Position numbers and translations under genes: made by a program
In this document: in pieces, positions 1 to 39,071 of the stretch
Layout of the letters: each line of letters opens with the position of its first letter
Numbering within the stretch: the first letter of the stretch is position 1
From: Gemmatimonadales bacterium
Lineage (GTDB): Bacteria; Gemmatimonadota; Gemmatimonadetes; Gemmatimonadales; GWC2-71-9
Length of the DNA stretch: 39,071 bases
NCBI GenBank assembly: GCA_035540075.1
Contig: DATLHD010000101.1
Span: forward strand, 1-39,071
Reading direction: 5' to 3'
Notes under the pieces: generated by a model
Seen by the model: the letters and a program-made list of their open reading frames with translations, nothing else
Databases searched by the model: none
What the model was told of the DNA's origin: nothing

Positions 1-2405
<2,405 letters not shown>

Positions 2406-2411
2406 GCGGTA

Positions 2412-2506
2412 GGGCGGTAAGGCGGTAGCTTTCGCCACAAGAGACCCTCCGGTGTCCTGGGATGCCGGAGGGTCTCTTGTCACTGGAGCCTACCGCCTTA
2501 CCGCCC
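2412..2506. repeat. Outer 17-bp perfect inverted repeat (2412-2428 / 2490-2506) built from RGGCGGTA octamers, enclosing the lon/GGDEF terminator hairpin
   Basis: GGGCGGTAAGGCGGTAG at 2412-2428 is the exact reverse complement of CTACCGCCTTACCGCCC at 2490-2506. Three tandem octamers AGGCGGTA GGGCGGTA AGGCGGTA lie at 2404-2427. Confidence 0.85.
2441..2476. terminator. Bidirectional intrinsic terminator hairpin between convergent lon and the GGDEF gene
   Basis: Perfect 12-bp stem GAGACCCTCCGG (2441-2452) / CCGGAGGGTCTC (2465-2476) with a 12-nt loop. Flanked by ACAA upstream and TTGT downstream, so each strand reads a short UUGU tail. It sits between stops at 2405 (+) and 2498 (-). Confidence 0.7.
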
Positions 2507-4063
2507 CTCCACCTTCTCCCTTCTCAACGCTCGCATGGCCGCGTGGGCCAGCTCGCCCGGGGTGGTACCGTCCGACGGGTGCGTGGCCCAGCCGACGCTC
2601 ACGTGCAGCGGGATGATGACCCCCTCCGCCGTGGAGGCGGCATGGTCGCCGAGGACCTGGCGCAGTTTCGTCGCGACCACCGCCGCGCCACTCAGGCCCG
2701 CGCCGCGGAGAATCATGGCGAACTCCTCCGCCCCGTAGCGGCCGATCACGTCGCTCGCGCGGACGCTGCTCCGGAAGACGTTGGCGACATGGAGAAGGAC
2801 CTGGTCGCCCACGATCTGACCGAAGCGCTCGTGGACTTCGCTGAAGCGGTCGAGGTCGAACAGCAGGAAGGCGAGCGGGCCGCCGTGGCGTCGACCGTAC
2901 TCCACCGCGTACTCCAACTCCCCCATCAGCGCACCGTGATTCAGGAGGCCGGTGAGCTCGTCCCGGAGGAGCATCTCCCGCAGGCGGCGGCCGCGCTCCG
3001 CCCGGGTGATCACTGACTGCAGGAGGAGCTCCGGGGGAGCGGTGTCGGACAGGAAGTCGTCGGCGCCGGCGCGAAGGGCCTCGATCTGCATGGCCGGGTC
3101 GGGAGATCCGATCACCAGCGCCGGCAGCAGGTGGAATCTCGGGTCCGCACGCACGTCACGGAGCACGCTGAAGCCGTCGCCGTCGGCCAGGCGCGGCGCG
3201 GTGGCCAGGAGATCCGGGACCTCGCGGTCCAGCAGCTCTCGCGCGGCCTTGGCGGATGGACTGCGCACCACCCGGATGTTCGCCGGCTCCAGTACGCCGA
3301 CCACCCGGCTGGAGCGATCCGCATCGCCGTCGAGCAGGAGCACGGTGGAAGGCGGCGGACCACTCTGGGCCAGGGTGCGCGCATAGCGCGGCAGGTCGGC
3401 CACCATCCGTTCCGCGGGGAACACTCCATCCACACCCGCGGCCACGGCCCGGAGCCGATCCACCGCCCTGAGTGTCTCGATCAGGATCACCGCGCGCGGC
3501 CGGGTGGAGCGGCGGCTGGTCCACGAGGAGGCGACGGCGGAAGGGTCGCCCTCGCCCGGAGCGGTGCCGATCACCAGGAGATCCACTCGCTGGTCGCCGG
3601 TCACCGTGAGCGGATCCTCGGTGCGGCCGCGCAGGTCCACGGCGAATCCTGCGCCGACGAGCGCCTCCGTCACCCGGTCCCGATCCGCCCCAGCCGGGAG
3701 GACGAGAACCGCGCGCAGGCCGGTGCGGGCTACCTCGGTGCCGGTGGCTACCTGCGCTCGCGCGACGGTGAGCGCCGCCTCGAGGCGTCGAACCGCCTCG
3801 TTGAGCCGGTCCGACCCCGCGGCTGGAGGCGAGCTCGCGACCGATTGCTCCGCCGCCCGCGCGATCTCGCTGATCACGGGAAAACCGTAGGAGCCGCCCG
3901 AGCCGGCGAGCCGATGGAATCCGGTGCGGAGCTCGGCGACCACGTCCTCGCCGCGGCGGAGGGCCTCGATGGTTTTCCGAAGGTCGGCGATCGCGGTGGG
4001 GAGCTCCGCCAGATACTCGCGCTGGAGCTCACGGTAGGCCTCGGCGTGCAGGTCGTCGCTCAT
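2498..4063 (-). CDS. Hpt - receiver-like - receiver-like - GGDEF diguanylate cyclase family protein (GAEEF variant)
   Basis: 521-aa ORF. N-terminal Hpt-like FHRLAGSGGSYGF, two CheY-like segments (VLVLP...DLLVIG and VLLLDGD...DLLATA...ADDFLSD), and a C-terminal GGDEF domain with RASD (RxxD) followed by GRYGAEEFAMIL. ATGA overlap with the upstream TrmB gene at 4060-4063. Confidence 0.85.
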   Translation of the reverse strand: MSDDLHAEAYRELQREYLAELPTAIADLRKTIEALRRGEDVVAELRTGFHRLAGSGGSYGFPVISEIARAAEQSVASSPPAAGSDRLNEAVRRLEAALTVARAQVATGTEVARTGLRAVLVLPAGADRDRVTEALVGAGFAVDLRGRTEDPLTVTGDQRVDLLVIGTAPGEGDPSAVASSWTSRRSTRPRAVILIETLRAVDRLRAVAAGVDGVFPAERMVADLPRYARTLAQSGPPPSTVLLLDGDADRSSRVVGVLEPANIRVVRSPSAKAARELLDREVPDLLATAPRLADGDGFSVLRDVRADPRFHLLPALVIGSPDPAMQIEALRAGADDFLSDTAPPELLLQSVITRAERGRRLREMLLRDELTGLLNHGALMGELEYAVEYGRRHGGPLAFLLFDLDRFSEVHERFGQIVGDQVLLHVANVFRSSVRASDVIGRYGAEEFAMILRGAGLSGAAVVATKLRQVLGDHAASTAEGVIIPLHVSVGWATHPSDGTTPGELAHAAMRALRREKVEGR

Positions 4064-4740
4064 GCCACGCCGAAGCCCTCGAGCGCCAGCCGCGCGCCGG
4101 CCACGAACGTGGGAGCGGTGCTCCAGTGGCCCCGGACCTCGTTGCCGTTTCGCGAGCCCAGAATCGCACTCCGATCGTCCACCACGAGAATGACGGGCAT
4201 CCCCGGCCAGGCTCGGGCGTCGGGCGAGATCTGGTCCACGGTCGCAAAGCCGAGCTCCACCGGACTGGTAGAGGCTAGGTGGAGGGCGACTCCGGCGGCG
4301 TAGGGGCGCCGAAGAGCGGGGGCCAGGAGCGGATACGCGTCCGCCGGGGCGAGCAGTCCGACCGATTTGCCGGCGCGCGCCACATCATGCGTCATGAGCT
4401 GGAGCAGGGCCCTGCTGGAGATCAGCTCGACCAGGGTCTCGGTCTCCGGCACGGTGACGGCCTCGAGGTCGCGGCTGAGCCGTTCCAGTGCCTGGCCATG
4501 GTCGTTGGAGATCCGGGCAATCAGGGCGGCGGGAGATTCAGGCCGGTAGCGCTTCGGCCGGCCCCCGTCCACCCTGGCGGCTCCTTTGGCGACGAGTCCT
4601 TCCAGGGCACTGTATGCGTTCGCTCGGGCGAGACCGGCCGCCCGGGCGATGGCGTAGCCGGTGCCGGGCCCGCCGGTGAGGAGGACTTGGTAGACGAGAC
4701 CTTCAGTGGGGGTGAATCCGAAGCGAGTGAGGTCGGGCAC
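4060..4740 (-). CDS. TrmB-family winged-helix transcriptional regulator
   Basis: 226-aa ORF with GTG start. N-terminal FGFTPTEGLVYQVLLTGGPGTGYAIARAAGLARANAYSALEGLVAKG is typical of a TrmB HTH. The stop overlaps the start of the downstream GGDEF gene. Confidence 0.8.
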   Translation of the reverse strand: MPDLTRFGFTPTEGLVYQVLLTGGPGTGYAIARAAGLARANAYSALEGLVAKGAARVDGGRPKRYRPESPAALIARISNDHGQALERLSRDLEAVTVPETETLVELISSRALLQLMTHDVARAGKSVGLLAPADAYPLLAPALRRPYAAGVALHLASTSPVELGFATVDQISPDARAWPGMPVILVVDDRSAILGSRNGNEVRGHWSTAPTFVAGARLALEGFGVA

Positions 4741-4782
4741 GAACGTAGTATGGGGGACTACGACCTTACCTGTAAAGGCTCG

Positions 4783-5748
4783 CTATGCGTAGTCCAGCTG
4801 CCAGCCCAACAGCTTGGCGATCAGCGCCAGCCGGAAGGTGATATCCACCTCCCGCCCCTCCGTCGTCTTGGCGTCGAGATGTAGCGGATAGTAGTGGTAG
4901 GTGATCTTGTTGAGGGGCTTCGGCTGGGAGCGCAGGTTCTTGGGGCTCCATACCCCGGTCTCGTCGGAGTCCTTCAGCAGCCGAGCAAGCACCCGGGTCG
5001 CAACCGGGGCCCACTCCAGCGCGCCCATCCGCGCCAGCAGCTCGATGTAGTGCAGCGCCAGGGGGATGTCCTTGGGGTAGCCCTTGGCATCCGCCTCGAT
5101 CGGGTCGCCCAGCAGCAGATGCTGGGGCTTGATCGAGCGCTTCCCCACCTGGATCACGAACGCCTTCTTGGGTGCCGGCTGGGCCAGGTAGTGACCCAAC
5201 CGCTCCGTGAATCCCGCCCGCTCCCGCCGAAGGTTCGGCATCGCCGCGATCATGGCCACCGAGTACCAGCTGGGTGGATGCGCCTCCGGGTGCAGCGCGA
5301 GCGCCTTGCCGGACTTCACGAACGGCTTCTCGGCGACCGGACTGCGGAGAAACTGGGAGATCGAGTTGGCGATCTTGTGACCCGATCCGCGGAGCCGCGG
5401 ATCCTCGGCATAGCCGGCCTCCGCGAGCGCCGCGGAGGCGGCTTCGCGGATGTTTTCCCGGGCCCAGAGGCTGGCCTCGGGGTCGCTTTTCACCAGCTTC
5501 TGGAGCTCGAATTGGAGCGCGGGATCCTCGTCCCGGGAGAGGAGCCGGAAGAGCACCCGATCCGCCAGCTTGAAGGGACGACCTGTGCGCGGCCACTCCA
5601 ACTGTAGCAGGCGCCTATAGTTAGGGATGGTGCCGACGTCCTTGATCCCCTGGGCTGGGGAGGGAGCGAGGCCCAGGAGGTTGCCGCCCCAGGTACCGGT
5701 ATCCTTCTGCTTCTTCACCACCGCCACCGCAGTCTTCGACTCGCACAC
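4783..5748 (-). CDS. Hypothetical protein. The conservative call starts at GTG 5748, but the coding signal continues upstream to about 5889 (see findings).
   Basis: 321-aa ORF with high third-position GC and a QKDTGTWGGN segment reminiscent of alpha/alpha-toroid (prenyltransferase/terpene-cyclase-like) repeats. I recognise no named family with confidence. Confidence 0.65.
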   Translation of the reverse strand: MCESKTAVAVVKKQKDTGTWGGNLLGLAPSPAQGIKDVGTIPNYRRLLQLEWPRTGRPFKLADRVLFRLLSRDEDPALQFELQKLVKSDPEASLWARENIREAASAALAEAGYAEDPRLRGSGHKIANSISQFLRSPVAEKPFVKSGKALALHPEAHPPSWYSVAMIAAMPNLRRERAGFTERLGHYLAQPAPKKAFVIQVGKRSIKPQHLLLGDPIEADAKGYPKDIPLALHYIELLARMGALEWAPVATRVLARLLKDSDETGVWSPKNLRSQPKPLNKITYHYYPLHLDAKTTEGREVDITFRLALIAKLLGWQLDYA

Positions 5749-5938
5749 CGCCTGGTGGGCGGCCTCGTGCGCCTCTGGCGTCGCGTACCCAGCCGGGGCC
5801 AGCTCCGTCAGGGTGCGGTACCGGATAGACGCCCCGGCGTTCTCGAGCAGCCAGGTGAGCGGAATCCGGTGCTGGTGCGGCAGTTCCAGGAGCGCTCCTG
5901 GGGTAGGGGGCGGGAAACGGCCGCAAAGATAGAAGGGA

Positions 5939-5969
5939 GGGGAAGGCGGCGGTAGGGCGCGCCTTCCCC
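5939..5969 (-). terminator. Putative intrinsic terminator after the M28 peptidase gene
   Basis: 10-bp stem 5939-5948 / 5960-5969 (GGGGAAGGCG ... CGCCTTCCCC). On the minus strand it is followed by CTCCCTTCTATCTTTG. It starts 7 nt downstream of the stop at 5976-5978. Confidence 0.5.
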
Positions 5970-5975
5970 GAAACC

Positions 5976-7613
5976 CTACGACCCGGCCGTTTTACGCCTC
6001 GCCAGCCCGGCCTCCCGAAACTCGGAGCCGGCGACCCACTCCGGCTGGCTGGAAGCGTCGGCTACTGCGATTGCTGTCCGAACGGTGACGCGAAGCTGCT
6101 GAATGGCTCCATCGTACGTAAACCACGGCAGGATCTCATCATTAGCCTGATGGTACCGCTCGGCCGTGTACTTGTCCTTCTGCTCCTTCCCGAATCCAGC
6201 CGGTTTCCCCACGTAGTCGTTGCCGTTCTCCACCGAGGTGCCCGGCACCCCCACTCGCGCCAGGGGAAAGTGATCCGATCGGAAATACGCTCCCCGGATC
6301 AGCGCCTCTTCACTGCCGGTGACCTTCAGGCCTTCGGCGCCCGCGGCCGAGACGAAGACCTTGCCCAGGGTGGACTGGTCGAGCCCCAGTGCCGATACGT
6401 CGGTGGTCCGGCCGTAGAGGTTCATCACGTCCAGATTGAGGATCGCCGCTAGGTCGCCCAGAGGGGCCGGCGGCTTGTTCGCCAGCGCCTGGGAGCCGAT
6501 GAGCCCCGATTCCTCCGCCGCGAACGCCACGAAGATGAGCGACCGCGACGTCCGGACCCCGCTGCGCACGAACGCCTCCGCGGCGGTGAGCACCGCCGCG
6601 GTGCCCGAGGCGTTGTCCTCGGCCCCGTTGTAGATCGAATCCCCGTTCTGCGGCGCGCTGATCCCGAACCCATCGTAGTGCCCGCCGATCAGCACCGCTT
6701 CCTTGGCGAGGGGGCCGTGGCCCGGAAGCCGGCCCAGGACGTTCGCGGTCTCAGTGCGGCGGATCGCGCTTCGCACCGATCCCTCCAGCGTGATGCCGAG
6801 CGGGACGGGCTTGAAGCCCTTCCGGGCAGCGGCGGCGGTAAGGGCGGTGAGATCCTGGCCGCCGGCCTTGAACAGCCGTGCCGCGGTCTGCTCCTGGAGC
6901 CAGCCCGCCACGATCAGCGAGTCGGGCGGGTTCTCGAGTCGAACCTGGGGCCCGGTCCAGGCCGTGAGCACGGTGGTCCAGGGATAGGTCGCGCTTTCGG
7001 TGGTGTGGATAATCAGAAGACCGGCGGCTCCCTGCCGGCGAGCCTCCTCGATCTTGTAGGTCCAGCGGCCGTAATAGGTCAGGATCTTCCCTCGGAACAG
7101 CGACGAGTCCTGAATGCCGGGGTCGTTGACCAGTACGACGACGATCTTGCCCTTCGCGTCGAGCCCCGCGTAGTCGTTCCACCCGACCTCCGGGGCCACG
7201 ATCCCGTAGCCCACGAACACCGCGTCGCCGCGGACTTTGACGCTGGTGTCGTTACGCATGGACCAGAGGACGTAGTCGTCCTTCCACTTGAGCGGCATGG
7301 GTGCCGGCGCGGTGACGGCGAGCGTCGGACTCGGCGTCAGCGCGATGATGGGAACCCGCTGGTAGTAGGTGCCGCTGTCCCCCGCCGGCTCGAGGCCGAG
7401 CCGCCGGAACTGCGAGCCGAGATACTTCTGCGCCAGCTCACCGCCCCGGGTGCCGGGTGCGCGGCCCTCCAGCGCGTCGTCGGCCAGGAACTCCAGGTGT
7501 CCCCGGAGCACGTCGGCACTGAGTGCGGCGGCGACACGTGCCCCCGGCGACTGTTGGGCGGGCAGGATGTCGGCGCCGAGAATGAGGAGCAGAGCGAGCA
7601 GACACGATCTCAT
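5976..7613 (-). CDS. Secreted M28-family aminopeptidase with PA (protease-associated) insert
   Basis: M28 metal-ligand motifs GGHYDGFG, GAEDNASGTAAVL, FAAEESGLIGS, NLDV and FRSDHFP. Start taken at ATG 7613, which gives the signal peptide MRSCLLALLLILGADILPAQQ. The ORF-track start at 7694 adds 27 non-signal residues. Confidence 0.9.
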   Translation of the reverse strand: MRSCLLALLLILGADILPAQQSPGARVAAALSADVLRGHLEFLADDALEGRAPGTRGGELAQKYLGSQFRRLGLEPAGDSGTYYQRVPIIALTPSPTLAVTAPAPMPLKWKDDYVLWSMRNDTSVKVRGDAVFVGYGIVAPEVGWNDYAGLDAKGKIVVVLVNDPGIQDSSLFRGKILTYYGRWTYKIEEARRQGAAGLLIIHTTESATYPWTTVLTAWTGPQVRLENPPDSLIVAGWLQEQTAARLFKAGGQDLTALTAAAARKGFKPVPLGITLEGSVRSAIRRTETANVLGRLPGHGPLAKEAVLIGGHYDGFGISAPQNGDSIYNGAEDNASGTAAVLTAAEAFVRSGVRTSRSLIFVAFAAEESGLIGSQALANKPPAPLGDLAAILNLDVMNLYGRTTDVSALGLDQSTLGKVFVSAAGAEGLKVTGSEEALIRGAYFRSDHFPLARVGVPGTSVENGNDYVGKPAGFGKEQKDKYTAERYHQANDEILPWFTYDGAIQQLRVTVRTAIAVADASSQPEWVAGSEFREAGLARRKTAGS

Positions 7614-7621
7614 GGGCAGCC

Positions 7622-8365
7622 TTACAGTCGGAGTCTCTTGAAGAGGGCCTCCGGCATGGCCCGGATGAGGGCCATGATCGGACGCCAGAACCACGGAATG
7701 TACGCGACATCCCGACCCGCCTCGATCGCGCGGTAGATGGCGCGGGCCGCGCGCCGTGGCGAGCTGGCCAGGGGATTTCGGGGGAGATGGGCCGTCATCG
7801 GCGTATCCACGAACCCGGGCTTCAACGTCACGACCCGGATTCCGGCGGGACGGAGGCGCTGTCGCAGGCCCTGGAGAAAGACGCTGACCCCGGCCTTCGC
7901 GGCACCATAGACGTAGTTGCTCCGCCTCCCCCGATCGCCCGCCACAGAGCTGATGACCGCGATCGTGCCGGAGCCTTGAGCTTCGAACTCGCGTGCGAGC
8001 AAGGTGAGGAGCTCGACGGTGGCCACCAGGTTGAGCTCCAGCACCCGGGCCGCCTCACGGGACTCCACCTGACACCGCTCCTGGTCCGGAAGGTCGCCGT
8101 GGGCCAGAAGAGCCACGTCGAGTCGAGCGGAGAACGCCCGCCTTACCACCGGCGCATGTCGGTCGTGATCGAGCACGTCGAGCACCTCGGTCTCGACCGT
8201 CGCGCCACGGACCCGGAGATCGTCCCCGACGGCCGCAAGACGCGCCGGGTTTCGGCCCGTCAGGACGAGACTCGCGCCGCGTCCGGCATAGAGCCTGGCG
8301 ACTTCCGCGGCGATGGCGGAAGTGGCGCCGACGATCAGCACCCTGGGGTGGGGGTCAGCTCCCAC
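7622..8365 (-). CDS. Short-chain dehydrogenase, DprE2-like (polyprenyl-phospho-2-keto-pentose reductase candidate)
   Basis: 247 aa. VLIVGATSAIAAE Rossmann motif and SSVAGDRGRRSNYVYGAAKAGVSVF (YxxxK). The C-terminal WRPIMALIRAMPEALFKRLRL resembles the remembered Rv3791 tail [21 protein letters not shown]. Confidence 0.8.
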   Translation of the reverse strand: MGADPHPRVLIVGATSAIAAEVARLYAGRGASLVLTGRNPARLAAVGDDLRVRGATVETEVLDVLDHDRHAPVVRRAFSARLDVALLAHGDLPDQERCQVESREAARVLELNLVATVELLTLLAREFEAQGSGTIAVISSVAGDRGRRSNYVYGAAKAGVSVFLQGLRQRLRPAGIRVVTLKPGFVDTPMTAHLPRNPLASSPRRAARAIYRAIEAGRDVAYIPWFWRPIMALIRAMPEALFKRLRL

Positions 8366-9674
8366 TGACTCTGCGCCAGAAAGAGGATGAGAACCGGGGG
8401 TCCATCTGCCGGGCGAATCTCTCCCAGACCGGAAAGAAGGCCCTGAAGCTCTCGCCGCTCATCCGCGCATCCTTGGCCGGGTAGACTGCGCCGCCGACCT
8501 GCCTGACGACACCGTCGAGCTCCTCGAGCAGCCCCAGCGTGGCTCGACCACGGAGGGCGAGATCGACCGCGAGTGTGAGCCCGGGCCGGGGGAACGAGAG
8601 CAGCCCGGGCGATTGCCGGTCGCCGAACCGCTTGAGCACGCCGAGGCCGGCGACCTCGCGAGAGCCGCTGACCCGCTCCAGGATCTCGCGGATCGCTTCC
8701 CGGGCAGCTTCGGGCACCACGCATTGATACTGGACGAAGCCACGGCGGCCATAGAGGCGGTTCCAGTCGCCGATCGCGTCGAGCGGAAAAAAGAAGGAGC
8801 CGAACTCGACGGCGCGCAGACTTCGCTTCCGTGGTGCGCGCCCGTAGTTCAGGGCATTGAAGGCGGAGATCGTCAGTCGGTTGAGCAACGCGCTCGGGGC
8901 ATCACATGGGACCCGGACCCGGGGCTCGACCGCGAGAGGACGCCAGCCCGACGGCCGTGCGCCATGTGCACCCCGGAAATACACTCCGCGACCTAATCGC
9001 CGCCCCCGGCGCAGGCAGTCCACCCAGGCCACGGTGTACTCGTGCTGCGCATCCTCGGCCGCGATCGCGAGGAACTGGTCGAGTCCCTCGAACCGGATCC
9101 GCTCCTCTTCGATACCCGGACCGGCGACCCGTTGGAGCCGGATCTCGGCCCAGAGAATGAGCCCCGTCAGCCCCAGGCCGCCGATGGTCGCGGCGAAGAG
9201 CTCCGGGTTCGCCTCCGCTGTGCATACCATCCGCTCTCCCGAGGAGCGTACCAGCTCGAGCCGGGTCACGTGGGTCCCGAAGGTCCCCAGGTGGTGGTGA
9301 TTCTTCCCGTGGATGTCGTTCGCGATGGCTCCACCAACCGTCACCCACCGGGTGCCCGGCACCACTGGGAGACACCAGCCGCGTGGCACCACGAGGTCGA
9401 GGATCTCCGCCAGAGTGACCCCGGCCTCGCAGCGCAGAAGTCCGTCGTCTCCGAGCTCGATGAACCGGTCCAGTCCGGTCGCGTCGATCAGGGCGCCGTC
9501 CGCGTTGAGGCCGCTGTCGCCATAGCTGCGGCCACACCCGGACGGCAGGAGCGGCTCCGGCACATCGCCGAGTGCGGGGGGTTGATCACGCCAGCGAGCC
9601 GGGAGCACCCGGCTGTGTCGCGCGGTCGGGTACCGGCCCCAGGAGCGGCCGGGTCGGATGGTGATGGGTGTCAC
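8355..9674 (-). CDS. FAD-linked oxidase, DprE1-like (polyprenyl-phospho-ribose 2'-oxidase candidate)
   Basis: 439 aa. [48 protein letters not shown] and [10 protein letters not shown] are co-linear with remembered Rv3790 motifs ([41 protein letters not shown]). Confidence 0.85.
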   Translation of the reverse strand: [439 protein letters not shown]

Positions 9675-9675
9675 T

Positions 9676-10578
9676 TCAGAGCGCCGCGTACAGCACGAGG
9701 AGCACTAAGACGCCGACGACGTAGCTGGAGGGGTCGCGCGCGGCGGCGACGATGGGGTCTTCATTGATCTGCCCGCGATGCGCCAGCAGCCACATCCGGC
9801 TGGTCCAGAAGAGCAGGAGTGGACATACCAGGAAGAGCACGGCCGGCTTGGTGTAAAGCTTGACCACCTCGTCGCTGTTGAGATAGAGCGCGAGCACCAG
9901 GACAGCGAGGTAGGCGCTCGCGGCGCCCATGGTGCGCAGCCACTCCATGTCCTGGGGCAGGTAGCCTCGGCGTCGCAGGGACGGCGCGGGATGGGCCGCC
10001 AGCGTCGAGAGCTCGCCGTGTCGCTTGAGAAACGCGAGGCTCAGGAACAGAAAGGTGGAGAACGCCAGGAGCCAGGTCGAGAAGCGGACGCCGCTCGCGG
10101 TGATGCCCGCCAGTATTCGGAGGGTGTACAGTCCCGCCAGCAACAGCACGTCGAGCACCACCACACGCTTCAGGTACGCGGAGTAGGCGGTGGTCAGCCC
10201 TATGTACAGCAGCAGGAGCGCCAGGAAACCGGGCGCGACCAGCGCCGCGCCGACCACCAGCGAGGTGACGATCAGCGCGGGCGCGAGAATGTAGCCCGCG
10301 CGGGGGGAGAGCGCCCCGGAGGCGAACGGCCGATGGCGCTTGGTCGGATGGCTGCGATCCGCCTCGAGATCGAGGACGTCGTTCAGCACGTAGGCCCCGG
10401 ATGCGGCCAGGCTGAAAGCCGCAAACGCGACCGCGCCTCGCGCCACGACTTCCGGCTGCGTCAGCCGATGGTCCAGCAGGATCGGCACGAAGACGAGCAG
10501 GTTCTTCACCCATTGGTGCGGGCGCATCGCCCGCACGAGGGCGATCGACGGCGTGGCCCGCGCGGCGGCCTCAGTCAC
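9676..10578 (-). CDS. UbiA-family prenyl-phosphate phosphoribosyltransferase-like membrane protein (Rv3806c-like)
   Basis: MRPHQWVKNLLVF, YVLNDVLDLEADRSHPTKRHRPFASG (NDxxDxxxD) and multiple TM segments. Start set at GTG 10578, which overlaps the upstream stop as GTGACTGA. The ORF-track start at 10677 would overlap the upstream gene by 107 nt. Confidence 0.85.
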   Translation of the reverse strand: MTEAAARATPSIALVRAMRPHQWVKNLLVFVPILLDHRLTQPEVVARGAVAFAAFSLAASGAYVLNDVLDLEADRSHPTKRHRPFASGALSPRAGYILAPALIVTSLVVGAALVAPGFLALLLLYIGLTTAYSAYLKRVVVLDVLLLAGLYTLRILAGITASGVRFSTWLLAFSTFLFLSLAFLKRHGELSTLAAHPAPSLRRRGYLPQDMEWLRTMGAASAYLAVLVLALYLNSDEVVKLYTKPAVLFLVCPLLLFWTSRMWLLAHRGQINEDPIVAAARDPSSYVVGVLVLLVLYAAL

Positions 10579-11953
10579 GCGGCATCGCCTCGAGCCGGTA
10601 CCGCGCCACCGCGTCCGCGAGCGGGGTAGACCGTCCCAGTGCCGCCAGGAGGGCCGCGCCGGTTTCGACCCCGGCACCCAGGGCGGTTCCGGTGGACCCG
10701 ATGGAAGGGAAGGTCCGGTAGTTCCCCGCGAACCACACGTTGCTCCAGCTGGTGCTGCGGATCGGCGGGTTCCGGTAGTGACGGACGAAGACCGGCGAGT
10801 ACATGGGCACGCGGGTCACCCTGGTCCAGAGCGGATCCAGGTCGCCGCCGAACACCGCCGAGAAGTCCGCCCGATACCGAGCCATCAGGCCCTCCTCGCT
10901 CTCGTGAAACAGAGGCCGATCCCGGCTTCGCAGATGGGTCACGAAGTTGACGCAGGCATCGCCCGGTCGCCCGATCGTGGGGTTGAGCTCGCTCAGCAGA
11001 AAGATCGCGCCGGCCGTCCGCTCCGGCGAGACCAGGTTGGTCCAATAGGCCCTTGGCGGTACCGGGCGGCGCGTGGCGCATACCACCGAGATCAGGGCGG
11101 AATACCGGATGTCGGGGAGCACCGGCGTGTCGTCGCCCACCACCAGCGTGCGATACACCTCGGTCGGGACGGTGCTGACGAATGCGTCCGCGTCGAGCAG
11201 CCGCCCATCGCTCAGCTCCGCCGCGGAGATCCTGCCCTCCGCCACCCGCAGGCACGTCACATCCGTCCGGAGCAGCACCCTCACGCCCGTGTCCGCCAGC
11301 AGGCGCGCCAGCCCGTCGCAGAGCACCTTGGTCCAGTTTGCGCCCGGAATGTAGCCCAGCGGAGCCGAGCCTTCCCGGAAGTGGAGTCTCGCGCCCAGCC
11401 AGGCCCCGCTCACCTCGCTGCAGGGAAGCTCGAACTTGAGACGGGTGAGGTCTTCGAAGAGCCCCATTCTCACTCCCGGTCCCCCGAGCTCGTTCACCAG
11501 CTCGGCGGCGCTGCGGTCCTGCCAGGCGGACCAGTCCTTGCGCGTGAACGCCGTGAGCATGAGCCGGGTGAAGCGGAGCTTGTCGGACATGCGCATGGGA
11601 AAGCGGAGAAATCCCCCTGGGGTGCCCAGCTCGTAGAGCTCGCCGCCTCGCTCGAAGCGCATTCTGATTCGACGCCAGCGCACCCGCGGCAGGGCGCCGA
11701 TCCGGTCGAGGAAGTACAGCAGGCGGCGGTCGCGGTGCAGGATGTGGTGGTAGCCCAGGGGATAGAAGTGCCCGTCCTGCTCGAGACTCCCGGCGAGCCC
11801 TCCGAGCGACGCGCCCCGCTCGACCACGGTCACCCGGAGCCCGGCCCCCGCCAGGGTCAAAGCCGCAGCGATGCCCGAAAGCCCGCCGCCCAGGACGACT
11901 GCCGAGGGCGATGGGGGGCTGGAGGATGTAGAATTGGCTGCCGATCCGGTCAC
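10571..11953 (-). CDS. FAD/NAD(P)-binding oxidoreductase (amine-oxidase / phytoene-desaturase / UGM-like superfamily)
   Basis: Dinucleotide fold VVLGGGLSGIAAALTLAGAGLRVTVVERGASLGGLAGS, then GYHHILH. Start uncertain. GTG 11953 was chosen because residues upstream look like antisense noise of the divergent GT-C gene. TTG 11965 is an alternative. Confidence 0.75.
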   Translation of the reverse strand: MTGSAANSTSSSPPSPSAVVLGGGLSGIAAALTLAGAGLRVTVVERGASLGGLAGSLEQDGHFYPLGYHHILHRDRRLLYFLDRIGALPRVRWRRIRMRFERGGELYELGTPGGFLRFPMRMSDKLRFTRLMLTAFTRKDWSAWQDRSAAELVNELGGPGVRMGLFEDLTRLKFELPCSEVSGAWLGARLHFREGSAPLGYIPGANWTKVLCDGLARLLADTGVRVLLRTDVTCLRVAEGRISAAELSDGRLLDADAFVSTVPTEVYRTLVVGDDTPVLPDIRYSALISVVCATRRPVPPRAYWTNLVSPERTAGAIFLLSELNPTIGRPGDACVNFVTHLRSRDRPLFHESEEGLMARYRADFSAVFGGDLDPLWTRVTRVPMYSPVFVRHYRNPPIRSTSWSNVWFAGNYRTFPSIGSTGTALGAGVETGAALLAALGRSTPLADAVARYRLEAMPRD

Positions 11954-12001
11954 CGTCGTCCTCAACGCTGGAGCCTGGTCCTGACCCGCTCGTCGTGGTC
12001 G

Positions 12002-13615
12002 TTGGTCCTGCTCGTGTGCGCGGCCATGATCCTTCGCATCGTGCTTGCGCTGCGGCCGGGCGTCTGGGGCGATGAGATCTTCTCGCTCGCCATGGCGACC
12101 GGGCACAGCCTCGAGCACCCCGCCGCGGAGGCTCGCCCAGCCCTGGGCGACTTCGTGCAGCCGCCGGCCGCGACAGCCTCGTCGTCCTTTCGTCGCTACG
12201 CCGAGCACGAGGATCCCGCGGTCGGTCCAGGCCGCGTGATACGCGCCGTCCGGCTGTCCGACACCAGTCCGCCGCTCTACTACCTGCTGCTGAGTGCCTG
12301 GACCAGGGTCACCGGTACCTCCGACCAGTCGCTGCGGTTCTTCTCCCTGTTCTGGGCTGCGCTCACGCTCCCATTCCTGTGGCGGCTCGGGCGCGACCTG
12401 GGCGACCGCGTCGTCGGCTGGACGGCGGTCGTGCTCTACGCCTGGTCACCGGTCAGCGTGTTCTATTCCATCGAGGGCCGCATGTACTCCATGGTATGGT
12501 GCCTCGCGACCGCGCTGGCCTGGCTGACGATCCGGCTCGCGAACCGCGGCTCGACCCTGCCCAGGACTGCGGCCTGGATCGGCGTCGCAGCTGCCGGACT
12601 GTACAGCCACTACTTCTTCGCCTTCGTCGTCCTGGCCTGCGGCCTGGGGCTGCTCCTATGGCCAGGCCGCCTCTCACGACTCGCGGCGATCGGTCTCGGA
12701 GTGATCACGGTGATCGCCGTGGCACCCTGGTACGGGCAAGTGCCCGCCTCGCTCGCGCGCTGGAGGATCACCGGCGCATGGCTCAACGAGCCTCTCCACT
12801 GGCCCGAGCTCGTCACTCGGCCCTTCGAGCTGGCGTGGAGCCTGCTCGCTGGCGGCAGCTACTGGGGCGGCTCCTCGGCGGCGGACGCGACACTCGCCGC
12901 GCTCTATGTCCTGCTGGCCCTCTGGCTGCTCCGCGGGGCGAAGCTGACAAGCCTCTTCTCGATCGACCGCCGGCTGATCTGGCTGTGGGTGGCGCTCGTG
13001 GTGCTCGGGCCCTACGCGCTCGACATCGTCCGCCACACCGGCGCTTCCCGCGTTCCGCGCTACGCCCTCGCCGCGCTGCCCGCCGCGATGCTCCTCGTCG
13101 CCTTCGCGGTTCGGCCGCTGTCCGATCGGACTCGTGCGGTGTTCATCGCCCTGGTTCTGGTGGGCTGGACCGCTGGGCTCGCGCCGATCGTTCGGCAGCG
13201 GCGCGCCGGCGCTGCCTACCCTGCACTCGCTTCGGAGTTGGAGCGCCGGATGGGGCCCGATGGCGTGATCCTGGTGCACTCGGTCCCCTCGGGCGTCATC
13301 GCGCTGAGCCGCGCGCTCACGCGGGAGCTGCCGTTCCTCGTCTGGATCGAGCCGCTTGGCCTCCGGAAGCCGGACGATCTGGGCGCGCTCCTCCAGGGCC
13401 GCCGCCAGGTCGCACTGATCCAGGTCCACAACATCGGCCTGGCCTCACCCGCTGAGCGCTGGCTCGACGAGCACGGTCGTCTCACCGACCGGCGGATCTA
13501 CGACGGCAGCACCGACGCCCTGACGTCTGTGCGGGATGCCCCCTCCGACCACCAGTCGGTGGAAATTTCCTACTTCGAGCCGACCGACGGCGGCACGTTT
13601 ACCTCTCGGCGATAG
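12002..13615 (+). CDS. GT-C fold membrane glycosyltransferase (ArnT/PMT_2, GT39/GT83-like)
   Basis: GVWGDEIFSLAMA (DE motif after TM1), SPPLYYLLLSAW, and at least 10 hydrophobic segments followed by a soluble C-terminal domain. TTG 12002 gives a full-length first TM helix. ATG 12026 is the alternative. The 5' 1.4 kb of the 1020-aa track ORF is antisense to the flavoenzyme gene and was rejected. Confidence 0.8.
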   Translation: MVLLVCAAMILRIVLALRPGVWGDEIFSLAMATGHSLEHPAAEARPALGDFVQPPAATASSSFRRYAEHEDPAVGPGRVIRAVRLSDTSPPLYYLLLSAWTRVTGTSDQSLRFFSLFWAALTLPFLWRLGRDLGDRVVGWTAVVLYAWSPVSVFYSIEGRMYSMVWCLATALAWLTIRLANRGSTLPRTAAWIGVAAAGLYSHYFFAFVVLACGLGLLLWPGRLSRLAAIGLGVITVIAVAPWYGQVPASLARWRITGAWLNEPLHWPELVTRPFELAWSLLAGGSYWGGSSAADATLAALYVLLALWLLRGAKLTSLFSIDRRLIWLWVALVVLGPYALDIVRHTGASRVPRYALAALPAAMLLVAFAVRPLSDRTRAVFIALVLVGWTAGLAPIVRQRRAGAAYPALASELERRMGPDGVILVHSVPSGVIALSRALTRELPFLVWIEPLGLRKPDDLGALLQGRRQVALIQVHNIGLASPAERWLDEHGRLTDRRIYDGSTDALTSVRDAPSDHQSVEISYFEPTDGGTFTSRR

Positions 13616-15267
13616 ATCCGCGGGCCGCTGTCGCTGGTGGCGTAGATCATCGGCCACTCGGCGGCCGCGGCGCGGGGCACCGGTGCGGCATACCGTCGCG
13701 CCACGTCCAGAAAACTGAGCTGGTCCACCACCAGATAGGTCACCGGCACTCGGGCCAACAGCTCCGCCGCCCGGGTCGAGTCGATCTCGTAGGGTGGCAT
13801 GACCGCACGCATTCCGGTGCGGAGATAGGCGAGGTGGGGTGTCGTGGTGGCGATGATCCCCTGATGCTCCTGCTGCGCCAGCCAGTCCAGCCCGTCGTCG
13901 TGCAGCCGCCAGGTCAGGTCATAGAAGAAAAGCCGGAAGTGATGGACCCTGCCACTCGCGTCGGTCATCACCGCGGGTTGGTGATGCTTGGTGAACACTT
14001 TGTAGACGGTGTATACCTCCTGCACCAGCACGAACGCGATCATCGCCTGGCCAGTGAAAGACGCGGCGCGCCAACCGCGAGCGCCGGAGCGGCCAGCGTG
14101 CGCGGAGATGGTGGCCGGCACCAAGACCATCGCGAGCGCAAGGATCGGAGCCAGAGGTACCAGGTACCGTCGGAACTGTCCGGGCCAGGGCGTGACCACG
14201 ATCAGTGCGATCGAGCCCACCACGTAGATGACTGGCAGCCATTGTCCCCTCCTCGCGAGCAGCACCAGACCGCCGATCACCATGGCGCTCAACAGTCCCA
14301 GTGTCGCGGGGATCGTCCAGTCCGTGGGAGCCAGGGCGGGCAATCGGTCACGCAGCCGCTTCACCTCCCCGATGAGCCAACCGCGCTCCAGGGTAGCCGC
14401 TTCGCCCACCGCCGTGGGGATTGCCTGCAGGTTCGTCCCGAGCCGCTGCGCGAGGTCACGCTTGCCGGCCAGGCCGAGCTCGGGGCGGAACGGGTCCACG
14501 TAGGACATGTTCTCCACGTAGCCGACGTTGTAGAACTGGTAGGCGGCCCGTTGATAGGGGTACGCCGGGCTGGAGAACTCGGCGCCTGCTTTGACGTGAT
14601 GGACGTACACCTGCCAGCCGCCGACGGCGGCCACGGCAACGAAGAGGCGGACTGCCGCCTCGCGCCACCGCTGGTGCAGCAGGCTCTGCGCCGCCCACGC
14701 GCCGAGCAGCGCCACCCCCGCGGTGCGCAACCCGAACGCGAGGACGGCGAGGGCTCCCGCCACGAATCCCACGGGTGCCACGAAAAAGAACAGGGACACC
14801 GCGGCATAGGGCAGGTCGGCCGAGAAGTAATCCGAGAGGAAGAGCACCTGGACGTTGAGGATCGCGAGCAGCGCGACCGCGAAGGCGAATCCCGGCGACA
14901 AGTGTCGTCGTGCCAGTGCGAACGAGGAGAAGGCATATCCGAGAAACAGGAGCGCCATGGTGAGCCGGAGCGCGTGCCCCACCACGACCGGATCGCTGGT
15001 GCCGAGGACCAGCTGGTGCAGGGCGGCGACGGCGGGGAGCGCCGGCGGGTACTGGATCGCCTCGATGGCGCCGGGCTCGTTGAGCAGGCGATAGCCGTGC
15101 CCCTCGGCCAGGGATCGGCCGAGGATGTAGTAGACGCCGGCGTCGTAGCGGAGGTCGAGCGGCCCCCGGAGCCGCGGCGCCCAGAGCGCCGCCGCTAGGA
15201 GCACGATCAGTGCGGCCAGCCGCAGCTCGATTGTGCTCCAGGAGCGGCTCGCCGCCGGCTCCGTCAT
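13570..15267 (-). CDS. GT-C-like polytopic membrane protein (putative lipid-linked-sugar-dependent glycosyltransferase)
   Basis: 565 aa from ATG 15267. TM1 is followed by LRYDAGVYYILGRSLAEGHGY, an Asp-containing first-loop motif typical of GT-C enzymes. There are many TM segments and a soluble C-terminal domain. ATGA overlap with the upstream GT2 gene at 15264-15267. Confidence 0.7.
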   Translation of the reverse strand: MTEPAASRSWSTIELRLAALIVLLAAALWAPRLRGPLDLRYDAGVYYILGRSLAEGHGYRLLNEPGAIEAIQYPPALPAVAALHQLVLGTSDPVVVGHALRLTMALLFLGYAFSSFALARRHLSPGFAFAVALLAILNVQVLFLSDYFSADLPYAAVSLFFFVAPVGFVAGALAVLAFGLRTAGVALLGAWAAQSLLHQRWREAAVRLFVAVAAVGGWQVYVHHVKAGAEFSSPAYPYQRAAYQFYNVGYVENMSYVDPFRPELGLAGKRDLAQRLGTNLQAIPTAVGEAATLERGWLIGEVKRLRDRLPALAPTDWTIPATLGLLSAMVIGGLVLLARRGQWLPVIYVVGSIALIVVTPWPGQFRRYLVPLAPILALAMVLVPATISAHAGRSGARGWRAASFTGQAMIAFVLVQEVYTVYKVFTKHHQPAVMTDASGRVHHFRLFFYDLTWRLHDDGLDWLAQQEHQGIIATTTPHLAYLRTGMRAVMPPYEIDSTRAAELLARVPVTYLVVDQLSFLDVARRYAAPVPRAAAAEWPMIYATSDSGPRIYRREVNVPPSVGSK

Positions 15268-16427
15268 CGCTGTCCCTCGGGCCGCCTCATGGACATGGCC
15301 GAGATGAACAACGAGGAGAACACCGTGCTCAGTCCGAGGATGGTCAGCGTGGCGCCGAAGGAGGCCCACTCCGGGTGCGGCAGCGGGAGCAGGTCGGACT
15401 TGACCCATTCCACGACGATCGTCGCCAGGATGGCGAGGCCCGCCAACGCCAGCCCCAGGCCCGCCAGGAGTCCGGTCTCTAGCGTGAACCGGCCGTAGAA
15501 CCCGCTCAGGAAGCGATTGTCGTGGTCGAAGCGCCGGCTCCAGGAGTACGTCTTCGCGTGGAGCCCGAGACTGAGGATCTCGAACCCGACCACGCTGAGA
15601 ACGGTGGCGAAGACGGCGGTGACACCGGCCGCCGGACGCCCTCCGAACCGCACCAGGCCCAGGAGCACGGCGACGTGGAGCAGGAGGCCCAGGGACAGGA
15701 GCACCGAGCCGGGGACGAGGAAGAGCTGGTTCGGCGAGTAGAGCAGCATCATCCGCAGGCTCCGCCAGCCGTCCCGAAACGTGCGAAGCTTCGACTCTCC
15801 CTTTCGGGGCGCGAGTACGATCGGGATCTCGGCCGTCTTGAGTCCGGCGAGTCCGGCGTTGATGGCGAGCTCCAGATTGAACTCCATGCCCGGGCTCACC
15901 GGCCGGATCCGCTCGTACGCTTCCCGCGAGAACGCCCGGAAGCCGCAGTACACGTCGGTGTAGCGCGTGCCGAAGAGTACGTTGAGGATGCGGGTGAGCG
16001 CCGGGTTGCCGAACCAGCGGTGAAGGCCCGTGATGTTGCCGTCGCCACCCCCGAGGTAGCGGCTCCCGGTCACGAAGGCGTTGCCACCTTCCCGCAGCAC
16101 CTTCAGGAACTCCGGAATCAGGGTGAAGTCGTAGGTGTCGTCGGCATCGCCCATGACGAGGTAGCGGCCGCGCGCGCTGTCGAAGCCCTTCAGGTAGGCG
16201 TTGCCGTACCCCCGCTCGGGCTGGTGCACCACCCGCGCGCCCATCGCCTCGGCGATGGCGACCGAGCGGTCGGTGGAACCGTTGTCGCACACGACGATCT
16301 CCCCGTCCAAGCCGGCCTGGTCGAAGGTCCGCCTGATTTTCTCGATGCAGGCGCCGATCGCCGCCTCTTCGTTGAGGCAGGGCATCACCACGGAGACCTC
16401 GGGGGCGGCCGCACCGGCGTGACTCAT
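15264..16427 (-). CDS. GT2 polyprenyl-phosphate glycosyltransferase (GtrB/ArnC/DPM1-like) with C-terminal TM helices
   Basis: VSVVMPCLNEE, VVCDNGSTDRS, GDADDTYDF (DxD), then four hydrophobic segments at the C-terminus. ATG 16427 overlaps the upstream stop (ATGA). Confidence 0.85.
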   Translation of the reverse strand: MSHAGAAAPEVSVVMPCLNEEAAIGACIEKIRRTFDQAGLDGEIVVCDNGSTDRSVAIAEAMGARVVHQPERGYGNAYLKGFDSARGRYLVMGDADDTYDFTLIPEFLKVLREGGNAFVTGSRYLGGGDGNITGLHRWFGNPALTRILNVLFGTRYTDVYCGFRAFSREAYERIRPVSPGMEFNLELAINAGLAGLKTAEIPIVLAPRKGESKLRTFRDGWRSLRMMLLYSPNQLFLVPGSVLLSLGLLLHVAVLLGLVRFGGRPAAGVTAVFATVLSVVGFEILSLGLHAKTYSWSRRFDHDNRFLSGFYGRFTLETGLLAGLGLALAGLAILATIVVEWVKSDLLPLPHPEWASFGATLTILGLSTVFSSLFISAMSMRRPEGQR

Positions 16428-17638
16428 GTGCGGGTCTCCGACTGCAGGGGGAGCGCGGCAAGGCGGGTCGCCACCCGCTTGGACACGGGGTAGCGGGTGA
16501 GTCCGACGATGCACCCGCGCAGCTCGGCCAGGCCGAGCCGGCACAGCGCGCCCGAGGGGCTCGCCTTGGGCCACAGCATGCGGAAGGCGGTCTTGGCCCA
16601 CCACCAGCCGGCCAGCCGGGCGAACGCCAGCCGTTCGTCGGGGTATCTCAAGGCGTTGCGAACGATGTAGGCGGAGAAGCTGACGCCGTGGTCCGCGATC
16701 TGACTCCGCAGCCCCTCCATCGAGCGTCGGTGGCGGTGGCGGACGATGGCCCGCGGCTCGTACACCAGCACGTGGCCCTCCTTCAGCACCCGGAAGAACA
16801 TATCCAGGTCACCTCCACCGCGCGTCGGCGTGCCGACGTCGAGGGCCGGATCGAAGGCGCCGATGCGAGTGAACAGCGAGCGGCGGAAGGCCATGTTGGC
16901 GCCGGTGCCGTAGTCGCCGGCGGCACCGTAGCGACTCGCCAGCGGCCCGGCGCCCTCGGGCGCGACCCGGCGGGGTGTAAACCCACGAGCGAAGCTGCGG
17001 TAGCGCTCGAAGAGCACCTGCGCCTCGGTCTGGAGCTCGGCCGGGAGCACCAGCCCGGTCACGGCGGCAACCGCCTCATCGGTGCCGAACGCGGCTGCCA
17101 GCGCGTGGAGCCACCCCGGATCCACCGTGACGTCGTCGTCGGCGAAGGCGACGACTTCCCCGGTGGCCTCCGCGATCGCGCGGTTGCGGGCCCAGTCGAG
17201 CCCAGGTCTCGGCTCGCGGACGTAACGCACGCGGCCGCCTCGGCGCTCGACCAGCAGACGGGTCGCGTCGCTGGCCGGGGCGTTGTCCACCACCACGATC
17301 TCGAAATCCTCGTAGTCCACCCTGTCGAGCGAGTCGAGGCAGATCGCGAGGTCCTCGGTCCGGTCCCGGGTACAGATCGCGACGGTCACGCTGAGCCCGG
17401 GCGCCGGCGCCGCGGTCCTCGGCGGCGGAAAGGTGAGCCGGTCGAGGACCGCGCGGATCATCGCCGACGAGCATTGCCCGTCGGTCACCGGGAGACGCAC
17501 CCAGCCCACCGGCTCTCCGTCTCGGCAGACCAGCGCCTCCACGGCGACCGCGTCGCCGAGCCGCTCGAGAGACTCGGGGACGCGCCGGAGGTCGATCTCG
17601 GCCAGCGCCACCGGCGCCAGGCGTCTACTCCTGCTCAC
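16424..17638 (-). CDS. GT2 glycosyltransferase with roughly 90-aa N-terminal extension
   Basis: VAICTRDR, VVVDNAPASD, PGLDWARNRA, AFADDDV, GGGDLDMFFR. Start uncertain: GTG 17638 gives a 14-nt overlap with wzt, while GTG 17611 lies 13 nt after the wzt stop. Confidence 0.8.
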   Translation of the reverse strand: MSRSRRLAPVALAEIDLRRVPESLERLGDAVAVEALVCRDGEPVGWVRLPVTDGQCSSAMIRAVLDRLTFPPPRTAAPAPGLSVTVAICTRDRTEDLAICLDSLDRVDYEDFEIVVVDNAPASDATRLLVERRGGRVRYVREPRPGLDWARNRAIAEATGEVVAFADDDVTVDPGWLHALAAAFGTDEAVAAVTGLVLPAELQTEAQVLFERYRSFARGFTPRRVAPEGAGPLASRYGAAGDYGTGANMAFRRSLFTRIGAFDPALDVGTPTRGGGDLDMFFRVLKEGHVLVYEPRAIVRHRHRRSMEGLRSQIADHGVSFSAYIVRNALRYPDERLAFARLAGWWWAKTAFRMLWPKASPSGALCRLGLAELRGCIVGLTRYPVSKRVATRLAALPLQSETRT

Positions 17639-18413
17639 GGTACCTCTCGAGCACCATGTCGATCGGCCCATCCATCAGGATCCGACCTTGGTCCAGCCAG
17701 ACGGCCCGGGTGCACAGCTCCCGCAGCTGCTCCAACTCGTGCGAGACGAGGACCAGCGTGCCGCCCCGGGCGTGATACTGCCGCAGGCGCTGGAGACAGC
17801 GCTCCCGGAACGCCTGGTCACCGACGGCGAGCACCTCGTCCAGCAGGAGGATGTCGGGCTGCAGGCAGACCGCGACGGAGAAGGCGAGCCGGGCCTCCAT
17901 GCCCGAGGAGTAGTACTTGAGCGGCGTGTCGGGCAGATCGGGGATGGCCGCGAACTCGACGATCTCTTCGTAGTGTTCCGCCAGCTCCCTGCGGGTGAGG
18001 CCAAGCACCGCGGCGTACAGCGCGATGTTCTCCGCTCCGGTCAGCTCGGGATGGAAGCCGGCGCCGAGCTCGATCACGGCCGTGATGCGCCCCTCTGTGC
18101 GGACGGTGCCGCTCGAAGTCTGGTAGATCCCCGCGATCAGGCGGAGAACCGTGCTCTTGCCGCTGCCGTTGCGACCCAGCAGGGCGACCGCTTCCCCGCG
18201 GCCGACCGTCAGGTCGACGTCGTGCAGGGTGAACGCCGCGCGCCCGACGTGGATCGGGCGCCGCAGGACGCGGCGGATGAACCACTCCCTCAGCGAGCTG
18301 GTGCGGTGCTCGTAGAAGTAGAAGCGCTTCGAGACTCCTCGAAGCACGACCGCCGGCACCGCCGGCTCAGACGATCTCGGGGAAGATCGCGGCGTAGCGA
18401 CGGAAGAGAGCAT
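17625..18413 (-). CDS. wzt: ABC transporter ATP-binding protein, polysaccharide/teichoic-acid export type (Wzt/TagH-like, no C-terminal carbohydrate-binding domain)
   Basis: Walker A GRNGSGKST, signature YSSGMEARL, Walker B LLLDEVLAVGD, H-loop LVLVSHE. An alternative start at GTG 18359 lies just after the permease stop. Confidence 0.9.
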   Translation of the reverse strand: MLSSVATPRSSPRSSEPAVPAVVLRGVSKRFYFYEHRTSSLREWFIRRVLRRPIHVGRAAFTLHDVDLTVGRGEAVALLGRNGSGKSTVLRLIAGIYQTSSGTVRTEGRITAVIELGAGFHPELTGAENIALYAAVLGLTRRELAEHYEEIVEFAAIPDLPDTPLKYYSSGMEARLAFSVAVCLQPDILLLDEVLAVGDQAFRERCLQRLRQYHARGGTLVLVSHELEQLRELCTRAVWLDQGRILMDGPIDMVLERYREQE

Positions 18414-19155
18414 ATCCGGCCAGGAAGCTCGTGACGGCGGCCAACAGCATCCCGCCGAGGAGCTCGGGCGAAGGCATCCGGCCCCAATAGAGGACGTCGT
18501 GGTACAGCGTCAGCAGCCCCGCGATGGGGTTGAGGAAGTACAGGTCCCGCGCGGCGGCGGGGACCATCTCGGCCGGATAGAACACCGGCGAGAGATAAAA
18601 CAGCGTCGTGAGCGCGATGGGAAGCGCGTGGTGGACGTCGTAGTAGAAGACCGAGAGCGTCGCGATCGGCAGGGCCAGGCCGATCACCAGGAGCAGCTGG
18701 ATCAGGAGCAGGACCGGCAGCACGAGATAGCTCTCGGGCACCACGTGATGGTGGAAGATCGCCAGCACGGCGAGGACCAGGGCCACCTCCACCGCGAACT
18801 CGATCAGCCTCGAGCCGGCGGCGCCGAAGACGAGGATCTCGCTGGGGAACGCGACACTCCGGGTCAGCCGCGAGTGCTCGGCAAAGATGTAGGTGCCGGT
18901 GTTGAGCGTCTGGAGCATGAAGTTCCAGACGAAGTAGCCGCTCAGCAGGAAGGCCCAATAGTGGGGGAGCGGGATCCGAACCACGTGGCTGAACACCACG
19001 CCGAGGACCGCCACGGTGAAGAGCGGGTTCACCAGCGTCCAGACGAAGCCGAGCAGCGAGCGCTGGTACTTCACCTTGAGGTTGCGCACCACGAGGCTGT
19101 GGAGCAGCTCCCGGTAGCGCCAGACGCCTCTCATGCGACCGACCGCGCCGATCAT
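18367..19155 (-). CDS. wzm: ABC-2 type polysaccharide export permease (Wzm-like)
   Basis: 262 aa from ATG 19155. YRELLHSLVVRNLKVKYQRSLLGFVWTLVNP is the typical ABC-2 N-terminus, followed by six hydrophobic segments. ATGA overlap with the upstream GT2 gene. Confidence 0.9.
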   Translation of the reverse strand: MIGAVGRMRGVWRYRELLHSLVVRNLKVKYQRSLLGFVWTLVNPLFTVAVLGVVFSHVVRIPLPHYWAFLLSGYFVWNFMLQTLNTGTYIFAEHSRLTRSVAFPSEILVFGAAGSRLIEFAVEVALVLAVLAIFHHHVVPESYLVLPVLLLIQLLLVIGLALPIATLSVFYYDVHHALPIALTTLFYLSPVFYPAEMVPAAARDLYFLNPIAGLLTLYHDVLYWGRMPSPELLGGMLLAAVTSFLAGYALFRRYAAIFPEIV

Positions 19156-20129
19156 GCCGCGTACCGCTCCCGCCGCTCGCGCGCGAGCCGCCGGGCACGG
19201 GGATAGGCGGTCAGTCCCATCCAGCAGTTCCACCACATTCGCAGCAGCACCGGGGCCGGCAGCGGATCCCGGCCGAGTGCTCGTCGCAGCAGGCGCACAC
19301 CGGGCTTGGCGAGGCGCCACCCGGTGTACCCAGCCAGCGTCGGCCTCCCATGTCGGTCCGCCACTAGGTGCTTGGCCAGGAAGGCCACGACAGCGCGCTG
19401 GTGGCCGACGATCTGGTCGCACGCCGCGGCGGCCTCGGTCCGGTGCTCGTGCCAGGCGAGCGCCCGCGGCTCGTACACCACCGAGTGCCCGGCCCGGAGG
19501 GCCCGCCAGAGAAAGTCGTGATCTCCGCCCCCCGGCAATGGCATTCCGAGGTCGAGCGCTTCGTCGAATCCACCCAGCGCGAGCGCAGGCTCGCGGCGGA
19601 CGGCGTAGCTGCACCCGCTCCCGACGCTGATCGCCCAGGCGATGAGCGGCGCCGGACGGCCATGCAGGGGACGGTCGGCATGATCCGGGAGCACGATCCG
19701 CTCGAGACCGCGCGAGAACCCGCCGTTCGCCTCGAACAGCCGCTCGCCCGGAGTGTTCAGCCCCAGTGGCTCGACCCGCCCGGTGCACACCGCGACACGA
19801 GGCTCCGTCTGGAAGACGTGGAGCAGGGCACCGGCCCAGTCCACGTCCGCCACCGCGTCGTCGTCGAGAAACGCGAGCACCTCGTCCCGCGCCTCGACCA
19901 ACGCGCGGTTGCGGGCGAAGTCGAGGCCGGGGACCGGCTCCGCCACGTAGCGCACCGAGGGGAACCGGGACGCCACGAGCGCGCGGACCGCCCCGTTGCC
20001 GGGAGCGTTGTCCACCACCAGGATCTCGGCCGGTGGCAGGGTCTGGCGCAGCAGCGAATCGAGCGCGCGCTGAAGGAGGATGGGCCGGTCCCGGGTGCAC
20101 ACGGCCGCGCTGAGACGCATGGCCGTCAT
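19152..20129 (-). CDS. GT2 glycosyltransferase (paralog of 16424-17638)
   Basis: AAVCTRDR, LVVDNAPGNG, PGLDFARNRA, AFLDDDA, GGGDHDFLWR. ATG 20129 overlaps the upstream stop (ATGA). The upstream part of the 510-aa track ORF was rejected. Confidence 0.85.
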   Translation of the reverse strand: MTAMRLSAAVCTRDRPILLQRALDSLLRQTLPPAEILVVDNAPGNGAVRALVASRFPSVRYVAEPVPGLDFARNRALVEARDEVLAFLDDDAVADVDWAGALLHVFQTEPRVAVCTGRVEPLGLNTPGERLFEANGGFSRGLERIVLPDHADRPLHGRPAPLIAWAISVGSGCSYAVRREPALALGGFDEALDLGMPLPGGGDHDFLWRALRAGHSVVYEPRALAWHEHRTEAAAACDQIVGHQRAVVAFLAKHLVADRHGRPTLAGYTGWRLAKPGVRLLRRALGRDPLPAPVLLRMWWNCWMGLTAYPRARRLARERRERYAA

Positions 20130-21085
20130 TCCCAGCGCGGCCTGACGGGCAGGGCCGCCTCGCCCTGGCGGATCCAGCGGATGCCCCCGGCCACCAGGCC
20201 GGCGGAGTAGGCAAGCCGAGCGGCGAGCACCGCGGGGAGCATGAACAGTGGCTCTGCCACGCGCGCCCGGGCCCAGCATCCCAGGATGTAGGCCGTCGTC
20301 CCGAGCGCGATCGGCAGGCTCCCCGCTACGAGGAGGCCGGGGTAGCGGTACACCCACGCGGCTCGCGCGGCACCGGTGGAGGCCTTGCTCTCGATGGCGC
20401 TGTAGCCCCATCGGTAATTGCGCCGCAGGAGATTGCCGAACCCGGCGCGGTTGTGGTGATACACCCGTGCCCCCGGGACGAAGACGATCTTTCCCCCGGC
20501 GCGCCGCACCGCCGCCTGCCAGGCCAGCTCCTCGTGGGAGTAGGCGATGGGCTGCTGCTCGGTGAATCCTCCGGTGCGAGCGAACACCCCACGCCGGACG
20601 CTCAGATTTCCGGGAGGATGATTGGAGACCTCGCCGCCCTCGCGCCCCGAGTGCACGTGGTACCAGCCGCAGTAGTAGTCGCACCGCGCCGTGAGGGTCA
20701 GGTCCGGCGGCAGGTCGAGCGATCCTCCGACGACTTCCGTGCCCCGACCGTGCTCGTCCAGGAGGCGGCCGAGCCAGTCCGCCGCGGGCGCGCAGTCGGC
20801 ATCGAGAAAGACGATCGGGTCGCCGGCGGCGAGGGCCGCCCCCCGATTGCGGCCGATCGCCGGGTTGCCCAGCTCCCTGCCGGGCTCCGCTTCCAGCACC
20901 CGAGCGCCGGCGGCCCGCGCCTCGGCGACCGTATCGTCCGTGGAGTCGTCATCCACCACGATCACTTCAATCACCCGCCCGCGTGCGTCCTGCGCCAGGA
21001 CCGCGCGAACGAGGGCGCCGATGCGGCCAGCCTCGTTGCGCGCGGGGATGACGACGGTGACCAGGGTCGAATCAGGCGGGAACAC
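20126..21085 (-). CDS. GT2 glycosyltransferase
   Basis: VTVVIPARNE, VIVVDDDSTDDT and FLDADC (DxD), with a hydrophobic C-terminal tail. GTG start gives a 14-nt overlap with the upstream GT4 gene. Confidence 0.85.
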   Translation of the reverse strand: MFPPDSTLVTVVIPARNEAGRIGALVRAVLAQDARGRVIEVIVVDDDSTDDTVAEARAAGARVLEAEPGRELGNPAIGRNRGAALAAGDPIVFLDADCAPAADWLGRLLDEHGRGTEVVGGSLDLPPDLTLTARCDYYCGWYHVHSGREGGEVSNHPPGNLSVRRGVFARTGGFTEQQPIAYSHEELAWQAAVRRAGGKIVFVPGARVYHHNRAGFGNLLRRNYRWGYSAIESKASTGAARAAWVYRYPGLLVAGSLPIALGTTAYILGCWARARVAEPLFMLPAVLAARLAYSAGLVAGGIRWIRQGEAALPVRPRWE

Positions 21086-22328
21086 GGCGGTGTACGTCGT
21101 CGTAGATCTCCCCCACCGTGCGCACGAAGCGGCTCCAGCCGAGGTGCTCGAAGGCGTACTGCCGGGCGGCCTCTCCCAGCTCGCGGCCCCGGGTGGGGCC
21201 GCGGAGGATGGAGACGATCCCCTCGGCCAACGCTGCCGAGGTCGGCTGGACCAGCACGGCCGTGTCCTGGGTGAGCACGGAACGATGGGTCGAGATGTCG
21301 GTGGCGACGATCGGCCGACCCGCGGCGAGGTAGTCGAAGATCTTGAGGGGAAGGTTGCCCCCGAACGCGCGAGGCGAGACCAGCACGTCCGCCATCGCCA
21401 GGTACACCGGAATCGAGCTCCGGGGCTGGCGCTCCACGACCGTCAGGATGCCGGTACGGGTCAGCTCTGCGGCCCCGTCGGGGAGCGGGGTTCCCGCGGC
21501 GCGGTCGGCGCCGACCAGGACGAACCGCGCGTTCGGCACCGCGGCGACCACCGCGGGAATGGCGGCGACCAGGTCATCCAGCCCCTGGTAGGTCTCGAAA
21601 GTGCCACTGTACAGGATGACCTGAGCGTCCTGAACGAGCCCGAGCTGCCGTCGCAGCGACAGCGATTCGAAGGTCGGTACCTCGCCCGGCGTGCTGGGGA
21701 AGTGCCATTCCCGCACTTTCGTCCCGGGAGCCGTATGTCGGACCCGGTCCCCTAGTCCCGCGCTTGCCACCACGAGATCCGCCCGGCCGAGCAGCCAGCG
21801 CTCGGCTTCGCGCAGAAGCATCGGCATCGGCGGGACACGAGCCGCGGCGTGCTTTCTCAGTTGCTCGGGGAGACTCGACTGCATGTCGTAGAGGAGCGGG
21901 ATTCGATGGCGTCGAGCAAGAACCAACGCCGGCCACGCCGCCTCTTCCAGCGCGTGGACGCAGGTGTAAGTCTCCCGCGAGAGTCGCTGGCGCAGCGCAC
22001 GAACCAGCGATGCATCCAGGAGCAGCTTGCGGATGGAGAGACCGATCGGCACGCTGCGGATCGCGAGTGGGTTGCCGGCCCGAAAGGTCCGCAATCCGGG
22101 GAGATGGATGTCGCTGCCGACCGGAAAGGTGAGCAGATCCACCTGGTACCCCAGCTCGCTCGCCGCCTGCAGCACCTGGCGGAGCGCGATGGGGGTGCCG
22201 CGGTCCTGGTAGAACGGCTGTGGCGCGATCGCGAGGATCCGGCGCGCGGCGAACTCTCCGGAGCGGGTGAACCGCCTTGCACCGGACCGTTCGCCGCTCG
22301 CCGAAAGCATCACGCTGGGCAGGGTCAT
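21072..22328 (-). CDS. GT4 (GT-B fold) glycosyltransferase
   Basis: RILAIAPQPFYQDRGTPIA near the N-terminus and SPRAFGGNLPLKIFDYLAAGRPIVATD (E/KxxxxxxE-type C-terminal motif region). ATG 22328 is preferred over TTG 22409 because the intervening codons are AT-rich and noncoding-like. Confidence 0.85.
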   Translation of the reverse strand: MTLPSVMLSASGERSGARRFTRSGEFAARRILAIAPQPFYQDRGTPIALRQVLQAASELGYQVDLLTFPVGSDIHLPGLRTFRAGNPLAIRSVPIGLSIRKLLLDASLVRALRQRLSRETYTCVHALEEAAWPALVLARRHRIPLLYDMQSSLPEQLRKHAAARVPPMPMLLREAERWLLGRADLVVASAGLGDRVRHTAPGTKVREWHFPSTPGEVPTFESLSLRRQLGLVQDAQVILYSGTFETYQGLDDLVAAIPAVVAAVPNARFVLVGADRAAGTPLPDGAAELTRTGILTVVERQPRSSIPVYLAMADVLVSPRAFGGNLPLKIFDYLAAGRPIVATDISTHRSVLTQDTAVLVQPTSAALAEGIVSILRGPTRGRELGEAARQYAFEHLGWSRFVRTVGEIYDDVHRRVPA

Positions 22329-22466
22329 CGCACCGTAAGAGCAAGTAACTGAATGAGTTGCGTAACAGGGCGTCGGCTCGACTCGGCCGATTGACCCTCC
22401 GATCAGCAAGAACCCTGCCCGCTACCGAGGTCTAGCCAGCTGCGGAAATGATTTGGGTGTAGGGCT
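22329..22466 (-). promoter_or_regulatory. Probable promoter / 5' leader region of the glycan operon
   Basis: This is the only gap over 20 nt in the minus-strand gene run from 33295 to 13570, and it is visibly less GC-rich than its flanks. I could identify no specific -35/-10 elements. Confidence 0.35.
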
Positions 22467-23150
22467 TTAGACTGCGGCGGAAGGGCAGAGATCAGCCACC
22501 ACGCAGTCGGGGCAGCGAGGACGCCGGGCGATGCAGATCTGTCGCCCGTGCGTGATCAGGAGGTGGGAGAGCAGGGCCCAGTCCTCCCTCGGGAAGAGGG
22601 GCATGAGGTCCTGCTCGATGCGTATCGGGTCGTCGTGCCGGGTGAGACCGAGCAGTCGCGAGAGACGGGTGACGTGGGTGTCCACCGTGATTCCCTCGTT
22701 GATTCCGTACGCGTTTCCAAGGATGACATTCGCCGTCTTCCGACCGACCCCCGGCAGCACCTGGAGCTCCTCCATGCTTCGCGGCACCTCGCCGCGATGG
22801 TCCGCCACGAGGCCCTGCGCCATCCCCACGAGGCTGCGCGCCTTGTTGCGGAAGAACCCGGTGGATCGGATCAGCTCCTCCACCTCGGCGCGGTCGGCTC
22901 GGGCAAGATCCTCGGGCCTGGGGTAGCGGGCGAAGAAGGCCGGCGTCACCATGTTCACCCGGGCATCGGTGCACTGGGCCGACAGGATCGTGGCGACGAG
23001 GAGCTGGTAGGCGTCGGCATGGTCGAGCGCGCAGGCGGCATCGGGATAGCTCTGGTGCAGACGCTGGAAGATGAGCCTGGCGCGCTCCGCTTTCGCCGCG
23101 GCGGACTCGCGTCCCTTGCGGGCTCTCAAGGACGCCGGCGCCCGGCCCAC
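22467..23150 (-). CDS. nth: Endonuclease III (DNA glycosylase/AP lyase)
   Basis: HhH-GPD motif LPGVGRKTANVILGNAYG, catalytic Asp context VDTHVTRL, and the 4Fe-4S cluster loop CIARRPRCPDCVVADLC (C-x6-C-x2-C-x5-C). Confidence 0.95.
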   Translation of the reverse strand: MGRAPASLRARKGRESAAAKAERARLIFQRLHQSYPDAACALDHADAYQLLVATILSAQCTDARVNMVTPAFFARYPRPEDLARADRAEVEELIRSTGFFRNKARSLVGMAQGLVADHRGEVPRSMEELQVLPGVGRKTANVILGNAYGINEGITVDTHVTRLSRLLGLTRHDDPIRIEQDLMPLFPREDWALLSHLLITHGRQICIARRPRCPDCVVADLCPSAAV

Positions 23151-24868
23151 GTCGTGAACTCCTCGGCGGTGCAGCTGTTGAGGACGTCGGTCGGGCCCAG
23201 CCAGCCTTTGCGCGCGATGCCGACGCCGTACTCCACATGTCCTATTCCGGCTATGCTGTGCGCGTCGGCGCCGATGGAGACCATGACGCCCCCCTCGCGC
23301 ACCCGCTGTAACACTCTCCAGTCCAGGTCGAGCCGATGGGGATCCGCATTGACCTCCAGCGCCACGCCTCGCTCGGCAGCCTTCTCGATCACCAGATCGA
23401 GATCCAGCCCGTACGGGTCGCGGGAGAGGAGGAGTCGGCCGGTCGGATGGCCGATGATGGTGAGGTATGGGTTGTCCATCGCGATGAGCAGGCGCGAGGT
23501 CATCTCCGCGACGGTCATGTTGAAGCGGGAGTGAATGGAGGCGATCACGAAGTCGAGCCGTTGCAGCACCCGCTCCTCGAAATCCACCCGGCCATCGCCG
23601 AGAATGTCCGCCTCGACGCCCTTGAGCACCCGGATGCCATCGAGTCCCGCGTTCACTTCGTCGATCTCGTCGGCCTGGCGAAGCAGATCATCGGCCTTGA
23701 GCCCGCCGGCGTAGGCGGCTGCCTGGCTGTGGTCGGTGATGCCGATCCACTGATAACCGGCCGCCTTGCACGCTAGCGCCAGCTCTTCGATCGTATTGGA
23801 GCCGTCGGAGTACTTGGTATGACAGTGGAGGAAGCCCCGCAGGTCGCCGCGCTCCACCAGGCGAGGGAGCTCACTCCGCTCGGCCGCGGCGATCTCCCCC
23901 CGACCTTCGCGCAGCTCGGGCTCGATGTAGTCGAGGCCGAGGGCGCGGTAGAGACTCTCCTCGTCGGGCGTGTAGACGAACTCGCTTCCATGCCAGAGCG
24001 CCGCACCGGTGAGCGCCAGCCCCCGGGCCGACGCGTGCGCCGCCAGCTGCACCACGTGCTGATCGCTGCCGGTGGCCTGCACCAGTACGGCGCCCACGTT
24101 GACCGGCGTCGTCACGATGATCTGCGCGCTCGCGCCGCCGGCGAAGCGGAGCGTGAGCCGGCGCTCGTCCTGCCCGGCGAACTCGTGGACGCCCGGATGC
24201 TGGCTGAGACGCTTGAACAGCTCGCCAGGCGAGACGTCGGCCACCAGGACCATCACCAGGTCACGCACGACTTCCGTCCGGCGGCGCACGTCGCCGGCAA
24301 TCAGGGCGGCCGTCACGCCGGGGAGCTTCGCCAGCGCGGTCCGCAATCCCTCAGCCTCGTCGGCGGCGTGGTGCGACAGGCGGTACGCGCTCGCCTGGCG
24401 GAGGAAGGCGATGCTCTTGAGGATGTTCTCCGACGTCTTCTGGCCGAACCGGGGCAGCTTGGCCAGGCGGCCGTCGGTCGCCGCGGCCTCGAGATCGGGC
24501 AGCGAATCGATGCCGAGGACATCGTGGATCTGGCGGATCTTGGCGACGCCGAGTCCGGCGATGGACAGCATCTCGACCAGGCCCGGTGGGATCTGCTCGC
24601 GCAGCTCTTCCAGCATGCCCGCGCGACCGGTGTTGATCAGCTCGACCGCGATCTGGAGGGTGGCTGGACCGACGCCCTTGGCCGCGGCAAGCGAGCCGTC
24701 CTCCAGGCCCTGGCGCAGGTCACCGCTAAAGCCCGCGATGGCGCGGGCGGCGGTGCGGAACGCCCGGATGCGGAACGGATTCTCGCCCTTGAGCTCGAGA
24801 AAGGCCGCCATCTGCTCCAGGACATCGCCCACGGCCTTCTTGTCCATGAAGTCCTTCAGGGTCTCCAT
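23126..24868 (-). CDS. polX: Family X DNA polymerase with C-terminal PHP domain (PolX)
   Basis: 580 aa from ATG 24868. N-terminal LELKGENPFRIRAFRTAARAI, HhH segments, and PHP motifs HCHTKYSDG ... ITDHS ... ASIHS. The upstream part of the 728-aa track ORF was rejected. Confidence 0.9.
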   Translation of the reverse strand: METLKDFMDKKAVGDVLEQMAAFLELKGENPFRIRAFRTAARAIAGFSGDLRQGLEDGSLAAAKGVGPATLQIAVELINTGRAGMLEELREQIPPGLVEMLSIAGLGVAKIRQIHDVLGIDSLPDLEAAATDGRLAKLPRFGQKTSENILKSIAFLRQASAYRLSHHAADEAEGLRTALAKLPGVTAALIAGDVRRRTEVVRDLVMVLVADVSPGELFKRLSQHPGVHEFAGQDERRLTLRFAGGASAQIIVTTPVNVGAVLVQATGSDQHVVQLAAHASARGLALTGAALWHGSEFVYTPDEESLYRALGLDYIEPELREGRGEIAAAERSELPRLVERGDLRGFLHCHTKYSDGSNTIEELALACKAAGYQWIGITDHSQAAAYAGGLKADDLLRQADEIDEVNAGLDGIRVLKGVEADILGDGRVDFEERVLQRLDFVIASIHSRFNMTVAEMTSRLLIAMDNPYLTIIGHPTGRLLLSRDPYGLDLDLVIEKAAERGVALEVNADPHRLDLDWRVLQRVREGGVMVSIGADAHSIAGIGHVEYGVGIARKGWLGPTDVLNSCTAEEFTTWAGRRRP

Positions 24869-25557
24869 CAGACCTCTCCACTGGCCACGGCAGCGGCCAC
24901 ACCCTGGGTGCGCCAGCCGAGCTCGAGCAGCTCCTCCTCGCCGATGATGGAGCGGAGACCGGCGGCGGCCGCGCCAGGCAGCGTGGGCGCGTAGAGCGCG
25001 CTGCCGTCCTCGCGAGTCAGCTTCGGAGCGCGCGGACCGGTTGCCTCCACCGCACTGAAGCCCGGTCGGTCGGCACGCAGTCCGAAGATCCCCAGCACGC
25101 GGAGCAGCCCCTGCGGGTCGCGCGAGACGAATAGTCCATCGAGCGGCTCGGGCGCCTCGTTCTCGATGACCCGGGCCCAGATCATCCGCTCGGGAAACTG
25201 GGCGTAATACGCGGTCACGTCCTTCGGCTCGGCCCCGTCCGTGGCCACCGCGCTCAGCACCTCCTCCGCCGTATCGCGAGCGATGGGGATCGTCACGGCG
25301 CCGGCGGCCCACGTGAGGTAGGCATGGTGCACCAGGGCTACCATCTGATCCATCGCCTCACCGACGCCCTCGTCCGGGCGGAGGTCGCGGAGCAGGGTGA
25401 TCACCTCGCGGTCCATCAGGAATGCGTCGCGGTCGGCGGGATCGTGACCCGAGGCGGCCAGGCTGGCGGCGATTCGAGGGAAGCTCGTCGCCACCGCGGG
25501 TTGGAAGACGAGGTCGAGCGGGGTTTCGCGAGGCATGGACGTAAGGTAATGCGGCAT
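24868..25557 (-). CDS. Hypothetical protein (no recognisable motifs), translationally coupled to polX
   Basis: 229-aa ORF with high GC3. Its TGA shares one nucleotide with the polX ATG (TGATG). It starts 5 nt after the upstream hydrolase stop. Confidence 0.65.
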   Translation of the reverse strand: MPHYLTSMPRETPLDLVFQPAVATSFPRIAASLAASGHDPADRDAFLMDREVITLLRDLRPDEGVGEAMDQMVALVHHAYLTWAAGAVTIPIARDTAEEVLSAVATDGAEPKDVTAYYAQFPERMIWARVIENEAPEPLDGLFVSRDPQGLLRVLGIFGLRADRPGFSAVEATGPRAPKLTREDGSALYAPTLPGAAAAGLRSIIGEEELLELGWRTQGVAAAVASGEV

Positions 25558-25562
25558 CCGGC

Positions 25563-26408
25563 TCAGGCCGGGAGGAAGCCGCCGACCACGCGGACAAACT
25601 CCTCGTGTGCTTCCACATACGGCACATGGCCGCAGCGGGGCACCGGATGCAGTGCGGCGCCGATCAGGGAGGCGGTGACCCGGGAGGCCTCCGGCGGGAT
25701 CGGGTCGCTCTCGCCGTGGAGGACGAGTGAGGGGATGCCGCGGAGCGTGGGGAGCCGCTCGCGGAGATCGAAGTCACCCAGGCTGGCCCACACTTCCTGC
25801 TGGGTGCGGCCCGTCACGCGGAACGGCGTGAGGTCGCGGGCGAGCGCGGGCTCGTGGAAGTACGGCGCCACGGACAGCTCGAAGATGCGCCGCTGGTAGG
25901 CCTCGGGATCCCGCTCCCGCAGTCCGCTTTCGCGAAGTGCCCGCCGCGCCTCCTGGAACTCGGGGTCGAGGTTCCGCTTGCCGAACCGCTGCTCGAACTT
26001 CTCCCGCGCCGCGCGCCAGGCGGGAGCGGGGGAGACCAGCGCCAGCCGCTCCACCCGCTCCGCATGGTCCAGCGCGTACAGTAGGGCGAGCAACCCGCCC
26101 CATGAGTACCCGACAATCGTCATGCGGCGGAGCCCCCACTGCGCGCGCAGGGCCTCCAGGTCGGCCACGTGCTCGGTCCAGCCGACGGGAACGTCGCGCG
26201 GCACGGCCGACCGGCCGCCGCCCCGCTGGTCGTAGTAGATCAGCTCGCGCCCGTCGGCGAGTGCGTCGAAGCCTGGGAGGAGATAGTCGTGATGCGCGCC
26301 TGGTCCGCCGTGCAGCACCACGACCGGCGGGCCGCCGCCGATCCGGCGCACGAACAGCTCCACGCCCCGGACACGGGCAACCGTCTCGGTGATTCCCGGA
26401 GTCGCCAC
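25563..26408 (-). CDS. Alpha/beta hydrolase, prolyl aminopeptidase-like (S33 family)
   Basis: VVVLHGGPGAHHDY, YYDQRGGGRS, nucleophile elbow GYSWGG, and C-terminal CGHVPYVE (His). Confidence 0.85.
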   Translation of the reverse strand: MATPGITETVARVRGVELFVRRIGGGPPVVVLHGGPGAHHDYLLPGFDALADGRELIYYDQRGGGRSAVPRDVPVGWTEHVADLEALRAQWGLRRMTIVGYSWGGLLALLYALDHAERVERLALVSPAPAWRAAREKFEQRFGKRNLDPEFQEARRALRESGLRERDPEAYQRRIFELSVAPYFHEPALARDLTPFRVTGRTQQEVWASLGDFDLRERLPTLRGIPSLVLHGESDPIPPEASRVTASLIGAALHPVPRCGHVPYVEAHEEFVRVVGGFLPA

Positions 26409-26411
26409 CTG

Positions 26412-26867
26412 CTACAGCAGCACGGCCAGCGCGTCGGCGACGCGACGGACCTCCGCCTCTTCCTCGGCCGTGAAGGGGTCGGGCTCGTCGCTGTCCACGT
26501 CGATCTGACCCAGGATCCGGTCGCCGCGACGGATGAGCACCACCAGCTCGGAGCGGGTCCAGGTGTTGCAGGCGATGTAGTTGTCCACCGCGCGGACGTC
26601 CGGCACGTTCTGATCCTTGCCCGTCGCCACGGCGGTCCCACAGACACCCTGACCGACGGGGATGTGGGTGTGATCGGTGTCGCGGCCGGCGTAGGCCTCG
26701 AGCACGAGCTCGTCGCCGTGGAGCATGTACATGTAGACCGAGGTGTAGGGCGCGCCGGTCGCGCGGATCTTCTCGGCGGCAGTCCGAAGAAGGTCGATCC
26801 GCCCGACTTCCCTCGCGAAGACGCCGCGCAGGGTCGCGATCACCTTGTCCGCGTGCAGCACCGGCAT
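26412..26867 (-). CDS. GAF-domain protein, free methionine-(R)-sulfoxide reductase-like
   Basis: 151 aa. GQGVCGTA and NYIACNTWTRSELVV match the Cys-containing motifs I remember for the YebR/fRMsr family. Confidence 0.75.
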   Translation of the reverse strand: MPVLHADKVIATLRGVFAREVGRIDLLRTAAEKIRATGAPYTSVYMYMLHGDELVLEAYAGRDTDHTHIPVGQGVCGTAVATGKDQNVPDVRAVDNYIACNTWTRSELVVLIRRGDRILGQIDVDSDEPDPFTAEEEAEVRRVADALAVLL

Positions 26868-26869
26868 CG

Positions 26870-28177
26870 TCAGCCTCCTCGGGTACCGAGCCTGGCGCGC
26901 ACGGTCGTTACTTTGTCGCCACGGCGGATCACGATGCTCACGGTGTCTCCCGGCGCGTGGCTCCGGAGCGCTTCGCTCATGGCCTGCAGGTCCGGTATTT
27001 CCATGCTTCCGATCCGGGTGATGATGTCGTCGCCCCGGAGCCCTGCCTGCTCTGCCGGGCTGCCCGCACGCACGCCGAGGAGCCGTACCCCGCCGGGATT
27101 GTCGGTCATATCCGGGATCGTGCCGAGGTAGGTCCCGTAAGCAGGCGCGCTGGTGGTGGTGCCCATCGCGTGTGAGGGCGGAGGCACCTCGACCGGCGTG
27201 AGCCTGGTTGGTCGGTTGGCGATCGCGGTTACCAGTCCCACCGTGAAGTTGGTCACTCGCCGGAACCCTTCGGGATCGATCTTCTCCCAGTCGTCCGTGG
27301 TGCGGTGGTAGTCTTCGTGCAGGTCGGTGAAGATGTGCAGCACCGGCAGACCCGCCGCGTAGAACGACGACTGGTCGCTCGGGCCGTAGCCGTCGCCCTG
27401 AGCCTTGAGATCGAACCCCGCGTGCCAGTTCAGGGAGTCGAGCAGGGTGGGGAACTCCTTCGCCGTGCGCGACCCGTAGACGATGAGCCGGCCGTTCCGC
27501 AGTCTCCCGACCATGTCGAGGTTGATCATCGCCGACGTGGTGGTGAGGGAATAGACCGGCTGCTTCACGTAATAGGCCGATCCCAGCAAACCCAGTTCCT
27601 CGCCGCTGAAGGCGATGAAGAGCACGGTGCGCGCCGGCGGCGCCTGGGCGAGCCGCGAGGCGATCTGGATCAGCATCGCGGCACCCGAGGCGTTGTCATC
27701 CGCCCCGTTGTGCACCTTGCCGGTGCTGTCGGGATCCAGGCTGCCGAACCCGCCGAGGCCCAGGTGATCGTAGTGGGCACCGACGATGACGGCCTCGTTG
27801 CGTAGGTTCGGGTCGTGACCCGGCAGCAGGCCGATCACGTTCCGCCCCACCAGGCCACCCACCCGGGCCGACTGCGCCACCGGCGCCTCCTTGGCGACCG
27901 TGAACGACTGGAACCAGCCGCCCGCGGCGGGCTGCAGCCCGACCTGCTCGAATCGCCGGGCGAGGTAGGCGGCGGCGGTATCCGCTCCGGGTGAGCCGGT
28001 CATCCGGCCCTGGAGCCGGTCGTCGCTCAGGTAGCGGATGTCATCGATGGCCGTGATCGGCGGCGGGGCCGGCTTCACCACCGGCTGCTGCTGGGTGCCG
28101 AATTGTGCCTGCAATCCCGCCGGCGCGGCGAGCAGAAACAGCGCCGCGAGGCGGGACGTGAATGTCGGGCGGATCAT
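26870..28177 (-). CDS. Secreted M28 peptidase with C-terminal PDZ domain
   Basis: Signal peptide MIRPTFTSRLAALFLLAAPAGLQAQ. M28 motifs GAHYDHLG, GADDNASGAAML, FSGEELGLLGS, NLDMVG and GPSDQSSF. PDZ-like GVRAGSPAEQAGLRGDDIITRIG. Confidence 0.9.
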   Translation of the reverse strand: MIRPTFTSRLAALFLLAAPAGLQAQFGTQQQPVVKPAPPPITAIDDIRYLSDDRLQGRMTGSPGADTAAAYLARRFEQVGLQPAAGGWFQSFTVAKEAPVAQSARVGGLVGRNVIGLLPGHDPNLRNEAVIVGAHYDHLGLGGFGSLDPDSTGKVHNGADDNASGAAMLIQIASRLAQAPPARTVLFIAFSGEELGLLGSAYYVKQPVYSLTTTSAMINLDMVGRLRNGRLIVYGSRTAKEFPTLLDSLNWHAGFDLKAQGDGYGPSDQSSFYAAGLPVLHIFTDLHEDYHRTTDDWEKIDPEGFRRVTNFTVGLVTAIANRPTRLTPVEVPPPSHAMGTTTSAPAYGTYLGTIPDMTDNPGGVRLLGVRAGSPAEQAGLRGDDIITRIGSMEIPDLQAMSEALRSHAPGDTVSIVIRRGDKVTTVRARLGTRGG

Positions 28178-28194
28178 GCCGAAAGATAGCGCTG

Positions 28195-29265
28195 CTAGCG
28201 GGGCACGAAATCGGTATTGGGGTTCAGTCGGCGGGCGAAGGCGGCAAGCAGCCGAGCGGTCCGGTCGAGGTCCTCCAGCGCGACCATCTCATTGGGGCTG
28301 TGCATGTAGCGGTTTGGAACCGACACCAGCGCTGTGGCCACGCCTCGGTGCGCGTTATAGATCGCCTCCGCGTCGGTGCGGGTATCGCGAGAGGCGGCTT
28401 CGATCGTGTAGGGAATGCCCTCCGCCTCGGCGGCGGCGGCGAGCAGCTCGAAGACCACCTCGCTGACCGAGGCCCCCCGGGAGAGGACCGGCCCGCCGCC
28501 GAGGCGGTAGTCCCCGTGCCGCCGCTTGTCCACACCGGGATAGTCGGTGGCATGGGTGACATCCACCACGACGGCCACGTCGGGCTCGAGCGATGCGGCC
28601 GAGCTGCGTGCGCCGCCGCCGGTGGCGGCAATCTCCTCGCGGGTGGTCGCCACAGCGGTCACCGAGGCCGCCGCCTTGCCGTCCCGCGCGAGCTGTCGCA
28701 GCGCTTCCAGCACCACGAACGCCCCGATTCGGTTGTCGATGCTCCGGCTCACCAGCCGGCCGTTGGGGAACTCGAGCACCGCGGTGGCCAGCACCCCCGG
28801 GTCGCCGACCCGTAACTGCCGCTCGGCCTCGGCCCGGTCCGTGGCGCCGATATCGATCCACAGGCTCTCGACCTTGGAGACTCGCTCCCGGTCGTCCTTA
28901 TCCATGATGTGGATCGCCTTCTTGCCCACGACGCCGGTGACCGGGCCGCCCCGTCCAAGTAGCCGCACACGCTGTCCCACGAACACCTGCGGATCCCACC
29001 CCCCGATGGTGTCGAAGCTGACGAACCCGTCGTCGTCGATGTGCGTCACCATCACGCCGATCTCGTCGATGTGGCCGGCCAACATCACCCGGGGCCGGCC
29101 GCCAGGGTTCAGCGTCGCGTAGGAGTTGCCGGCTACGTCGGCGCGAACCTCGTCAGCGAGCGGCTCGGCCTCTCGCCGCCACGCCCTGGCCGGAGCGATC
29201 TCGAAGGAGGAAGGGCCCGGTGTATCGAGCAGGGTCTTGAGGAAGGCGAGGGATTCGGGGGTCAT
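28195..29265 (-). CDS. M42-family aminopeptidase (FrvX/PepA-like)
   Basis: 356 aa from ATG 29265. FLKTLLDTPGPSSFE, MLAGHIDEIGVMVTHIDDDGF and SIDNRIGA. ATGA overlap with the upstream GNAT gene. The longer track ORF was rejected. Confidence 0.9.
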   Translation of the reverse strand: MTPESLAFLKTLLDTPGPSSFEIAPARAWRREAEPLADEVRADVAGNSYATLNPGGRPRVMLAGHIDEIGVMVTHIDDDGFVSFDTIGGWDPQVFVGQRVRLLGRGGPVTGVVGKKAIHIMDKDDRERVSKVESLWIDIGATDRAEAERQLRVGDPGVLATAVLEFPNGRLVSRSIDNRIGAFVVLEALRQLARDGKAAASVTAVATTREEIAATGGGARSSAASLEPDVAVVVDVTHATDYPGVDKRRHGDYRLGGGPVLSRGASVSEVVFELLAAAAEAEGIPYTIEAASRDTRTDAEAIYNAHRGVATALVSVPNRYMHSPNEMVALEDLDRTARLLAAFARRLNPNTDFVPR

Positions 29266-29762
29266 GGCGCGCCGAGTGAGGGACGAGGGTTCTGTCGCAG
29301 GTCGAGCTCGAGAAATCGGGCACCGGGCACGGGATTGTGCCGGTACGGAGCGATCTCCTCGAAGCCGAGCGCGAGATAGAGACGCTGCGCCGAGCCCATC
29401 GCGGGCAAGGTGTCGAGTCGCATGCGCCGGTAGCCCGCGTCGCGCGCATCGCTCACGGCCCGCTCCGCCAGCCGGCGGCCCCAGCCGCCCCCGCGCGCCG
29501 ACGGCCGCACGTAGAGACGCTTCATTTCCGCGATGTCGGGCGCAACCGGGCGGAAGGCGACACACCCCACCGGCTCGCTGCCTTCGAATCCGAGCATGAG
29601 ACCACCGGCCGGGCGGATGTATTCGCCCGGCAGGCCGGCCAGCTCCTCGGCGAAGTGCTGGAAGCCGAGATCGACCTCGAGCGCGGCGGCGTACTCCTCG
29701 AAGAGACCTCTCGCGATCACGAGCGATTCCGGAGTCTCGGCCTCGAGGATCCGCGGCGGCAT
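29262..29762 (-). CDS. GNAT-family N-acetyltransferase
   Basis: 166 aa from ATG 29762. Acetyl-CoA motif A RLYVRPSARGGGWGRRLAE (R/Q-x-x-G-x-G/A). Confidence 0.85.
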   Translation of the reverse strand: MPPRILEAETPESLVIARGLFEEYAAALEVDLGFQHFAEELAGLPGEYIRPAGGLMLGFEGSEPVGCVAFRPVAPDIAEMKRLYVRPSARGGGWGRRLAERAVSDARDAGYRRMRLDTLPAMGSAQRLYLALGFEEIAPYRHNPVPGARFLELDLRQNPRPSLGAP

Positions 29763-29763
29763 A

Positions 29764-30678
29764 TCACATCCTGCCCGAGGGCGTGGACGTCGGTGAACCG
29801 GAGCGCCACCGAGCGAGGTCCGGCCGCTCCTGCCCCAGAAGCGCACCCGAAAGGAGCTCGGCGCCATCCACGATGCGTGGACCCGAGCGCGAGGTGTAGG
29901 CGTTGCCGTCGATCACCCACGTCGGCACCGCACGGAGCACCTCGAGCGCTGCCGGGTCCGCCAGCGCCGACAACTCGGCCAGGGAGCGCTCCAATCCAAA
30001 GCCGCACAGCATGACGACCATCAGATCCGGGCGCAGCTCATTGAGCTCCCGCCACTGCCGCCGCGCCGAATGGTCGCCTGGAGCCGCACCCACATCGGTA
30101 CCACCCGCGGCCTCCACCAGCTCGGGAACCCAGTGGCCGGCGAGGTAGAGCGGCTCCAGCCACTCTACACAGACGACCCGCGGCCGTCTTGCGACCTGCC
30201 GATCCCTGAGCCGACCCAGGCGCTCCTCCAGCCCCCTCACGAGATCCGTACCCGCCGCGGTCCGGCCGAGGGCTCCCGCCACGGCGAGGATATCGCTCAT
30301 GATCCCCGCGACCGTCCGCCCAGACAGCGTGAGCAGCGTCGGCGCAGGGTGCATAACCGCCGCCAGCCGGTAGACCGCTCCCTCCGCGACCGCGCATACC
30401 TCGCAGAGGTCTTGGGTCACGATCAGCTCCGGCGCCAGCCGGCGGAGGACCTCGGCGTCCACGCCGATGACCGGCTTGCCCGCCGCGTGCAGGCGCCGCA
30501 CCTCGGCGTCGATGGCCGATCCGGACGCGCCCGGGTCGATCGGAGTGGCCGTGACGCGGGGAAGGCCCAGGACGTGGGCCGGATAGTCGCACTCGTGGGA
30601 GATGCCCACCAGGCTGCCGGCCTCTCCGAGTGCCGCCACGATCTCGGTGGCCGCCGGTAGCAAAGTTACCACCCGCAT
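29764..30678 (-). CDS. BtuF-like class III periplasmic-binding-fold protein without signal peptide
   Basis: RVVTLLPAATEIVAALG ... LVGISHECDYP ... PELIVTQDLCEVCAV is typical of the cobalamin/siderophore-binding fold. No in-frame start exists upstream, so no leader peptide. Confidence 0.75.
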   Translation of the reverse strand: MRVVTLLPAATEIVAALGEAGSLVGISHECDYPAHVLGLPRVTATPIDPGASGSAIDAEVRRLHAAGKPVIGVDAEVLRRLAPELIVTQDLCEVCAVAEGAVYRLAAVMHPAPTLLTLSGRTVAGIMSDILAVAGALGRTAAGTDLVRGLEERLGRLRDRQVARRPRVVCVEWLEPLYLAGHWVPELVEAAGGTDVGAAPGDHSARRQWRELNELRPDLMVVMLCGFGLERSLAELSALADPAALEVLRAVPTWVIDGNAYTSRSGPRIVDGAELLSGALLGQERPDLARWRSGSPTSTPSGRM

Positions 30679-31104
30679 TCAACGCTCGATCAAACGACTC
30701 GGCCGGTAGCTCCCGAAGAAGAGCAGTCCAATGAAAGTCGCGATCAGGGTTCGGAAGTCCCGGGTCAAGCTGTAGGCGACCAGGCCCAGCAGCGACGGCG
30801 CCTCAACCAGCGACCAGACGACGATGGCCTTTCCCAGGTTCTCGCGCCACCATTCGTCCTGGGAGCCGCCCGGCCGGATGGGCCCGAGCCGGGCCGCCGT
30901 GAACATGGCCCCGCCGAACAGCGTCGCGCTTACCAGGGCTAGAGCCACGTACAGCACCCGGCGGTCCGGCAGCGCTTCCGCGGGCACCGCCGCCGACTGC
31001 CCGATGTACCAGCCGACCAGCCAGAAGGTGAGCACCCCGAGCACCAGGGCGGCGTGGATGATCCGGGCGCTGATCGCAGGTGAGACCGGACTGTTCGGCG
31101 GCAC
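30679..31104 (-). CDS. Small polytopic membrane protein (hypothetical)
   Basis: 141 aa from GTG 31104, 1 nt after the OPT stop (TGAGGTG). Four hydrophobic segments. Its stop directly abuts the next gene's ATG. Confidence 0.55.
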   Translation of the reverse strand: MPPNSPVSPAISARIIHAALVLGVLTFWLVGWYIGQSAAVPAEALPDRRVLYVALALVSATLFGGAMFTAARLGPIRPGGSQDEWWRENLGKAIVVWSLVEAPSLLGLVAYSLTRDFRTLIATFIGLLFFGSYRPSRLIER

Positions 31105-31105
31105 C

Positions 31106-33295
31106 TCAGCGGCTCGCGACGCGGTACAGCAGATATCCAAGTCCGGCGTAGATGACGACGGCGACGATATCGCTCTGGGAGACGGTGCCGAGCCGCTCCT
31201 GCAGACCGACGACATGAGCCAGGTACTCGGCGGCGGGGACTCCCGCCGCGTCGGCCCGGCCCACCATCATCGCGGCGATGCCCGCGATGGTGATCCCCGC
31301 GATCGCGCCTCCGGCGATGAGCCCGCTGGAGAACAGCACACCCGGACCCGACTCCACCTCGGCCAGCGACTCGCCGCTGGTGCTCTTACGCTCCACCAGC
31401 CACCGGATGACCCCGCCGATGAACATCGAGGCGGAGGTCGAGATCGGCAGATAGACGCCCACCGCGATCGGGAGCGACTGGAGGCCCATGATCTCGATCG
31501 CGATCGTGAGACATACGCCGATGAGCACCAGGCCCCAGGGCAGCTTCCGGGTCAGGATCCCGTCGGTCACCAGCGCCATGATCGTGGCCTTGGGGGAGTC
31601 GAGCTTGGTGATCGGCCGGCCGTTGATCTCACGGATGCGCCCGCCGATGCCGGGATCCACGAGGTAGGCGACTTCCTTGGTCGTGGGGTCGAGCAGGTAC
31701 TTGCCCGGCTGCACGCCCTGGATCGGCAGGTTGACCCGAACGACCTCCCACTCCCGGCCGTCGCGCTGCATGGTCTCGCCCAACGTGGTAGCCGAGCGGT
31801 CGCCGGCGCCGGGAGCGGCCGCCTCGATCAATACACCCGGATGCCGCTCGGGGACGATCGTGGTGTAGGTGTTGTTGAGCAGGGTTAGGGTCCAGCCGAT
31901 GGCGAGCGCCGAAGTCACCGCCCCGATCAGGATAGCGATCTGCTGCCGTTTGGGTGTGGCGCCGACAAGGAAGCCGGTCTTGAGGTCCTGGCTGGTGGCG
32001 CCGGCGTTCCCCGCGGCCACCGCGATGACGGCGGCGATGGTGAGAGCGCCGACCCGATGGTCCACTCCGGTCCAGCCGATCAGGAGGAAAATCGTCGCGG
32101 TCCCGATCAGCGCGGCGATGGTCATGCCCGAGATCGGATTGGCGCTCACGCCGATCTCCCCGGTGATGCGGGAGGAGACCACCACGAAGAAGAATCCGAA
32201 GATCACGATCAGCACCGCGCCCAGCAGGTTGACCGCAAGCTGCGGGAGCAAGGTGAGGACCAGCACCAGCAGCACGGCGCCGACCGGCGTAACCCAGATG
32301 GGGAGGTCGACATCGGTCCGCACCCGGGCGGCCGCGTCGCCGACACTGCGGCGCAGGTCGTCGAAGCCGGAGCGGAACGCGGCCACGATGGTCGGGAGCG
32401 CGCGGACCAGCGCGATGATTCCCGCGGTCGCGACCGCGCCGGCGCCGATGTAGAACACGAAGTAGGAGCGGACCTCGCTCGGGCTCATCTCGCCGATGAG
32501 CTTGGGCTCGGCGAAGATCGGGGTGGTGAGTCCGGAGCCGAAGAGCTTGATCGCGGGGATGAGCACCATGTAGGCGAGAAACCCACCGGCGAACAGATAG
32601 CCGGCGATCCGCGGCCCGATGATGTAGCCGACCCCCATCAGCTCCGGCGAGACCTCCGCCGAGATCGAGGCGCCCTGGTAGGTCCGCGAGATCCAGCCGG
32701 GATACTCCTTCCATCCCCGAAGGCCAGCCATCAGGAACTTGTAGGAAAACGCGACCCCGAACGCCTGGAACAGCCGCCGCGCCTGGAGTCCGCCCTTCTC
32801 ACCCGCGATCAGGACTTCAGCGCAGGCGGTGCCTTCGGGGTAGGGCAGCCGGCCGTGCTCCTTCACGATCAGCGCCCGGCGGAGCGGGATCATGAGCAGC
32901 ACGCCCAGGATGCCTCCGACCACCGCGACCACCGCCACCTTGCCGATGGACAGGTCGTACCCCAGCAGGAGAATGGCCGGGAGAGTGAAGACGATGCCCG
33001 CGGCGATGGACTCGCCCGCCGAGCCGGTCGTCTGCACGATGTTGTTCTCCAGGATGGTGGATTTCCCCAGGGTCCTGAAGAAGGCGACCGCGAGCACGGC
33101 GATCGGGATGGAGGCCGATACGGTCAGGCCGATCTTCAGCGCCAGGTAGACACTGGAGGCGGCGAAGACGATGCCGAGCACCGCCCCCAGTGCGACGGCA
33201 CGAACGGTCAGCTCGGCCGGCGACTGGGTGGGGGAAACAAAAGGCTGAAAGCCATGAGTCTCGGACGTCGGGCGGGGTACGGATGCGGTGACCAT
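31106..33295 (-). CDS. OPT-superfamily oligopeptide transporter
   Basis: About 729 aa from ATG 33295. SVYLALKIGLTVSASIPIAVLA, ILENNIVQTTGSAGESIAAGIVFTLPA and many TM segments are typical of bacterial OPT proteins. Confidence 0.9.
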   Translation of the reverse strand: MVTASVPRPTSETHGFQPFVSPTQSPAELTVRAVALGAVLGIVFAASSVYLALKIGLTVSASIPIAVLAVAFFRTLGKSTILENNIVQTTGSAGESIAAGIVFTLPAILLLGYDLSIGKVAVVAVVGGILGVLLMIPLRRALIVKEHGRLPYPEGTACAEVLIAGEKGGLQARRLFQAFGVAFSYKFLMAGLRGWKEYPGWISRTYQGASISAEVSPELMGVGYIIGPRIAGYLFAGGFLAYMVLIPAIKLFGSGLTTPIFAEPKLIGEMSPSEVRSYFVFYIGAGAVATAGIIALVRALPTIVAAFRSGFDDLRRSVGDAAARVRTDVDLPIWVTPVGAVLLVLVLTLLPQLAVNLLGAVLIVIFGFFFVVVSSRITGEIGVSANPISGMTIAALIGTATIFLLIGWTGVDHRVGALTIAAVIAVAAGNAGATSQDLKTGFLVGATPKRQQIAILIGAVTSALAIGWTLTLLNNTYTTIVPERHPGVLIEAAAPGAGDRSATTLGETMQRDGREWEVVRVNLPIQGVQPGKYLLDPTTKEVAYLVDPGIGGRIREINGRPITKLDSPKATIMALVTDGILTRKLPWGLVLIGVCLTIAIEIMGLQSLPIAVGVYLPISTSASMFIGGVIRWLVERKSTSGESLAEVESGPGVLFSSGLIAGGAIAGITIAGIAAMMVGRADAAGVPAAEYLAHVVGLQERLGTVSQSDIVAVVIYAGLGYLLYRVASR

Positions 33296-33497
33296 GCGTT
33301 CCGGTGGGTGGAAGGTGTCTGGGATAGTACGGCCCCAGGCGTCGCGCCGGAAGACGCGCCCCAAGGCCGGTCACGCGGCGCGTCCCACCCGCATTCCGCG
33401 CGGCGGGTGAGCATCGTCACGGCGGTCAAATCCGTCTCCCGCTAGGATATGCGAGTCCGAAGGACCGCCATGGATTCAATATCTCTGGGAGGCCGGT

Positions 33498-33647
33498 ATG
33501 CTCTGGACGATCTTCGTGATCCTGCTGGTGCTGTGGCTGCTCGGCATGGTGTCATCGTACACCATGGGTGGGTTCATCCACATTCTGCTGGTCGTCGCCC
33601 TGGCGATTCTCCTGATTCGCGTCATCCAGGGCCGGCGCCCGGTATGA
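33498..33647 (+). CDS. Lmo0937-family small membrane protein (49 aa), below the ORF-track size cutoff
   Basis: Hand translation: MLWTIFVILLVLWLLGMVSSYTMGGFIHILLVVALAILLIRVIQGRRPV. GGGAGG lies 5 nt upstream of the ATG. The TGA overlaps the next ATG (ATGA at 33644-33647). Confidence 0.75.
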   Translation: MLWTIFVILLVLWLLGMVSSYTMGGFIHILLVVALAILLIRVIQGRRPV

Positions 33648-33865
33648 AGCCCGGTACGATCATCGGGCTCATCCTGATCGTGCTCGGCGTGGTGGGGTTC
33701 GCCCTGGGCGGATTCTCATTCACGCACAAGGAGAAGGTGCTGGACGTGGGGCCGATCGAGGCCACCGCGGACGACAAGGACACCGTGCCGATCCCGCCGA
33801 TCCTGGCCGGTCTCGCCCTCGTCGGTGGTGTGGTCCTCGTGGCCGCGAGCGCGCGCAGGACGTAA
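33644..33865 (+). CDS. Small two-TM membrane protein (DUF3185-like)
   Basis: 73 aa: MKPGTIIGLILIVLGVVGFALGGFSFTHKEKVLDVGPIEATADDKDTVPIPPILAGLALVGGVVLVAASARRT. The first 65 codons of the 138-aa track ORF are the alternate frame of the Lmo0937-like gene. Confidence 0.7.
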   Translation: MKPGTIIGLILIVLGVVGFALGGFSFTHKEKVLDVGPIEATADDKDTVPIPPILAGLALVGGVVLVAASARRT

Positions 33866-33868
33866 GAC

Positions 33869-33898
33869 GCCGGCCGCGGGCATTCGCCCGCGGCCGGC
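33869..33898. terminator. Bidirectional terminator hairpin between the small membrane gene and PBP4
   Basis: Perfect 13-bp stem GCCGGCCGCGGGC / GCCCGCGGCCGGC with loop ATTC. It starts 4 nt after the TAA at 33863-33865 and lies 30 nt downstream of the minus-strand stop at 33928. Confidence 0.75.
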
Positions 33899-33927
33899 TT
33901 CACCACTCCCGGTCTCCACCGCCCGGA

Positions 33928-35484
33928 TCAGTCCGTCACGGCGTCCGCGGCGGCGGTTTCGGCAGTGCCCGTCGTATCCGAGTCGCTGCCCATCTGGATC
34001 GGCGGAGCGGGCACGCTGTCAGTGGGAATGACCACACCATTGGCGCCGAGCTCCCGGAAGAGCTTCCACTGCGCCTGCCGTGCCGCCCAGGGGCGGTTTC
34101 CGTTGTACATCAGGCTCACCAGCAGCACTCCGTCCGAAGTGCCGAGATAGCCGACCACGGTCGAGACCTGCTGCAGGGTTCCGGTCTTGGCCCGCACCAC
34201 GCCTGCGCCGGGGAAGCCGGTGTTCAGGCGGCGCAGGGTCCCGGTGCCGTTGGCCGGCAGGAGCTGGGGGAAGTTCTGACCCGCGGCCGTGCCGGGGAAC
34301 TTGGCCAGGTAGGCGATGAACGCCGACGGCGCGACCCGATCCTCGTACGACAATCCGCTGCCGTCCGCCAAGTACACGCCCTCCGATGAACCGATCACTT
34401 CGCGCACGTGCTGGGTCAGCCGCTCGTGGGCCCGATCCCGGCCGCCCGCCCACTGGAGCAGCAGCTCGGCGCCGAGGTTGAGGCTCCGGCGGTTGATCTC
34501 GCTCGCGAGCGAGTCGAGCGAGGCCGACGCCACCTCCGCGAGAACCTGGGGCGCGCCTTCCGGCGGCGGGCTCGCCGAAGGGGCACGATTCCAGGAGATG
34601 CCTGCCTTGGCCAGCGCGGAGCCCCAGACCGCGTTCAGCACCACCTTGGGGTCCGAGGCCACGGCGGTGAGGCGCCGGGAATAGGCACGGACGCCTATGG
34701 TCCCGGACACGATCCAGCCGCCGTCCTTGCGGCGACCGAGCCGCAGGCGTGACCGTCGGCCGGCCTTGGTGGTAGCCGTGACGGTCACCAGCGAGGTGAT
34801 GCCCTGGGGAGCGGTCTCCACCAGACGCGCCTTGTGTCCGACCTTGGCTCCGGGCCGCACGGTGATCCACACGATGTTCTCGTGCAGGGTCAGCGGTCCG
34901 ACCGGTGGCGCGAAGAGGCGGCCGCGGTGGCGGCTCGACCATGCCGCGGGGTAGGCCGCATATGCCGGACCCTCGGCACTCTGCACGTGCAATGGGCCCT
35001 TGAGTTTCCGGATGCCCCCGCTGGCGAGTTGGAGGGCGAGGTCGTAGAGCGACGGACCGGATCCTTGCGCGCGCTCCAGGGTGGGGTCGCCGTTGAGCTC
35101 GAGGGCCCAGCTCCCTTCCCAGGCGCCGGTCTCGGGGTTCAGGACCCCGATGCCCACCACCCGGGTCGGTCGGCGAGCCGTGCCGCCCAGCACGCTCCGG
35201 GCGAAGCCGGTGGTGAAGAGCTTCACCGTGGAGGCCGGCATCAACGGCTGGTCGGGATTCATGCTCCAGAGCATCCGACCCGCATGGTCGGCCACGGCGA
35301 TGCCCCATTGACCAGGGGCCCTGAGGGAGCTGGTCTCGTACCAGGCGGTCAGTCGGGCGGTGAGCGCGAGGTTGGTTGCCGGGAGGTCAGCCGTGCCCTG
35401 GGCGAGCGCCTGAGAGGCAGGCGCGAGCGCGCAGGCAAGGGCCAGAGCTGGGGCGAAACGACGGTTGAACGACGGCAGCGACAA
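33928..35484 (-). CDS. dacB: D-alanyl-D-alanine carboxypeptidase/endopeptidase, PBP4 family (S13)
   Basis: Signal peptide (RRFAPALALACALAPASQALAQG), SxxK motif PASTVKLFT and KTG motif RAKTGTL. TTG start, preceded by GAGGG. Confidence 0.9.
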   Translation of the reverse strand: MSLPSFNRRFAPALALACALAPASQALAQGTADLPATNLALTARLTAWYETSSLRAPGQWGIAVADHAGRMLWSMNPDQPLMPASTVKLFTTGFARSVLGGTARRPTRVVGIGVLNPETGAWEGSWALELNGDPTLERAQGSGPSLYDLALQLASGGIRKLKGPLHVQSAEGPAYAAYPAAWSSRHRGRLFAPPVGPLTLHENIVWITVRPGAKVGHKARLVETAPQGITSLVTVTATTKAGRRSRLRLGRRKDGGWIVSGTIGVRAYSRRLTAVASDPKVVLNAVWGSALAKAGISWNRAPSASPPPEGAPQVLAEVASASLDSLASEINRRSLNLGAELLLQWAGGRDRAHERLTQHVREVIGSSEGVYLADGSGLSYEDRVAPSAFIAYLAKFPGTAAGQNFPQLLPANGTGTLRRLNTGFPGAGVVRAKTGTLQQVSTVVGYLGTSDGVLLVSLMYNGNRPWAARQAQWKLFRELGANGVVIPTDSVPAPPIQMGSDSDTTGTAETAAADAVTD

Positions 35485-35855
35485 ATGCGAGCCCTCGTGC
35501 GGCGATACTTGGCAGCGTGCGAAAATGTTGGGCAGTCCGGCCGGCTATTGCGGGTAGGCCACGAAGGGAGCCCGCAGGAATCTCACCGACCAGGGCTGAA
35601 TGTCAAGCTTAAGGCCCGACCCTGCAGAGAGTTATGAGGTCGGGCCCGGATCCTTGAACCGGGGGAGGCGCCAGCCCCCTCCTCGACGCCTCCGAACAAA
35701 GCAAGTCCCAGGCCGGGCCTCGGCTCCCGGGCGAGCCAAGTCACGGCTCCACATGTTGCTGGCCCGATACACTCCGACACGCGCCGGTGTCCCGCAGGAT
35801 GGCCTGGGCTCGGGTAGGGTCCTGGCCGACGTCAGCTCGGTGACCACAAACAGAC

Positions 35856-35877
35856 GGGGGCGCCAACTGGCGCCCCC
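35856..35877 (-). terminator. Intrinsic terminator of the acyl-CoA dehydrogenase gene
   Basis: Stem GGGGGCGCC / GGCGCCCCC with a 4-nt loop. On the minus strand it is followed by GUCUGUUUGUGG. It lies 25 nt downstream of the TAG at 35902-35904. Confidence 0.75.
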
Positions 35878-35901
35878 GTCGTGTGTTCCAGGTCGCCTCC
35901 G

Positions 35902-37068
35902 CTACCTCAGCATGTTCTTGGCGATGGTCTGCAGCTGCATGTTGCTGGTGCCCTCGTAGATGGTTCCGATCTTCGCGTCCCGGTAATACTTCTCCGCGGG
36001 ATACTCGTTGGAGTAGCCGTAGCCGCCGAAAAGCTCGAGACAGTTGGAGGTGGTGCGGTCGGCCACCTGGGAGCTGAAGAGCTTGGCCATTGCGGCCTGC
36101 TGCTGGAACGGCTGCCCCGCGTCCTTCATTCGCGCGGTGTTGTACACCATGAGCCGTGCCGCCTCCAGGTCGGTGGCCATCTGGGCGAGCTGGAACTGGA
36201 TTCCCTGGAACTCCGCGATCGCCTTCCCGAACTGCTTGCGCTCCTTTACGTACGCGGTCGCGGCCTCGAGGGCTCCGGTCGCCACCCCGATCATCTGCGC
36301 GCCGATCCCGATCCGCCCCTCGTTCAGCGTTTCGATGGCGATCTTGTAGCCCTGGCCCACCGGCCCCAGCACGTTCTCGTCGGGGACCACGCACTGCTCC
36401 AGGATCAGCTCGGTGGTGCTGGAGGCACGGATGCCGAGCTTGTTCTCCTTCTTGCCCACCGTGAAGCCGGGGAAGTCGCGCTCCACCAGGAACCCGGTGA
36501 TTCCCTTGTAGCCCTTGGCGAAGTCGGTGTTGGCGAAGACGATGAAAAAGCCGGCCTCGGCGCCGTTGGTGATCCAGAACTTGGTGCCGGTGAGCTCCCA
36601 GCGGTCGCCGCGATGCTCGGCCTTGGTGGCCAGCGCGAAGGCATCGCTGCCGCTGCCGGGTTCCGAGAGGGCAAAGGCGCCCAGCAGGTCCGTGGTCAGC
36701 CGAGGGAAATAGCGCTCATGCTGCTCGGGGCTGCCCCAGCGGAGCAGCGCGTTGTTGACCAGCGTGTTGTGAACGTCCACGTAGATCGCCGCCGAGGCGT
36801 CCACCCGGGCCAGCTCCTCGATTGCCAGAGCCGCCATGAAGATGCCGCCCCCGGCACCGCCGAACCGCTCGGGAACCTCGATCCCCATGAGGCCGAGTTC
36901 GAAGAACCGCGGGATGAGCGAGGGCTCCAACTTCGCCGCCTCGTCCATGGCGTGGACCAGCGGCCGCACCTCGGTCTCGGCGAATTCCCGAACCGCGTCG
37001 CGGAACAGCGTCTCCTCTTCGGAGAGGGTGGTGAGAGGCGAGGGTGGAGTTGCTACGGTATCGGCCAT
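35902..37068 (-). CDS. Acyl-CoA dehydrogenase (short/branched-chain type)
   Basis: 388 aa. FALSEPGSGSDA, WITNG and C-terminal catalytic Glu context IYEGTSNMQLQTIAK. Confidence 0.95.
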   Translation of the reverse strand: MADTVATPPSPLTTLSEEETLFRDAVREFAETEVRPLVHAMDEAAKLEPSLIPRFFELGLMGIEVPERFGGAGGGIFMAALAIEELARVDASAAIYVDVHNTLVNNALLRWGSPEQHERYFPRLTTDLLGAFALSEPGSGSDAFALATKAEHRGDRWELTGTKFWITNGAEAGFFIVFANTDFAKGYKGITGFLVERDFPGFTVGKKENKLGIRASSTTELILEQCVVPDENVLGPVGQGYKIAIETLNEGRIGIGAQMIGVATGALEAATAYVKERKQFGKAIAEFQGIQFQLAQMATDLEAARLMVYNTARMKDAGQPFQQQAAMAKLFSSQVADRTTSNCLELFGGYGYSNEYPAEKYYRDAKIGTIYEGTSNMQLQTIAKNMLR

Positions 37069-37155
37069 GCTAGGCTCGGCTCGAGGTCAGCGGTGTGAGT
37101 GGAAAGAATACCGGACCGGCGGGAAAGCAACAAAGGGCTTACGTTTCGCCACCCG

Positions 37156-38022
37156 ATGACCACCAGTTCCGCCCCCGGCCGCAGCTCCGTCGTCCGGCGG
37201 CTCGCCGAAGACCGGCCCCTGGTGGCGGTCGAGCTTCGGCCGCCGCGGAGCGGCATGTCCTACGACGCGAGCGTCGACGCGTGGATCGATATGTACCACT
37301 CGGTCCGGCGGCTGGCGCGACAGGACACGCTGATCTTCCTGACCGACAACGCCGTGGGCCAGGCCGAAGAAGAGAACCTGGCCCACCTGATCGCCAACCT
37401 CGCCGGCGAGCTCGAGCCGGCTCGGATCGTTCCGTTTCTCACGGCCAAGCATTCCCAGGAGTACATCCAGCTCTACGCCGCGCGGGCCGCGTCGCACGGC
37501 TTCGAGGCACTCACCGTCGTAGGCGGGGATGTGTCCACCGGCCCGACCCGCTGCTTTCCCCACGCCTACCAGCTCCGGCAGTGGCTCCGGCGACGGGTGC
37601 CTTCCCTCGACCTGGGCGGATGGGTCAACCCGCTCAAGGATCCGGTCAAGCAGGTGGACTTTTTGCTCCACCCCGAGTTCGAGGCGGAGTTTTATCTCAC
37701 CCAGGTCGTCTCCCACCATTCGATCCGCGAAGTCGAGCGCTTTCTGGCAGAGGCTCGGCGCCGCGGAGTATCCTGCCCCGGCGCGTTCGGCGTCTTCCTC
37801 TATCGTAGCGCCAATCCGCGCACGCTGCGACAGCTCGGCGACTTTCTGCCGGTGCCGGTGGAGGGGATCACCAGCGACTTCGAGGCGGGGTTATCCGCGG
37901 AGGAGATCTGCGCCCGCAGCATCAGGGCGTTGGGGGAGGTGGGCGTGGATAAGGTGTATCTCAGCAATCTGGGCTTCGAGCGGCCCGATGCGCGCTACCG
38001 GAAGATCGTCGAGCTCCTGTAG
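37156..38022 (+). CDS. Methylenetetrahydrofolate reductase-family protein (divergent MetF-like paralog)
   Basis: VAVELRPPR, ALTVVGGD, YLTQVV and KVYLSNLG are co-linear with the MetF motifs FEFFPPR, IVALRGD, ITQFFFD and FHFYTLN. ATG 37156 is preferred over GTG 37099, whose first codons are AT-rich. Confidence 0.7.
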   Translation: MTTSSAPGRSSVVRRLAEDRPLVAVELRPPRSGMSYDASVDAWIDMYHSVRRLARQDTLIFLTDNAVGQAEEENLAHLIANLAGELEPARIVPFLTAKHSQEYIQLYAARAASHGFEALTVVGGDVSTGPTRCFPHAYQLRQWLRRRVPSLDLGGWVNPLKDPVKQVDFLLHPEFEAEFYLTQVVSHHSIREVERFLAEARRRGVSCPGAFGVFLYRSANPRTLRQLGDFLPVPVEGITSDFEAGLSAEEICARSIRALGEVGVDKVYLSNLGFERPDARYRKIVELL

Positions 38023-38024
38023 CA

Positions 38025-39071
38025 CTACCCAGTGAGCTGACCCAACGTCTCCAGCGCCACCTCGAACCGCCCGCCCGGCGTGCTCACCTGCACGCCCTGC
38101 ACCAGGCCCCGCACCGCCTCCATCACCTCCAGTGCGATCCGGATCCCTTCGGCGTGCGCCGCATCCGGACCGCCGGCTTCGGCGCTCCGCATCCGTTCCA
38201 GCACGCCCTCCGGTACCCTGGCGCCCGGCACCTCGTTCGCCAGGAACTCCGCGTTCCGTAGCGAGGTGAGGGGCCAGATCCCCGCGATCACGGGAATCCG
38301 CCAGGGGGCGATCCGCTGGAGGAACTTGGCCAGCTCCGCCGGATCGAACACCGGCTGAGTGACCGCGAACTCCGCGCCGGCCTCCACCTTCCACCGGAAC
38401 CGCTCGAGCTCCAGTCCCTGGTCCACCGCGCCCTGATTCACCGCCACCCCGATCACGAATCGCGTGGGCTCTCCGATCGACGTCCCGCCGGGGTCGAGCC
38501 CGTGATTCAGGCGGCGCACGACATTGGTCAGGCCGATGCTGTCGATGTCGAAGACGGCCGTGGCATCGGGGTAGGGCCCGGCGGTCGGCGGATCGCCGGT
38601 CACGATGAGCACGTTTCGGAGACCCCCGGCAGCCGCGCCCAGCAGATCGCTGAGCATGCCGAGCATGTTCCGGTCTCGACAGGTGTAGTGGAAGACGGTC
38701 TCCAGGCCGATCTCCCGCTCCACGAGGAGGGCGGCGGGGACCACTCCCATGCGGCTCTGCGCGCGTGCTCCGTCCACCAGGTTGACGACGTCCACCCCGG
38801 CTTCGCGCAGCACCCGGCAGCGCTGCAGTAGCGTGGTCGGGTCCCAGCCCCGGGGAGGCACCAGCTCGACGCTGCGCACGAACGTCCCGCTCGCGAGCTT
38901 GCGACCCCACTCGGATCGTGCGGGCAGCGGCACCGGTGGGCTTCCCGCTGGCTCGGGCTGCGGTCCGGCCGGAGCCCCGACCGAGACTCGCCGCGGCCGC
39001 GACTCGGCGACGCACTCCCTGATGCGTCGGATGTGATCGGGGGATGCTGCGGGACCACCCCCGATCACATC
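38025..39071 (-). CDS. MTHFR domain of a bifunctional homocysteine S-methyltransferase/methylenetetrahydrofolate reductase (YitJ-like), 5' end beyond window
   Basis: FVRSVELVPPRG, FHYTCRDRN, VLIVTGDPP and AEFAVTQPVF. The first residues in the window (DVIGGxxxxxPDHIRRIRECV) are the C-terminal end of the S-methyltransferase domain, so the gene continues past 39071. Confidence 0.85.
   Translation of the reverse strand, partial: DVIGGGPAASPDHIRRIRECVAESRPRRVSVGAPAGPQPEPAGSPPVPLPARSEWGRKLASGTFVRSVELVPPRGWDPTTLLQRCRVLREAGVDVVNLVDGARAQSRMGVVPAALLVEREIGLETVFHYTCRDRNMLGMLSDLLGAAAGGLRNVLIVTGDPPTAGPYPDATAVFDIDSIGLTNVVRRLNHGLDPGGTSIGEPTRFVIGVAVNQGAVDQGLELERFRWKVEAGAEFAVTQPVFDPAELAKFLQRIAPWRIPVIAGIWPLTSLRNAEFLANEVPGARVPEGVLERMRSAEAGGPDAAHAEGIRIALEVMEAVRGLVQGVQVSTPGGRFEVALETLGQLTG
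39030..39071. repeat. Perfect 14-bp inverted repeat with 14-nt spacer inside the coding sequence
   Basis: GATGTGATCGGGGG (39030-39043) and CCCCCGATCACATC (39058-39071) are exact reverse complements. The spacer is ATGCTGCGGGACCA (39044-39057). Confidence 0.9.

Follow-up and report, generated by a model that had tools for sequence, protein, structure and literature searches.

Quasi-palindrome template-switch mutagenesis, which is said to be known from the Ripley model and from work of the Lovett laboratory in E. coli, starts from an imperfect hairpin as its substrate and has, formally, a loop inversion with perfected arms as its product. Inverted chimeras are reportedly also formed during multiple displacement amplification (MDA), as is said to have been described by Lasken and Stockwell in 2007; in these, the 3' end of the polymerase product re-anneals at a short nearby complement on the other strand, giving an inverted junction with microhomology. 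When considered from the point of view of library preparation, chimeric reads have been documented at natural inverted repeats (at least 8 bp in total, the arms being separated by at least 5 nt) in both sonicated and enzymatically fragmented libraries (PMC10908179, BMC Genomics 2024). In these reads, referred to as the IVS artefact, the inter-repeat sequence is reverse-complemented and the remainder comes from the opposite strand, their origin being ascribed to the pairing of single-stranded ends followed by end repair (the self-pairing or PDSM model) (PMC10908179). Fold-back artefacts are documented in long reads as well (PMC12870357; Heinz, Meyerson & Li 2026).

The locus considered here lies at the very end of the window, that is, of the whole stretch of 39,071 nt that was analysed, and its last 28 bases are very probably a fold-back (strand-switch) chimera that does not represent the linear sequence of the genome and holds no real feature. 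The likeness to the IVS chimeric reads extends to a natural repeat of at least 8 bp (ATCGGGGG-N14-CCCCCGAT at the window locus), arms that lie at least 5 nt apart, a reverse-complemented loop, a remainder that equals the opposite strand of the locus, and the position of the feature at the sequence end. The setting is nevertheless different: the IVS and fold-back artefacts were described in reads mapped to a reference, where they lead to false variants, whereas in the window the structure would have become part of the end of an assembled metagenomic contig. With the MDA chimeras the locus shares the inverted junction with microhomology, and with quasi-palindrome mutagenesis it shares both the substrate and the formal product. 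However, a real event of the latter type returns to the native template after the copied tract, whereas here the palindrome is cut by the window end before any such return, and the contigs of the same species show no mutation.

The host gene, encoded on the minus strand, is a member of NF006396 (bifunctional homocysteine S-methyltransferase/methylenetetrahydrofolate reductase, YitJ-type). In comparison with a full member of this family, the window has only the C-terminal 348 codons, the methyltransferase half being located past its last base. The part of the gene that is present comprises the following features:

Positions 38025-38027: stop codon of the bifunctional gene.
Positions 38028..39043, minus strand: genuine 3' part of the gene for the bifunctional homocysteine S-methyltransferase/MTHFR, beginning with the P-D-H-I codons and running through the final codon.
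Positions 38115..38900, minus strand: MTHFR domain PF02219, intact (residues 58-319 of the partial protein, E=1.6e-30).

Two metagenome contigs of the same species, L081 (Ga0190270_10006091) and L082 (Ga0247822_10004247), were obtained by scanning metagenomes for a 27-nt exact pattern located just downstream of the site, ATCAGGGAGTGCGTCGCCGAGTCGCGG. In collinear BLAST alignments, the window is 98.0% identical at the nucleotide level to L081 over 3.3 kb and 97.7% identical to L082 over 0.8 kb. The full-length L081 protein (615 aa) reaches 678.7 bits on NF006396 (cut-off 453) and carries both S-methyl_trans PF02574 (233.7 bits) and, fused to its C-terminal side, PF02219, of which the window shows the PF02219 half. 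The 348-aa window translation, MTHFR half included, is 98% identical to this protein, and five of the eight differences form one block in which CCGTT is replaced by GPAAS. This block falls on the zinc-ligand motif GGCCG, which is absent on the coding strand of the window (the site being within the tip) and present in L081, L082 and all relatives. Elsewhere in the alignment with L081, window positions 35798-35813 mark a strain-level indel corresponding to L081:4443-4873, where L081 has ~431 nt that are absent from the window; on the minus strand, this segment encodes a small protein whose start, MMKRSTAGLVAVTWLFGTLACAGG, resembles a lipoprotein signal peptide that includes a lipobox Cys. The homology of L001, the best genome relative, to the window also ends at 35814. 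As for the gene neighbourhood, a full gene for cobalamin-dependent methionine synthase, metH, is located directly upstream of the bifunctional gene on the same strand (L082:1591-5328, minus strand, and L083:1-688, the latter from another, more distant Gemmatimonadota-like assembly); it encodes 1245 aa with a GGCCGTTPDHI motif of its own, and the window ends before it.

The structure at the tip of the window was first noticed in a preliminary description, whose coordinates, sequences and translations on both strands are all reproduced here, as is the perfect inverted repeat, with arms and spacer of 14 nt each:

Positions 39030-39043: inverted-repeat arm GATGTGATCGGGGG, 100% complementary to 39058-39071.
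Positions 39044-39057: spacer ATGCTGCGGGACCA.
Positions 39058-39071: inverted-repeat arm CCCCCGATCACATC, 100% complementary to 39030-39043.

Thus, the plus strand of 39030-39071 is GATGTGATCGGGGG-ATGCTGCGGGACCA-CCCCCGATCACATC, which translates as DVIGGCCGTTPDHI, and on the minus strand the same bases give DVIGGGPAASPDHI, within a translation, DVIGGGPAASPDHIRRIRECV, that runs on into the MTHFR domain. When folded as single-stranded DNA, the 42-mer reaches -15.8 kcal/mol, a value matched by 0 of 200 shuffles (z = -4.97), so that the hairpin is beyond chance. Scans of the 39-kb window for tRNA genes and for Rfam families at the gathering threshold returned no matches, and hence no structured RNA to account for the hairpin. 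Among 164 ends of 82 related loci, including roughly 55 true contig ends according to our reading of the locus table, none carries a terminal hairpin with arms of at least 9 nt; this count serves as a chance control and gives no artefact frequency, and it means that terminal fold-backs are uncommon and that the hairpin is no generic property of cut ends. The end of the second, outer arm coincides with the last base of the window, 39071, and the length of the apparent arms is therefore set by the point at which the window stops and not by sequence divergence.

The window, whose G+C content is ~69% overall and 66-71% throughout, contains several other inverted repeats. An intergenic nested repeat at 2412-2506, just past an ORF ending at 2405, has the outer arms GGCGGTAAGGCGGTAG/CTACCGCCTTACCGCC and an inner 13-nt hairpin, AGAGACCCTCCGG...CCGGAGGGTCTCT, and could represent a terminator within a repeat element. 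A perfect hairpin with 15-nt arms (CCGCCTCGGCGGCGG/CCGCCGCCGAGGCGG) and ~56 nt between them is found at 28422-28507, apparently within coding sequence, and perfect, GC-rich hairpins with short loops, terminator-like in appearance, are located at gene ends at 33869-33898 and 35853-35880.

The native organization of the site is given by the two contigs of the same species, both of which read GCG TCG TTC ATC GGG GGA TGC TGC GGG ACC ACC CCC GAT CAC ATC CGA CG, that is, ASFIGGCCGTTPDHIRR. At the protein level this corresponds to ASF-IGGCCGTTPDHI-RR, the minus-strand gene continuing as RRIRECV, and the residues ahead of IGG are Ser-Phe (S-F-I), not Asp-Val. The native inverted repeat has arms of 8 nt only, ATCGGGGG and CCCCCGAT, around a 14-nt loop; the first arm is made of the Ile-Gly-Gly codons and the second of Thr/Pro-Asp codons. 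When folded as single-stranded DNA, this 30-nt native hairpin is itself stable, at -9.5 kcal/mol. The native locus reads TCGTTC-ATCGGGGG-ATGCTGCGGGACCA-CCCCCGAT-CACATC-CGACGC on the sense strand and GCGTCG-GATGTG-ATCGGGGG-TGGTCCCGCAGCAT-CCCCCGAT-GAACGA on the antisense strand; the native L082 sequence across the site contains CGGATGTGATCGGGGGTGGTCCCGCAGCATCCCCCGATGAACGACGC, and the native part upstream of it contains TCGTTCATCGGGGGATGCTGCGG. The plus strand of the window, in turn, is GCGTCG-GATGTG-ATCGGGGG-ATGCTGCGGGACCA-CCCCCGAT-CACATC, and there the window ends. In BLAST, positions 39036-39071 form a separate match whose orientation is inverted relative to the rest of the contig, which is antisense, and these positions are identical to the native sense strand in 36 of 36 bases (L081 1188-1223 and L082 752-787). 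Three elements can accordingly be placed on the tip:

Positions 39036..39043, either strand: putative strand-switch junction ATCGGGGG, the natural 8-nt arm and the sole stretch common to both native strands.
Positions 39044..39071, plus strand: putative fold-back segment, 28 nt of sense strand (codons CCGTTPDHI), opposite to the rest of the contig and reaching the last base.
Positions 39066..39071, plus strand: diagnostic CACATC, the reverse complement of GATGTG at 39030-39035 (D-H-I codons), where the native flank is GAACGA, the antisense of Ser-Phe.

Three explicit models built from L082 were compared with the last 72 nt of the window. A fold-back with the strand switch at the 8-mer agrees in 72 of 72 positions, a spacer inversion between the natural arms that retains the native flank in 67/72, and the native sequence in 57/72; the first two are told apart by the last 6 nt (5 of them discriminating) together with the position of the window end. 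Past the second natural arm, the window mirrors GATGTG as CACATC, and the native flank GAACGA is not resumed in the 6 nt before the window end. The palindrome extends to the final base, as a fold-back predicts for any cut point, and the outer 6 nt of each apparent 14-nt arm (GATGTG/CACATC) would stem from a single piece of DNA that was read once in each direction. The headline interpretation of the preliminary description was the inversion of a 14-nt spacer lying between perfect repeats of 14 nt, with loss of the zinc site. This interpretation is not supported by the comparison with the native locus, where the repeat is 8 nt long, and a true spacer inversion is unsupported because it would leave the native GAACGA past the second arm, whereas the window has CACATC. 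The motif recognized there as canonical on the plus strand is correct as a sequence, but it is simply the gene's own sense strand, and the inclusion of “DVIGG” in that motif was mistaken: in place of D-V, the native gene has S-F before the I. Likewise, the antisense frame of the native, unmutated L082 gene reads DVIGGGPAASPDE, from which it follows that the “GGGPAAS” of the window is antisense read-through.

In mechanistic terms, the contig would be antisense as far as the 39036-39043 arm, ATCGGGGG, and would then pass to the complementary strand from the identical 8-mer, after which the loop and the P-D-H-I codons would be re-read in sense orientation up to 39071. A single strand-switch event of this kind would make the spacer seem flipped and the 8-nt arms seem extended to 14 nt, and would turn the minus-strand GGGPAAS into an antisense translation of the GGCCGTT codons. 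Its likely origin is one or a few chimeric molecules from library preparation or amplification, in which a single-stranded end, ending at or trimmed to the second arm, would snap back on the hairpin, prime on the first arm and be filled in, giving a molecule X-arm-loop-arm'-X'. The two strands of such a fold-back product would differ only in the orientation of the loop, and reads from one of them would have the window's exact form. Such chimeric reads may then have lengthened the contig at a tip that native coverage no longer reached, and read support for the junction is accordingly expected to be low.

With assemblers whose usual final k is at least 55, a well-covered junction is expected to carry the contig ~k-9 nt beyond the junction. 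The 28 nt found here look like a dead-end tip by this measure, an argument that is soft and assembler-dependent. A traversal error of the de Bruijn graph at the repeat can be ruled out on logic, the shared 8-mer being far smaller than any usual k. For the same reason, namely that the two strands share only this 8-mer, a chimeric molecule or read is required; we infer that a physical or read-level chimera must have existed, whose in vitro or in vivo origin would look alike in sequence. The neighbouring metH was also rejected as the partner in a chimera, since its paralogous GGCCGTTPDHI motif agrees with the window tail in only 28/36 bases, compared with 36/36 for the gene's own motif.

Conservation of the site was assessed in a scan of species-representative genomes, which returned 80 loci, all from Gemmatimonadota and mostly from Gemmatimonadales, apart from one recorded as uncultured bacterium. 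The closest other species is represented by L001, with 91% protein identity. All 77 of the loci that cover the site encode [RSKQ]-[FLI]-[IV]-G-G-C-C-G-[TS]-T-P-x-H-[IV], and GGCCG is equally present in 100 of 100 site-covering database homologues (120 listed). GPAAS occurs in none of the 77 genome loci, in neither of the two same-species contigs and in none of the 100 homologues that cover the site among the 120 listed. As for D-V before [IV]GG, it is found in none of the 77 genome relatives and in none of the listed database homologues, the residues there being [RSKQT]-[FLI]-[IV], and “DVIGG” is thus not native to the bifunctional HMT/MTHFR family. In L001 the inverted repeat is already imperfect (...ACA CCG GAT); the repeat results from species-specific synonymous codon choice and is thus not a conserved site. 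A separate irregularity at the same motif is seen in L083:1490-1530 (ENA ERZ1700618 contig_EHDLDABF_1129), where 1 nt is lost in the G/C run (TGC TGC GGC ACG ACC CCG-ACC ACA TC as compared with ...CCG GAC CAC ATC). Because of this loss the L083 gene is called in pieces, with the MTHFR piece P0030 beginning 'MLRHDPDHIKK', and its upstream half is fragmented too, which looks like long-read indel error. The GC-rich GGCCG motif seems prone to several kinds of assembly problem.

The same data allow the competing explanations to be weighed. Three causes had been put forward in the preliminary description, i.e., an inactivating inversion mutation, a reversible switch and a hairpin-associated artefact of assembly or consensus; the last is the one favoured here, in the more specific form of a fold-back, and the other two are not. 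A real in vivo event in the sampled strain is unlikely. It could take the form of a hairpin-templated strand switch at the quasi-palindrome, in which at least 20 nt were copied from the opposite strand, flipping the spacer, perfecting the palindrome and overwriting Ser-Phe, or that of a fold-back inverted duplication joined at the 8-nt repeat. Such an event would account for the sequence up to 39071 equally well (72/72), and its junction would coincide exactly with the natural 8-nt inverted repeat and its stable hairpin, a structure that is a substrate for in vivo template switching and in vitro artefacts alike; moreover, an inverted duplication would also halt the assembler soon past the junction. 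However, both metagenome contigs of the same species, which are independent of each other, carry the native sequence here, and the invariance of the motif in 177 relatives implies that its loss would be strongly counter-selected. No decay is seen elsewhere in the gene, which is 98% identical to L081, five of the eight differences falling within the CCGTT-to-GPAAS block. The anomaly is, furthermore, located exactly at the end of the sequence, and an end 28 nt past the junction fits better with a dead-end tip supported by few reads, as far as this assembler-dependent inference goes. If the event were real, the homocysteine-methyltransferase domain of the bifunctional enzyme would have an inactive zinc site or be truncated, and the event would represent natural templated mutagenesis at a quasi-palindrome in an uncultured Gemmatimonadales population, with the 8-nt repeat being provided by the conserved IGG...PD codons.

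A reversible, inverton-like DNA switch, in which the 14-nt spacer would flip between inverted repeats and turn the methyltransferase domain on or off, is highly improbable. Its formal geometry is suitable, as inverted repeats flank a segment whose inversion keeps both length and frame; the natural repeats, however, are 8 nt long and not 14, and the flank outside the second arm is non-native, which a flip between the arms cannot yield. In addition, the repeat depends on codon choice and is already degraded in L001, and the flipped state is encountered in 0/177 relatives and 0/2 same-species contigs. The idea of an old, fixed degenerate methyltransferase domain, whose zinc ligands were lost in the lineage, can be given practically no credence. 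The minus-strand translation of the window speaks for it; against it, the same-species contigs, at ~98% nucleotide identity, have an intact motif and a full PF02574 (233.7 bits), and GGCCG is present in L001, from the closest other species (91% aa), as well as in all others. The suggestion that close relatives uniformly encode GGGPAAS proved false (0/77 genomes, 0/2 same-species contigs, 0/120 listed homologues, 100 of them covering the site), and since no relative encodes it, an old degenerate domain is excluded at the site.

The fold-back chimera has consequences for the way in which such contigs are read. Situated at a contig tip, it mimics base for base an in-frame inversion that removes catalytic residues, so that calls of pseudogenes, phase-variable inversions or zinc-ligand losses made from metagenome contigs are open to being misled. 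As a rule, where a perfect hairpin has an outer arm ending at the contig end, the bases past the first arm are suspect, and the flank outside the arms should be checked against close relatives before such hairpins are read. For the organism itself there would be no biological consequence: the zinc-binding GGCCG motif, and with it the methionine-synthesis gene, is probably intact, as it is in the other contigs of the same species.
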